From assembly GCA_965218585.1 (NCBI GenBank), contig CBDCLE010000017.1, forward strand, positions 96,001-160,000: 64,000 nt of DNA, in the 5' to 3' direction. This document shows, piece after piece, positions 1 through 64,000 of the stretch; the stretch's first letter is position 1, and the number at the start of each line of letters is the position of its first letter. The DNA comes from Terriglobia bacterium. Its GTDB lineage: Bacteria; Acidobacteriota; Terriglobia; 20CM-2-55-15. The position numbers and the translations under genes were made by a program. Below the pieces are notes generated by a model. It worked only from the letters and a program-made list of their open reading frames with translations, made no database searches and was not told the origin of the DNA.

Positions 1-42
1 GAGTCATGAGGGGTCGGACCCCATGGGACCGGTACGCTAAAG

Positions 43-900
43 ATGAACTTCGGCATTTCAACCTATGCTTTCGGCGACGAGGAAATTTCCCCCCGGCTCC
101 TGGATCACCTTCTCCGGGCGGGCTTCACGCGGATCGAACTATTTGCCAACCGCCCGCACTGGAACTACCACGACAGAGGCCTCACAAAAGAACTGGCCCG
201 ATGGTTTCAGACCAACGATGTCGAGCCTCCGTTCCTGCATCTTCCGTTCTTCGAACAAAAAGGAAAAGGCGACGTTCGACCGATCTCAGCATTGGCAAAC
301 AACGAACGCGACCGGAAACACGCTATCGACGAAGTCAAGCGGGCACTCGAATTCACGGACCTGCAATCTGTAGCTCACGTCGTCGTGCACCTGGGTGTGC
401 CCCGGCAGGAGTTCACTCCTCTCCTGTTCGAGCATGCATACGCTCTTATGCGACATATTTCGGAATTTGCCGGCGTAAACATCGTTATAGAAAACATCCC
501 GAACGAAATATCGACGATAGAACGCATTGCCGAGTTCCTGAATGTGTCCCAACTTCCCGAGATTCGAATCTGCTACGATACCGGCCACGGGCGCCTTCAG
601 GGTCCGCTTCCCCAACTGGATGGAGTTGCCCAGATTCACCTCAGTGACAACAACGGCAGCCTGGACGACCATCTGTGGCCGTTCGAAGGACAATTAAACT
701 GGCCCGAGTTCGTCCGAGAACTTGTAAGATCAGGCTTTGCGGGCCCGATGGTGTTCGAAGCACTGAATCCGGACGTCGATCGCGGCCGGGAAGCTCGAAG
801 CCGTTTGCAAGATTTGATCGACGAGGCGAGTCGGTCGGACGAGGAGTTTGCTAGAAAATACCGGCTGGACCTGAACAACGATGACAACGACCTACATTGA
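43..900 (+). CDS. Sugar phosphate isomerase/epimerase (xylose isomerase-like/AP endonuclease 2 TIM barrel)
   Basis: 285 aa ORF with metal-ligand pattern [26 protein letters not shown]; overlaps the asnS start. Confidence 0.8.
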
Positions 901-2182
901 AGATATCGGCAAGCACGTCGGCCAAGAAGTAACCGTTCGTGGTTGGCTTCACAATAAACGTTCGAGCGGAAAGCTCCGCTTTCTCATCGTTCGCGACGGT
1001 ACGGGCTACATACAGGCCGTCGTCTTCAAGAAAGCCGTACCGGAAGAAACTTTCCAGGCCGCAACCGATCTGACCCACGAGTCTTCGTTCACGGTAACGG
1101 GAACTGTTCGAGCCGACGAACGGGCACCCGGCGGGCACGAAATGGATGTCACCGCTATCGAGGCACTTCAGATCGTAGGGGCGGAGGAAGAATTCCCGAT
1201 CACACCCAAGGAACACGGCATCGAGTTCCTTATGGACCACCGCCATCTCTGGATTCGTTCCAGGCGCCAACGTGCAATCCTCAAGGTCCGGCACGAAATC
1301 ATCCGCGCTGCGCGCGACTTCCTCGACGACGATGGGTTCACGCTCTGCGACACGCCCATCCTGACCCCGGCAGCCTGCGAAGGAACGACGACGCTTTTCG
1401 AGGTGGACTACTTTGACGAAAATGCCTTCCTCGCTCAATCGGGACAACTTTATGGCGAGGCTACTGCAGCGGCCCTGGGTAAGGTCTACAATTTCGGTCC
1501 CACCTTCAGGGCCGAAAAATCGAAGACGCGTCGTCATCTGACCGAATTCTGGATGGTCGAACCCGAAGTGGCCTACGCCACGGTAGAAGACATGATGGAC
1601 CTCTCAGAAAGATACATCAGTCACATCGTCGGGCGTGTCCTCGATCGCAGAGGAGAAGAACTCAATGACCTCGAGCGCGACGTATCTACTCTCGAGAAGA
1701 TTTCCCCGCCGTTCCCCCGTATTTCCTACGACGAGGCCATCGAGATTCTTCAGAAAAACGGTTCAGAAATTCAATGGGGAAGCGATTTCGGAGGAACGGA
1801 CGAGACGATCCTGTCCGAACACTTTGAAAAACCTGTCCTGATCCACCGGTATCCGTCGGCGATCAAGGCCTTCTACATGGAACCAGACGCCGAAAGGCCC
1901 GAAGTTGCCCTGTGTCTGGACGTTCTGGCGCCGGAAGGTTACGGGGAGATCATCGGCGGGGGGCAACGAACCGCCAACCATCAACTCCTTCTCGAGCGAA
2001 TCGAGGAGCACGATCTCCCACGAAAGGATTTCGAGTGGTACCTGGATTTGAGGAAGTTCGGATCGGTACCCCATTCCGGATTTGGAATGGGAATTGAACG
2101 CGTGGTCGCGTGGATCTGCCGTCTGGATCACGTGAGGGAAACAATCCCTTTTCCGCGGATGCTCTACAGGCTGAGCCCATAG
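881..2182 (+). CDS. asnS: Asparagine--tRNA ligase
   Basis: N-terminal OB fold ([13 protein letters not shown]), class II motifs [24 protein letters not shown] and [18 protein letters not shown]. Confidence 0.95.
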
Positions 2183-2195
2183 CCGTACTCTTACA

Positions 2196-2251
2196 CTGAC
2201 GCCTCGGCTTCGCCTCGTTGTCCACCCGCACCGGAGGCCGGTGCGGGTCCT
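2196..2251 (+). repeat. Dispersed intergenic hairpin repeat, copy 1
   Basis: CTGACGCCTCGGCTTCGCCTCGTTGTCCACCCGCACCGGAGGCCGGTGCGGGTCCT, near-identical to 7808-7864; ends in a GC-rich hairpin. Confidence 0.8.
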
Positions 2252-2366
2252 CCCCCTTGGTCAAAGTATCGATGAGTCCTGAAAGGGCTTCCAATCAGTA
2301 TGATTGCGTGGGGGGACCGGACCGGCATTCGAGTTCCCGAGCAACATCGAATCGCGAAAAGGTCAG

Positions 2367-2535
2367 TGCACTCTCGACGGTTTGGGTTATTGGGGGACGG
2401 TGGGCCCGGCGCTAATGACGTCAGCGAGCTGCGCCGGTCGTTCGGCCACGATGGCCGTCTGAACAACCGAGCGCAATCTTTCAGCCAACGGGGAGGGGCC
2501 TCCATCTCTAAGCGTCGACCGAAGGACGAGTGGCA
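2367..2535 (+). ncRNA. Structured ncRNA candidate, 6S RNA-like rod with central bubble
   Basis: Outer arms pair (TGCACTC-TCGACG with CGTCGA...GAGTGGCA), long terminal stem 2430-2475, unpaired central region, G-U pairs favour + strand; followed by hairpin GGACAG-AG-CTGTCC and a T run. Confidence 0.4.
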
Positions 2536-2570
2536 ACTCTCGGAATGGACAGAGCTGTCCGCCCCTTTTC

Positions 2571-3179
2571 CTACTCTCCCACCAACCTCACCAGCTCAGC
2601 GTAAACCTCTTCGACACGCCTCCGTGTATCTTCCAGCGACCCCGAATTATCCACAACGAAATCAGCGTGTCCTGCCTTTTCCTCGAGAGGCATCTGGGAT
2701 TCAATCCTGGCCTCAATGGCCTCGGGCGTCAAACCGGGGCGCCCAGCAAGACGGTTCCGTTGCTGCTGGGGCTGGCAGGTCACCACCACCAGTCGATCGA
2801 ATCGTTTGTAGCCTCCTGACTCGACCATCAACGCTGCATCGACAATAGCAATGGCGTTCGGATCTTCACGTCGGACACTTTCCAGAAATGCGTCCTGGCG
2901 CGCCTTGACTGCAGGATGCACAAGCGAATTCAGTGTTTCTCGTTGGGAACGCTCACTGAAGACGATGGCAGCCAGCTTTGACCTGTCGATCCCTCCTCCC
3001 TCATCGAGAATCCCGGGACCGAATTCGGCAACGACCGCCTCATGCACTTCTTCGCCGGCTTCAAATAACTCGTGTGTGATCTGGTCAGAATCGATCAGGC
3101 GACAACCCAGTGCGACGAACATCTCCCCGACGCGCGTCTTGCCACAGCCGATCCCTCCTGTGAGACCGACGCTCAGCAC
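2571..3179 (-). CDS. coaE: Dephospho-CoA kinase
   Basis: GLTGGIGCGKT P-loop, IDSD, HPAV, RIESQMP; true start is the GTG at 3179, the longer ORF reads through the MITE. Confidence 0.93.
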   Translation of the reverse strand: MLSVGLTGGIGCGKTRVGEMFVALGCRLIDSDQITHELFEAGEEVHEAVVAEFGPGILDEGGGIDRSKLAAIVFSERSQRETLNSLVHPAVKARQDAFLESVRREDPNAIAIVDAALMVESGGYKRFDRLVVVTCQPQQQRNRLAGRPGLTPEAIEARIESQMPLEEKAGHADFVVDNSGSLEDTRRRVEEVYAELVRLVGE

Positions 3180-3180
3180 G

Positions 3181-3452
3181 AGTGACCTGTACCACCCATA
3201 TTGGGACCAGCGCCGATGGGTCCTGCGGGTGAGATCGCGGCGGGAGACGGAAGTCGATGTTTTCGCATCGACGACGGCTCGCAACAAAGATATCGCCCGC
3301 AATCCCCATCGGCCCGGAGGGTTGAGGCGAAACGGCGCCGTCTTCGTTGTCGTCGACTCGTCGGAATGAGGAGCATTCCCTCCTCATCGACTCCTAGAAT
3401 CCGGAGTCGTTTGGCCGCAACGCTGGTCCCAATATGGGTGGTACAGGTCACT
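3181..3452. mobile_element. MITE-like element, 272 bp, with perfect 32 bp terminal inverted repeats
   Basis: AGTGACCTGTACCACCCATATTGGGACCAGCG (3181-3212) is the exact reverse complement of 3421-3452; internal hairpins; no coding capacity. Confidence 0.85.
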
Positions 3453-4371
3453 AGATGTCTCTCCGCAGGCGGGCTCCGGTTATCGTGTTCTTCATCAGTA
3501 CCGCTATCGTCATGGGTCCGGCGCCACCGGGAACAGGAGACAACATCGACGCAACTTCCAGTGCATCCCGCTCATGAACGTCGCCCGCCCAGATGTAGCC
3601 CCTCTTGTCGAATTGGTCGAGCCGCGGCGACTCTTCGCCGAACAACCGCTCGACCTCGTCCCGATCCGTCACCTGATTCGTCCCCACGTCAATGACGACG
3701 GCACCCGGCTTTATGAAATCGCCGGTCACCATCGCGAGGCGACCAATTGCTGCCACGACGATATCGGCCTCTCGTGTGACCGAAGCAAGATCCCTCGTCC
3801 GCGAGTGACAGATCGTGACCGTCGCGTGCCGGTGCATGAGCAGCATCGCCATGGGTTTGCCTACATCGTCACTACGGCCCAACACAACTGCCCGTGCTCC
3901 TTCGATCTGCACCCCGGACCTCTGAAGCATCTCCAGAACACCCAGAGGTGTACAGGCCACGAGGCCCTGGTGACCGAGAACAAGTGAGCCAATATTGGAG
4001 GAATGAAATCCATCGACGTCCTTGAGGGGAGCGACAGCCTCCAGAACCCTGTGTTTATCAACCTGCTCAGGCAGAGGCAACTGGACGAGAATGCCGTCGA
4101 TCGAGTCGTCCTTATTCAGTTCGTCGATACGTTCAAGCAGTTCGGTCTCCCTGATGTCCTCGGGAAGATCCAGTTTGAGGCTCCTCATCCCCAGCCGCTC
4201 GCACATTCGCGCTTTCATGCCGACATATGAAGCCGATGCCGGGTTGCTACCGACCAGGACGACCGCCAGACCGGGTGTGACCCCTTTTCTCTTCAACATC
4301 TCAACGTCGGCGGCGACCTCTTCCTGTATCTGCTTGGCGATCCCGGTTCCGTTGATTAAGGTAGCTGCCAC
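3451..4371 (-). CDS. folD: Bifunctional methylenetetrahydrofolate dehydrogenase/cyclohydrolase
   Basis: YVGMK, GILVQLPLP, KDVDGFH, CTPLG, VIDVG, PVPGGAGPMT; GTG start after GGAGAGAGG. Confidence 0.95.
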   Translation of the reverse strand: MAATLINGTGIAKQIQEEVAADVEMLKRKGVTPGLAVVLVGSNPASASYVGMKARMCERLGMRSLKLDLPEDIRETELLERIDELNKDDSIDGILVQLPLPEQVDKHRVLEAVAPLKDVDGFHSSNIGSLVLGHQGLVACTPLGVLEMLQRSGVQIEGARAVVLGRSDDVGKPMAMLLMHRHATVTICHSRTRDLASVTREADIVVAAIGRLAMVTGDFIKPGAVVIDVGTNQVTDRDEVERLFGEESPRLDQFDKRGYIWAGDVHERDALEVASMLSPVPGGAGPMTIAVLMKNTITGARLRRDI

Positions 4372-4441
4372 AAAAAAACCTCTCTCCATAAAATAGATCC
4401 CATCATACACTGCTTCCCAGTGGGTTAATTGGCTCCACAGA

Positions 4442-6550
4442 TTGACGATGACGACCCTGTTTACACTACTGATAGCGATTACGCTCCCAACCGGTTTGAT
4501 CGAGCGCGCGCTCGATTTCTTTGAGCGGGGAGACTATCGGACCTCGGCCGAACTGCTGGATGAGGCCGCTGCGGTTGATCCCGAAGAGTTTCAACTAAAC
4601 AACCTGCACTACCTGCGCGGACGGATCGCTCTGGAAGAAGAAGATTGGTCGCGGGCGGAATCTGAGTTCGCACAAGTATCCGAGAGTAGCGTTCTCGGTG
4701 ACCTTGCCTTGTGGCACCGCGGGCGCGTTGCACTTCGAGACAGTCGTAGTGGGGACACACTTCGGTTTCTGACCCTGCTGGGACCAGGTTTCCCCGACGC
4801 GCTCCGTCTCGAATTGGCCGAGGGCGCCCCAGAGGATGTCGCCCTGACCATTTACCGGTCGGTGTCGGGCCGAGAGTCGCAGTGGAAGCAGGCGTCGATC
4901 CTGGACGACGAAGACGCGATGTGGCAGCTCCTGAACCTCAGCCGCGGCGACGAATTCGCCCTTACAGGCAGCCAGAAGACTGGATGGAAGACCCGCGACT
5001 CCGGCCGAAAGCCTCCGGTTGGCGAAAACATTCCACACTCACCGCATCTTCGATCGGGCCGAAGCCATCTATTCGACGCTGCTCGAAGATCGCTCCGCGA
5101 TCGGTGCCCAGGCCCATTACGAGTTGGGCCGGACTTACTTTCAAAGACTACGGTATGACGATGCCATCGCCGTATATCGGGCCACGACCGAAAGATTTCC
5201 CGACACCGACTGGGAACGCGAGGCGGATGAGCAGATCCCGCCGAATTACTGGCGCAGCCTGGACTACCCCAGGGCCATCGCGGCCTATGAGGCACTGATC
5301 GACAATACGACGATGACCCGGACCTCTATCAATCGGCGCTCCGCGACATGATCGACATCCGTCGCGCGATGGGCGAGGTGGACCAAGCGCAGCGTTTGAT
5401 CGACCAGGCACTGGCTGCGAGCCCCGATAGGAGGGACCGGGCCGTCCTCACCTTCACCCGGGCCAAGATCCATCATGGCGAAGGACAGTACGCCGAAGCG
5501 CTCGGATCGTTTAGCCAGCTTCGCGGCGTGCGAACAGGCCGGGCAGCTAACGGAACGGATCAGACCGAAGTGCGGTTTTTTGAAGCGGCCAGCCTCGAAG
5601 CGCTAGGGCGCACCGACGAAGCACATGCGATCTGGACCGAGCTTTCCGAAGAGCCCTTCGGTTACTACGGCCTTCGATCTTTCGAGAAACTCGGCGACAG
5701 CTCAGCTCCTTCCGCCACACTGCAACAGATGGTCTCGAGGGCCAGGGAGACTCCTGCGGCCTCTCTATGCGGCGAGGCCTCCAACCTGGATTTCATCGAT
5801 GTGGTTCGGCAGCGACGACTCTCAAGGACACGTGGTTTTCTCACACCGGGATCTGTAGAAACAGACCTGGTGGGAGAGCTGGTCTTTCTGCGTCAATGGG
5901 ACGAAGCGTTCTACTGGGCAAACCGTGTCGCCTCCAGATGGAGAGACCAGGCACTGGCCGATTTGGCATATCTCGCTTCAGATTTCAGGCGCTCGATGCT
6001 TTACGCGGACCGTTTGAGACCGGTCGCCGACATAGGGTTGTTCTCACTGGACGCGGAGTATTCGCCTGAGACACGGGTTCTCATGGACATGCTCTACCCT
6101 ACGGCGTTCCGGGATATCGTCTGTCGAGAAGCCCAAGCCGCGGCCGTCAATCCGCTCTGGTTACACGCCATCATGTGGCAGGAGAGCCGATACAACCCCG
6201 AGGCACTCTCCAGCGCGTCGGCCCGAGGCCTGATGCAGTTCATCCCGGAAACAGCGACTCGCATCGCCAACGAAGTTGGGCTGACGGACTTCATGCTGGA
6301 CGACCTGTACCGGTCCGAGATCAGCATTCGCCTCGGCGCGCGTTACTGGGCCGAACTGATTGAAGTGTTCGGAAGTCCCGAACTGGCACTGGCCGCATAC
6401 AACGGCGGTGAAAGAAACGTCGAGCGTTGGCGGGCAAAATCAGAGCTGGAAGATACGGAAAGCTTCGTCTCCGACATCGGTTTCACCCAAACGAAGGCCT
6501 ACGTTCGCGAAGTCTTCGGACTCTTCGCGAAATATGCCCATCTTCTTTAG
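4442..6550 (+). CDS. TPR-containing soluble lytic murein transglycosylase (Slt70-like), split by two indels
   Basis: Signal peptide, TPR helices, C-terminal SLT motifs QESRYNP, ARGLMQF, LAAYNGG; frames rejoin with one extra C near 4960 and one missing base near 5305. Confidence 0.85.
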
Positions 6551-6574
6551 CGGATCTCGGCTCCGGACATTTTC

Positions 6575-7350
6575 ATGAACAAGCCATTCAACTGGAAGCT
6601 TTTCTTCATCGTCTGGGGTGCGGCCCTGGTTGGGGCGGTGGCGATCATACCGTTTGCCCTAACAATTCAGGCCCCTCTCCTGGAGGCCACTGATCTCCCA
6701 CTGCCCCTATGGCAGCTCATCGTTCTTGGATTGGTTCAAAGTATGGTGTTGGTGAGCCTGGCTGCCGGCATAGGCCTCTTGCTTGCCGGCAAGGTCGGTC
6801 TTGGGCTTCCGCTGGTGGAAGCCTGGCTACGGAAAGAACCTCTCCAGAAACAGGCGGTACTAGGCCTGCCGTAATCGGCGGCGTTGCCGCTGCATTAGTC
6901 ATCGTCGGCCTCGAACTGGCCCTCTTCGCTCCCCTGCTCGGAGGGAGCGGCATCACGTTCCCCGAAAACGCACAGCCTGCCGTTTGGCAGGGCCTTCTGG
7001 CGGCGTTTTATGGCGGAATCACCGAAGAAGTTCTGGTTCGCCTCTTCCTGATGACCTTACTGGTCTGGATCGGCTCTCTGCTGACACGGTCCCAGCACGG
7101 CTCCGTAGTCCTGTGGATTGCAATCGTTCTGGCTGCAGTCGCATTCGGACTGGGTCACCTTCCGGCAACTGCAGCGTTGGGAATACCGCTGAACGGGCTG
7201 GTCATCACCCGAGCGATCGTGCTCAACGGAGTGGGAGGATTGTTGTTTGGTTGGTTGTATGCCAGACGCGGACTCGAAAGCGCCGTGGTCGCGCACTACT
7301 CGGCCGACATCATGCTCCTCGTTGTATTGCCTCTGACAGGACTCTTGTAG
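6575..7350 (+). CDS. CPBP (CAAX/Abi) intramembrane glutamic endopeptidase, frameshifted near 6860
   Basis: GITEEVLVR, FGLGH and AH motifs; hydrophobic N-terminal part in a different frame (6575-6874). Confidence 0.8.
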
Positions 7351-7367
7351 CTTCCGGCGAATACGAA

Positions 7368-7751
7368 CTACTGCCCACGCACACGGTCAGGCGTGATCGT
7401 GATGACGACGCGAACCTCACCCGGCGGGTCCAGGTCGTACCGGTCTTTTCCCAGGAAGCGCTGGGCCAGCGAGTCGACAAACGCGTTGTCGATGTCGTCT
7501 TCTATAGTGGCCTTGCCGCGAATCTCGACGTAGTGTCCTCCGTTGTCGGGATCGGAGACCTCGATCGTGACCGTTGGATTCGCACTCAGGTTCTTGAACT
7601 TCTGCCGGCTCTTGCCCGTGCTTATCTTGACAACATCGCCGTCGCGAGCGACAAGGACGGGTGTGATCTGGATGCTGCCGTTCGGCATAAGAGTCCCGAC
7701 GTGACCGATGGTTTTCTTCTCAAAAATGTCATTGAACTGCGCTGGGATCAT
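7368..7751 (-). CDS. PPOX-class F420-dependent oxidoreductase
   Basis: GTLMPNGSIQITPV, RQKFKNLSANP, YVEIRG, RVVITITP pattern; 127 aa; RBS AGGAG. Confidence 0.8.
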   Translation of the reverse strand: MIPAQFNDIFEKKTIGHVGTLMPNGSIQITPVLVARDGDVVKISTGKSRQKFKNLSANPTVTIEVSDPDNGGHYVEIRGKATIEDDIDNAFVDSLAQRFLGKDRYDLDPPGEVRVVITITPDRVRGQ

Positions 7752-7807
7752 TCCTGTCTCCTTCTTCTATTGATGCCGTAATTTGTGCAGCGACTATTCA
7801 TATTATT

Positions 7808-7864
7808 CTGACGCCTCGGCTCCGCCTCGTTGTCCACCTGCACCCTCGGAAGGGTGCGGGTCCT
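7808..7864 (+). repeat. Dispersed intergenic hairpin repeat, copy 2
   Basis: Near-identical to 2196-2251 with an altered hairpin loop. Confidence 0.8.
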
Positions 7865-7901
7865 TCTCCGGGATCAATTAAACCCTCCGCACGATCATCC
7901 G

Positions 7902-9083
7902 TTAATCTCCCAGCGAAGCCTCCCATGCCTCGCCATACTTGTATCCGCTTCCCGTATTGAACAGAACCACGGTCTCGTCGGGTTGGATCTTTCCCTGCCC
8001 GACAAGTTTCTCCACGGCCACGAGCCCGGCACCGCCCTCCGGTGCGGCAAAGACACCCTCGAGTCGGGCCATGTTCCGGCACGCCGTCATCGTCTCCTCG
8101 TCGGTGGCGGCAACAGCCGCACCCTGGCTCTCATAGAGGGCGTCCAGAATGAGAAAGTCGCCCAGCGCCTTGGGTACGCGGAGACCCGCGGCCAGCGTGG
8201 CGGCGTTGTCCCAGAACTCACTGCTGTCGCTGTGCTGCTCGAACGCTCTTACGATAGGGGCACAGCCGGCCGCCTGCGCCGAAATCATGCGTGGACGCCT
8301 GGAGTCTATCCAACCCATGGTTTCCATCTCCTCGAAGGCCTTCCACATTCCGATCATGCCGACACCCCCGCCGGTGGGATAGACAATTACGTCCGGCAGT
8401 CTTCCCCCAAACCTCTCCCAGAGCTCGTAACCCATCGTCTTCTTGCCTTCGATCCGGTACGGCTCCTTGAGAGTAGACACTTCGAACCAACCCTCCCGGT
8501 CCTTATGCTCCGCAATGAACTTTCCACAATCAGAAATCAGGCCGTCGATCTCGCGCACATCCGCCCCGAAGGCACGGGACTCGAGGACATTGGCTGCCGG
8601 TGTGTCCCCGGGCATCGCGATCACGCAACCCAGTCCCGCCTTTGCCGCGTATGCTGCCGCCGCCCCCCCGGCGTTTCCCGCCGTGGGGACGGCCAGGGTC
8701 GTCGCTCCAAGAGCTTTGGCCATCGTAACCGCTGCCGAAAGTCCACGGGCCTTGAACGAGCCTGTCGGATTGAGTCCCTCGTCCTTTATGTAAAGACCAC
8801 CGAGTCCCAGGTGTTCACCGAGTCGGCGAGCGTGAACCAGGGGCGTCATGCCCTCCCCCAGGCTAACCGGTGGTCCGTCGGGCAGGACTTCTTCGTACCG
8901 CCACATCGTGTGGGTGCGCGTTTGAAGGGTGTCCAGTGTCAGCGTCTCTTTTGCAATCGACAGGTCATAGCGGGCAAGCAGGGGTGAGTTGCAGACGGGG
9001 CACAGGTTCTGTAAGGAGGAGTATGCGACCTCTTCCCCGCAAGCCGAACGTGAACACTGAAGGTTTCGAAGAGTGGAAGACAT
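7902..9083 (-). CDS. thrC: Threonine synthase (PLP, fold type II)
   Basis: SLGEGMTPL, NPTGSFKARG (PLP lysine), TAGNAG, PTGGG, NTGSG; N-terminal Cys pairs. Confidence 0.85.
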   Translation of the reverse strand: MSSTLRNLQCSRSACGEEVAYSSLQNLCPVCNSPLLARYDLSIAKETLTLDTLQTRTHTMWRYEEVLPDGPPVSLGEGMTPLVHARRLGEHLGLGGLYIKDEGLNPTGSFKARGLSAAVTMAKALGATTLAVPTAGNAGGAAAAYAAKAGLGCVIAMPGDTPAANVLESRAFGADVREIDGLISDCGKFIAEHKDREGWFEVSTLKEPYRIEGKKTMGYELWERFGGRLPDVIVYPTGGGVGMIGMWKAFEEMETMGWIDSRRPRMISAQAAGCAPIVRAFEQHSDSSEFWDNAATLAAGLRVPKALGDFLILDALYESQGAAVAATDEETMTACRNMARLEGVFAAPEGGAGLVAVEKLVGQGKIQPDETVVLFNTGSGYKYGEAWEASLGD

Positions 9084-9126
9084 CGGGACAGTTTACTAGG
9101 TTCGGTCGGTGATCGCATTTCTTGTT

Positions 9127-9151
9127 GTGCACTCATAGAGTGCACCTACAG
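9127..9151 (-). repeat. GTAG-type REP palindrome
   Basis: Reverse strand CTGTAG-GTGCACTC-TAT-GAGTGCAC; same layout as 20031-20094 and 22497-22521. Confidence 0.7.
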
Positions 9152-9227
9152 AAACGATGGATATCTATTATCGGAGGGGGCTGCTAACCTCTTGGCGAAA
9201 CCTGCCCCGATCCTTAAGGAGTACCCG

Positions 9228-10148
9228 ATGAACCGGTCGATACCCACGAGCACCTTCGGAGCCAGGGCTAGGGCTCAAGATGTTGTCGGCGGGATGAATC
9301 TCGACGGGCAGGTTGCCCTCGTCACCGGTTGCAATTCGGGCATCGGGCTGGAAACCATGCGCGCACTGGTGGCATCCGGAGCACACGTCATCGGGACCGG
9401 CCGGTCCATAGAAAAAGCCACAACCGCCTGTGCGAACGTCGGCGGAAGGACAACGCCCATCGAACTGGACTTGTCGGACTTCGAGTCGGTGGCGCGCGGA
9501 GCCGAGCAGGTAACAGCCATGAATCTGCCGATCGATATGTTGATCTGCAATGCCGGAATCATTGGTCCGGGGCGTCTGGAAATGATCAACGGAATCGAAA
9601 AAACCTTTTCAGTGAATCACCTGGGACACTTTGTTCTGGTACACCGGCTGCTCTCCTCCGTCTCCGCAGCCAAGGCGGGTCGGATTGTTCACGTCAGCAG
9701 CATGGCAGCCCTTCGCGGTGCACGAGACGGCATCAACTTCGACAATCTGCGCGGCAAGGGTCAATACAGTGTGTTTGGGGCTTATGGAGTTTCCAAACTT
9801 GCTAACGCGCTTTTTTCCAGGCAACTCGCGAAACGACTCCAGGACAGCAACGTGGCATCGAACGCCTTGCATCCGGGTTTCGTGAGAACCAACCTGGGCA
9901 GAGAGGTCCCCGTTGTCATGCGATTTGTGTTCAAAGCCATGGCGCGGCTGCTAGCTAAGAACACGGAGCAGGGAGCCGCCACGACCTGCTACGTCGCGGC
10001 CAGTCCGTTGCTCGACGGGGTCAGCGGCGAATTCTTTTCGGACTGCAATCCTCTGGTGACCAAGAACAAATATCATATTGAGAACGACGACATGGCGGAA
10101 GAGCTATGGAAGGTGTCGGAGGAAATGACAGCGGATTACCTGACTTAG
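9228..10148 (+). CDS. SDR family oxidoreductase (retinol dehydrogenase/WWOX-like)
   Basis: TGCNSGIG, CNAG, NHLGHF, YGVSK, LHPG; RBS AAGGAG. Confidence 0.9.
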   Translation: MNRSIPTSTFGARARAQDVVGGMNLDGQVALVTGCNSGIGLETMRALVASGAHVIGTGRSIEKATTACANVGGRTTPIELDLSDFESVARGAEQVTAMNLPIDMLICNAGIIGPGRLEMINGIEKTFSVNHLGHFVLVHRLLSSVSAAKAGRIVHVSSMAALRGARDGINFDNLRGKGQYSVFGAYGVSKLANALFSRQLAKRLQDSNVASNALHPGFVRTNLGREVPVVMRFVFKAMARLLAKNTEQGAATTCYVAASPLLDGVSGEFFSDCNPLVTKNKYHIENDDMAEELWKVSEEMTADYLT

Positions 10149-10177
10149 CAGCCGCGGAACGCAAGCCGGAACTGAAC

Positions 10178-11566
10178 TCACCCGGGCTCCTCGACTTCGT
10201 ATTTCGCCGTAATCCAGGCGCCGGTTCCGCCCACCACGTTGTACACCTCACCGAAGCCTTCCCTTTCAAAAATGCTGGTCGCTGCACTCGAGCGATAGCC
10301 ACTACCGCAAATAGCAACGATCGGAATCGAAGCATCGATTTCAGAAAGCATTCGATCCAGGTCAGCCAACTGCAGGTTGACAGCACCCGGAACGTGACCG
10401 GCCGCGTACTCTGACGGACGGCGAACGTCGATAACCTGGAGCTGTCTGTCTTCATCACGACGTGTCTTGAGTTCGTCAACGGGCATCTGTGGTGTCTGGG
10501 CGAGGTCAAAACCCGCCTTGTCCCATGCATAGATACCACCGGCAAGAAAGCCTTCCACCGACTCCAGCCCCACCCGCGCCAGCCGCAAGACTGCTTCCTC
10601 TACACCACCTTCATCTTCTGCAACAACCACGATGCCGGTCGCTGCCGGGATCAAGCTACCCGCCCACGAAGCAAACTGTCCGCCCAGCCCGATGTTAATC
10701 GAACCCGGAACGTGACCGGTGCCGAACGCTGACGCGTTCCGAACATCCAGCACGATGCGTCCCTCGGTCTGAAGACGCTGGGTATCTTCGGCAGAAAGAG
10801 GTACCACTTCGCTCAACTCTTCGAGTCGAGATGCCCCGGTCCGGTTGATCTCCGCATCTCTGGAAAAGTAGGCCGGAACCTCGGGAAGATCCGTCGTCAT
10901 CATCTTCACAAATTCTTCTCTCGGCATCGGATTCAGCGCGTAGTTGAACTTCCGTTGCTCTCCGATGGTCGACATGGTTTCGCGTGACATGTTCCGGCCA
11001 CAGAGAGAGCCGGCGCCATGTGCCGGATAGACTTCTACTTCGTCCGGCAATTTCAGAAGCTTTTCATGCACGCTGTCGTAGAGCATCCCGGCCATCTCCT
11101 CTGCAGAAAAACCTTTGGAGCCGACGAGATCGGGGCGGCCAACGTCGCCGATGAATAACGTGTCGCCGGTGAACAGACGCCGCGTTTCTTCACTTCGGGC
11201 AGTGTTCACAGCCAGAATCGAAATGCCTTCGGGTGTGTGTCCGGGCGTTTCCATCATGCGCAGGACGACACTGCCAACCCTGAGTTCGTCGCCGTCCTTG
11301 ACGCCCAGACAGGAAAACGCGGCCCGCGCCTTTTCGCCGAAGACAATCTCGGCTCCGGTTCGGTCGGCCAGCTCGCGGTGACCGCTGACAAAATCTGAAT
11401 GCAGGTGCGTTTCGATGACGTACTTGATCTCGAGACCATGAGCCGTAGCTTCATCGACATACTGATCGACGTCCCGTTGCGGGTCGATGACTACAGCCTC
11501 TCGGTCAGAACCGATCAAATACGAAGCGTGTGCAAGACAACGCAGGTAGAACTGCTTGAAAATCAT
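10178..11566 (-). CDS. MBL-fold persulfide dioxygenase fused to two rhodanese domains (CstB/Blh-like)
   Basis: THLHSDF, PGHTPE, TGDTLFIGDVGRPDL, HGAGSLCG; two DVR...GHVPG rhodanese repeats, the last with CGSGYRS. Confidence 0.88.
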   Translation of the reverse strand: MIFKQFYLRCLAHASYLIGSDREAVVIDPQRDVDQYVDEATAHGLEIKYVIETHLHSDFVSGHRELADRTGAEIVFGEKARAAFSCLGVKDGDELRVGSVVLRMMETPGHTPEGISILAVNTARSEETRRLFTGDTLFIGDVGRPDLVGSKGFSAEEMAGMLYDSVHEKLLKLPDEVEVYPAHGAGSLCGRNMSRETMSTIGEQRKFNYALNPMPREEFVKMMTTDLPEVPAYFSRDAEINRTGASRLEELSEVVPLSAEDTQRLQTEGRIVLDVRNASAFGTGHVPGSINIGLGGQFASWAGSLIPAATGIVVVAEDEGGVEEAVLRLARVGLESVEGFLAGGIYAWDKAGFDLAQTPQMPVDELKTRRDEDRQLQVIDVRRPSEYAAGHVPGAVNLQLADLDRMLSEIDASIPIVAICGSGYRSSAATSIFEREGFGEVYNVVGGTGAWITAKYEVEEPG

Positions 11567-11695
11567 CCGGATCTCCTTCGAGTACCGATTCTCGTCATCG
11601 CTGGTCGGAAGCGCAAGCCGGATTTCATCTTTCTTTTCTCTTCAGATACAGTCTACTTATTGGCCGTATTCTTAGTCAGGATTGGGAACAAAACG

Positions 11696-13747
11696 ATGAG
11701 TACAGCTGAATCGAATGCACTCCTAGAAGAATGGACCGGTCCGAGTGGCGGAGTGCCCCCGTTCGATCGCATGAAACTCGAAGACCTGAAACCGGCCCTC
11801 GAGCGCGCGATGGCCCGGAGTCTGGACGAGATTGATGCCATTGGGAGCAATCCCGACCCGCCCACCTTTGAAAACACCATCGTTGCCCTGGAAAAATCCG
11901 GACGCCTATTGGATCGCGTCTACCCGTTTTTCGGCATCTGGAGTTCGAATCTGTCGACATCCACGTTCCGTGAGATCGAGCAGGAGATGGCGCCACGACT
12001 TGCGGAATTCGACTCGAAAATCAAGCAGAACGCCCAACTCTTCGCCAGGGTCAAGGCCGTCTATGAAGGAAACGAGAAGGATCGATTGACTCGGGAAGCG
12101 CAGAGGCTCGTCTGGCTTATCTACGACGACTTTGCGCGAAACGGGGCAACACTCGAAGGCGCTGCCAGAGAGCGCCACTCCGTCATCAATCAACGCCTCG
12201 CCGGGCTATACACGCGGTTTTCGAGCAACGTACTCGCAGACGAGGAAAACCATGTCCACTACCTGACTAAAGAGCAACTCGGCGGATTGCCCGAGTCATT
12301 CGTTGAATCCGCCGCGGCGGCGGCGACCGAACGCGGTCGCGACACCGAGTACGCCATCACCAACACGCGGTCGTCGGTGGATCCGTTCCTCACCTTCTCC
12401 ACCCGGCGTGATCTGCGCGAACTCGTGTGGCGAACCTTTTGCAGTCGCGGCAACAACGACGATCGGCATGACAACAACGCGATCATCACAGAAATACTCA
12501 AACTTCGGCATGAACGTGCACAACTCCTGGGCTATCCGAACTACGCAACGTGGCGCCTGGAAAACCGAATGGCCCAGACCCCGGATCGTGCCCTCGAACT
12601 GATGGAAGCCGTGTGGCCTGCCGCCCTGGCGCGGGTTTCCGAGGAAGTTGCCGATATGCAGGAACTGGCGAGTTCCGAAGGCACGGACATCAGGATCGCT
12701 CCGTGGGACTACCGCTACTATGCGGAAAAGGTACGTGAGTCGCGATACTCGCTGGACTCAGATCGTGTACGCCAATACCTGGAACTCGACAAGCTCCGAG
12801 AGGCGATGTTCTTCGTCGCGGAAGAACTGTTCGGCTACAGATTCACACCCGTTCTCGACGGATCAGTGCCGATTTTCCACGATGACGTGCGCGTGTGGGA
12901 AGTCGCCGACAAAGATTCGCGGCACAAGATCGGCGTCTGGTACCTCGACCCGTACGCTCGCCCGGGGAAACAGTCCGGGGCCTGGGCCACAACGTATCGC
13001 AGCCACCAGAATATCGAAGGCGAATGGACGGTTCTCGGGTCGAACAATTCCAACTTCATCAAGGGCCGCGAAGGCGAGCCTGTCCTGGTTTCCTGGGATG
13101 ACGCACGGACGCTCTTCCACGAATTCGGACACGCGTTGCACTACTTTTCCTCCGAGGTCGAGTATCCCGGCTTGAACGGGGCGCTCCGCGACTACGTTGA
13201 GTTCCAGTCCCAGCTGATGGAACACTGGCTTCTAACCGACGCGGTCATCGACAACTATCTCGTGCACCATGAAACCGGCGCGCCGATGCCCCGGGATCTC
13301 GTAGCCAAGATCCGAAATGCCGCCACTTTCAATCAGGGTTTCGCGACAACGGAGTATCTGGCCTGTGCCCTGGTAGACATCCGCTACCACACGGTCGATC
13401 CGGCCGGTATCGATCCCCAGAAGTTCGAACGCGAGGTACTGACCGAGTTGAACATGCCCGATGAAGTTGCGATGCGCCATAGCAGCACCCAGTTTGCTCA
13501 CGTTTTCTCGGGAGAAGCTTACGCAGCCGGATACTACAGCTACATCTGGGCCGACGTCCTGACAGCGGATGCTGCCGAAGCGTTCGCCCAGGCTCCGGAT
13601 GGCTTTTATGACAAGGATCTGGCCCGCAAGCTCGTCGACAGTCTTTTTACGCCGCAGAACTCCCTGGACCCGGCAGAAGCCTATCGGATATTTCGGGGCA
13701 GAGATGCCCGAATAGAGGCGCTCATGCGGGACAGGGGTTTCCTGTAA
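11696..13747 (+). CDS. dcp: M3 family metallopeptidase (peptidyl-dipeptidase Dcp-like)
   Basis: FHEFGHALH zinc motif, DYVEFQSQ, YAAGYYSYIWA; ATG at 11696. Confidence 0.88.
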   Translation: MSTAESNALLEEWTGPSGGVPPFDRMKLEDLKPALERAMARSLDEIDAIGSNPDPPTFENTIVALEKSGRLLDRVYPFFGIWSSNLSTSTFREIEQEMAPRLAEFDSKIKQNAQLFARVKAVYEGNEKDRLTREAQRLVWLIYDDFARNGATLEGAARERHSVINQRLAGLYTRFSSNVLADEENHVHYLTKEQLGGLPESFVESAAAAATERGRDTEYAITNTRSSVDPFLTFSTRRDLRELVWRTFCSRGNNDDRHDNNAIITEILKLRHERAQLLGYPNYATWRLENRMAQTPDRALELMEAVWPAALARVSEEVADMQELASSEGTDIRIAPWDYRYYAEKVRESRYSLDSDRVRQYLELDKLREAMFFVAEELFGYRFTPVLDGSVPIFHDDVRVWEVADKDSRHKIGVWYLDPYARPGKQSGAWATTYRSHQNIEGEWTVLGSNNSNFIKGREGEPVLVSWDDARTLFHEFGHALHYFSSEVEYPGLNGALRDYVEFQSQLMEHWLLTDAVIDNYLVHHETGAPMPRDLVAKIRNAATFNQGFATTEYLACALVDIRYHTVDPAGIDPQKFEREVLTELNMPDEVAMRHSSTQFAHVFSGEAYAAGYYSYIWADVLTADAAEAFAQAPDGFYDKDLARKLVDSLFTPQNSLDPAEAYRIFRGRDARIEALMRDRGFL

Positions 13748-13862
13748 CGTAACAGCACCTGTTCCGAGGGCATCTGGGGCACCCGTTGCTTCAGTTCTCG
13801 TGCCCGCCTTTTGGTGGTTCAGCTACGGCCGATTTCATCCACTACGCCACCCATCGGCGCAA

Positions 13863-14540
13863 TCAGTCGGCCGCGAAGCAGTACAACAAGCCGGCGCCTC
13901 CAGTACTAATGAGATTTTCCTGTGTGCAACCCGGGGTCGGGTGCGAGGAGTTCCAGGGAGAACCCGGCGTGGTGAAGGAGTAGCGGTCGGCGTGTCCTAC
14001 CATTGCGCTTCCCTCGCCGTTGCTAGTCCAGTTACTGCATGTGCGGTCTTCGCCCGACGGAAACGCCGTGCCGTCAACGCGTGAGCCGGTGAGGACATCG
14101 TGTTCCGAAAAGTCGGGATCGCCATCTATGCGTGAGGCGAATTGGTTGCCGTTCTCGTCCAGCGCGTGTTCCCAATTGATATTCGAGTTGTCGAAATGCA
14201 AGTTTTCCACGCTGGAGGCAATGACGAGGCCTTCTGAATTGGCCCATGGTCCCGTACCTATGCGGTCGCGCGCATTGACCACTGCGTCCCCTTGAGTGCT
14301 CAAGTAGGCGCGCCACGTGCGGTTACCGGCGCCTGCCGCCGCAGCCAGCGACTGGCAATGTGCATCCGCGCCTTCCAGACCGCCCAGGTTGCCACCATCG
14401 CCAATGCCAACGCTGGTGACAAAGAAGCCAAGCTCGGGCGGCTGGCCGTCGTTCTGCGGCTGTGCTGCAATCGAATTTCCAGACAATGCCAGCATCCCCA
14501 TGGTGACAGTAACCACTATCAAGGCTCGTTTGCTATTCAT
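13863..14540 (-). CDS. Exported lectin-like protein
   Basis: Signal peptide; FFVTS, GNLGGLEGADAHCQ, WRAYLS, NARDRIG, LYCFA. Confidence 0.7.
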   Translation of the reverse strand: MNSKRALIVVTVTMGMLALSGNSIAAQPQNDGQPPELGFFVTSVGIGDGGNLGGLEGADAHCQSLAAAAGAGNRTWRAYLSTQGDAVVNARDRIGTGPWANSEGLVIASSVENLHFDNSNINWEHALDENGNQFASRIDGDPDFSEHDVLTGSRVDGTAFPSGEDRTCSNWTSNGEGSAMVGHADRYSFTTPGSPWNSSHPTPGCTQENLISTGGAGLLYCFAAD

Positions 14541-14594
14541 GCTTGTGTTCTCCCTAAGTTTATTTCAGCTGACTTTCTGGCCGCATAATTGTGG

Positions 14595-16975
14595 CTAATC
14601 CTGTCCCAACTCCTTTGGCTGTGCGTCCTTCACGAATCGTTCGAACCACAACATCATTTCGTACAACGTGTGTTCGACCGATTCACGCGCCGCGTACCCA
14701 TGGGATTCCAACGGCAGGGTGACGAGCCTCGCGGTCGCACCGTGCCCAGCAAGGGCATGGTACATCCGGTCGGACTGGACGGGGAAGGTCCCCGCGTTGT
14801 TATCCTGCTCCCCGTGTGTCAGTAGGATCGGTTCGTTCACCTTGTCGGCGTGCATAAAAGGTGATACGGCAAAGTAAATTTCGGGTGCTTCCCAGAACGT
14901 GCGCTGTTCGCTCTGGAAACCAAAAGGAGTCAGCGAGCGGTTGTAAGCACCACTGCGTGCGATACCTGCACGAAACAGATCGGAATGCGCGAGCAGATTT
15001 GCCGTCATGAAAGCGCCGTAGCTGTGCCCGGCGACTCCGACACGGTTCCGGTCGGTCACATCCAGCTCAACTGCCCTGTCGATTGCCGCTTCGGCGCTCG
15101 TGACGATCTGTTCCACGAAGGTATCGTTCATCGTCATCGGATCACCAATGACCGGCATCGTGGCATTGTCAAGCAATGCATACCCGTTCAGCACAAAGAA
15201 TAGCTGGGAGGTCCCCCGGATTGTCGTAAACCGCTCGGTCGACCCGCTGACCTGACCCGCTGTTCCCGCGTCGTTGTACTCCCTGGGGTAAGCCGAGACC
15301 ACGGTCGGCAGGCGTGTTCCTTCCTCGTAATCGGGAGGCAGGTATAGCGTAAACGAGAGATCCACTCCATCCTCCCTCTGATACTTGATCAACCGCTTCT
15401 TGATCTGTCGCAGCTCGGGCGTCGGGTCGGTAAAGGCGGTCAACGCCATCGTTCCCCCACCTTCGCCGAACGTCCGAATCAGGTAGTTCGGCGGTTCGGT
15501 GGGTGTTTCCCGTCGTGTTATCCAGCGCGTTCCCCCGCCATCGGCAGGGCTGACGATGATTTCGTAGGTTCCCTTTGCGGCTTGGAACAGCCGCTCGGGT
15601 TCGAGCGTCAGAATGTTGAGACGATCCAGAAACGGATAGTCACCTTCGGGAGAGGAACCGTCGCCTTCGAGGAAGATGTAATCGCCCCTCGTCAGGACGG
15701 CCTGTTGGCCGTTCTCGAGCATCCGGGACATGGGATTTCCAGGATGGTTGTAACGATCCTGGGCGCTCAGGTCCCATACGAGGCGGGGCTCGGAGCCATC
15801 GGCCACCAGAAACGTCCGATTCCAGCGCCGGTCTCTGTCGTACTCAGTAACCAACGCCGCGTCCCCGGTGTCAAGCCACTCGATTCCGCGGTACCGATGT
15901 TCCGTGCGTATCAACTCACCTGGTGTGTCGCCGAATGGTGCGGCGAGAGTGAGAATGCTATCGCGGTGATCGGCTTCGACATTCGGGTCTCCGCCGTCGA
16001 GTGCTTCGACCCAGATGAGCGTGGCGGGCGCGGTCGGTACCCAGACGTAGCTTCGCCGCTCCGTGGTTACACCACCGATCGGAATTTTGTCCTGCAGCGG
16101 CGTGCGTGCGAGCGTGTGTTCGACGCGCGCGCTTCGGTCCCAGACCTCGACACTCTGTGGAAAAGACCGATGCGTATAAAGATAGGAGTACGGCTTCAGG
16201 ACCCGCGACACCAAGAAGTGGTTCCCGTCGGGCGAAATCCTAAGCGTCCGAAACAACGCTGGCTCACCGAAGTCACGGACACGGCCGCTTTCAAAGTCGA
16301 CGAATGCGAGTTGGGCCGTGGCGTAGTAGTCGAACAACTCTGCGTCATGGGCGTCCCCAAGAAGATCCTGATACGTACGGACGGGTCCGGACGGCCCGGA
16401 GGTTTCCTGAACGTTCGGACCAGTCGGTACCCTTGCTTCTTCGGGCCCAGCGCCGCGTTCAGACGGCACACGCTGGATCAGTAGTGTGCTGCTGTCGGGC
16501 ATCCACTGAACCTCGGTTCCGTACGCGGCGTTAATCGCCACTCCGTCGACTTTCCGAACCGTGCCACTTCGATCGCCCACCCACAACTCAATCCCGTCAG
16601 GGAGCGTGTTGGTGAACGCAAACCGATCGCCGTCTCGACCCCGTCGGGTATCGTCGTCAAAGTGTAGCCTGTGTAATAGCGTGGGCGGCTGGGCCCATTG
16701 GTAGCGGGATCGATCCGCAGCCCCGCAAGGCGCAGCATGGGCTGCGCATGGTCCCCAATCGAGGCATAACCCGGCGAATCTGCCAGAATCATGAGATCCT
16801 GCTGAGGGCTGATGCTGACCTGCGGCGTCTCGGGTGCGTTCAGCACATCCATGATCGCTTGAGGTGGTTTCCGATACGGCTCCTGAGCCTCGAGCGTCAC
16901 CGAAAGGGCGGCGACAAACAGGACGGCAAGGAGAATTCCCGCCCCGCGAACGAGCGTCTGTCGATTGATGGTCAT
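14595..16975 (-). pseudogene. Exported S9 prolyl oligopeptidase family protein, broken by an apparent short frameshifting deletion near 16630
   Basis: GHSYG nucleophile, HGEQDNN, ESHGY; signal peptide ORF 16478-16975 and catalytic ORF 14595-16586 in different frames. Confidence 0.8.
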
Positions 16976-17340
16976 GACCGCGATCTCCTCTCGGACGGAT
17001 TCACTGGAGCGTCCGCCTTCTGTCGTAAGCCGGGCTGCGTGCCAGGCATCGTTGTGATTATGTATCCGAGCAGACTATGGAAACATCTGTAAATTCAACT
17101 ACGGGTGGCATTTCAGGTCAACAAAACAGTCACATGGAAATGGTCAACTGCAAGTGTAGGCCACCTATACGTTCAGATGGAATTTCGCGGCATGAGGTCG
17201 TGAACCTAGCATACGGCTCCTACCTCGGATAAAACGGCACACACCACCTAGGGCACGTCCCGCTCGGTCGAGATCGTGTGCCATAAGTGCCCTCTCCTGC
17301 CGGTGCTATACTGGGCCGTCAATATTCAGCAGTGTGTCAA

Positions 17341-18192
17341 ATGCAGATCGATCCTAGAAAATGTGTCGCCTGCGCTAACTGTGTGCCGGTCTGCCCGATG
17401 GGTGCCATCCAAGTCGACACGTCGATGCATCGTGCCACCATCGATTACGACGAGTGCGTCGAGTGCGGCACTTGCTTCCGCGGGATGAGCCAGGAACATC
17501 TGAATCCCACCTTTGTGCGTACGGTACGTGGCCTGGCCAAGCTGTTTCGTTTTCGGTTTGAACCAGAGCCCGATGTCTGCCCCACCGGTGCGTTCGTGAT
17601 GGAAGAGTTGGAGTGGCCTCGAATTGCCCGGCGTGTCTTCAGCGATCCCCTCGTCGAGCACAGATCCACAGGGATCACGGGAAGGGGGACCGAAGAAATC
17701 AAAACGAACGACGTGGCCCACCGCGTCGGTATCGGTGACGTTGGATATGTCGTCGAGTTCGGACGCCCTGGAACCGGCGTTCGGTTCCACCAGATTCAGG
17801 CAATGACAATGACTTTGGCCGACCTGGGTGTCAGCTTCGAGCCCAACAACCCGATTACGCACCTGATGAAGGATCAGCATACCGGTGCCCTGAAGGAAGA
17901 TCTGCTCAACGAGAAGATTCTTTCCGCCATCGTTGAGATCAAGACGCCACTGGATCAGGTCAAGCAGGTCCTCGATACCGTCATGGAGGTGTCGCGACGC
18001 ATCGATACGGTTGTGGCCGTGGGCGTATCGACGCGCTGTGATGAAGCCGGCGAAGATTCGCGTCTGGCTCCACTGCTCTCGGAACTGGGATATACGTTCG
18101 AGCGCGCCAAGACGAACATGGGCCTCGGGCGCGTTACGAATGTGCGAAAGATGGGGGAGAGAGGTGACCAACACCTTGCATCGATACGGTAA
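17341..18192 (+). CDS. 2x[4Fe-4S] ferredoxin-domain protein with uncharacterised C-terminal domain
   Basis: CVACANCVPVCP and CVECGTC...VCPTGA; C-terminal GRGTEEIKTNDV and VEFGRPG; ATG at 17341. Confidence 0.8.
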   Translation: MQIDPRKCVACANCVPVCPMGAIQVDTSMHRATIDYDECVECGTCFRGMSQEHLNPTFVRTVRGLAKLFRFRFEPEPDVCPTGAFVMEELEWPRIARRVFSDPLVEHRSTGITGRGTEEIKTNDVAHRVGIGDVGYVVEFGRPGTGVRFHQIQAMTMTLADLGVSFEPNNPITHLMKDQHTGALKEDLLNEKILSAIVEIKTPLDQVKQVLDTVMEVSRRIDTVVAVGVSTRCDEAGEDSRLAPLLSELGYTFERAKTNMGLGRVTNVRKMGERGDQHLASIR

Positions 18193-18829
18193 GGCGGAGA
18201 CCTTCCGTGACGACTACATCATTTTCGCCATGCCCTCGAAAGGGAAGAACGACGAAGGAGCCATCGACAAGCTGAGGATGTTTCTGAGGATCTGTGTTCG
18301 CCATCAGCCGTCCAACATCGGTGCATCCGGTCAAAGCGGTTACCGTCCATCCGAGCACCTCAACCCAACCGTCCACTGGAAGAGGGATCTGGCTCCCGAC
18401 TTCGACCGCGTGATCGCCGGCGTCACGAAGGCTGGGACAGCCGGTAGCGTTTTCGACTCCCGGGAGAAGGCCATCGCCTGCCTCCGGGACGTGATTGCGG
18501 CGGACCTCGGACTCTCAGTGAATATCAGCACCTCCGTTGAAGGCGCGAAAGAGGCCGGCCGGGAATGTGGCATCCAACGCCATAGCGTGGAGTACTCTCT
18601 CGGATTTACCGATCCGCACGATCATCTTCCGGGTAGCCGGGTCCTCGAACTGGCGACGATGTGCGGGCACGGTATGGTGTCGTTCCAGATGGTACAGAAG
18701 ATGGTCGAAATGGTGCGCGAAGGCCGTCGGACTCCCCAGCAGGCGGTTACGACGCTGACGCGGTTCTGTCCCTGCGGTGTGTACAATCCGTCGCGCGCGC
18801 GGCGGCTGATCGAAGATGCCGCTTCGTAG
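18164..18829 (+). CDS. Conserved-looking hypothetical protein with Cys/His cluster
   Basis: GTG after GGGGGAGAGA, overlaps the upstream gene; MTNTLHR start, TMCGHG and FCPCG motifs. Confidence 0.7.
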   Translation: MTNTLHRYGKAETFRDDYIIFAMPSKGKNDEGAIDKLRMFLRICVRHQPSNIGASGQSGYRPSEHLNPTVHWKRDLAPDFDRVIAGVTKAGTAGSVFDSREKAIACLRDVIAADLGLSVNISTSVEGAKEAGRECGIQRHSVEYSLGFTDPHDHLPGSRVLELATMCGHGMVSFQMVQKMVEMVREGRRTPQQAVTTLTRFCPCGVYNPSRARRLIEDAAS

Positions 18830-19059
18830 GAGAGCTATACGCCAGGTCGCCCACAGTCGTGCGAGGTGGCTTTCGTAGCTGTGACACCTACTACCCTTAC
18901 GCTCGGACCTCCAGTCCTATCCGGTTCGCAAGGTTCATCGGCGGTGCTCCTTGCGTCACGAAAGTGGCGGGACAGCTCCAAGCTGCTGCAAGAACCGAAG
19001 CGAATTCCACCGAACCCACTCTTCGGCGATCAGAGGGTCGCGGAACCGGCTGACGACCA

Positions 19060-20016
19060 CTAATCCAACTCCCCGTCGAGCTCCCGATACACCTGGCGAA
19101 CCGCATCTGGCATATTCATCGCCGCGCGGAACCAGTACTGGAACTCACCCAGATTCATCAAGAGGAATGCCCGGTCTATGGGAACTCCTTCGGCGTGCAG
19201 GCGACTGGCCTCGGAAACCAGGTTTTCGAGCGCTCGCCGAAAATTTGTCAATTCCTCCCTCATGACCTCCCGACTGTCCACGAAACCATGATCGGACAAG
19301 TACATGTCGGCGTTCATTGCTTCGGCGCGCCGGACGGTCTCGACCCATTCCACCGGGTAGCCAGTCAGGGCACCGCCCACGGACGGGTATATCCGGTTGA
19401 AGAAGGTCTCTCCCATGAACAGGATATTTTCCTCGGGCAAAAACACCATGAGGTCACCACCCGTGTGGGCGCGGCCGAGAAAAAGAATCTCGATTTCGGT
19501 ATCGCCCATGGTCAGCACGCGGCGGTCCGACACGGTTTCCTGAGGAATGGGAACAGCGGGGGCGTATTGCCGCTCGATAACGGCTTTGGAAGTCGGGTGC
19601 GCGATGAACGTCACGTCATCCGGGAATGCGCTGTTGCCACCGATGTGGTCTGAATGATCGGCACAGACCACCACGTAGCGGATCGGTTGGGGCGTGATAC
19701 GGGCAATTTCTTCGATCAGCCGTTCCGTCTTTGCCACCGTGCCCTGACCGTCGGCCACCAACACACCCTCGCTAGTAACTACGATCAAGCTGTTGACCGT
19801 GAACGACATACTTTCGCTCACCGGGCCGTTGATTTCCTCGTATGCGTACACGTTTTCCGCGATCTGCTGAATTCTTGGAAAGTCGCTTTCCCGGAGACCG
19901 CGGACGGCCGCATCGCCTGTCCGCACAACCTGTGCCCGGACAGGGATCGCAGAGAATAAGCCCAACGCCACCCAGATTAGGAGCAGTACTGTCGCCTTCC
20001 AGTGCACTCTTCGCAT
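19060..20016 (-). CDS. Exported MBL-fold metallo-hydrolase (cyclase-like)
   Basis: Signal peptide; DHSDHIGGN, AHTGGD, SDHG (degenerate metal motif). Confidence 0.75.
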   Translation of the reverse strand: MRRVHWKATVLLLIWVALGLFSAIPVRAQVVRTGDAAVRGLRESDFPRIQQIAENVYAYEEINGPVSESMSFTVNSLIVVTSEGVLVADGQGTVAKTERLIEEIARITPQPIRYVVVCADHSDHIGGNSAFPDDVTFIAHPTSKAVIERQYAPAVPIPQETVSDRRVLTMGDTEIEILFLGRAHTGGDLMVFLPEENILFMGETFFNRIYPSVGGALTGYPVEWVETVRRAEAMNADMYLSDHGFVDSREVMREELTNFRRALENLVSEASRLHAEGVPIDRAFLLMNLGEFQYWFRAAMNMPDAVRQVYRELDGELD

Positions 20017-20030
20017 GATTACTTCTTCAT

Positions 20031-20094
20031 CTGTAGGTGCGCTCTACGAGCGCACAATCGTTGATACCCTGTGCGGTCGCAGACCGCACTTATA
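20031..20094. repeat. Inverted pair of GTAG-type REPs (REPIN/BIME-like)
   Basis: CTGTAG-GTGCGCTC-TAC-GAGCGCAC, spacer, then GTGCGGTC-GCA-GACCGCAC-TTATA in opposite orientation. Confidence 0.72.
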
Positions 20095-20119
20095 CCGCTC
20101 AACTGTGTTCGCAGTGGTC

Positions 20120-20902
20120 TCAGGCAATGCGAAAAGAGCGCATGGATATCGTTTTCTGGAATCCCTCCACGAAACTAACAACGCCTTCGCTCTCGTTTTT
20201 GACGCCAAGAATGTAAAGGAGGGGTAAGAAGTGTTCGTACGTGGGATGGGCTAGCTTGGCCACGTGGCCCATCTGTTGAAAATCGATAATCGCCTGATGG
20301 TTCTCATCGTTGACGTAGGATGTGATCCGCTCATCGAACTCCAGAGCCCAGTCCGGGACCGTATTGTCGGGGTTGCGGCGTTGTCTTGGATTGTGAACGA
20401 CGTTTCCGGAACCGAGTATCATCACGCCTTCCGTTCTCAGTCCCCGCAGTTGTTTCGCCAACTCATAGTGAAACGCTGGGGGCTGGGTATAATCCATGCT
20501 CAGTTGAATGACAGGCACGTCGGCATTCGGAAACATGTGTCGTAGGACGACCCATGTGCCGTGGTCGAAACCCCATTCGGTGTCGGGATTGACGGGAATC
20601 TGCCCACTAAGCATCGCTGTAATTTGTTCTGCGAGTCGCACGTTTCCCGGTGCCGGGTACGTCAGACGATACAGTTCCTCGGGGAAACCATGCATGTCGT
20701 AGGTCATCTTGGGCGTCTGATCAGACGTCACAAGGACGCCACCCCGGGTCAGCCAGTGTGCGGAAATAGATAAGATTGCCTGCGGCCGGGGTATTGAAGC
20801 GCCGAATTCACTCCAACCCCGCGTCCACTCGTTGTCCCAGATCGCGTTCCTTGGTGTGCCGTGACCGATGAAGACGGCGGGCGTCCGTTCAGTGTTCGGC
20901 AT
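20120..20902 (-). CDS. ygiD: 4,5-DOPA-type extradiol dioxygenase (LigB fold)
   Basis: FIGHGTP, ISAHW, YDMHGFP, GFDHGTW, GSGNVVHN, AHPTYEHFLPL. Confidence 0.88.
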   Translation of the reverse strand: MPNTERTPAVFIGHGTPRNAIWDNEWTRGWSEFGASIPRPQAILSISAHWLTRGGVLVTSDQTPKMTYDMHGFPEELYRLTYPAPGNVRLAEQITAMLSGQIPVNPDTEWGFDHGTWVVLRHMFPNADVPVIQLSMDYTQPPAFHYELAKQLRGLRTEGVMILGSGNVVHNPRQRRNPDNTVPDWALEFDERITSYVNDENHQAIIDFQQMGHVAKLAHPTYEHFLPLLYILGVKNESEGVVSFVEGFQKTISMRSFRIA

Positions 20903-21035
20903 GTCGCGCGATTCGTTCCCATCGCTCGGAAGATATTCCAACTGACTCGGGAGATGCTATTGGAAGTGGCTGAGCGATAGCAGGAACCCCGAAAGCGATG
21001 GCCAGAACAGAGGTGGCTATTACTTGGGTCTTCAT
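20889..21035 (-). pseudogene. N-terminal stub of an exported serine hydrolase
   Basis: 48 aa: signal peptide followed by LPIASPESVGISSERWERI, typical of beta-lactamase-family N-termini; runs straight into the ygiD start. Confidence 0.55.
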
Positions 21036-21099
21036 AAGTTCATTCCGTAAAGGCGACCTTTCTATCGGAAGCTGTCTCGAACGACGGCCTTCCCTCTTT

Positions 21100-21549
21100 T
21101 CATTCGCCGATGACCCCGATACATTCAATCTCAACCCGTGCGTTCAAAGCGAGACCGGTCACTCCGACCGCGCTTCTTGCCGGGCGGTCATCGCCGAAGA
21201 AGGTCACATAGACTTCGTTCATCTGCGAAAACTCCGCCATGTCGGCCAGAAAGACCGTACATTTGGCAACGCGCTCCATGGATGAGCCGTAGCGTTCGAG
21301 ACTGGCCTTGATGTTTTCCAGAGCCTGGCCGGTTTCTGCCCCAATACCGCCCGGCGCCAGACCTCCATCTCCCGTGCCCAGCTTGCCGGACACAAAGACA
21401 AGATTCCCGACTCGTACCGCGTCGGAGAACGGTGCACGCCCGCCTGCTGCGGGGAAGAACTCCAGTTCGTTGGACTGTCCTGCTGCGAAAGCGGCAGATA
21501 GCGGAAGTAGCAGCAGTGTGATCATTGTCAGAAGTGCCGTCTTGTACAT
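21100..21549 (-). CDS. RidA/YjgF family protein with signal peptide
   Basis: PFSDAVRVG, VSG, MNEVY, PARS, VEIEC; N-terminal Sec signal ending AFA. Confidence 0.85.
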   Translation of the reverse strand: MYKTALLTMITLLLLPLSAAFAAGQSNELEFFPAAGGRAPFSDAVRVGNLVFVSGKLGTGDGGLAPGGIGAETGQALENIKASLERYGSSMERVAKCTVFLADMAEFSQMNEVYVTFFGDDRPARSAVGVTGLALNARVEIECIGVIGE

Positions 21550-21702
21550 AACTCTCCTCTCGCCTCGTTCTCGAAGGCCTGAACCAATTGCCCGCGTCGG
21601 GTGCCGGGTTGCATCGTTTTAGTGTGTCGCCAAAAGGAGTGGCGAAATCCCGGTAAGTCTATCTAGGTCGGTGGGTTGTTGGCAAGAAAAGGGTCAAGTT
21701 CC

Positions 21703-21814
21703 GATAAACGATGCCGGCTCAAGCGGTCGATGCAACACGAGCGCTAAATCGTTCAGACGGCGTTTGAACCCCGCGTCTGGCGTGGCCGCCGTCAGGTGCA
21801 GCCACTTGTTATGC
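21703..21814 (-). other. Degenerate integron attC-like site
   Basis: Minus strand GCATAAC-AAGTG-GCTGCACCTGAC ... GCTTGAGCCGGCATC-GTTTATC just downstream of a small gene; left half typical, right half imperfect. Confidence 0.45.
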
Positions 21815-21865
21815 GGCGACCCTGTAACCCCGCAAGCACTACGATTTCCCGATAGCTTCCGTGAA

Positions 21866-22267
21866 CTAGCCAACATCAAGGCGCGCCTTGATGTCCGAGT
21901 ATGCCTCATCGATCAGCCTACATAGCCCCGCGGAATCTCTGACGACTCCGGGCTTCAGCTTCACATGGCGCATATATTTGCCACTGCCCTCCAGCAAGCC
22001 TGCCGGATCCGGCAGCGCCGCGCCATGAAAGAACCCGACGTTTACATGAGCTTTGAATGCATTGACGTAACCGAATGGCGCATCTCCTACGCATGCGACC
22101 GGACAGCCGTCGTGCATGAGTTCCCGAACGTCGTCGCCACTCTCTCGTATGACGTGAAACCATTCCTCGGCAATGGATCCCAATTCGCCTGTCCGTTCCC
22201 TCATCCACGCATCGATGGCGGGATCCCGCTTGACCCCACCGGGGAGCCGAAAGTCCATTCGATTCAT
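21866..22267 (-). CDS. DUF1801 family protein
   Basis: HVNVGFFHGAALPDPAGLLEGSGKYMRHVKL signature. Confidence 0.8.
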   Translation of the reverse strand: MNRMDFRLPGGVKRDPAIDAWMRERTGELGSIAEEWFHVIRESGDDVRELMHDGCPVACVGDAPFGYVNAFKAHVNVGFFHGAALPDPAGLLEGSGKYMRHVKLKPGVVRDSAGLCRLIDEAYSDIKARLDVG

Positions 22268-22496
22268 GACGACAACGCCTCGCAGTCGTACCAAGAGCCG
22301 AACTGATGGTTCCTACTCGTCTGACGTGGAGGCTTCGTTCAGAATCTGATCCAACGCTACTCTGGGTCCAGAAACATCCCACCCGAAGGGACCCGGCATG
22401 GTCTTGTACCGCACCGTGCCATCCGCCTCGAGAACGTAAATACGATCCGGGAACGCAGCGTAGGCTATCTCCACCGCATTCCATGATTAAAGTGTT

Positions 22497-22521
22497 GTGC
22501 GGTCATAGACCGCACCTCCAG
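22497..22521 (-). repeat. GTAG-type REP palindrome (variant)
   Basis: Reverse strand CTGGAG-GTGCGGTC-TAT-GACCGCAC. Confidence 0.65.
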
Positions 22522-22845
22522 AAAATCTCGGTAAGAATACTCAGGGAGGGAGTTAGGTGCTATTAAATTCTCAAGTCCTCGCAAACGACATTCTCGGACG
22601 TTGAGAATTACTTCGGTTCGACCACTTTTCAGTCAATGTTTGCTTGCAGTTGGACACCTAGCAGTCACCGTCTCATAAAGTCCACCATGCCACACCTACA
22701 TGCCGGAGCGTGTCAAACACCATTCCCTTCTGACAATCCTTGTGGGACAGTAGCCCTATCGAGTGCGCTGTAATTGTCCCGCGAGATACTAGGCAAGTGA
22801 ATTGAACTGGCCGGAGCGATCTACGGCATGTGAAGGGAGAAAAAG

Positions 22846-23468
22846 ATGAAGAGCCCTACAATCAAATTCAAGAGTACGGTGTTGGATGAATTGTCGGACC
22901 TGAACATCAGCGAGAGGGAAGCCAAACGGTACATCCGGGATGCAATCCGATGTGCGGAAAGGATCGCCAATCTGGGGTTGAGCCGGGTCGATGCGGTGCG
23001 CAATAACAGGCGGCGGGACGAGAAAGACGCGTGGAGAGATGATTCACACCTCGTGACGTACTTCGGTGATGGGTCATTGACGGTCAATCAGATCAAGGAC
23101 GTCCGCCGCCGCCTGAACCGAGCCCACCGCGACTGTCGGACAAGAGCCTGACGGTCCGCGTGTTTCCGCAGACGGCCGCCTCGTCCGACACTACCAACGC
23201 ACAGAACCTGGGTTCGGTTTGGTCCCCAAAAACGTTCAAGCTGTTCACGCGTTGGTTCCGGAATGGAGAACTCCAGAGAGGGGGGATCATCCTGCACGAA
23301 CTCAACCATGACCTCTTCGGGGATCAGAAGCTGGACGGCGAGACTGTTTACGGCGAGAGACTGGCCAAGGATTTGGCCGCGCAGAAACCCAAGAACGCGC
23401 GTAAAAGCGCGGAGAACTACGAGTGGTGCTGCATGCGGCTACTCCAGTCGACGGGGCGAATAACCTGA
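22846..23468 (+). CDS. M35/aspzincin-like zinc metallopeptidase, frameshifted near 23130
   Basis: HELNH, downstream D...YG and SAENYE resemble HExxH+DxxYG+NADNY; one missing base joins ORFs 22846-23151 and 23160-23468. Confidence 0.6.
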
Positions 23469-23699
23469 AGGCCGAACCTCAACCGCGGTCAGGAAGTCCT
23501 GCCAATACACGGCTCGAGGGCTACCGTAATTGTTCGAGGTCCGTCGAGAGTTTCAGGCTAGCAGAGGGTGAGCCAAACTCCCCGCACATCGATATCTGTG
23601 CGTTCACGTCACACGAATTCTCTCGATGCCAGGTGAGGCGAAGGTTAGAATCTGCCAATGCTCGGGCCGTCCCGGTCCAGGCGCAAACGAGGTGATGCC

Positions 23700-25151
23700 A
23701 TGGTCAGAACGAAGTCCCTTACGATAATCGCTCTCGTCGGAGCACTCGCGTTGTCTTTCGCCCCGGCTCCGCTTGAGGCGCAGCTACAGAGCCCGAGCCA
23801 GGATCCTGATGTCCAGGGGGCCATCAGGCTCTTCTCCGCTTGGCTCGAGGGTCAGATCGCCTATCGCGGGCTTCCTGGCGTGGTGGTGGGCGTGGTGTCG
23901 GACCAGGAGCTCGTGTGGGCCCAGGGGTTCGGCTTCGCGAACGTTGATGCGAAGCGACCCATGGCGCCGGATACCCGGTTTCGCATGGCGTCGCACAGCA
24001 AGCTGTTCACTGCGACCTCGATCATGCAGTTGCGCGAGCAGGGCCGGCTCAGGCTTGACGACCCGGTGTCGGAGTATCTGCCCTGGTTCCGGGTGCAGTC
24101 GGCCGAACCCGACGATCCGCCGATCACCATCGAGCATCTGCTCACCCACAGCTCGGGCCTTCCGCGCGAGGCAGGATCGCATTGGAGCGACTGGGAGTTT
24201 CCCACCCAAGAGGAGCTGCTAGAGCTCATCCCGAAGCGGGAGGCGCCATTTTCACCCGAGACCCGCTGGAAGTACTCGAACCTGGCGTACACCATCGCCG
24301 GGATGATCATCGAAGAGGTGAGCGGCGACACCTGGGCGGGGTATCTCCAGAACAACATCTTCAATCCGCTCGAGATGTCGGCATCGAGCGTGGACCGCGA
24401 CGTTGCGGGCTTGACCACGGGATACAGCCGTCGCATGCCGGACGGGTCGAGGGAAGTCATTCCTTTCGTCGACGCGCGCGGGATGGCCGCAGCCACCGGC
24501 CTCACGTCCACGGTCGAAGACATGGCGAAGTTCGTCTCGGCCCAGTTCCGGAAGGGGCCAAGGGGTAGCGACCAGATTCTCAGTACCGCTTCTCTGCGGG
24601 AGATGCATCGCGTACGGATGCTCGAGAACACGTGGACCCGGGGGCAGGGGATCGGTTTCGGGGTCAGCCGCGTCGAGGACAAGCTCTACGTGGGGCACGG
24701 GGGCGGCTATCCGGGCCATACGACGAACACCCTGATCCAGCTCGACTCGAAGGTGGGCGTGATCGTCCTGACGAACACGAACGACTCGAATCCGGGGGAC
24801 ATGGCGCGACAGCTCATGGACACGGTGGGCGAAGCCGTTGCCGAAGCGACTGCGACTGAGCCTGCCGAGGTCACGTGGGATCCGGCATGGGAGCGGTTCG
24901 CAGGGCTCTACCGGAGCATCGGCGGGGACACTCAGGTCGTTCTCCTGAACGAGCGCCTGGTGGTGATGACCCCAAACGCGCCCAGCATAAACGATTCGGT
25001 CGGGCTCGAGCCGATAGGCGACGGTCGGTTCCGTTTGACTGCCCCGACCGGAGGTGGGGCGGTCGGCGAAGTGGTCCGGTTCGTCGAGGAGAACGGACAG
25101 GTGGTCCGGATGATCACAGGAGATTCTTACACGGACCGGGTTATGAACTGA
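23700..25151 (+). CDS. Exported serine hydrolase (beta-lactamase/AmpC-like family)
   Basis: SHSK (SxxK), YSN, HGG motifs, LLTHSSGL; signal peptide. Confidence 0.88.
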   Translation: MVRTKSLTIIALVGALALSFAPAPLEAQLQSPSQDPDVQGAIRLFSAWLEGQIAYRGLPGVVVGVVSDQELVWAQGFGFANVDAKRPMAPDTRFRMASHSKLFTATSIMQLREQGRLRLDDPVSEYLPWFRVQSAEPDDPPITIEHLLTHSSGLPREAGSHWSDWEFPTQEELLELIPKREAPFSPETRWKYSNLAYTIAGMIIEEVSGDTWAGYLQNNIFNPLEMSASSVDRDVAGLTTGYSRRMPDGSREVIPFVDARGMAAATGLTSTVEDMAKFVSAQFRKGPRGSDQILSTASLREMHRVRMLENTWTRGQGIGFGVSRVEDKLYVGHGGGYPGHTTNTLIQLDSKVGVIVLTNTNDSNPGDMARQLMDTVGEAVAEATATEPAEVTWDPAWERFAGLYRSIGGDTQVVLLNERLVVMTPNAPSINDSVGLEPIGDGRFRLTAPTGGGAVGEVVRFVEENGQVVRMITGDSYTDRVMN

Positions 25152-25289
25152 TCGGTCCGCTAAGGGAATTGAGAAATAGCGGTCGCTGCCTGGCTATCGG
25201 GAATTGAACTCGCATCAGGGCACCGGCACGACGCGTTCGAGTCCGGTGAACCAGTGCCCCACAGTGACGAAGACTACGGTAAGGCGCGC

Positions 25290-27710
25290 CTATCGCAAGC
25301 GATCGGCAATCCCCTCCACGGTTGTGACCAGTTCTCGAAATCTGGTCTGTGTGGCGCCACTTCGACCGTCGCCCTCCTGGGCAAGCGCCCCAGCCACTGT
25401 TTCGAGTTGGTCCGCCACCGCGCGGTCGTTCCCCCCACTCGCCAGCGCATTTTCGGCGCCGTCGAGCGCGGCGGTCAGCGCTCCTGCCTGCGCCGCTGAA
25501 ACGACGTTACTTCGGAGGAGCTGGTCCAGATACGCCCGTGCGACCACTGGCTCGGCCGGCCAGGTGTTCCGCCGTTGTGTCTGTGCGTTGACCACAGCAT
25601 CCGGGTCCCTGAGCGATGCCGCTGCTATTTCGTTTTCGGTCAGATAATCGCTGGGGACCAGGGCCAACACATCGAGACCGCGTGCGATTTCGGTGCCATA
25701 GATGAATCCACCGAACCAGTAGGCTGACCAATACCCACCCATGACAAGGTCATCGCCATTGATCGGACCACGGTCAAAAAAGGCGATTTCGACCGGGTTC
25801 GCGGAGTCGGTAAAATCGATGACCGATATGCCTCCCTGGTACCAGGCCTGAACGAAAATGTCCCGACCGGGGACGGGTATGAGCGAGCCATTGTGAGCCA
25901 CACAGTTTTCCTGGTCGCTCTGTGGCGCCGCCATCTTGTAGTGGCTCCGAAACTGCAACCGTCCATTGACGATGTCGTAGATTGCATCCGCACCCCAATC
26001 CAACGGATCGGACGCGCGGCAACGCGGGCGGCCCCCGCCTCCCCATTCATCGGTAAAAAGCACTTTGGTTCCATCGTTGTTGAAAGTCGCGGAGTGCCAG
26101 TAGGCAAAGCCGGGATCGACCACCTGATCCAAACGGACCGGATTCACCGGATCGCTGATATCAAGAAGGATTCCGTTGCCAGAGCAGGCACCGGCGGCCA
26201 GGCCAATCTCGGGGAAAGTCGTGATGTCGTGGCACTGATTGGTCAACCGTGTGGTCTGTGTGCCCTCCCCGTGATCGCCGCCTTCCCACAAACCTGCGAT
26301 AACCCCCGAATTCGGGTCCGAGAATATGCGGGGGCGATTGATGATGCGGGCCTCCGCGGGTCGCGCCACAGGAATCTCGATCACGTCGATACTGAACAGT
26401 GCGGTCTCGGCATCTTCAAAGGGTGATTCGTCTGAACAACCGTCGAGCTCCTCACTGGAACGGACCGAGCCGGTTCCTGACCCATAGACGTAGATGATTC
26501 CTTCATCGTCAGGGTCAGTCACGATGGTATGGGTATGGGAACCCCGGCAGGTCTGAACCGCCCCAACCTGACGAGGCGCTCGCAAGTCGCTGATGTCGAA
26601 GATTCGGATACCCCGGAAGCGATCTTCGCTTTCCGGTTCGGCGACTCCCTCGAGGCCACAGTCGAGCCGCCCCCTGGTTTGCTCGGCCGAATATATCAGG
26701 AGATTTCCGACTACCGACACATCGCCCTGTCCGCCCGGGCATACGACCGAACCAAGCAGCTCGGGTGAACTTGGATTCACGATGTCGTAGGCATTGAATC
26801 CGTGATAATTCCCTGCAATGACGACATCACCTGCAAAGGCCAGGTCACTGTTGGCAAAGTTAAGGAGGCTGGGCCGTACCTGATCCTCTTCTTCGCCGTC
26901 CTCGGCCTCCGCACCCGGCGGTCTACGGGGTACACCCTCGGGGTTTTCCGGATCGAAGAACCCATTCGGCTTGGGAAGGGCGATGACCAGTTCCATGTTC
27001 AGAGAAGCCTGACCCGCATCGTCGAATCCAGCCGCCAGATTGACTCTCGGGTCGGGAGAGAAGCCTGCCAGCATGGCGTTCATGCGGTCGATTTCACTCG
27101 TCTGGTCCGAGGTGATGTCCGATGTAAATGCGAACAGCACCGAGTCCTGTGCCGAGCCTTGTTGATCAAGGAGATTCTCGACCATCGTCAGGGCGCCTGC
27201 GTGATGCTTGATCATGAGTTCAAGAAACAACGAGTCAAACTCAAATCCGTCGGCTTGCTCCAGCTGTTCTAACTCCTCGTTGGTCAGCATTCCCGGCATC
27301 AATCGAAATCCTGGAGCCTGATGAGCATCCTCGGCAGTCACGACGAGGCCCCGGTCACGCAACCAGCCCTGCATCATGTCGATTTCATCCTCCTGCGAGA
27401 GTTCTATGCGCTCGGACAGAAGTTGCATGACTTCGCGGTTACTCCGCTCCTCAACCAGGACAGTCATCTCCAAAGCCTGGGCATGATGGGAGATCATCCC
27501 TTGCATGAACCTCGCGTCGGCCTCGGTAAACTGGATGCTCGCCAGGTCTCCGGCCTCTTCGGCCGAAATCTTCCGGCTCGCTTCCCCGGGTGCACCAGGC
27601 TGAATGATCGGTGCCTGGGCGGAGCTTTCCGTGACGGCGAACAGACCCAGGGCGGTGATGACTGCTATGTGAGCAGCCAGACGAAATACGAAGGACGGCA
27701 GGCAAGTCAT
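25290..27710 (-). CDS. Exported DUF305 + LVIVD-repeat fusion protein
   Basis: FMQGMISHHAQA and LMIKHHAGA (DUF305 HH pairs), then NSDLAF, CPGGQGDVSV, CRGSHTHT, CHDIT, WHSATF, CVAHN. Confidence 0.8.
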   Translation of the reverse strand: MTCLPSFVFRLAAHIAVITALGLFAVTESSAQAPIIQPGAPGEASRKISAEEAGDLASIQFTEADARFMQGMISHHAQALEMTVLVEERSNREVMQLLSERIELSQEDEIDMMQGWLRDRGLVVTAEDAHQAPGFRLMPGMLTNEELEQLEQADGFEFDSLFLELMIKHHAGALTMVENLLDQQGSAQDSVLFAFTSDITSDQTSEIDRMNAMLAGFSPDPRVNLAAGFDDAGQASLNMELVIALPKPNGFFDPENPEGVPRRPPGAEAEDGEEEDQVRPSLLNFANSDLAFAGDVVIAGNYHGFNAYDIVNPSSPELLGSVVCPGGQGDVSVVGNLLIYSAEQTRGRLDCGLEGVAEPESEDRFRGIRIFDISDLRAPRQVGAVQTCRGSHTHTIVTDPDDEGIIYVYGSGTGSVRSSEELDGCSDESPFEDAETALFSIDVIEIPVARPAEARIINRPRIFSDPNSGVIAGLWEGGDHGEGTQTTRLTNQCHDITTFPEIGLAAGACSGNGILLDISDPVNPVRLDQVVDPGFAYWHSATFNNDGTKVLFTDEWGGGGRPRCRASDPLDWGADAIYDIVNGRLQFRSHYKMAAPQSDQENCVAHNGSLIPVPGRDIFVQAWYQGGISVIDFTDSANPVEIAFFDRGPINGDDLVMGGYWSAYWFGGFIYGTEIARGLDVLALVPSDYLTENEIAAASLRDPDAVVNAQTQRRNTWPAEPVVARAYLDQLLRSNVVSAAQAGALTAALDGAENALASGGNDRAVADQLETVAGALAQEGDGRSGATQTRFRELVTTVEGIADRLR

Positions 27711-27864
27711 AAGGTTCTCTCCAACAGGGTTTTTCATCATGGAATTCTTCGAAAGACGCATTTGCACCGGGGCACCGCGATGTATTGCGATAAATTGCAT
27801 CCCAGTCAAAGATTGAGACAAAGCGTCGGGATCCGGTTCATGTAATCACGAGCCGCCTGGGCTT

Positions 27865-29016
27865 TTAATCGGCCGGTTCCAGGCGAACCACAGACGTCGT
27901 CTCGCCACCGCGATCGTCGATGGCCACGTAGATGTAACCGTCGGGTCCCTGGTGGAGGTCCCGGATACGGCCGTTTCCGTGAAAGAGCGTCTCCTCATGA
28001 ACGACACTCGTGTCTTCGGTGACAAGGCGCGCGATCTGTTCGCCTGCCATACCGCCTGCGAACATGTTCCCTTTCCACTCAGGAAAGCGGTCGCCGGTAT
28101 AAACCATCAGGCCAGAAGTGGCGATTGACGGAACCCAGACATGTACGGGTGACTCCATGCCCTCGCGCCGCGTACCCTCGTGAATCGCCAGGCCGCTCCC
28201 ATAGTTGACGCCGTAACCGATGACCGGCCAACCGTAGTTCAAGCCCCTCTGCACCAGATTGAGTTCGTCGCCACCCTGCGGTCCGTGCTCGGTAATCCAG
28301 ACGTCGCCGGTCTCGGGGTGGACGACCAGCCCCTGAGGATTGCGGTGCCCGTAGCTCCAGATCTCGGGACGTGCGCCGGGGGTATCGACAAAGGGATTGT
28401 CCGACGGAACACGCCCGTCGTCATGCAACCTGACGACCACCCCGTGATGGTTCGAAATGTCCTGGGCGGGATGCGCCATAAGGTCGCCCGTTGCCGGGGC
28501 CTGACGCTCACCAACGGTGATGAAAAGGTAGCCGTCACCGTCGAAAGCAAGCCGCGAACCGTAATGCCCGCGTCCGCGCGATGCGGCCTCGAAAATCTCC
28601 TCGACGTTTGTCAGGCGATCATCTTCGAGGCGGCCGCGCACGACAGCCGTGGTCGACTCACCCTCGGGCAGTGGCTTTGAGAAGCTCAGGTAGAGCATCT
28701 GGTTCGATGCAAAGTCGGGATGGAGCGCTATGTCGAGCAGCCCGCCCTGTCCCTGGGCGAAGACTTCCGGAACACCGGCCACGGGATCGGCAAGGAGTTG
28801 CCCGTACCGGACGATTCGCAGCCGGCCGGGACGTTCGGAGATCAGGATGTCTCCGTCAGCAAGCGCCGCGACCGACCACGGGTTCAAGAGACCCTCCGCC
28901 ACGGTGACGACGCGATAATCGTGGTCGGTTGACCGCATGAGGGGTGATTGGGCAAACGCCTGTGTCACGGCGACGAACACGAAAAGCGTCGCCAGTGCCC
29001 AGAATGTACGACTCAT
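27865..29016 (-). CDS. PQQ-dependent aldose sugar dehydrogenase (GSDH/YliI-like)
   Basis: GQGGLLDIALHPDF, HYGSRL, GHRNPQG, EHGPQGGDELN, NYGWP; signal peptide. Confidence 0.9.
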   Translation of the reverse strand: MSRTFWALATLFVFVAVTQAFAQSPLMRSTDHDYRVVTVAEGLLNPWSVAALADGDILISERPGRLRIVRYGQLLADPVAGVPEVFAQGQGGLLDIALHPDFASNQMLYLSFSKPLPEGESTTAVVRGRLEDDRLTNVEEIFEAASRGRGHYGSRLAFDGDGYLFITVGERQAPATGDLMAHPAQDISNHHGVVVRLHDDGRVPSDNPFVDTPGARPEIWSYGHRNPQGLVVHPETGDVWITEHGPQGGDELNLVQRGLNYGWPVIGYGVNYGSGLAIHEGTRREGMESPVHVWVPSIATSGLMVYTGDRFPEWKGNMFAGGMAGEQIARLVTEDTSVVHEETLFHGNGRIRDLHQGPDGYIYVAIDDRGGETTSVVRLEPAD

Positions 29017-29242
29017 GAAGATCTCCTTTTGGCCGTTGGGCCTCGTGACTCGGATGGAAGGGACCAAACCTATCCCCTCCAGGGGACTCGCCTACCTTGA
29101 ACTACGCCGGGAGCAAAGCCCCAATAGCTTATATCACCACGAATCTGTTGCAAATCAGGAATCGACCCGGGCCCTCAGATCGTTCTTCGCTTCTCCAGCG
29201 CTGTGTGCGGATGGGAGACACGATGTCGTGGTTCCACAGACT

Positions 29243-29614
29243 TCATACGTGCTGATCAACCAGGATCGGATTTCCGTCCGGGTCCAGGGCGATGAAACTT
29301 GCCGGCCCGGTGGTGGTCTCGTCCGCCTCGGCAAGTAATGGTACGCCTTGCGCCTTCAACTGGCGCTGAAGGTCGCGCACGTCGGTAAACGTAGCGAGTT
29401 CGCCGGCGTTGCTGTCCCAGCCCGGATTAAAGGTCAGCGTATTCTTTTCGAACATGCCCTCGAAGAGACCTATGGCGTGATCACCGTTCTTCAGGATCAG
29501 CCAGTTCTCGGAGGCCTCTCCGGCAAAAACCTTGAAGCCGAATTTTTCGTAGAAAACCTTCGAAGCCTGGAGATCGGTGACGGCCAGGCTGATCGAAAAT
29601 GTGCCGAGTTCCAT
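29243..29614 (-). CDS. VOC/glyoxalase family protein
   Basis: FSISLAVTDL, FYEKFGF, DPDGNPILVDQH. Confidence 0.85.
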   Translation of the reverse strand: MELGTFSISLAVTDLQASKVFYEKFGFKVFAGEASENWLILKNGDHAIGLFEGMFEKNTLTFNPGWDSNAGELATFTDVRDLQRQLKAQGVPLLAEADETTTGPASFIALDPDGNPILVDQHV

Positions 29615-29684
29615 ATGTGCTCCTTAGTTGCGGCCGGCTTGCCGGCCGACACAAGAATCGGTTTGTAGCTATGACAATAGCGAA

Positions 29685-31536
29685 TCAATGCGAAGGCGCA
29701 GTTTCGATTTTTACGGCCGGTCCGACATGTTCGGGCTCCCGGATCTGATCGACCAGGTCGCGTGTAGCGGAACTCGGAGGCGGGAAAAACCCTGTAAGCC
29801 CAAGGGTGACGGCAAAGTTCAGCATCATGCCGACCGACCCGATCCCCTGCGGGTCGATCCCGTTCGTGAACAATCCGAAGGTCCAGCGGTCCATTCCAAA
29901 GAAGACAGTCGCGATGATGTAAAACGCGGTGAAGGAAATCCCTGCGATCATGCCCGCAACTGCCGGAACGGTTCCAACCCGTTTGCTGAAGATACCCAGA
30001 ACGATCGCCGGGAAAAAAACTGGCTGCCGCCAGACCAAAGGCAAAAGCGACGACCTGGCTGACAAACCCGGGTGGATAGATGCCGAAGATTCCCGCGATA
30101 ACGACGGCAACACCGATGACTCCACGTCCAACCCTCAGGCGTTGGGCTTCGCTGGCTTCGGGCCGCAGGATCCGAAAATAGAGGTCGTGAGCGACACTGG
30201 AGGAGATCACCAGCAGAAGACCGCTCGCCGTCGAAAGTGCAGCCGCGAGACCTCCAGCCGCAACAAGCGCAATGATCCAGTTCGCCAGCTCGGCCATTTC
30301 AGGCGTTGCAAGAACGATGATATCCCTGTCGGGCCCGGAGAGTCCGGCGTCCCTCAAAGCGATTCTTGCATCCAGACCGGCCGTGCCTCCGGTGTCGAGC
30401 CACTGTTGATGCGAAGCTCTGAGCGAAGCCAGTTCCGCTGTGGCCAACGTTCCGTTACGGAAGACCTCGTTATCCTCGCCCGCAGCATAGAGAACCTGCC
30501 CGTCGCCGTTATCGAGCCATAGAATCAGACCGGTCCGTTCCCAGTTCTCGAACCACTCGGGTAGCTCTTCAGCCCTCTGCCCATTCAGGCTGTCGATCAT
30601 GAAGTAACGCGCAAATGCGGCGGTTGCCGGGGCCGTCAGGTACAGCATCGAAATAAAGAAAAGCGCCCAAAACGCACTCCACCGCGCAGCCTTGACCGAC
30701 TTGACCGTGTAAAAACGGACGATCACATGAGGCAGGCCTGCGGTGCCCACCATCAGGGCCAGAGCAACCAGAAAGACGTTGACCTTGTCCCAACCTCCGA
30801 CGAACGTATCCGTGTAGGCTGCAAAACCCAGATCCGTATGTATCTGATTCAGTCGTTCCAACAGGTAGACGCTGGTTCCATCATCCGCGCCGATCAGTTC
30901 GCCTCCAAGGCCAACCTGGGGCAGCAGATCTCCGGTCAGTCGGATACTAATTGCGATTGCGGGTATGAGAAAGGCCGTGATCAGGACCCAGTATTGGGCC
31001 ACCTGCGTCCAGGTTATTCCCTTCATGCCGCCGAGCGTCGCGTAGACAAAAACGATCGCCATGCCGATGACGACACCCACGTTGATATCCACTTCCAGAA
31101 AACGGCTGAAGACCACGCCCACGCCGCGCATCTGTCCGGCGACATAGGTGAACGAGATAAAGATGGCACAGACCACTGCGGTCATTCGTGCCACGTTCGA
31201 TTCGTAGCGATCACCGATGAAATCCGGAACCGTGTAGTGTCCGAACTTTCTCAGGTATGGGGCGAGCAGGAGGGCCAACAGGACAAACCCTCCGGTCCAG
31301 CCCATGAGATAGATCCCTCCCGCATATCCCATGGTCGAGATCAGGCCCGCCATCGAAATGTACGACGCGGCGCTCATCCAGTCCGCTGCGGTGGCCATTC
31401 CGTTCGCACCGGCAGGCACTCCCTGTCCGGCGACGTAAAAACCCCTGGTGTCGGTGACACAGCTCAACCAGGCGATCGTCAGATAGAGACCAAAGGTGAG
31501 GCCGACGAAGAGGTAGGTCCAGCCCTGTACGCTCAT
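29685..31536 (-). CDS. Sodium:solute symporter (ActP-like, VC_2705 type), frameshifted in an A7 run at 30013-30019
   Basis: ATAADWMSAAS, GGMKGITWTQ, GTAGLPH, AAALSTASGLL; removing one base joins the C-terminal ORF. Confidence 0.9.
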
Positions 31537-31850
31537 CGGGCATCTCCACGGCGGCTCTCGTCGATCTCCCGGTGGTGTGCAGCATCCAGCCGATTCATCA
31601 AGAGGCAGTAAACGAGGATGAGGAGAACAAAGGCGATAATGCTGCCCTGTTGCGCAAACCAGAATCCGAGTGGATATCCGGTTCCGGGAAGCCTGTAGGT
31701 GTTCAGCACGTCGGCGAAAAGGACGCCGGCCCCCAGTCCCGCCAACGCCCAACCGAAGAGAAGAGTGACCATGATGCGCACGTTGCGCCGCCAATACGAC
31801 TGGAGCAGTGTTCTGGTGTCGGGTTTCGCCTGTGGGGATTCAGCGTTCAT
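31533..31850 (-). CDS. DUF4212 small membrane subunit of the symporter
   Basis: YWRRN, GYPLGFWFAQQGS; ATGA overlap with the symporter. Confidence 0.88.
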   Translation of the reverse strand: MNAESPQAKPDTRTLLQSYWRRNVRIMVTLLFGWALAGLGAGVLFADVLNTYRLPGTGYPLGFWFAQQGSIIAFVLLILVYCLLMNRLDAAHHREIDESRRGDAR

Positions 31851-31949
31851 GGGGATCAGAAAAGCGCTGCGATTCTATCGGAGGGGATTAGCAAGGTCAA
31901 CGGACACGTGAGACTCCGATTGCTTCCAACTTCTTAGTTCTACTATCAT

Positions 31950-32363
31950 TTGCCAAGAAGGAGGCCGGGATCGTTGACAGATCGAAAAACCCTCGAATCT
32001 CTCGACTTAGAAGAAATCTATGAGACAGCACCCGTGGGCTTGTGCGTCTTTGATACGGACGTTCGGTACGTTCGCATCAACCGATACCTGGCAGCGATCA
32101 ACGGCAAACCGGCTTCCGAACACGTTGGTCGATCGATTGAGGAAATGGCGCCCGAGGTGGCACCCACGGTGACACCGATGATCAAGAAGGTAATCGACAC
32201 GGGTGAGCCGGTCTTCAATTGGGAAGTCATCAAACGAACGAACACGGGCGATTCTGAAACAGCTCAAGTTTTCCTTTGCACTTACCACCCACTCAGGACA
32301 GTCGACGGCGAGATAGTTGGCATTTCGTCTGTTGTGCAGGAGGTCATTACAAAAGGTGTGTAA
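31950..32363 (+). pseudogene. PAS-domain sensor protein truncated by IS256-family insertion
   Basis: PAS_4 pattern (APVGLCVFD, YVRIN, LAAING, YHPL, GEIVG); the last codons are read from the IS end at 32340. Confidence 0.75.
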
Positions 32364-33616
32364 AAGTCATCAGGCGGCGGCCTTCGATTTCATCACGACT
32401 CTGATGCCGTCAGCGAATTGCTGGCCATCATAGACCTCTTGTAAGAGTTCGGATCCTTTTAAGTGTCGCCAAGCCTTCTCAGCGACACGTAGTAGCTTCC
32501 AGATCATTGCCGTTGCATTCTCGACACGCTTGAATCGGCGAGCGGCGTTGGTGCGGAGACGAACCATGTCGAAGGGCGATTCGACGATGTTGGTCGTTCT
32601 CAGATGCACCCAGTGTTGTTTCGGGAACTCATAGAAAGTAATCATCCGGTCCCAGTCCCGCAACAGCGTCTCACCCGCTTTGGGATAGTTCTTCTCATAT
32701 CGGCGGACGAACTGATCCCGCTTTCGTTCGCAGGCCGCGCGGGAGTTCGCGAAGGCCATCCCATGAAGCAGCTGTCTGGCCGCGGGCTGCTCGGTCTTCG
32801 GCAGATGATCGACCACGTTGATCGACTTGTGGTTCCAGCAGCGTTGTTCCTGGCCCTGGGGCTGTTGCTCGGCCAGCGCGGACCAGATGCCCAGGTGACC
32901 GTCCGCGACAGTCAGCCGTCCCAGCTTCAGGCCCCGTCTCTGGAGATTGCGCAGAATGCGGCTCCAGGACTCCTTGCTTTCCCGCTGCCCGCTCTCACAG
33001 GCCAACAGCACTTTGCGCCCGTCTGACAAGGCTCCGATGATCACCAGCAATGCCGCTCGCTCTTTCGCGATCCCCGCTTTCACGTACAAGCCGTCTGCCC
33101 ACTGGTACACGACCTCGAGGCCGGACAGGTCCTGCTGGACCCACTCGTCATACTCCAACTGCCAGGTCGATTTCAGTCGTTGGATCGATGCTCGCGACAA
33201 CGGAGCGCCAGCGCCAAGCAGTCCGCGCATGGCCTGCTCGAAGTCCCCTGTGGCCAGACCGTGGAGGTAGAGATCGGGAAGTAGCTCGCCCAGCTGTTTC
33301 GATTTCCGTCGAAAATACGGCAGGATCTGACTCTCGAACCGCTCGGCGGTGTTTCGAACCCGAGGTCGTCGAACCTCCATCGTACCGTTCATCATTGCGA
33401 AGCGTCGCGGCTTCCCGTGACCGTTCCGGTATCCTCGTCGATTCGGACTCCGCTCCAACTTTTCCCGACCCAGAAATTGAGTGACTTCGTCCTCGAGCAG
33501 CTCCTGTAGCCAGACTTGGACCCGGGATCGCGCCCAGTCCTCCAAACCTTCATACGCGTTCGTTGACGCCACTGATGCCGGTATGTCCTTCTTCTTCATG
33601 GGTGGTGTACCTTTCT
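32340..33616 (-). mobile_element. IS256-family element A, copy 1; intact transposase but lacks the 88 bp 5' end
   Basis: Begins GAGGTCATTACAAAAGGTGTGTAAAA; near-identical to 61843-63119; identity stops at 33616. Confidence 0.9.
32370..33599 (-). CDS. IS256-family (Mutator) transposase
   Basis: YRNGH, WADGLY, VADGHLG, QRCWNHK, TTNIVES. Confidence 0.95.
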   Translation of the reverse strand: MKKKDIPASVASTNAYEGLEDWARSRVQVWLQELLEDEVTQFLGREKLERSPNRRGYRNGHGKPRRFAMMNGTMEVRRPRVRNTAERFESQILPYFRRKSKQLGELLPDLYLHGLATGDFEQAMRGLLGAGAPLSRASIQRLKSTWQLEYDEWVQQDLSGLEVVYQWADGLYVKAGIAKERAALLVIIGALSDGRKVLLACESGQRESKESWSRILRNLQRRGLKLGRLTVADGHLGIWSALAEQQPQGQEQRCWNHKSINVVDHLPKTEQPAARQLLHGMAFANSRAACERKRDQFVRRYEKNYPKAGETLLRDWDRMITFYEFPKQHWVHLRTTNIVESPFDMVRLRTNAARRFKRVENATAMIWKLLRVAEKAWRHLKGSELLQEVYDGQQFADGIRVVMKSKAAA

Positions 33617-34171
33617 TGCCCGCAACCAATCGATAACGAAAGGATCCCCGGACCCGGGCGGCAAGATGTCGCTGGTGCTGTCAATCCTGCTGTTTCCGGC
33701 AAAGAACATCAGCTTGTTGGGCTGAGTGCTGGTTGGCAAAGGCGCAAACCACTGGTCACAAACGGCGAACTCGTTTGCCAGAAACGTTGTGATGGGCACG
33801 GCGCCCGGCCGTTGGAATCCCATCACTTCGGGTTCGGTCGGGTCAGGGATCTCGAAGCCTCTCTCTTGGGCATACTCGAAGTACGAACGGGCAAAGCCGT
33901 TCATACTGTGACCGTTGCCGCTTTTCGCAAGCTGGACGGCGATTCTCTCCCGTGCGTGTGGCGCATCGCCCGGCAACCACTTGTCTCCTGCTTCGAAGGG
34001 AAAGAACGACTTGCTGCCAAACCGATTCTCGTAGTCGGAGCGCTCAAGCGGGCGATGCAATCCGTTGACGTCCCTGCCGAGGTCGTAGCTGAGGTGTCCC
34101 AGCATGTGGTCGAAGGAGCGGTCTTCGAACATCAGATAGACGATCGTGTCAACGAGTCTGGGGTCTGTCAT
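33596..34171 (-). pseudogene. 5' fragment of a phosphoesterase (phospholipase C/AcpA family)
   Basis: LMFEDRSFDHMLG, MNGF, FAVCDQWF, TQPNK; fused to IS sequence at 33617. Confidence 0.8.
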
Positions 34172-34500
34172 GAGCACCTCACGATTTGCTGTCCTCTATT
34201 CACACCGAGCCATGACCAGCCGACGGCCTGTCTCACCACGGCGGCCCGCACTCGCCAGGTCTGTCATGAAACTGTGCCTCACTAATCAGATAGGACGTAA
34301 TCTAACGCAAAATTCGTTTGGGAGCCTCGGGAAACTGGATCATATGCCGAGCTAAGCCACCTAAAAGAGCGGACCGTGAGAGACGGATCGAAAGCGGTAT
34401 TTCTGAATAAAATCAGCTTCAAGTCTCACCCAAGAGATGGACACCTTAGCAGGAGTCTAAATCACTGATTTAAAGGCTCAAAACGCGCTCCCCGCAAACC

Positions 34501-34532
34501 TACCCGCAAATAACCAATTTGCTTTACGGGTA
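34501..34532. promoter_or_regulatory. Inverted repeat upstream of fic, possible operator
   Basis: TACCCGCAAA-N12-TTTACGGGTA abutting a TATTAT hexamer; extra CCCGCAAA half-site at 34491. Confidence 0.35.
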
Positions 34533-34556
34533 TTATTGGATATATTCTCGGCTATT

Positions 34557-35609
34557 ATGGCACTCGACCCTTTCAGAAACCTGGCTCTCACCTCCGATCT
34601 GCTCCGTCTGGTGGGGGAGATCGACGAGTTCAAAGGAGCCTGGCGGGCGCTGGGCAGCCTCGCGCCCGACCGCCTGGCGACCCTGCGCCGTGTGGCAACC
34701 GTGGAGTCGGTCGGCTCCTCGACGCGTATCGAGGGCGCGAAGCTCACCGACCGTGAAGTGGACCTGTTGTTGTCGAATCTGGATCTGGGCTCGTTCCGAA
34801 ACAGGGACGAACAGGAGGTTGCCGGGTATGCGGAAGCGACGAATACGGTTTTTGATTCCTGGAACCAGATTCCCCTGTCGGAAAATCACATCAAGCAGCT
34901 TCACGGCGTCCTTCTGAAGTTCTCCACGGAGGATACGCACCATCGGGGCCACTATAAGACCGTCGTGAACAACGTCGAGGCCTTCGACGAACACGGACGG
35001 AGTGTCGGCGTAATTTTTGAAACCGCGACTCCGTTCGACACGCCACGCATGATCCAGGAACTGGTGGCCTGGACACAGCAGGAGCTGAAAGATGATCGGC
35101 ACCATCCCCTGCTTGTAATCGCCGTATTCGTGGTGAGGTTTCTGGCCATCCATCCGTTTCAGGACGGCAACGGGAGACTTGCGCGCGTTCTAACCAACCT
35201 GCTGTTGCTGCGCTCCGGCTACGCGTACATGCCATACAGTTCGCTGGAGCGGGTTGTCGAAGAAAACCGGGAGCAGTACTATCGCGCGCTGCGCAGCGCT
35301 CAGGGAACCCTCGACCAGGGAGAATCCCACCTGTCCGACTGGCTGAGCTTCTTTCTGCTATGCCTGGTCTCGCAAAAGGATGTGTTGGCCCGGAAGGTCG
35401 AGCGAGAGCGACTGATGACGAGTCTTTCCGAACTGGACGAACGCATCCTCGAGCTCGCCCGGGAGCATGGCCGGACCACTTTGTCCGAAGTTGTGGCATT
35501 GACGCATGCAAACCGAAATACGCTCAAGCTGCACCTTCGAGGGCTGGTTCAGGCCGGCCATCTCCGACTGCTCGGACGGGGACGGGGGTCGTGGTACGAG
35601 ATCGCCTGA
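34557..35609 (+). CDS. Class II Fic family protein with C-terminal HTH
   Basis: HPFQDGNGRLAR catalytic motif, N-terminal inhibitory STRIEG, C-terminal winged HTH ending GRGRGSWY. Confidence 0.92.
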   Translation: MALDPFRNLALTSDLLRLVGEIDEFKGAWRALGSLAPDRLATLRRVATVESVGSSTRIEGAKLTDREVDLLLSNLDLGSFRNRDEQEVAGYAEATNTVFDSWNQIPLSENHIKQLHGVLLKFSTEDTHHRGHYKTVVNNVEAFDEHGRSVGVIFETATPFDTPRMIQELVAWTQQELKDDRHHPLLVIAVFVVRFLAIHPFQDGNGRLARVLTNLLLLRSGYAYMPYSSLERVVEENREQYYRALRSAQGTLDQGESHLSDWLSFFLLCLVSQKDVLARKVERERLMTSLSELDERILELAREHGRTTLSEVVALTHANRNTLKLHLRGLVQAGHLRLLGRGRGSWYEIA

Positions 35610-35920
35610 CTGGATTGATCGCCATGACTGTTCCTCCTAAGGGTACCCCATCTGTGGTCAGCGTCGAGAGTGCAAATCACTTCGGGCGATAACAGGCAGC
35701 CATAGGCGTCACGGGACGGTGCTTTTCTGTTGGGCATGCTGGGCTCATTAGTTCGTGACATGAGCCAATCCCTTTCAGTGTGGTTGCTCTGATAATCCCG
35801 CCGGCAGGATGCCCCTGAACATTTAAAAACGTCACACAGGTTGTCCGTATTGCACGGATCTGTTTCGCGACTACGTCTTTTTAGATAAGTCAATTCATCC
35901 ACCGATGACGGGAGGGACTG

Positions 35921-37028
35921 ATGGCGAGCAGGAAAGGAAAGGTGACGACAAAAGCCAGAGCGAAAACACGTTTCAAGCAAGACGATCGACAGAGCCGAGC
36001 TGAAATTCTGTGAAGAGCCGGTCGTGCCGGTTCGAGAATTCACGCCAGACATCGGCCCGGAGCGCGCGAGTCTCATTCGCAACTCCGACCGGAAATGGGC
36101 GAACGGAACGAAAACCCATTACCATTTCCTGACCTCACCAGCGGGTTGGGTCGGCAGTGCGGCCGAGAGGCGAAAAGCCCGGGACGGCTTCCGCGCGTGG
36201 AAGAAGGTCGGCATCGGTCTGGACTTCGAGGAGGTCTCCTCGATGGACGAAGCCGAAATCCGGATCGCATTCGAGCGGAACGCCGGGCACTGGTCCTACA
36301 TTGGCCGCGACGTTCTCGGCATTGCTCAGTCCGACCGAACCATGAACATCGACAAGGGCGACAACTGGACTGTTGACACCGCAATCCACGAAATCGGTCA
36401 TTCCCTGGGCTTCCCCCATGAACACCAAAACCCGAACGCCGGGATCGTTTGGAACGAGGAAGCCGTCTATGCCAATCTCGCCGCTCCGCCGAATCGATGG
36501 CCCCGAGAGAAAACTTTCCACAACATCATTCGCAAGCTCAACCCGGGAGACGTATCTGGCTCTGCCTGGGACAAGGATTCGATCATGCACTACCCGTTCA
36601 GGGCAGGCCTGATCGACCGTCCTGTCCGCTACCGGACGGAGTCGCTCCAGCCGACCCCCGGACTCTCGGCAGTCGACAAACGTGAGGTGAAATCCTTTTA
36701 TCCCCGCATTGGCCCCCGTGATCACCGCACGCTCGAAGCGTTCGAGTTTGTGCGTCTGTCTCTTGAGCCCAGGAAGCAGGTGAATTTCGTCATTCGCCCG
36801 GCCGCCACGCGCAGCTATCGCTTCAGCACCTTTGGACGGTCCGACACGGTCATGGTGCTTTTTGAGGACGTCAACGGAACCCCGCGTTTCAGCGTAGCTG
36901 ACGACGACGGCGGTTTCGATCGCAACGCTCGCTTCACGACGCGGTTATTCAAGGGAAGAACCTATTACCTGCGTGTTCGTCTCTACTTCCAGCATCGACG
37001 CGGCGACTTTGGCGTCATGATGTGGTGA
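35921..37028 (+). CDS. M12 (astacin-like) metallopeptidase with C-terminal PPC-like domain; frameshift near 35965
   Basis: HEIGHSLGFPHEH, Met-turn SIMHY; RBS GGGAGGGA before ATG 35921, main frame 36024-37028; no signal peptide. Confidence 0.85.
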
Positions 37029-37466
37029 CTCGCCGGGAGATTCGCATGGTCGGCTTGACGCTCGACAAGGGGAGAACCGCATTTAAGAAGGCACGCGAGC
37101 TAAACGGAACGTCAACTCACCGGGAGGGACTTAATGATCAATTATTGGCCTCTCAAATTTCTTGAATCCAAAGTCGTCCGTCGCCGAACTGTGGCCGGAC
37201 TCCAGCAAATACGAGGCTTAATTCGAGATCAGATGCCTGAGCGTGCTCTTCAGCGTAAACTGGTTCTTGGAACCTGGAACATACGGAACTTCGATGACAA
37301 TCGTTTCGGCCACGGCCCCCGCCTGACGGAATCTCTGTTTTACATCGCCGAGGTTATTTCGGCCTTCGATGTCATCGCCATCCAGGAAACCGCAAGGGAT
37401 CTGACCCCGCTCAGGCAGGTGATGACCATCCTGGGCCGGCACTATGAACTCATCGTAACTGACGTC

Positions 37467-38852
37467 GAGTTATTGTCAAAAGTGGTGTTTTGCCGATTGA
37501 CTCAAGCGGCGGCCTGATCGACGTGGGTCACTTCGATTCCATCGTTGAATTTCACTCCAGTAATCACCTTGGGCAGATCATCGAATCCTCGTAATCGTCG
37601 CCAGTTCTTTTGAGCGCACTGTCCCAGTTTGAACATCATGTGCAGCATGCCAACCCGCGTCAGGCAACCCCTGGATCGCTTGGTTCGGTGGCGAATGGTA
37701 GCAAAGGTCGACTCAATGGGATTGGTCGTTCGGATGCTCTGCCAGTGCTTGGCCGGGAAGTTGAAGAAGGCCAGCAGTTCTTCTTTGTCTTTCTGGAGGC
37801 AGCGAGTGGCTTTCGGATACTTCGGCTCATAGGTTTCAATGAACAGATCGAATGCCTTCTCGGCGTCTGCCTGTGTCTGAGCCCGCCAGATCGCGTGCAA
37901 AGCCTGTTTCGCCTTCGCCTGGGCCGACTTCGGGAGCCCGTTCAGTACGTTCATGGTCTTGTGCATCCAGCAACGTTGGTGACGTGTCTCGGGATAGATT
38001 TCCTCCAGTGCGGCCCAGAATCCCATCGCACCGTCTCCGATGGCCAACTTCGGGATATTCATCCCACGCGACTTCAGCTTTAACAAGACCTCGCGCCAAC
38101 TCTGTGTCGATTCCCGGACACCGTCTTCGATTGCCAGAAAACGTTTCTCTCCGCGTTGATTCGCGCCGATCACCACCAGTGCGCACAACTTGGTTTCTTC
38201 GGCCCGCAGTCCGCTGTAGATACCGTCGGCCCAGACATAGACCCAGCGATCGGCATCCAATCGCTCCTCGCATCCCCGGCGGTACTGCTCGGCCCAGACC
38301 TGTTTCAACCGCGATACCGTGCTCGCCGACAGGCCCTGCGCCTGGGGTCCGACAAGAACTTTTAGAGCGTCACCCATCTCGCCGCTGGAGACGCCTTTCA
38401 AATACAACCACGGCACCGCTGCTTCCAGCGATTTCGTTTTCCGAATGTAGGGAGGTACCAGGGCCGACCGGAACGTTACCGGGTCGCCAGTCTTCGCTCG
38501 GACTTTCGGGATCTGGACCGTTACCGGCCCCAAACCGGTCTGCAGTTCACGTTCAGGCAGATAACCGTTGCGCACCACCCCGGCGTTGCCCGTCTCGGTT
38601 CTCCGATCGCCGTGGTGGGATAGCAGTTCCGCCAATTCGGTTTCCACCGCGCGTTGGATCAGTTGCTGAGCTCCAACTCGTAGTAGCTCTGTTATCGGAT
38701 CCTCAATCGTCTCTCGACCCTCCGGTCCAGTCACGTTACTCTTGCTCATAGTGGCGTATCTCCCTTGGTTGCTTTGAAGTCTGGTAAACAACAAATCAAC
38801 CAGATACGCCGCTCTTCCTCAATCCCTTAAACACCAGATTCGGTTATAACTC
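37467..38852 (-). mobile_element. IS256-family element B, complete, 1386 bp, 9 bp target duplication
   Basis: Imperfect TIRs GAGTTAT-N9-TGGTGTTT at both ends; ACTGACGTC at 37458-37466 and 38853-38861. Confidence 0.95.
37502..38749 (-). CDS. IS256-family transposase
   Basis: VRNGYLP, WADGIY, IGDGAMGF, QRCWMHK, TTNPIES. Confidence 0.95.
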   Translation of the reverse strand: MSKSNVTGPEGRETIEDPITELLRVGAQQLIQRAVETELAELLSHHGDRRTETGNAGVVRNGYLPERELQTGLGPVTVQIPKVRAKTGDPVTFRSALVPPYIRKTKSLEAAVPWLYLKGVSSGEMGDALKVLVGPQAQGLSASTVSRLKQVWAEQYRRGCEERLDADRWVYVWADGIYSGLRAEETKLCALVVIGANQRGEKRFLAIEDGVRESTQSWREVLLKLKSRGMNIPKLAIGDGAMGFWAALEEIYPETRHQRCWMHKTMNVLNGLPKSAQAKAKQALHAIWRAQTQADAEKAFDLFIETYEPKYPKATRCLQKDKEELLAFFNFPAKHWQSIRTTNPIESTFATIRHRTKRSRGCLTRVGMLHMMFKLGQCAQKNWRRLRGFDDLPKVITGVKFNDGIEVTHVDQAAA

Positions 38853-39821
38853 ACTGACGTCACAGAGGGGCCCAGTGGGAACCTGGAGCGCCTCGCCTTC
38901 ATTTACGACACGAACAAAGTATGGTTTCGCGACATCGCAGGAGAGATCGTCCTGCCTTTCAAGAAGCAGATCAGCGATGTCACAAAGCGCAGATAGTTTG
39001 CTAGAACGCCGTTTACGTGTGCTTTCCAATCCGGTTGGTTCAAATTCGTCCTGTCTACGGTCCACATCTACTACGGCAAACAGTCCAAGACGAGCAATGA
39101 ATATAAAAGACGCGTCCGGGGAAATCGAGGGCATAGCGAAATTCCTCAAGGACCGAGCCGATGACGAAAAGGACAACTACATTCTCGTCGGTGACTTCAA
39201 CATTGATAAGCCGGGCGACCCCACCTTTAACGCTTTAGCGGATCAAGGGTTTTCGCTGTTTCAGAACAAGATCGGTAGCAACCAGAAGAAGACCAAACAT
39301 TATGACCAGATCTCATGGCTGCCCTCAGAACCGGGATTACTACAAACCGAGGGCGATCGAAATCAAGGAGTGCTGGACGTCTTCTCGGCCGTATTCAAGG
39401 AAACAGACTTTCCGAAGTACAAGAGAATTGTCGTAAAGACTCTCAAGAACAAACTCGATAGAGCCAAGTCTGCTCTCGAAAAGGCAAAGAAAGGCGGGAA
39501 CGCCAAAAAGCTTAAGACTGCTCGGAAAGCAGTTGCCAATCTGGAAGGCATTCTGGCAAAGGAAGACGAACTTAAGAAATACTTCACCGGCACCTAGCGC
39601 ACCTTCCAGCTCAGCGATCATCTCCCCCTCTGGGTCGAACTCGACACTGATTTCAGTGCCGAGTATCTGGAATCGCTCGCGGCGGGGACTTTCACCATCG
39701 AAGAAACGTTGCGAGACGACAGTCTTGCGATCAGCCTGAGGGACAGAGGCGGTTGATATCAACGATATGGTTCAGGTCAGTTCATATTCTTGGGAGGGTG
39801 AGGGCGTTGATAGCGGACAGG

Positions 39822-40313
39822 TCACTTCTCGTACGGGTTCATCCGGCGGGCAAAAAGGCGCATCTCTTCCTGCCGGGCCTTACAATTCGCCGCGTCGGAG
39901 AGTCGACCTTCGCGCCGGTACAGATCTTCCAATTGACCGAGACAGAAAAGATAGTCGCTCAGAGAGTCTTCGTAACCTTCGAAAAGAGCCTCATGGACTC
40001 CCGGGCGTCCCTGACCCTCGCTCGGTGCAGTACCGTCCTTTCCCCATGGCAGCGTGTTCTCTTCCTTCCAGGTTACGAGAATTTCATAGGTTTCCGGGTC
40101 TTCCAGAAACAGCGCGTAGCCCTTCAGAAAAAGGCCGAAAGCGCGCTGATAAAGTTCCCGGGCGGACTCAAGGTTATCGGCGTCGCCGTCAAACGTCATC
40201 TTCTGGGCCTGTTCGACCAACGGCAAGAACTGCTCACCTGCGACCCCGCTGCATACGATTCGAACACGCTCCATGTACAGCTCCACGTCGGGTGCTCCTT
40301 GCGGATCACTCAT
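39822..40313 (-). CDS. Hypothetical helical protein
   Basis: 163 aa ORF with RBS AAGGAGA; no recognisable motif. Confidence 0.6.
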   Translation of the reverse strand: MSDPQGAPDVELYMERVRIVCSGVAGEQFLPLVEQAQKMTFDGDADNLESARELYQRAFGLFLKGYALFLEDPETYEILVTWKEENTLPWGKDGTAPSEGQGRPGVHEALFEGYEDSLSDYLFCLGQLEDLYRREGRLSDAANCKARQEEMRLFARRMNPYEK

Positions 40314-40423
40314 AGTTGTCTCCTTCCGCGCTGCAGACAGCCATACCAGTCTAGTCGGTCGAGAGGCTTCGGGACAAATTGGGCTACCCTCCCATGGGCT
40401 ACGGTTACGGTTGAAACACAGAT

Positions 40424-40843
40424 ATGCTAAACGATCAGATTCGATACCGCAGTGGCTACAAATACCAACTGGTAAATGATTACTCGTTGAGAGTCAGCGT
40501 TCGGCCGGAAGAGAATATTGCAACCGAGTTCATCGAACTCACCGTCGAGGGAATGCTTCTGATTCGCAGAGGTTATGCGTGGGATGGACCGTCGGGACCC
40601 ACGATCGACACGAAAGACTTCATGCGCGGGTCGTTGGTTCACGATGCCCTGTATCAATTGATGCGGAACGAGAAGATTTCCCGGCACGAGTGGCGAGACG
40701 AAGCGGACATGGAACTGAAGAGGATTTGCCTCGAAGACGGCATGTTCAGGATCCGCGCCTGGTGGGTCCATCGGGGTGTCCGGGTCGGAGCAGGACCCGC
40801 AGCATCTCCGGAAGAGAAGAAGAAGGAGCACGTGGCGCCGTGA
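40424..40843 (+). CDS. DUF1353-like protein
   Basis: GYAWDGPS, GSLVHDALYQ, EAD...L, VRVG pattern. Confidence 0.7.
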   Translation: MLNDQIRYRSGYKYQLVNDYSLRVSVRPEENIATEFIELTVEGMLLIRRGYAWDGPSGPTIDTKDFMRGSLVHDALYQLMRNEKISRHEWRDEADMELKRICLEDGMFRIRAWWVHRGVRVGAGPAASPEEKKKEHVAP

Positions 40844-40908
40844 ACCACGAAAGATCGCTCTCTATTGCCACCTGAGACAGAGCGATTCTGAGTGCCTCGA
40901 GAGAAACC

Positions 40909-41316
40909 CTAACGTTCGATGATGTCGAAGTAGATCCCCGATCTGGCATAGTCTCCCAGGTCGCACGCCCACTCGTACCCACCTGCGGTCAAACCCAACT
41001 GACCGTCCTCAGGAAGCGGCGGGTCGAAGGACAGTGTATCCAGGGAACCGTTCTCGACGGTCGGGACCATGGCTAAACCCTGCCATTTGGTTTCCCCCGT
41101 ATAGGTGTCAACCAGTTGACAGCTGACTGTACTATCTCTGTCTTCCTTGTCCCACTGAACGTTCATTTTCAGGGCTTCGCCTTCATAAAAGGCAGGCCTG
41201 GACCCGCCTCTAAAATCCGTTACGCGGACCTCGAACGGTGCACGGCACGCAGCGGAAAACATGAACGCAACGACCGAAATGAGTGCAAGTCGTTGAAAAC
41301 TTTTGGATCGATTCAC
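40909..41316 (-). CDS. Hypothetical lipoprotein
   Basis: GTG after GGAGGT; hydrophobic leader with lipobox-like SAAC. Confidence 0.6.
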   Translation of the reverse strand: MNRSKSFQRLALISVVAFMFSAACRAPFEVRVTDFRGGSRPAFYEGEALKMNVQWDKEDRDSTVSCQLVDTYTGETKWQGLAMVPTVENGSLDTLSFDPPLPEDGQLGLTAGGYEWACDLGDYARSGIYFDIIER

Positions 41317-41578
41317 CTGAGCTACCTCCTGCCAACTACTCTCAAAATGTCTTGGGCCGTCGCCGGACACCAGGCCGATGCCGGACCAGCCCACTCGTCG
41401 AGTTCATTCTGCTGGGAAGGTAATAGCAGTTATGTGACCAAGAGTTGCGGCAACCGGCGAGAAGCCGTTGGGAACCAGTAAAGTCGTTTACTCAAAAGGA
41501 GTTGAAAAGAATCCGGAACCGGACGATCATACGAACTCTGTCTATGAAATCAATCCACGCACTAATCAGGAGGTTGCC

Positions 41579-43695
41579 TTGCTTCAGTTCATTCACCGCC
41601 GTCTGCGTTCGAGACCACGACCTGCAAAGTTTGCGATCTTCACTGTGTGTCTGGCCACGGTATTCCTGTCGTGGACTCATTTTTCAGATGCGCAGCAACT
41701 CGATCTGGTGATGGATATCCCGGAGGCGCCGGCTTTTTCGAGTGACACCCTCAATGCTCTTCCGACGGACGGATGGCTGACCAACGGCGGTAACCTCGCC
41801 AACCAACGCTATTCCCCTCTCACACAGATCACTCAGGAAAACGTCGGAGACCTCAAGGCTGTCTGGAGGACTCACCTGGACGCATCGGGTTCCGGCCCCC
41901 GTTATTCAGGGGAAGCTTCCCCGATCGTTCATGAAGGCGTTGTTTACATCCCTACCGGAGAAGACGATGTGTTTGCGTTGAGCGTCGAAACCGGTGAGAT
42001 CGTTTGGAAATACCAGGCCCGTTTAGATCAGACCATCGACACGGTCTGCTGCGGATGGTCCAGCCGGGGTGTCGCTCTGGGCGATGGGAAGGTGTACGTC
42101 GGGCAGCTCGACGGCAAACTCGTGGCTTTGGATCAACAGAGCGGAGACATTGAATGGTCGACGCAGGCCGAACGCTGGGAAGAGGGTTACACCATTACGA
42201 GCGCGCCTCTCTATTACAACGGTCTGGTCATCACCGGCTTCGCTGGCGCGGAGCGCGCCACGCGCGGTCGCGTCAAGGCTTACGATGCCGACAACGGCTC
42301 GCTCGTCTGGACTTTCTATGTCGTTCCCGGCCCCGGTGAACCCGGGAACGAAACGTGGCCTCAAGACAATGAGGCCTGGCGTTACGGCGGGGGGACAGTT
42401 TGGCAAACCCCGGCTGTAGATCCGGACCTCGGCATGATCTATTTCTCGACGGCAAACGCGAATCCGGACCTCGACGGTTTCTTATCGGGCAGGAGACAAT
42501 CTGTACACGTCTTCTGTCGTCGCATTGGACGTCACGACGGGCGAATACCGCTGGCACTACCAGACCGTCCACCACGACATCTGGGACTATGACATGTCAA
42601 CTCCGGTGGTCCTGTTTGACGTCGAGATCGACGGCCGCGAGCGCCAGGGACTGGCCGCAACGAGCAAGACCGGATGGTTGTACATCCTGGACCGCACAGA
42701 CGGAGAACCGCTGATCGGGATTGAAGAACGGCCGGTACCCCAGGAACCCCGGCAGGCGACCTCCGCAACACAGCCTTATCCCGTCGGTGACGCCTTCGTT
42801 CCACAGAGCGTGGACATCGCACCCGAAGGCTTCGCGCTCGTCAATGGAGGCCGCATTTTCACGCCGTTCTGGACAGAACGTATCGTGCTCAAGCCTTCGG
42901 CTCTGGGCGGAGCCAATTGGCCACCGTCCTCCTATGACCCCGAAAACCAGACCTATTTTGTTTGCGCAAACGACAAGTACCAGAGCCTCGCTTATTCAAT
43001 TCCCGTCAACAATGAGGACCCCGAGCCCGGGGAGATGCGTGCGGGAGGGTCACTGGGGGGTGAGGTCCCACTGCCCACGTTCGGCATTCTGGCGGCGATG
43101 GATGTGACGACAAACCGCATGGTCTGGCAACAAAAGTGGGCCGACTTTTGTTACAGCGGGTCTGCCGTAACGGCCACGGGCGTGCTCTTTATCGGCCGCG
43201 ACGACGGACGGTTCACAGCGCTGGACACCGAGGACGGCTCACTCTTGTGGGAGTTTCAAACCGGTGCCGGAGTCAACGCTCCGCCGGCGGTCTTCGAATA
43301 CGAGGGCACTCAGTACGTCGTCGCGTATTCGGCCGGCAACTTGTTTGCCGGATCGCCCAAGGGTGACAGCGTGTGGCTGTTTTCCCTGAACGGCACACTC
43401 GAACCGGTTGCTCCGCCCACTAACGTTGCCGGCCGCGGTGCGGCACCTGCTGCGGCCCGTCCGGCGGATCCAGATCTGGGACGTTTGGTCTACACGCAAA
43501 CCTGCTTGTTCTGTCACGGCTCCGAAGGAGCGGGCGGACACGGCGGTCCCCCCATAGAGAGCGTTTTTTGACGAAACAACGGCAGCCGGACTCATCCGGG
43601 CCGGTCGGAACGATATGCCCGCTTTCGGCACACTTCTGACGGAACAGGAAATCGCCGACGTGTCTGCATACATCATCACGGAGTTGGGCCAATAG
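41579..43695 (+). CDS. PQQ-dependent dehydrogenase with C-terminal cytochrome c (quinohemoprotein); two homopolymer frameshifts
   Basis: RYSPLTQIT, vicinal CC, GAE, GGTVW, HHDIWDYD, GGANW, CLFCH and distal MPAF; extra T near 42479 and near 43566. Confidence 0.85.
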
Positions 43696-43728
43696 AAGAG
43701 GGTGGGGGGAGCGCCGAAGGAACCGCGA

Positions 43729-45345
43729 ATGCATCAAGGCATCGGATTGACAATTCTTACGGTCTTCGCACTTCTTATTTCGGCGTGCGGTTCCCCGCCC
43801 GTACTCCAGTTGATAGAAATCACCGAAAGACCGAGTGATACCGTTCCTCTGGCAAGCCTGCTCACACTGCAAACCGATCAACCGACGACGGTCTCGCTGG
43901 AGTTCAGTGATGGGGAACGTAGCTGGGATGTGGAGCCGGAATCGGAGTTGGCAACCCGCCACGAGATCCCCCTGATCGGGATGCGCCCAAACCGGACTCA
44001 CAACCTACGCGTGGAGGTCATCGACCAGGGGGGGCGTATCGCAGCATCCCAACCCCTGGAGATCACGACGCCTCCACTTCCGGAAGACTTCCCTCCTCTG
44101 GAGACCCGAATCAGCGAACCGGAACTCATGGAGCCGGGTTTTACGATGTTCAACCTGACCAACCGGAACTCCGATGGCCGGGACGAGACCGGACCGCTCG
44201 TGATCGTGGATGAGGCTGGTGAGGTTGTCTGGTACTACTGGACCGACCATCTCGTGGGCGATGCTCGCAGGCTTCGGAACGGAAACATCCTGTATCAGTC
44301 AGGGCGGGACGGCCGGATTTACGAGATCGACATGCTGGGCAACGTCATCTCCCAATGGACGTCCGATCGGACGTTCGAAGAACTCGTGCTCCCTGGGAAC
44401 ATTCCGGTCAACACGGATACGTTTCACCACGACGCATTCGAAACCGCTTCAGGAAATATTCTCGCGATCAGCTCGGAGCTTCGAAATTTCGACGATTTTC
44501 CGAGCAGTGATACCGATCCAAACGCGTCACGATTGACCTCGGAAGTCGTCGGGGACGTCCTCGTCGAATTCGGCCGCGACGGCCAGTTGCTTCGCGAAGT
44601 AAGACTCCTGGACGTTCTCGATCCTCTCCGCATCAGCTACAACTCGCTCGGCGCCGGATACTGGACTTCCGTCTACGGTCAGCCCGAAGGTCTTCCCAGG
44701 CGGGATTGGGCGCACACCAACGCGGTCGTGATGGATGCGAGCGAAACCTACGCCATTGCGTCCATGCGACACCAGGACGCCGTGGTCAAGATCAACATGG
44801 ACACTGGAGAGCTCGGGTGGATCCTCGGGGATCACGGCGGATGGGGCCCCGAATGGCAGGAGTATCTGCTGGAACCGGTTGGCGGTCTTGTCTGGCCCTA
44901 TCACCAGCACGCACCGATGATCACGCCCGCAGGCAACATCTTGATGTTCGACAACGGGAACAATCGGGCGGTAGCGTTCGAGGAGCGTGTCCCGATTGAG
45001 GACTCTTTCAGTCGCGCAGTCGAGTACGCCGTGGACGAAGACAATATGACCGTGACCCAGGTCTGGTCTTATGGCGGCGGACCGGAAGACAAAACCTACT
45101 TTGCAAACTTCGTCAGCGACGCCGACTGGATGACGGATACCGGCAACGTCCTGATCGATTTTGGAGGACTGGTCTCGGACGACGAGGGCCGATTCGTCGC
45201 GGGCGGTACGCACAACTGGACACGTATCGTTGAAGTGACCCACGAGACACCGGCCAGGAAAGTCTTTGAACTCTTTGTAAACGCAGAACCACCCGAAGGA
45301 TGGTTCTCGTTCCGCGCGGAACGTATCCCCAGCGTCTATCCATAG
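43729..45345 (+). CDS. Aryl-sulfate sulfotransferase (ASST) lipoprotein
   Basis: Lipobox ISAC; FHHD, DWAHTNA, SMRHQ, HQH, FDNG, SRAVEY. Confidence 0.85.
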   Translation: MHQGIGLTILTVFALLISACGSPPVLQLIEITERPSDTVPLASLLTLQTDQPTTVSLEFSDGERSWDVEPESELATRHEIPLIGMRPNRTHNLRVEVIDQGGRIAASQPLEITTPPLPEDFPPLETRISEPELMEPGFTMFNLTNRNSDGRDETGPLVIVDEAGEVVWYYWTDHLVGDARRLRNGNILYQSGRDGRIYEIDMLGNVISQWTSDRTFEELVLPGNIPVNTDTFHHDAFETASGNILAISSELRNFDDFPSSDTDPNASRLTSEVVGDVLVEFGRDGQLLREVRLLDVLDPLRISYNSLGAGYWTSVYGQPEGLPRRDWAHTNAVVMDASETYAIASMRHQDAVVKINMDTGELGWILGDHGGWGPEWQEYLLEPVGGLVWPYHQHAPMITPAGNILMFDNGNNRAVAFEERVPIEDSFSRAVEYAVDEDNMTVTQVWSYGGGPEDKTYFANFVSDADWMTDTGNVLIDFGGLVSDDEGRFVAGGTHNWTRIVEVTHETPARKVFELFVNAEPPEGWFSFRAERIPSVYP

Positions 45346-45362
45346 CAAGACCGCTAAGTGGC

Positions 45363-45845
45363 CTAAGACTTCACGAACTCCACAACCCCCAGGACGTCCT
45401 GCCATACCAGCCGGCCGATCGGTCCCGAGCTGTAGACGCCGACCATGATCTTGCCGTCGGGACGCAAAAGGTATCCCGTGCCGTGGAGAATCCCTCGCTT
45501 TTCCTCGTAGAAGGCTCCTGTAAGGCCGGACACCTCCTTGAAATCCAGGCCGTAACCTACGGGAAAATTGATTCCGCACTCTTCGATCGTTTTCTGTGCA
45601 TTTTCCTCCGAATCCACGGAGGCGGCCACCACCCTGACGCCCTCGTCGCTTAGCTTACTGGCCTTCGCGAAAGCAGTCAGCTGCTGGCGGCAGTACGGTC
45701 ACCAATGCCCCCGATACAGGAGAACGACTCCAAAACTGTCGGCAAGCTCATCGGGAAGACTGAGCGTTCCGCCTCCGACTCTCTGGATTTCGAGCTTTGG
45801 AAAATCATCTCCCGAATCCAATATTTTTGTCCCTTCTGTGGGCAT
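45363..45845 (-). CDS. Selenocysteine-containing peroxiredoxin-like (AhpC/TSA) protein, 160 aa
   Basis: RBS GAGGAG, ATG 45845, in-frame TGA at 45699-45701 in YRGHW-U-PYC, frame continues into ORF 45363-45632; SECIS-like hairpin follows. Confidence 0.9.
45652..45682 (-). promoter_or_regulatory. Bacterial SECIS element candidate
   Basis: AGCT-G-ACTG-CTTT-(CGCG)-AAGG-C-CAGT-A-AGCT; apical loop starts 30 nt after the UGA with G at loop position 2. Confidence 0.7.
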
Positions 45846-45888
45846 ATATAACTCCTCGTGAGAACGTTACGAACTTCTGCGATTTACA

Positions 45889-46620
45889 TTAGATCAGGAC
45901 GCGCAAAAGGACAATCATACCGGATACGAATGAGAGGCCGAGTACCAGTGGTCGAATGATTCCGTCCGACATCCGGTCGCGCAACGGTGCTGCCAGCCAG
46001 AAACCCAGTGCCATCGGTGGAGCTAAGAATAGAGACAGAACGAGTTCTTCAGCCCCGAAGCGGCCGATAAAGAACAAGACCGTGAGAGAAATAGCGCCCC
46101 CTAGCAGAAAATACCCGGCCAGCGTTCCGCGCAGGCGCGATGCTCCCGAACTCTGATAGAGGAGCGCCATAGGAGGGCCGCCTATGGAAGATATCGTTCC
46201 CATCAGACCCGACAACGTGCCCGCTATGACAGCATTCCTCCGGTTCGGCCGCGGACGAATGCCGGCGGCGCTCAAGATCACGGCGAACATCACAAGTACA
46301 GCGAAGGCGAGGTCGAACGAGGCTTCGGAGGCAACCAACAAGAATCCTGCCGCACCCGCCGTACCCACCACTCGCCCGATGAGGGAAAACGTCACACCGG
46401 ACACATCAACGTGCTGATGGTCTCGAATCAGGATGAAAGCCGTCAGAACCATCCCCGCGGCCATCATGGGTCCGGGCACGAATGGTCCATAGATCAGCAG
46501 CAAGAGCGGGGCCGCAACCAATGCAAGACCAAACCCCGCCGCAGATTGAACGACAGCGGCTATCGTGGCAATCGCGAATACGGCAATGGCTTCGACCGGA
46601 CCCAGCGGAAAGGAAAACAT
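45889..46620 (-). CDS. TauE/SafE family sulfite exporter
   Basis: Multi-pass membrane protein with AGFGLALVAAP and SIGGPP repeats; start uncertain. Confidence 0.85.
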   Translation of the reverse strand: MFSFPLGPVEAIAVFAIATIAAVVQSAAGFGLALVAAPLLLLIYGPFVPGPMMAAGMVLTAFILIRDHQHVDVSGVTFSLIGRVVGTAGAAGFLLVASEASFDLAFAVLVMFAVILSAAGIRPRPNRRNAVIAGTLSGLMGTISSIGGPPMALLYQSSGASRLRGTLAGYFLLGGAISLTVLFFIGRFGAEELVLSLFLAPPMALGFWLAAPLRDRMSDGIIRPLVLGLSFVSGMIVLLRVLI

Positions 46621-46924
46621 TGAGTGGGCATCCTGCATGATTCGTGACAAAGAATCCAGTACGGGTTCAACTACGGTTTAAAAAGGTCCGGACAATCTGT
46701 CACGAGCGGGAACCCTTGAGGTTAATAGTGACATGGAAATTCACCCTGTGATGGCCTCATTCCGCGTAACATGCTGGAATTACGGAACTAGATTTGGCCC
46801 ATCAGTTGCTTCCTCAAGAATCGGGCTCTACGACGTGGTGGAGAGTTCCTCGTCGGTCTGAGTCCCTTTCTGGAGAGCCGTTGAGGCATACTTTCCAGAG
46901 ACCGAACATGCTTCAGGAGAAGTG

Positions 46925-49261
46925 ATGGCTATTTTTCGTAGAGACTTTCTGAAATACGCGGGTACCGGCATGGCACTGCTGCCGGTAGAGACACTATGGG
47001 AATCGGGCACGACGCTCGCTCAAGTCGAAGCGCCGGGGCTGGACCCCAGACTGACCTGGTCGAAGGCACCCTGCCGGTTCTGCGGAGTCGGATGCGGCGT
47101 CATGGTCGGCGCCGAGGATGGAGTTGTCAAGGCAGTGGCGGGCGACGAACTGAGCCCGGTGAACCGTGGGCTTCTCTGCGTCAAGGGATACAGTCTGCCC
47201 GCTGTTCTCTACGGTGAAGACCGCCTCCTCTATCCCCAGATCCGAACGTCCAATGGACTCAGGCGAGCCACCTGGGATGAGGCCCTCGATCTGATCGCCG
47301 CACGATACTCCGAGACGCTGGATCAATCCGGCCCCGAATCTGTTGCGATTTACGGATCCGGCCAGTGGACGCTTTCCGACGGGTATGTTGCCAGCAAGTG
47401 GTTCCGCGCCGGCATGGGATCCAATAACGTCGAGTCCAACGCCCGACTTTGCATGGCCAGCGCGGTCACGGGATTCATTACGAGTTTCGGTATGGACGAA
47501 CCCATGGGCAACTACGACGATCTGGAAGCGGCCGACGTTCTGGTGCTCTGGGGCAACAACATGGCGGAGAACCACCCGGTCCTGTTCTCAAGAATCATTG
47601 AATCGAAGCGCATCAGACCGGAGGTGCAGATCATCGACATCGGGACCCGCCGGACTCCTACGACGGATTATGCCGACCAGTTCGTGGGAATACAGCCAAA
47701 TGGGGACCTTGCACTGGCCAACGCCATCGCGCAGGTCATTGTCGCCTCCGACAGGATCGACCGTGATTTCATTAACGATCACACGGTCTTCCGGCGCGGG
47801 CGGGAAAACATCGGCTACGGCCTGGAAGACAAGTTTGTTTTCAACGATCAGCCCGAGGCCATGACCCTGGAGGAATTCCGAGCCTATCTCGAACCGTATG
47901 CTCCCGAACAGGCAGCCGCCCCGAGCGGTATTCCGGCCGAGCAGATCCGTCAGATCGCCGAACTCTATGCCGATCCTTCCAGGAAGGTCGTCTCTCTCTG
48001 GTGTATGGGAATGAACCAGCACGTGCGCGGCACCTGGATCAACAACCTTGTAAACAATCTCCATCTGTTGACGGGAAAGATAGCCAAACCCGGCAACAAC
48101 CCGTTTTCATTGACCGGGCAACCCAGCGCCTGCGGTACGGTGCGCGAAGTGGGTACGCTTGCGCACCGTCTGCCGGCCGACATGGTCGTCACCAACCCCG
48201 AACACAGGCAGACGGCGGCCGATATCTGGGATGTCCCGGTTGAGCAAATACCCCCGACTCCGGGATACAACACCGTTGAAATGTTCCGCGCCCTGGATCG
48301 GGGAGACATTCGCACCATGTGGATTCAAGTGACTAACCCGATGGTGACGATGCCGCATCTTTCCAGATATCGCAGCGCTGCGGAAAAGGAAGACCGTTTC
48401 ATCGTAGTCTCGGAGGTATATCCCACACCCACGACGGAGATTGCTGATGTTGTCCTCCCCTCTGCCATGTGGGTGGAACGCAGTGGCATGTTCGGAAACT
48501 CGGAACGCCGGACGCAGCAATGGTTCCAGGCTGCAACTCCGCCGGGAGAAGCCCGTTCCGACGTATGGCAACTCATGGAAGTTGCACGCCGGATGGGATA
48601 TGACGACCTCTTCGACTACAGCGATGACTACGAGCGCGAAATCTTCAACGAATACCGTCAGTTTACGCTCGGCCGCGGCCACGACCTTGCCGAGTACGAC
48701 GATTACGTAGAGAACCGGGGATTGCGCTGGCCAGTCGTTGATGGACAGGAAACCGCCTATCGTTACGCAGAAGGATCCGATCCCTACGTTCCGGCAGGCG
48801 AGTCCTTCAGGTTTTACGGCAACGAAGCAACCGACGGACGTGCTGTTATCTGGGCTCGGCCCTATGAGCCACCGGCCGAAATCGTCGATGATGACTACCC
48901 GTTCTGGTTATCGACCGGCCGGGTTCTCGAACACTGGCACACCGGCAGCATGACGCGCCGAGTGGGACCACTGCACGGAGCCGTCAGTGAAACCTATGTG
49001 GAATTGAATCCGGACGATGCGCGCGATATGGGCATCCAATCGGGGAACAGCGTCCGTCTGGTGAGCCGGCGTGGAGAAATTGTCCTTCCGGCCAGCATCG
49101 ATGGCCGGGGACAGCCCCAACGCAGGATGGTTTTCGTTCCCTTCTTTGAAGAAGCGAAGCTGATCAACCAACTGACACTGGATGCCTACTGTCCGATATC
49201 CAAGCAGCCGGACTACAAGAAGTGCGCTGTACGTGTCGAGAAGGTGGGGAACACGGCATGA
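46925..49261 (+). CDS. napA: Periplasmic nitrate reductase catalytic subunit
   Basis: Tat signal RRDFLK, CRFCGVGC...C cluster, GSGQW, NARLCMASA, GQPSACGTVRE, TGRVLEHWHTGSMT, QPDYKKCAV. Confidence 0.93.
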   Translation: MAIFRRDFLKYAGTGMALLPVETLWESGTTLAQVEAPGLDPRLTWSKAPCRFCGVGCGVMVGAEDGVVKAVAGDELSPVNRGLLCVKGYSLPAVLYGEDRLLYPQIRTSNGLRRATWDEALDLIAARYSETLDQSGPESVAIYGSGQWTLSDGYVASKWFRAGMGSNNVESNARLCMASAVTGFITSFGMDEPMGNYDDLEAADVLVLWGNNMAENHPVLFSRIIESKRIRPEVQIIDIGTRRTPTTDYADQFVGIQPNGDLALANAIAQVIVASDRIDRDFINDHTVFRRGRENIGYGLEDKFVFNDQPEAMTLEEFRAYLEPYAPEQAAAPSGIPAEQIRQIAELYADPSRKVVSLWCMGMNQHVRGTWINNLVNNLHLLTGKIAKPGNNPFSLTGQPSACGTVREVGTLAHRLPADMVVTNPEHRQTAADIWDVPVEQIPPTPGYNTVEMFRALDRGDIRTMWIQVTNPMVTMPHLSRYRSAAEKEDRFIVVSEVYPTPTTEIADVVLPSAMWVERSGMFGNSERRTQQWFQAATPPGEARSDVWQLMEVARRMGYDDLFDYSDDYEREIFNEYRQFTLGRGHDLAEYDDYVENRGLRWPVVDGQETAYRYAEGSDPYVPAGESFRFYGNEATDGRAVIWARPYEPPAEIVDDDYPFWLSTGRVLEHWHTGSMTRRVGPLHGAVSETYVELNPDDARDMGIQSGNSVRLVSRRGEIVLPASIDGRGQPQRRMVFVPFFEEAKLINQLTLDAYCPISKQPDYKKCAVRVEKVGNTA

Positions 49262-49773
49262 TCTTCGGACGTTTCATCGTCGTTGTCTTCGCCCTGTTGC
49301 TCTTTGGCCTGGGAGGTGAGGCACAGGAGGTGGGTCCCGACAACGGGAACGATGGGCGCAACCTGCGTCCACGCCGCCTCTACTTCGGTGCGCCACCGGC
49401 CGCCCCTCACGAGACCGGTGGTTTCATGAGCGATTGCCTTCTCTGCCACGGCCCGAGTTCTTTCGCACCTGAAACACCGCACCCGACTCGAATCGCCTGC
49501 CGGCAGTGTCACGTGAGCGGTGCGACCGATATAATCCCGTTCCGCTCGAGCCGGTTCATCGGCCTGTCACGTCCTCCTCGTAGTGCCCGGCTCGGACCCG
49601 AAGGGCCGCCCCTGATGGCCCATTCTCCTCTACTGCATGAGAACTGCCTCGCCTGCCATGCTCCCGGGGCACGCGAAGCCGTCATATCCACTCCGCACCC
49701 AGAACGGACACGGTGCCAGCAGTGCCATCTCCCACAGGGGGCTAACGCGCCGGAGTTCCGCCCGACCCAGTAA
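49258..49773 (+). CDS. napB: NapB-like cytochrome c with four hemes (internally duplicated)
   Basis: ATGA overlap with napA; signal peptide; two repeats of PPxxxH-CLxCH-TPHPxRxxCxQCH. Confidence 0.8.
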   Translation: MIFGRFIVVVFALLLFGLGGEAQEVGPDNGNDGRNLRPRRLYFGAPPAAPHETGGFMSDCLLCHGPSSFAPETPHPTRIACRQCHVSGATDIIPFRSSRFIGLSRPPRSARLGPEGPPLMAHSPLLHENCLACHAPGAREAVISTPHPERTRCQQCHLPQGANAPEFRPTQ

Positions 49774-49796
49774 GGGAACGGCCTCACTGTCCTCAG

Positions 49797-51989
49797 TCAA
49801 AAATTGAACAAGTTCGTGAACTTGACGATGAGAGCGCGATCGGTGGCCTGATTGCGTTCAGTGTCCCGCACGTCGTTGTAAACGATGAAAAGATCGCTCA
49901 GGGGACTATGAATGATGTTGAAGCGAATATTCGAACTCAGTTGGTGCCGGTCGGCGTTGTACTGCACAAAGGCGTTCAGAAACGCCCGCGCCGTGAACGC
50001 ATAGGTAAAGCGGGCCGCGACAAGGTCGGTCGTGAACTTTCCAGCGGGAAGCGAGATTCGGTTGTGGGTGTAGTCCAGTTCGATATTGACCCGATAATTG
50101 GGCCGGAAATTAAATCTAAAACCGATCGATTTCTGGTCTCCGTTCCAGAACTCACCCCAGTCAGCATCGATACGCCCTCCCAGGCTCGCACTCGTGTCAT
50201 TCCGGATGCTGAAGTCGTACCGCGTGTACTTGTAGTCGCCAGCAGGAATCACGATACCGGGTCGAATGGCAAAGTCCCGTGTCAGACGATCAAAGCTTTC
50301 CATCACGCTGAAATCAATCAAACCGCTGTTCTGGAAGTCGATGCCCAGACCCACCGACTGAGTTCGGGTTTCAACTTTTTCGGTGCTGCCGTTCTCGAAG
50401 TACTCCAGGTTGGCTTCGAAAACGAGATTCCGAATCGAATCGCTACTCTCGATGAGCGGATTCCACGCGATCTCGCCGGCATACTGGCTGATGTTCCGAC
50501 GCCGGACGAATCCCACTTCGGGATTGAAATTTGTCTGGATCTCGTTGTATTCGCCACCAATGACAAATTCATCGTCGCGTCAGGCCGTCTGAAATCTTCG
50601 TGCCTGATTCTCATCGGTCAATCCCGGCGTATCGCTCCCAAGAAGGTAAGCGTCGAATTCCAGCCGTTCGTAAAACTGGAAATGCGCGTCGGCTCCATAG
50701 ACACGGTTGTAGTCATCGGCCGCGCTCGAATTCCGGCTGGTCACAAGTCCTCCGACCCAGGAGTTGGTCATGAGGTTTCGTTTGAACCGACCGACAAAGT
50801 AATCGTTGGACGGTGTGCCCTCGACCGACTCCGTCTTCATAGCCAAAACGCCGACATCGTTCGGACCTAACTGGCCTGTCAGACGACCTCCTCCAACGAT
50901 CGGAATGGGACTGCCGTCCCCGCCCAGGCCGATTCGGCGACTGAAGAACGGAACCAGGTTCCCACCGGGACCAAAGGCAAATGTCCCTGAATTTTCCAGA
51001 AAAAACTCCCTCTTTTCCGGAAAGAAGAGATTGAACCGCGTCAGGTTGACCTGTTGCTGATCCACCTCGACCTGCGCAAAATCTGTTCTATATGTCGCAT
51101 CCAACGTAAGGGATGGCGTGAGCCCGTACTTGATGTCTATTCCACCGTCGAAATCGTAATCGGTGACCATGTCTCCAATTGCAGGATCCGAATTTCGACT
51201 CTGAGTAAACCCGGCTGACGCAAACGGCTTGACCTTCAAATTCCGGCCTTGACGAACGTCCTCCAGGCCACGGAGCGTCCCGGCCAGGGACATGCGAGTT
51301 TGACGGTAACGGACGGGAATGGGAGCCCACATGCTCTCTTCGTTGATCCGCCGAATACCCCGCGAGAGGTTGATGCCCCACTCCTGGGACTGGGAATTCG
51401 AAAATCGGAGCGTCTTAAAGGGAATACGAACCTCTACAATCCAGGCGTCACTGGTCTCGGTGATTTCAAAGTCCCACACCCCGTCCCAATCCCAATTGCT
51501 GGTCCCACCGTTGTTGGCCACCTGACCGTCACGCCGCCCGCCTCCAGGGTTGACGGCGAAAGCAAATCCAGAACGATCGTCATTCAAGCTGTCGATCATT
51601 ATGGCCAGGTTGTCGGACTCGCCGAAGGGGAAGTCGTCGGTGATGTGGTTCACTGTCAGCTGATCCATTTCGGAATCGAAACAGATAATGCCCACGTACA
51701 GATTGTCATCATCGTAGAGAAACCGGGTTTCGGTGGCTTCGGTGGCCGGTGACTCGGGGTTGGGCTGCCACTGCAGAAAGTCACCCGCAACCGCTGCCAC
51801 GGCCCATGCCGCTTCATCCAGGCGGCCGTCGAGGTTTATCGGTTCGGTGATTCGAACGGCATCCACGACTCTGGCGAGGTGCGCTGTGTCGTAATCAATA
51901 GGAACACTTTGGGGGGCGGAAGCTCGAGGAAACACCGGGACGGCACACAGGAGGAACGTAGCGAGAATTCGAACCAAGACCTTGATCAT
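49797..51989 (-). CDS. CBM9-like + DUF5916 outer-membrane protein with one in-frame TGA at 50580-50582
   Basis: LDGRLDEAAW, YDDDNLYV, EVRIPF, TDFAQVEVD, FFPEKREFFLE, FFSRRIG; C-terminal F; the two ORFs share a frame. Confidence 0.82.
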
Positions 51990-52020
51990 CTTACGTGAAC
52001 AGCCTAACAGATTTCCCTGT

Positions 52021-52812
52021 TCACTCCGGGGAGTCTCGGAGTCCCTCGGCGCAAGCAAACTCTCGGAGTTCGTCGTTCGGATAGGCTGCTTTTCTATAAG
52101 TGCGAGTCGCTTCCCAGGGTTCGACAAGTGCCACGGGATCGTAGACGACAATCCGATCCTCGAGGATATCGGGAGCAATGAACCGGATTCGCTCGGTCAC
52201 TCTCATCTGTTCGCTGTGAGGGGACGAACCGTCGATAAAAGAGTTTGTGCTCAGTGACACGGTTTCGACCACCAGCGTATCGCCTTCCCAATGGCCGGTC
52301 GAATAGCCGGCGTAGGTGGGGTCATTCAGAACGTCTTCGCTCACCTCACGCCCATCCAGATAAACGCGCCGCATCGCGTCCTGCCACTCGCTGAAGAAAG
52401 TGATCTTGTCGTCAGTCTGCATCACTTCCATGCCGTAGGACATGTTCATCATGTGTGGCATGCCTGGTGGAAGACAGTTTGCGATGTTGTCGTACTCGTA
52501 CGATCCGCTCATGCGGGATTCGCGGATAACTTCCCATCGGGCCATATACTCGGCCCTAAGCCGGGGAGCATTGGGGGAAGGCCCGCCTGACAGGTCACCG
52601 ACCGGAGCAGGCCGGGGAGGTGGAAGAGGGCCCTGCGGTTGATTTGCCAGTGCGCCACCCCGACCCTGCTGAAACGGATAATACACGCCCGAAAAGTCAT
52701 GTGCGGTTGTGGATTCTCCGGCAGAATCCTGAGCGCTCGCGCTCCCCGATATCAGGACAACCACGCCCAGAAAAGCCACGATCCACGATGCCCAAACGAT
52801 GGTTTTTTGCAT
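52021..52812 (-). CDS. Exported hypothetical protein, DUF6152-associated family
   Basis: Signal peptide; CLPPGMP, GYSTGHWEGDTLVVET, PHS, EFAC. Confidence 0.75.
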   Translation of the reverse strand: MQKTIVWASWIVAFLGVVVLISGSASAQDSAGESTTAHDFSGVYYPFQQGRGGALANQPQGPLPPPRPAPVGDLSGGPSPNAPRLRAEYMARWEVIRESRMSGSYEYDNIANCLPPGMPHMMNMSYGMEVMQTDDKITFFSEWQDAMRRVYLDGREVSEDVLNDPTYAGYSTGHWEGDTLVVETVSLSTNSFIDGSSPHSEQMRVTERIRFIAPDILEDRIVVYDPVALVEPWEATRTYRKAAYPNDELREFACAEGLRDSPE

Positions 52813-52856
52813 GGCTGTCACGTCCTTTCTCAAAGAACCCGCTACCGCCCGGCTAT

Positions 52857-53246
52857 CTACTGAAAGAAATTCGGCCTATTGCCAAGGATCGTTCCATCCG
52901 TTTTTTCAACCCGGACGATGATGCCCACAGGACGGCCGTTCTTGGCCGGATTCATGTGAACAGTAACGGTCTCGCCCGGCTCAAGGATCTCTCGGCTCCA
53001 GCCAGCCCGGCGGAGCATCCCCGGCGCTCGGCCCTCTGCTCTCCATTCCTGCCTATCTCCGTTCTCATCTTCAACCGACAGGTACAGCCACGTGTGAGGA
53101 TTCGACCAGCGCCATTCGGTCACGACTCCGGTCACCGTCATGATCTGGTCGCTCTCGTAGGCCGAGTTGCTGTGGTGGGACGTTGCCGGAAAAGCCAAGA
53201 GAATGATCGCGGCCACTACTGAAAGAGCTATTGTTCGTATCCGCAT
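52857..53246 (-). CDS. DUF6152 family exported protein
   Basis: Signal peptide followed by HHS, W-NPH, W-AEG, PGETVTV. Confidence 0.8.
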   Translation of the reverse strand: MRIRTIALSVVAAIILLAFPATSHHSNSAYESDQIMTVTGVVTEWRWSNPHTWLYLSVEDENGDRQEWRAEGRAPGMLRRAGWSREILEPGETVTVHMNPAKNGRPVGIIVRVEKTDGTILGNRPNFFQ

Positions 53247-53412
53247 TGACGGGGACCTCGTTTCTCGGACGTCGGCCAACCGAACGTCGTCACCCCAACG
53301 CAATGTATCAGTCCGAACTTTGGCGGTCAATATCCACAACGCCGAGATCCGCATCAAAGGAAATCGCCTCTACGTTGATCTTCAATTCTGGGTCCGTTAA
53401 CATTCCAGACCA

Positions 53413-53670
53413 ATGGGTAAGAAAAAGAAACTCGTGATCGCAGCAGTCGCAACGGCGGCAGCAGGCGCGGCCGGCGCAAGTATTCTGCTTCGGAAAGCCG
53501 CAAACAAGAAAAAATCGATGCCCGGCATTTACCGTGGAAGCCATACTTCGAAGACACTCCACCAAACCGGTTGCCGTTACTACGACTCCAAGAAACTGAC
53601 TCGAGTATTTAGAGATCTTGCCAAAGCTTTGGATGCGGGATATCGGCCGTGTAAGATTTGTATTCCATGA
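53413..53670 (+). CDS. Small protein with N-terminal hydrophobic anchor and Ada-like metal-binding domain
   Basis: HQTGCRY ... AGYRPCKICIP. Confidence 0.65.
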   Translation: MGKKKKLVIAAVATAAAGAAGASILLRKAANKKKSMPGIYRGSHTSKTLHQTGCRYYDSKKLTRVFRDLAKALDAGYRPCKICIP

Positions 53671-53707
53671 GCACTGCAAGAGTTACCAACTTGGATTGGC
53701 CCATCGG

Positions 53708-54923
53708 CTAGTTCACGAATGCGAACACGAGCTGCGAACGCCCGTTGACGCCCTGGTGACCCGCAACACCGTCTTCACCCGGGACGACCTCATTCCATAT
53801 CAGCGCAAAGCCGTCTTCGCTGGGGCGGATGGCAGGGATAAGCGAATGCGTCTCGTTGTCGGTCAATTGCTGGGCGGGACCCACGCGTTCTCCGCTCGAA
53901 TCGAAAGACTGAAAGTAGATCTCGTCCTGTCCGGCGGTATCGTCGTTCCAGGCCAAACCGAATCGCGGTGCGTTCCAGGCAATAAAGGCACCGATAGATT
54001 CACCGGGTGTGGACGTCACGCGAACGGCACCAACTTCAAAGTGTATCTTTAAGCCCTTCGATATAACCAGCTGCTAAATATACCTCTTCGTTGCCGTATC
54101 GACGATCCCACCATGTGAGGGCGACCCTGTCCTCTCCGAACGCCAGGTCCGGATGTTTCGAGTCAAAACCATCGTCTGCTGTCAGCCGAACAGGTTCGCT
54201 TCCGGCGACAGCCTCGACGAGAAACAGCTCATCCGCGCGGGTCTCGACCGAGGCGTCGTAGGCCACCCAGGGCACACCTTGCGGACCCAGCTTCGCATTC
54301 AGATTCCATGTTCTCTGACTCGCTTCACCGAGTCGCCACGGCTCGGTGAGTGGCTGCCCTTCAAAGTCGTACCACGCCGCCCAGACTTCACGGTTCTCTC
54401 CCCTGTCGTCTTCAACCCAGGCACAGAAGATTTCCGTGTCCCGAACCAGAACCACCGGGATGCGCCCGTTACGCCCCTCGGCCGAAATCGTCCGGACCCA
54501 TTCTTCGGTGCCGTTCTGATTCCATAGTCCCAGTTTGGCCTCATACGTCGCCAGGTTAGTTCGGTCGTACCAGACAACTGCCATCCCCTCGCCTGCCGCG
54601 GCAATGTCAGCCTCGTATGAAGCTTCCGAGCTCTCGGTCACCCGCCGTTCAGGGCCTTCCGGGGTTCCATCCGAACCCAGCAGGCGCAGATAGATCTCGG
54701 CCTGACCGTCGCGCGTGTCATACCACGCCGCAGCAAAACCTTCCCCGAAAACCGACATGCTGGGTTCATACGCACCAGCGCTGCTGTCGGTCACCTGGAC
54801 GGCATCAAAGGATGGACTCGCCGGAGATTGGGCTCGAACCAGAAGGCCCACGTTGAGGAGAGCGAAGACGAAGAGAAGCGACGAGGAACGAGTCCGGCGT
54901 GACGAGCGTAGAAGGGACAGCAT
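53708..54923 (-). CDS. Exported repeat (beta-propeller-like) hypothetical protein; frameshift near 54039
   Basis: Repeated AW-D-R-G--EIY units; co-oriented 16 bp after the CobN-like gene; extra T splits the ORF. Confidence 0.65.
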
Positions 54924-54939
54924 CCCGTAAAGAACTCCC

Positions 54940-57900
54940 TTAAGAGACACCGCGGCGCCACCGCCAGGCAAACAGAAGGCCAAGTAGCGGAAGCCCGACC
55001 CACAGACCATCCCAACTACCGTTGCCCAATTCACCTGACGCGGCCTGTGGCACCGGTTGGGACTGCTCGGTTTCGGTCATCAGGAACCCTTCGACCTCAG
55101 GACGCGCAGCAGGAACATTCTCAAACAGTGTTTCATTTCTCCGGACAAAGTCTTCAACGGCCGCCGCTGCGCTCGTAATCTGCATGCCGATGGCCTGCTC
55201 CATCGCTTCCTGGAAGCCTTCGATCAGAGGCACGGGTATGTCGAGCGCCGTTGCGCGCTCCAAAACGTATCGAGACAGGCGCGGGTTGCCACAGGTGTGC
55301 TCTGCACATCCCACTCCATGACGGCTGACACTGTCGAGATACTCCTCGAGAAGCCGTGTTTCCGTTTCCACATCGGCATCCCAGTAATCCTTTCGAACGG
55401 TCTCGAGCATGCGCGCCGTCAAATCCTGGTACGCGAACGGAGAGTTCTCTTCGAAGAAATCCTGCATACCGAGTTCGTGCTTGTCTTCGACGTAAACCTC
55501 AAAGGACTCCTGCCACATAGGATCGTCGATGACTTCACGAACTGTGGCTTCCCACCCCCACAGGTACTCGACAAACGAACGCATCTCGCCCGCGCCGGCA
55601 TAACCTTCCTTCTTCATGCCTTCGATCCATGTCGGATTCACGTAGCGGGAGCGGAACTCCGTCCCGATGAACTCATCGATCGTCGTCATCTCGGATTTGC
55701 CGGGATCGCGCGTATTCGTAACGACCATTTCAGGTGTCGTCCCATCGATATTCCGGACAGCCGCGGCCAGTCCACCCATGTACATATAGAAATCGTCGTT
55801 ATCCAATGCGCCGTACAACATCGTCGAACTGCTATGAACAACCTTTTCTGTTCCAGAAAGCGCGAGGCGGAACACGTCTTCCATCGGCTCGCCCCAGAAA
55901 CCGTTCCCGAAACCGTGCCCCATCTTGGTCAGATATTCGTCCGTCATCGCCCGGTCGTCATCCCAGGTACCGCTGGCGGTGATGATGTTGGAGGTGTTCA
56001 GCTCGTACGTCCCCGGGGGTTCATCAAAAATCCGAACGCCCGCACGCAGATCTGCATCTTCTTCGGAGTATCCGTTCTCCATAAGAATGGACTTCGTTTC
56101 CAGATAGTGATCCCGTACGTAATTCTCGGCCTCTTCGATGAGTTTGACCCGCTGCACGGCCTCATCCATCAGACGCGTGACATTGTTGAACATGCCTTCG
56201 GCAGCCGAGGCGATGACGATATCCACACGGGGCCGGCCCAATTGAATGCTGGGCACAATGTCAACGCCCACGACATCGCCGCGCACATCCCAAACAGGCC
56301 GTGTGCCCAGCAGGTGGAAAATCTGCGACTCGATGATGCCCTCATGACGCATCGTCTCGTCTCCCCAGATCACAAACGAAACCTTCTGGGGATAGCGGCC
56401 GTTCTGCTCGAGATGGTCGGCCAGCATCTGATCGGCCAGGTCTACACCCAGTTCCCAGGCCGCGGGCTTGGGGACCTTGTCCGGATCCACTCCGTAGAAG
56501 TTATTCCCTGTTGGATAGGAATCCGGATTCCGAATGGGCTCTCCACCAGGGCCGGTGGGAACAAAGCCGCCGCCCAATGCACCGAGAAGGCCCGCCATTT
56601 CGCGTGGTCCCGAACCGACAATCCGGTCTTCCATATCCCCGGACAGAACTTCGACGTCGTTAGGCAGCAGACTCCGGTCCACCGAAACGATCGCATCAAT
56701 CGTGCTGTCACGAAGTGCTTTCTCCGGGACGCGGCCGAATGCATGTAGACCGAACGGAATGTTCTGGCTTCGCAGATCGACCATGTGAGCCTGAATCTCG
56801 TGGATCATGTCATCGTCGAGCGCGCTCGCGGCCGGCAGATCGAGTCCGAGATCCTTTGCGATTCCGAGTTCGATAACCTGCTCGCGAATCTCGCCGGCAA
56901 AGGCAAGACTCAGTTCCGGATTCTCGTGGAGGTTCCTGTCGTAGTCGTTGATGCTCTCACTCAAGGCCGCCAGTTCGGGATACAGACCGCCTTTCCGGAA
57001 CGGCGGCACCATGTGGTCGACCAACGTCGCCATGCCCCGGCGACGCGCTACAAGACCCTCACCAACAACATCTACGTTGTAGATGTAAAGATCGGGTAGA
57101 TCCGCCATCAGCGCGTCGGAGGGATCGTCTTCGCCGAGACCCATGTCCTTGCCCGGAAGCCATTCCAGTGTGCCGTGTGTCCCCAAATGAACGACGGCGT
57201 CCGCACCGTAACCGTTCCGGAGCCACCCGTACGTCGCCACGTATTGATGGTGAGGAGCGATATCCTTCGCATGATAAAGCTTCTCTTCGTCCTCGCCTTT
57301 GGCACGCGCGGGTTGAGGCATCACGATAACGTTGCCGTATTGAACGGCGGGAATGACAAGGCTCGGACCATCCGGACCATCGGCCGCCATCAACGTCGTG
57401 TCGGCCGGATCTCCCCAGTCTGCGAGAACCTTGTCTCTGAACGCCGGTGCATAGCCGCCCAGCCACTCCCGATAGTCCGTTACGGGTACCCGTATCGCCG
57501 TTCCTTCCTCGAGCAACGCTTCCAGTTCTCCCGGAGCGTAACCACCGACGTTACGGGCTTTCGTCGTGATGTCCTCAAGGACGCTTTCGGCTGAAAGATC
57601 CGCCTCACCCACGTCGTAGCCTTCCTGTCGAAATCCCTGGAGGATGTTCGCCAGTGATTCGGCCACATTCAGATAGCTGGCTCCGATACCGGCCTTTCCA
57701 GGCGGGTAGTTGTAAAACATCAGCGCCACCCGCTTTTCGGCATTTGGAGTGACCCTGAGTTTTCCGTAACGGAGTGCCCTCTGGACGGCTACCCTCACAC
57801 GGGAAGCGATTGGACGACGTATCACAAACGTCAGACCCGTATCTTCGTCTACGATCTTTTCCTGGCTTCCGACAACGGTAGGCGCAACCGTTCCCGCAAT

Positions 57901-58872
57901 TTCCGGAACGGCTACCTGAAACGTGCCCTCAAAAATAGAAAGCCCCGTTTTCGACTCGCGCCATTCCTCTTCAGTTCTTCCGTACAGGCTGATCATGCTG
58001 ACGACAGGAATATCCAGTCGCTCGAGGGCTTTCGCGGCGTCGAAATCGGCGAAACGGAACAAGAACGCCAGCGACGTGTCCGCGCGCGCCTGGGCGTTGT
58101 CATCCAGCAACAACTGCTCGAAAGTGACGCCTCCGGGATAACCGAACATGGGGATGGCTTCGGCTCCCTGACTTTCGATCTCGGCTATGACCGCGTTGAG
58201 TAATTCCGTGTCCCCACCGTAGTAAGTCGCCTTGTAGAAACCGACCGCGACCCGCAAGGCACCGGGCCTCGTTTTCCCGTTGGCACTACGCCAGGCGTCG
58301 AATTCATCCCACGTGGCGAAGATCCTGCCGGCGGCCCCTTCCGGGTAGTAATAGCCAAAGTCCAGTGCGGGCTGAGGCTCTGGAATCGTCAGGTCCGTGA
58401 CGCCGGCGTGGAGAAGAGCCTGTTTGATCAGGCCGACCTGATTGCTGAATCCCGAGCCCATCCAGAAAGCGTGCGCACGTTCATCCCATACCGCACCCTG
58501 GTCTGTATAGTTCTCCCGCGGCATGATTCCGCGGCCCACAGCCAGAACCGTACCGCGCCGGGCAACATCTCCGATAACATCGACGTCGTGCGCCGCGTTG
58601 AAGCGGTCGACCATCTCCTGGTTCATCATATCCAGGACGAGGACGTCTGAACCGATGACGTCTCGAGGGTCGGTTTCGTCGAAAACGGATTCTGTGAGGA
58701 AGTCTATCGAGACCTGGCCGCGCAGATCCGGCCGCTCTTCCAGCAGTTCCTTGTAAGCCAGGATCGTTCCCGGCATGTTCCCATCGGAAAAGACGTAGGT
58801 CACCCGTTGCGCCGATGCCGGCACCCACAGCAGGCAATACAGGAGCGCCAGGCTGGAAATCCGTTGAATCAT
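54940..58872 (-). CDS. Exported, membrane-anchored CobN/Mg-chelatase H family protein (HmuS/BtuS-like)
   Basis: YNYPPG, HLGTHGTLEWLPGK, PTGNNFY, GRPRVD, RYVNPTWIEGMKKEGYAGA; Sec signal ending ASA; C-terminal TM helix followed by RWRR. Confidence 0.9.
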   Translation of the reverse strand: MIQRISSLALLYCLLWVPASAQRVTYVFSDGNMPGTILAYKELLEERPDLRGQVSIDFLTESVFDETDPRDVIGSDVLVLDMMNQEMVDRFNAAHDVDVIGDVARRGTVLAVGRGIMPRENYTDQGAVWDERAHAFWMGSGFSNQVGLIKQALLHAGVTDLTIPEPQPALDFGYYYPEGAAGRIFATWDEFDAWRSANGKTRPGALRVAVGFYKATYYGGDTELLNAVIAEIESQGAEAIPMFGYPGGVTFEQLLLDDNAQARADTSLAFLFRFADFDAAKALERLDIPVVSMISLYGRTEEEWRESKTGLSIFEGTFQVAVPEIAGTVAPTVVGSQEKIVDEDTGLTFVIRRPIASRVRVAVQRALRYGKLRVTPNAEKRVALMFYNYPPGKAGIGASYLNVAESLANILQGFRQEGYDVGEADLSAESVLEDITTKARNVGGYAPGELEALLEEGTAIRVPVTDYREWLGGYAPAFRDKVLADWGDPADTTLMAADGPDGPSLVIPAVQYGNVIVMPQPARAKGEDEEKLYHAKDIAPHHQYVATYGWLRNGYGADAVVHLGTHGTLEWLPGKDMGLGEDDPSDALMADLPDLYIYNVDVVGEGLVARRRGMATLVDHMVPPFRKGGLYPELAALSESINDYDRNLHENPELSLAFAGEIREQVIELGIAKDLGLDLPAASALDDDMIHEIQAHMVDLRSQNIPFGLHAFGRVPEKALRDSTIDAIVSVDRSLLPNDVEVLSGDMEDRIVGSGPREMAGLLGALGGGFVPTGPGGEPIRNPDSYPTGNNFYGVDPDKVPKPAAWELGVDLADQMLADHLEQNGRYPQKVSFVIWGDETMRHEGIIESQIFHLLGTRPVWDVRGDVVGVDIVPSIQLGRPRVDIVIASAAEGMFNNVTRLMDEAVQRVKLIEEAENYVRDHYLETKSILMENGYSEEDADLRAGVRIFDEPPGTYELNTSNIITASGTWDDDRAMTDEYLTKMGHGFGNGFWGEPMEDVFRLALSGTEKVVHSSSTMLYGALDNDDFYMYMGGLAAAVRNIDGTTPEMVVTNTRDPGKSEMTTIDEFIGTEFRSRYVNPTWIEGMKKEGYAGAGEMRSFVEYLWGWEATVREVIDDPMWQESFEVYVEDKHELGMQDFFEENSPFAYQDLTARMLETVRKDYWDADVETETRLLEEYLDSVSRHGVGCAEHTCGNPRLSRYVLERATALDIPVPLIEGFQEAMEQAIGMQITSAAAAVEDFVRRNETLFENVPAARPEVEGFLMTETEQSQPVPQAASGELGNGSWDGLWVGLPLLGLLFAWRWRRGVS

Positions 58873-59231
58873 TGCCCTGCCGGCACCTCGCCCAATTCGT
58901 CATCGGGCACGTAGATGATCTGCCCATCTGCCAGACGGTACGCTGTCCCGAGTCGTTCGCCATCGCCACCCATGGTTTCGCCTGTCAACTCGTACGCGTC
59001 GATTTCTGTTCCTCTCTTGACGATGATCTCGCGTAAACCCTGTGAGTCGGTCCGGACCATCGTTACATCAGAGTTGGGGTCCATGAGATCACCCATCCGG
59101 TAGACGGAGAAGAGCGTGATCATCAATCCCACGATGAAAACCACCGCCACGTCAAAGATGTTCGCTACTCCCGAAAGTGGATCTTCATCGGGAATTTCAT
59201 CGGGTGAAGGCAAATGCAAAAAACGACCCAT
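58869..59231 (-). CDS. DUF2149 family membrane protein
   Basis: DPLSGVANIFDVAVVF, GERLGTAYRLADGQIIYVP; ATGA overlap with the chelatase. Confidence 0.88.
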   Translation of the reverse strand: MGRFLHLPSPDEIPDEDPLSGVANIFDVAVVFIVGLMITLFSVYRMGDLMDPNSDVTMVRTDSQGLREIIVKRGTEIDAYELTGETMGGDGERLGTAYRLADGQIIYVPDDELGEVPAGQ

Positions 59232-59246
59232 GATTCTTGTTCCTTT

Positions 59247-59903
59247 CTACGTTCCGCGCTTGGCGAACGGTGTGACCCCGCCGGCCGAACGCTCCAGCTC
59301 TCCGGCAACTCGTTCAGCCAAAAATCTTTGTTCGCGTACTGTTTCGTTAACCCAACCATGGCGCACGACCTGGACGACATACGCGATCGTGCCCGCAGAG
59401 AGCCCGATGATCGTCGTTGTGAAGGCCACGACCATCTGCCCGGCCATCGCCTCTATGTTACCGGCCGTCAACGAGGCCAGTGCAGTGCCCATCGGTATCA
59501 ACGTTCCCAGCAACCCCAGACTCGGACCCACCTTCACGAGCATTCGAGACGGGCCCAGCGTTTGCCGCACTCGATGCTCACGCTCCAGTACTATGTGTTC
59601 CAGACCACCGTCACCCAGCGAATCCTGCTCCTTCTCGTCCTCGATATCACGCAACAACGATCGCAAAGGCGCCGGCAGCTGTGTCTGCCGACCCTCGCCC
59701 GCACCCATGACCGGACCTGACTGAAGCCATCCATTCAGATCGAAGCTGTGACGTTCCCGGCGGCGGGCCAGGAATTCTACGACGCAACCCGCAGCCATAG
59801 CCAAGGCCGCGGCCACACATATCCAAAGTAGTGCGATCACAGGCAGGCGCAGCACCTGGCTCAGGGCGAACAGTCCGTTCTCGAGCGTCGGGAGCACGTT
59901 CAT
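59247..59903 (-). CDS. MotA/TolQ/ExbB proton channel family protein
   Basis: GPSLGLLGTLIPM and VAFTTTIIGL helices. Confidence 0.9.
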   Translation of the reverse strand: MNVLPTLENGLFALSQVLRLPVIALLWICVAAALAMAAGCVVEFLARRRERHSFDLNGWLQSGPVMGAGEGRQTQLPAPLRSLLRDIEDEKEQDSLGDGGLEHIVLEREHRVRQTLGPSRMLVKVGPSLGLLGTLIPMGTALASLTAGNIEAMAGQMVVAFTTTIIGLSAGTIAYVVQVVRHGWVNETVREQRFLAERVAGELERSAGGVTPFAKRGT

Positions 59904-60487
59904 CGACGTCTCCAGACCAGGGAATACACGCTCCCGAAAACCACGGAACCGCCTGTCAAAACCAAAACCCAGCCGGACATCTCTGACTCCATTCCCGTTT
60001 CATAGTCCATATTCATCACGCCGGCCGACTCCCATCCCGAAATCACATCGGGTCCTATGGCTACGATCAATGCCAACGCAATGACGGAAAGCAGCGCCTC
60101 CTCGCCGAGAGCGAGAGGCGCAAAATCTGACTGACGCGAGGACATGTACACGGAAACAGCGGGGACGGCCACAGCCAGGGCGAGGGCTCCCGCAACGGGC
60201 ACGTTCTGTATCTGAAGTACAGCAAACCACAAACCCGCCAACGCACCTGCACAAACCGAGGTCAGGACCTCAAGGCCTGGACGTGACAAGTAAGCAATAG
60301 CGATCGCGGCAACGACAAAACCGACCAGCGCCGGGTCGAGGATCCGGTCAGGACCCAGAGCCCAGACCGAGACCACAAAGCCGAGGCCCAGACCTCCGAT
60401 TGCGTTACGGTTGCCCACGGCGGTCGTAGCTAGAGTCGCCGCACCCAAACCGCAGAGCATCCCGAGTGCGTCGATCAATATGTTCAT
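59900..60487 (-). CDS. Multi-pass membrane hypothetical protein, first gene of the chelatase operon
   Basis: Six to seven hydrophobic segments; ATGA overlap with the MotA/ExbB gene. Confidence 0.7.
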   Translation of the reverse strand: MNILIDALGMLCGLGAATLATTAVGNRNAIGGLGLGFVVSVWALGPDRILDPALVGFVVAAIAIAYLSRPGLEVLTSVCAGALAGLWFAVLQIQNVPVAGALALAVAVPAVSVYMSSRQSDFAPLALGEEALLSVIALALIVAIGPDVISGWESAGVMNMDYETGMESEMSGWVLVLTGGSVVFGSVYSLVWRRR

Positions 60488-60670
60488 TCGAGGTCGGCCA
60501 ATAGTTTGCCTGACAGACGGCTCTCACCTGCCGATCAAAACCCGCTAAAGCTGTGCGGCTCTAGAGTATAGCGTAGTGGAGCGTTCGCTGCCGCAACTAG
60601 AGCTTCGCCAGCAGGGACGAGCCCCTATCTAAATGTAGTAGACGACGAAGTTGTTGCTATATGAAGAGTT

Positions 60671-60688
60671 TCTGAATTCTTATTCAGA
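60671..60688. promoter_or_regulatory. Perfect 7-4-7 palindrome upstream of the chelatase operon
   Basis: TCTGAAT-TCTT-ATTCAGA in an AT-rich intergenic stretch. Confidence 0.35.
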
Positions 60689-60723
60689 CTTCCAGGGCAC
60701 CGCGGATGGTCTCCCCAGGCCGG

Positions 60724-61182
60724 CTACTCGCTGGATCTCACCCAATTATCCGGCACCCATCCGGTTTCACCGGCAAATGCGCCGGATTCAACCCGCACAC
60801 GCATCATCGTCAGCCTGATGTCGATGATCAGCACATCTGTTCCGTCCGGCACCATAAAGGCCTGGCCATCCTGCACCAGGGATTGGTAGGCCTCGGCGAC
60901 GGAACCGTATTCGAGAACAGCCTCGGAAAACCCCTCGTCTCTCGCGATGGCGATCTCCGAGGCTCCATCGATGGACAAAACTGCAGGGTTGCCTGTCGCA
61001 AGAAACGCCTCGATATCGCTGTCAAAAAATACGACCCATACCGCCAGGCCGACGATGCAAAGGGTTGGAATCGCCATCAATGCCGCACAACCCAAGGGCG
61101 AAAGACCCAGAACCGTTTCGTGCCCTTCAGAAGGGTACGGCAGATGGTCTACCGGATCGTGATGGTGAACCTCGTCAGCCAT
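60724..61182 (-). CDS. Single-pass membrane hypothetical protein with SH3-like C-terminus
   Basis: One TM helix; VPDGTDVLII...VRVESG...GWVP. Confidence 0.6.
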   Translation of the reverse strand: MADEVHHHDPVDHLPYPSEGHETVLGLSPLGCAALMAIPTLCIVGLAVWVVFFDSDIEAFLATGNPAVLSIDGASEIAIARDEGFSEAVLEYGSVAEAYQSLVQDGQAFMVPDGTDVLIIDIRLTMMRVRVESGAFAGETGWVPDNWVRSSE

Positions 61183-61577
61183 GGCACCTGTATCCGAGAA
61201 CAGAGTCGAATTACGTCAGTACATCATGATCACCTCGACGAGTACCTGCAAGAGGCTGCTGGCGCCTAGAAGCCGAACCACCTGACTTTCTGTCCACCTT
61301 TGCCCTTGCGGATCGGCCTGGCTGACCCGCCACAGCATGGACAATGGGCGTGGAGGTTCCTGGCAATTTTCGGGAGCGCTCCGGATGAAACCCCATACGC
61401 CAGTGCCGTGCCAATACCCGCCATGCCTAAAGCCCACCTGAACCTGGGGTGCCTTCCCAGCGAAAAACCTATGCCGAACATGACTTACCTCCCGTCCCGA
61501 AGACCGGGACTGATAATTACAGGTGCAATCCACATTCCAACAAACTGGATCGTTTTTCAATGCTTTGGACCAGGAGC

Positions 61578-61611
61578 GTCGAGGTCAGTAAGATGTCGAG
61601 GTCAGTAAGAT
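61578..61611 (+). repeat. Perfect 17 bp tandem duplication
   Basis: GTCGAGGTCAGTAAGAT x2. Confidence 0.9.
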
Positions 61612-61842
61612 GCAGTCCGCCAGACTAGCAGAGGTTGGGTTCGGGACCGAAAGAGGAAGGACAGATTGTCGGGCGAAAATGTCCAGAAACGGCTGTTCTT
61701 CCACTCTCGGCATGGCCTTAGATGACTTGAAACTGAGGTTTGACCCGCCCACCCCCCCTCGACTAAGATCATCGCTGCAGCCGGGGAACACACTCGATCG
61801 GAATGGTCGATGGAGGGGAAAGAGTCTGAACCATTCGATGGG

Positions 61843-63207
61843 GAGGTCATTACAAAAGGTGTGTAAAAGTCATCAGGCGGCGGCCTTCGATTTCATCACG
61901 ACTCTGATGCCGTCAGCGAATTGCTGGCCATCATAGACCTCTTGTAAGAGTTCGGATCCTTTTAAGTGTCGCCAAGCCTTCTCAGCGACACGTAGTAGCT
62001 TCCAGATCATTGCCGTTGCATTCTCGACACGCTTGAATCGGCGAGCGGCGTTGGTGCGGAGGCGAACCATGTCGAAGGGCGATTCGACGATGTTGGTCGT
62101 TCTAAGATGCACCCAGTGTTGTTTCGGGAACTCATAGAAAGTAATCATCCGGTCCCAGTCCCGCAACAGCGTCTCACCCGCTTTGGGATAGTTCTTCTCA
62201 TATCGGCGGACGAACTGATCCCGCTTTCGTTCGCAGGCCGCGCGGGAGTTCGCGAAGGCCATCCCATGAAGCAGCTGTCTGGCCGCGGGCTGCTCGGTCT
62301 TCGGCAGATGATCGACCACGTTGATCGACTTGTGGTTCCAGCAGCGTTGTTCCTGGCCCTGGGGCTGTTGCTCGGCCAGCGCGGACCAGATGCCCAGGTG
62401 ACCGTCCGCGACAGTCAGTCGTCCCAGCTTCAGGCCCCGTCTCTGGAGATTGCGCAGAATGCGGCTCCAGGACTCCTTGCTTTCCCGCTGCCCGCTCTCA
62501 CAGGCCAACACCACTTTGCGCCCGTCTGACAAGGCTCCGATGATCACCAGCAATGCCGCTCGCTCTTTCGCGATCCCCGCTTTCACGTACAAGCCGTCTG
62601 CCCACTGGTACACGACCTCGAGGCCGGACAGGTCCTGCTGGACCCACTCGTCATACTCCAACTGCCAGGTCGATTTCAGTCGTTGGATCGATGCTCGCGA
62701 CAACGGAGCGCCAGCGCCAAGCAGTCCGCGCATGGCCTGCTCGAAGTCCCCTGTGGCCAGGCCGTGGAGGTAGAGATCGGGAAGTAGCTCGCCCAGCTGT
62801 TTCGATTTCCGTCGAAAATACGGCAGGATCTGACTCTCGAACCGCTCGGCGGTGTTTCAAACCCGAGGTCGTCGAACCTCCATCGTACCGTTCATCATTG
62901 CGAAGCGTCGCGGTTTCCCGTGACCGTTCCGGTATCCTCGTCGATTCGGACTCCGCTCCAACTTTTCCCGACCCAGAAATTGAGTGACTTCGTCCTCGAG
63001 CAGCTCCTGTAGCCAGACTTGGACCCGGGATCGCGCCCAGTCCTCCAAACCTTCATACGCGTTCGTTGACGCCACTGATGCCGGTATGTTCTTCTTCTTC
63101 ATGGGTGGTGTACCTTTCTCCCGATTGCTGCCGGGATTGCTTACGGTTTCGAATTCACCGAAAGCGTACACCGCCTTCTCTTTTTACACACCGATTGGAA
63201 CGACCTC
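61843..63207 (-). mobile_element. IS256-family element A, copy 2; full length 1365 bp, 8 bp target duplication
   Basis: TIRs GAGGTCRTTMCAA--GGTGTGTAAAA; TCGATGGG at 61835-61842 and 63208-63215. Confidence 0.95.
61873..63102 (-). pseudogene. IS256-family transposase with nonsense codon (R82 CGA to TGA)
   Basis: Near-identical to 32370-33599 but stop at 62857-62859. Confidence 0.9.
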
Positions 63208-63240
63208 TCGATGGGCCTCCCTTTTGCTAACTGAAGTCTA

Positions 63241-63711
63241 ATGACACAGGAAATTAAGGGCCCCGTAGCCATCTTAGAAGTGTCCCCAGCTTCTCGAGTA
63301 GAGAACGCACCGGACGTTGACGACACCGAGAGTATGGTCGAAGAGGACCTCTCACAGCCCCGTCTGATTCCTCTGGAATCGTTTCCCTTCCGCATCGGAC
63401 GAGGAAACGAAAATCAAGCCTCGATCCAGGACAAAGGCATGTCCCGCCGCTCAATCGAAATTCGGAACGCGGACGGACAACTGGAACTGATCGATCTGGG
63501 CCAACACAGTGGGGTCCTCGTCAACGGGGAACCTCTTGACAGTCAGCAGACGCTTCAGTTCGACGACGTCATCACTTTCCCCAACGCCGACCTGAAGGTC
63601 ACTCTCAGGAAACCCCCGAGACAGACCCACCCGAAGCAACCGATAGCTGAATTACAGACTTACAGCGCTGCTTGGCGATCCACCATAGATCGGAATGCCC
63701 TTTCGCGGTGA
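63241..63711 (+). CDS. FHA-domain protein (atypical)
   Basis: FRIGRG, MSRR, LIDLG, GVLVNG, DVITF; lacks the usual His of SxxH and Asn of NG. Confidence 0.7.
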   Translation: MTQEIKGPVAILEVSPASRVENAPDVDDTESMVEEDLSQPRLIPLESFPFRIGRGNENQASIQDKGMSRRSIEIRNADGQLELIDLGQHSGVLVNGEPLDSQQTLQFDDVITFPNADLKVTLRKPPRQTHPKQPIAELQTYSAAWRSTIDRNALSR

Positions 63712-63779
63712 TCACATGCAGGCTATACTCGTTGGTCGGCCATGCGCCGCGAGCGTAGGGAGGAAAGGACAAGAGACGA

Positions 63780-64000
63780 ATGAGCGCTGATATCGGAAAA
63801 GGAAACGGGGCTTCTCCAACCGAACCCACAGACGTATTGAAAGACTCCGGCCAGACCAGTGGTTCGAATGGCGGAGGAAGCCAATCCGGAGACGGCAAGC
63901 TCATCGTTATCACCGCACCCCTCACCGAGGCTATCGATCATGCCGGTTATTTCATTCAGATGGCCATGGCATCCCTACCCATATGGCTGGAATGGATCCT
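63780..64000 (+). CDS. Partial CDS running off the window, possibly a B12-binding radical SAM protein N-terminus
   Basis: Open frame from ATG 63780; low-complexity leader then GKLIVITAPLTE; family guess is weak. Confidence 0.45.
   Translation, partial: MSADIGKGNGASPTEPTDVLKDSGQTSGSNGGGSQSGDGKLIVITAPLTEAIDHAGYFIQMAMASLPIWLEWI

Follow-up and report, generated by a model that had tools for sequence, protein, structure and literature searches.

Among the described bacterial selenoproteins, the closest counterpart of the gene considered here is the family known as Prx-like (1), which is characterised by pfam00578 and a UxxC motif (PMC1088965; PMC2398784, Table 2) and which a table in a 2026 review lists as "Prx-like thiol:disulfide oxidoreductase, PF00578, UxxC/UxxU" (PMC13188914). 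Prx-like genes are recorded in Syntrophus and Geobacter in a paper that also places Acidobacteria among the phyla with selenoproteins (PMC1794560), and MAGs of "Nitrospinota"/UBA8248 are listed with 48–54 selenoprotein genes (PMC13326102). The Prx-like (1) class is defined operationally, by Pfam domain and motif, and may hold several subfamilies. To our knowledge, the Prx-like UxxC family is biochemically uncharacterised. As regards recoding signals, the SECIS of the E. coli fdhF type is a coding-region stem-loop that lies right after the UGA and exposes a small, G-containing apical loop about 20 nt downstream.

The stretch of DNA analysed here, hereafter the window, is 64 kb long. Our reading of its sequence is that the interval 45363–45845 is a single gene for a Prx-like UxxC selenoprotein, UGA codon 49 of which is very probably decoded as selenocysteine (Sec) (Table 1). 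Translation table 11 splits this gene into a 48-aa ATG ORF (45699..45845) and an 89-aa GTG ORF; when TGA is translated as U, the frame, which stays open for 111 codons beyond the TGA up to a TAG at 45365–45363, yields a protein of 160 aa with U49 embedded in YRGHW-U-PYC (context VVLLYRGHW-U-PYCRQQL). The original prediction had described a ribosome-binding site and an ATG at 45845, 48 codons, the TGA, an open frame to 45363 and the YRGHW-U-PYC motif, and every one of these coordinates is confirmed; it had also remarked that the ORF list showed the last 89 aa only, and table 11 does list that piece, in addition to the 48-aa N-terminal ORF. The choice of start codon is supported by the tblastn alignments, which begin at query residue 1 in most Sec-form loci. 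Coding scores were taken on both sides of all in-frame TGA sites of the window that have an upstream start and at least 30 open codons downstream; the TGA at 45699 ranks fifth among these 260 sites and, unlike the other four at the top, overlaps no known gene. This ranking, together with Pfam searches on two candidates, revealed no further selenoprotein gene in the window, only broken genes, and a motif scan for such genes returned 118 noisy candidates.

Table 1. Features of the Prx-like locus and its flanks, in window coordinates
Feature	Position	Strand	Remarks
Prx-like gene, predicted selenoprotein	45363..45845	-	160 codons + TAG; AhpC/TSA thioredoxin-fold domain; U49-P-Y-C52
Shine-Dalgarno-like GAGGAG	45857-45852	-	6 nt before ATG; direct sequence reading
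ATG start codon of the Prx-like gene	45845-45843	-	direct sequence reading
In-frame TGA, probable Sec codon (residue 49)	45701-45699	-	after 48 sense codons; TGA/Cys pairing across loci
SECIS-like stem-loop, positions 8-45 (U of UGA = 1)	45657..45694	-	MFE -11.4 kcal/mol for 45 nt; putative SECIS function
TGC codon of Cys52, predicted resolving partner in UxxC	45690..45692	-	sequence and profile alignment
89-aa GTG ORF	45363..45632	-	C-terminal fragment without active site; output of ordinary gene calling
TauE/SafE-family membrane protein gene	45889..46650	-	Pfam TauE 2.1e-21; directly upstream of the Prx-like gene, 43-nt gap
Arylsulfotransferase gene	43702-45345		converges on the Prx-like gene
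Molybdopterin oxidoreductase gene	46922-49261		diverges from the TauE side

The uninterrupted translation matches the Pfam AhpC-TSA domain over residues 12–133, that is, across the TGA (profile positions 2–121 of 124; E 5.1e-17; 62.4 bits, cut-off 26), and Pfam Redoxin as well (1.6e-11). No NCBIfam model was matched at its cut-off, the scores being 31.5 against 170 for ResA, 19.7 against 120 for the SelL-related NF040769 and 19.2 against 270 for PrxU (NF040737). An AlphaFold2 model computed from 42 aligned homologues (pLDDT 95.7, pTM 0.91) places residue 49 directly before a helix spanning residues 50–60. In a Foldseek comparison of this model with the PDB, peroxiredoxins rank first (Bcp4, 3hjp, TM 0.83; Prx6-type and AhpC structures, TM 0.76–0.82; E about 1e-11), and ResA reaches a TM of about 0.70. 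The best PDB match of the single sequence is ResA (2.4e-08), and the family profile, compared with the PDB peroxiredoxins, aligns best to 6q5v (E 1.8e-14). The profile alignment sets Cys52 opposite the peroxidatic Cys of the peroxiredoxins, U49 opposite their conserved Thr, Arg45 opposite a Pro, and Gly122 (Ala or Ser in relatives) opposite the catalytic Arg; neither the canonical PxxxTxxC motif nor the catalytic Arg is present in this alignment.

Set beside the canonical peroxiredoxins (AhpC/Prx1, BCP/PrxQ, Prx6), the window protein is predicted to have the same fold (TM 0.76–0.83) and keeps a Cys at the peroxidatic position, but it carries R45...U49..C52, with Sec for Thr and Gly122 for the catalytic Arg. 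It also differs from the Sec-containing PrxU, which has a TxxU rather than a UxxC motif and whose model it matches with only 19.2 of the 270 bits needed. The resemblance to the ResA/TlpA oxidoreductases lies in the W-C-x-x-C-type site at a helix N-terminus; unlike these proteins, the window protein has a Prx-type N-terminal hairpin and a C-terminal helix, scores below the ResA cut-off (31.5 vs 170) and has no hydrophobic anchor or signal. As no such hydrophobic N-terminus was found in the translated sequence, the protein is probably cytoplasmic. From the alignments and the structure model, we take it to have a peroxiredoxin fold without the peroxiredoxin catalytic triad and, in its place, a thioredoxin-style W-U-x-x-C site.

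A word-index protein search returned 626 candidates, 510 of them homologues with E up to 1e-3, and an exhaustive search of representative proteins returned 2118 at the same limit. Among the best 120 of the 510 homologues, 23 cover at least 82% of the query, and 97 cover 52–67% (88–116 aa) and correspond to the part after the TGA. Such pieces bear out the expectation that standard annotation truncates the gene, an error that affects most database entries of the Prx-like family, to judge by these 97 of the best 120. The pieces of 92 aa and shorter lack a Pfam domain, as does an 89-aa database entry (P0004) that is 99% identical. In 15 aligned full-length database homologues, residue 49 is Cys in 12, Trp in two (P0002, P0003) and Ser in one (P0009).

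The codon itself was compared through a scan of species-representative genomes, in which 580 of 584 candidate stretches were confirmed and the best 80 loci were retained and classified. In these best 80 loci, the homologous codon is TGA in 51 and Cys in 29 (23 TGC and 6 TGT); a locus without TGA always has Cys here and never an Arg or Trp codon. The 51 TGA loci, L035, L041, L043 and L058 among them, comprise 50 intact genes and one copy disrupted by an insertion sequence (IS) (L079), and they belong to independently assembled records from several phyla. The Sec-form records are labelled Nitrospinota, Tectomicrobia/Entotheonella, Rokubacteria, Methylomirabilota, Nitrospirota, Myxococcota and delta-proteobacteria, with close relatives of the window gene in Nitrospinota/UBA8248-type lineages; the Cys forms bear the labels Actinomycetota, Alphaproteobacteria, Gemmatimonadota, Dormibacterota and, in one record, Terriglobia. 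A codon alignment was made from 47 Sec forms. At conserved positions before and after the TGA, these sequences use different synonymous codons for the same residue; upstream of it, examples are a Val (GTG 29, GTC 12, GTT 5), a Leu (CTG 20, CTC 13, TTG 6) and an Arg (CGC 20, CGG 15, AGG 5). Because synonymous codons vary at conserved residues flanking the TGA, the alignment points to purifying selection on one continuous protein. A quick maximum-likelihood tree of 100 rows, drawn with L079 left out, parts 71 Sec rows from 29 Cys rows by one branch with an SH-aLRT of 99. The comparison with Cys homologues, which had been proposed as a check of the original prediction of a UxxC peroxiredoxin-like selenoprotein, accordingly came out in its favour, with Cys at the TGA site both in 29 of the 80 best loci and in 12 of the 15 full-length database proteins, and with both flanks conserved.

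Several variants of the active site were observed among the relatives. In L041 (456–950) the motif contains two TGAs and would read W-U-P-Y-U, a UxxU form; in L035 (2159–2629) the Trp codon before the Sec codon is also TGA, giving TGA TGA, which may reflect a pseudogene, an error or an additional Sec. Furthermore, 20 loci, for instance L002 (6659–7140), carry a second Sec paralogue with the motif YRSHW-U-PYC-[LIV]AQ, arranged in tandem with the first and about 660 nt downstream of it; the loci with this arrangement include L001–L023, L028 and others. No tandem second Sec copy is present in the window.

The codon comparison also bears on the possibility of selenium-free readthrough of the UGA, either by a near-cognate tRNA (Trp or Cys) or under a reassigned genetic code (table 4/25). 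Such decoding would agree with the W found at the Sec position of the full-length homologues P0002 and P0003, and with the fact that the Sec machinery was not found in the 64-kb window: none of its 126 ORFs of at least 125 aa has a SelA-, SelB- or SelD-type domain, ARAGORN detected no tRNA of any kind in it, and in the flanks of the 51 Sec-form loci the same program found Ser, Leu and Glu tRNAs and no tRNA-Sec. The W residues of P0002 and P0003, however, probably go back to TGA codons for which the gene caller of the source applied a different genetic code. Since 17 of the 38 Pfam-supported genes of the window end in TGA, this codon is an ordinary stop there and the code is not reassigned, and code 4/25 was rejected on that account. 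All 29 non-TGA loci among the best 80 have Cys here, which is chemically analogous to Sec, and the lineages of the relatives are reported, in the lists of PMC13326102, as rich in selenoproteins. Readthrough of the UGA without selenium is, in the light of these observations, quite improbable.

Another explanation is that the TGA arose by nonsense mutation, or by a sequencing or assembly error, and that the Prx-like gene is a pseudogene. The window does hold genuinely broken genes (a transposase, a PQQ dehydrogenase and a DUF5916 gene), from which it follows that pseudogenes occur in the host genome, and in L079, a syntenic relative, the Prx-like gene is broken by an IS630-like insertion. We nevertheless consider this explanation highly improbable: a TGA that recurs in 51 of the 80 best loci, in several phyla and always opposite Cys, between flanks that are both under selection at the protein level and in a frame that is open with a good coding score on either side, is hard to reconcile with decay, and the broken genes of the window are single-genome events at positions that are not Cys. 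Finally, the view that the TGA is a true stop, with a 48-aa N-terminal peptide and/or an internally started C-terminal protein of 89–111 aa as products, is barely conceivable, for although table 11 yields exactly such ORFs and the databases hold many short entries, neither piece contains the whole thioredoxin fold, the AhpC-TSA domain and the AlphaFold2 model need both, pieces of up to 92 aa are without a Pfam domain in the database, and Cys homologues of equal full length exist.

The broken genes are of several kinds. The PQQ-dependent dehydrogenase at 41468–43571 (+) consists of two overlapping ORFs in different frames (41468–42592 and 42525–43571), which cover positions 1–256 and 273–595 of the Pfam PQQ profile; the split looks like a frameshift, reflecting either a pseudogene or an assembly error. 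A CBM9/DUF5916 gene at 49797–52178 (-) contains an in-frame TGA at 50582–50580, after codon 532, followed by 260 open codons with a high coding score and an end, ...FTNLFNF, like that of an outer-membrane protein; there is no Cys or redox motif at this TGA, which is probably a nonsense mutation. Three copies of an IS256/Mutator-family transposase lie on the minus strand (32370–33629, 37502–38794 and 61873–63171). The last of these has a TGA at 62859–62857 where the copy at 32370–33629 has CGA, with the Pfam domain spanning the TGA; a nonsense codon interrupts this copy, which is instructive to compare with the Sec codon of the Prx-like gene. A phosphoesterase-family ORF at 33596–34177 (-), which abuts the transposase at 32370–33629 and matches positions 1–143 of a 356-position profile, has possibly been truncated by the IS.

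Returning to the selenoprotein reading, we examined the RNA downstream of the UGA, numbering the U of UGA as 1. Within the predicted stem-loop, an apical helix of 5 bp (17–21/26–30, that is, 45685–45681 with 45676–45672; pair probabilities 0.90–0.93) closes a 4-nt, G-containing loop, CUGA, at positions 22–25 (45680–45677), and this helix together with a lower one (13–15/34–36) scores -9.5 kcal/mol as a core alone. The spacing resembles that of the E. coli fdhF SECIS; the window differs from the latter in its loop sequence CUGA and in the lack of an Rfam match, and the clades of the Prx-like family differ in their hairpins. Folding stability gave no signal: in dinucleotide shuffles of a 66-nt stretch the z-score was +1.26, with 186 of 200 shuffles folding at least as well, and synonymous-codon shuffles gave p = 0.195 for the window and mean z-scores of -0.44 for the 47 Sec forms vs -0.12 for the 29 Cys forms. 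Rfam searches found nothing in the whole window at gathering thresholds and, between 45300 and 45900 at E up to 10, a single chance match to an lncRNA (E 1.4). Conservation at synonymous sites shows no clear reduction downstream of the TGA in the 47 Sec forms.

Across the family, RNAalifold returned a consensus helix of no more than 4 bp (CUGC/GCAG, positions 9–12/18–21); this core was discarded as a Sec-specific element, several Cys forms being able to form it too. In Nitrospinota-type genes, the 9–21 helix extends down to the UGA; a helix 4–12/18–28 is weak, its covariation score being reached by 13 of 500 shuffles. A different helix (13–19/25–31, loop AGUUG) is strong in Rokubacteria-type genes, and the family alignment contains compensatory changes in it: at the alignment pair 24–38, 40 sequences have GC and 5 have UA; the pair 23–39 is AU in 11, GC in 5, GU in 2, UA in 1 and unpaired in 27. 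The covariation of this 13–31 helix is 0.085 vs 0.032 in shuffles, with none of 500 shuffles reaching it; a control slid by +1, however, gives 0.087. A SECIS-like rule of our own (at least 4 bp, a loop of 3–9 nt with a G, loop start at 16–30) is satisfied by 17 of 47 Sec forms vs 4 of 29 Cys forms. A hairpin was also observed in the tandem Sec paralogue (13–18/24–29, loop CAGAU): over 8 distinct sequences its pairing amounts to 89.6%, and at two of its pairs both partners have changed.

Of what had originally been proposed for the RNA, the existence of a hairpin after the UGA stands; the loop, which had been placed 30 nt downstream, lies at positions 22–25, and the designation as a bacterial SECIS found no backing in stability, in an Rfam match or in a family-wide structure. 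The window holds a SECIS-like element for which a SECIS role is plausible, and the family appears, from the alignments, to have clade-specific hairpin variants rather than one conserved structure.

The TauE/SafE-family gene upstream is a possible operon partner of the Prx-like gene; no promoter-like site was found in the 43-nt gap between them. When the neighbours of the window gene were compared by tblastn with the best 80 loci, adjacency to TauE was shared with L079 alone (75% identity), and the arylsulfotransferase, Mo-oxidoreductase and PQQ dehydrogenase gave no match in any of them. L079 (3712–6288), from a record labelled Terriglobia, is the sole relative with the order TauE, then Prx-like gene; its TGA is at 4800, and an IS630-like transposase ORF breaks its Prx-like frame behind ...KAGKLV, the frame continuing from 6001. 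The neighbourhood in L002 consists of unrelated housekeeping genes. Several genes of the window are related to sulfur, namely TauE, the arylsulfotransferase and a fusion of a metallo-beta-lactamase fold with rhodanese at 10178–11566 (-), likely a sulfur enzyme of the persulfide dioxygenase type.

By its Pfam domain and motif, the window gene can be assigned to the published Prx-like (1) class, with which it shares pfam00578, Sec as the first residue of a thioredoxin-like UxxC, many Cys homologues and a distant similarity to peroxiredoxins. The UxxU variant seen in its relative L041 is likewise among the forms that the PMC13188914 table lists, and deltaproteobacterial and Smithellaceae members of the class fall in the Sec clade of the window gene. 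The tie to the Prx-like type sequence, WP_010940744.1, is an indirect one, through delta-proteobacterial members of the same clade. A difference from the Prx-like (1) records lies in the host, seemingly an acidobacterium: the AsnRS encoded in the window is 76–80% identical to three entries named "Acidobacteria bacterium".

From the Sec reading of the Prx-like gene we infer, in line with the original prediction, that the host possesses the Sec machinery and inserts Sec; the substrate and the reductant of the protein are likewise deduced. UGA codon 49 would be decoded as Sec by SelB and tRNA-Sec, probably assisted by the coding-sequence stem-loop directly 3' of it. Sec49, located at the N-terminal end of the active-site helix, would stand where a CxxC motif has its nucleophilic first Cys, and Cys52 where peroxiredoxins have their peroxidatic Cys. 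In the likely course of the reaction, Sec49 would attack the substrate, which may be a disulfide, a sulfenic acid or a peroxide; Sec49 and Cys52 would then be joined in a selenenyl-sulfide, and a thioredoxin- or glutaredoxin-type reductant would recycle the enzyme.

A more far-reaching reading would combine a mechanistically distinct subfamily with clade-specific recoding signals and a TauE/SafE link to sulfite or selenite; as a whole we regard it as unlikely. In its first part, the replacement of the peroxiredoxin Thr by Sec, the retention of the peroxidatic Cys as resolving residue and the loss of the Arg suggest a selenium-first peroxidase or thiol-oxidoreductase cycle, and the subfamily may differ in mechanism from peroxiredoxins and thioredoxins alike. 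Secondly, the family may use at least three alternative hairpins, that is, 9–21 with its extension in Nitrospinota-type genes, 13–31 with the loop AGUUG in Rokubacteria-type genes and 17–30 with the loop CUGA in the window. Lastly, the TauE/SafE neighbour, which the window shares with L079, could point to a role of the Prx-like protein in sulfite or selenite handling.

Publications on the Prx-like family and on how to find its members date back to the mid-2000s, and the gene described here opens no new question; it adds a member to a widespread UxxC family. For annotation, the consequence is that one selenoprotein gene of 160 codons should be called at this locus and not an 89-aa hypothetical protein. 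Clade-specific hairpins, if true, would imply lineage-specific recognition of SECIS elements by SelB. As for the organism itself, probably an acidobacterium, the gene would indicate that it uses selenocysteine.
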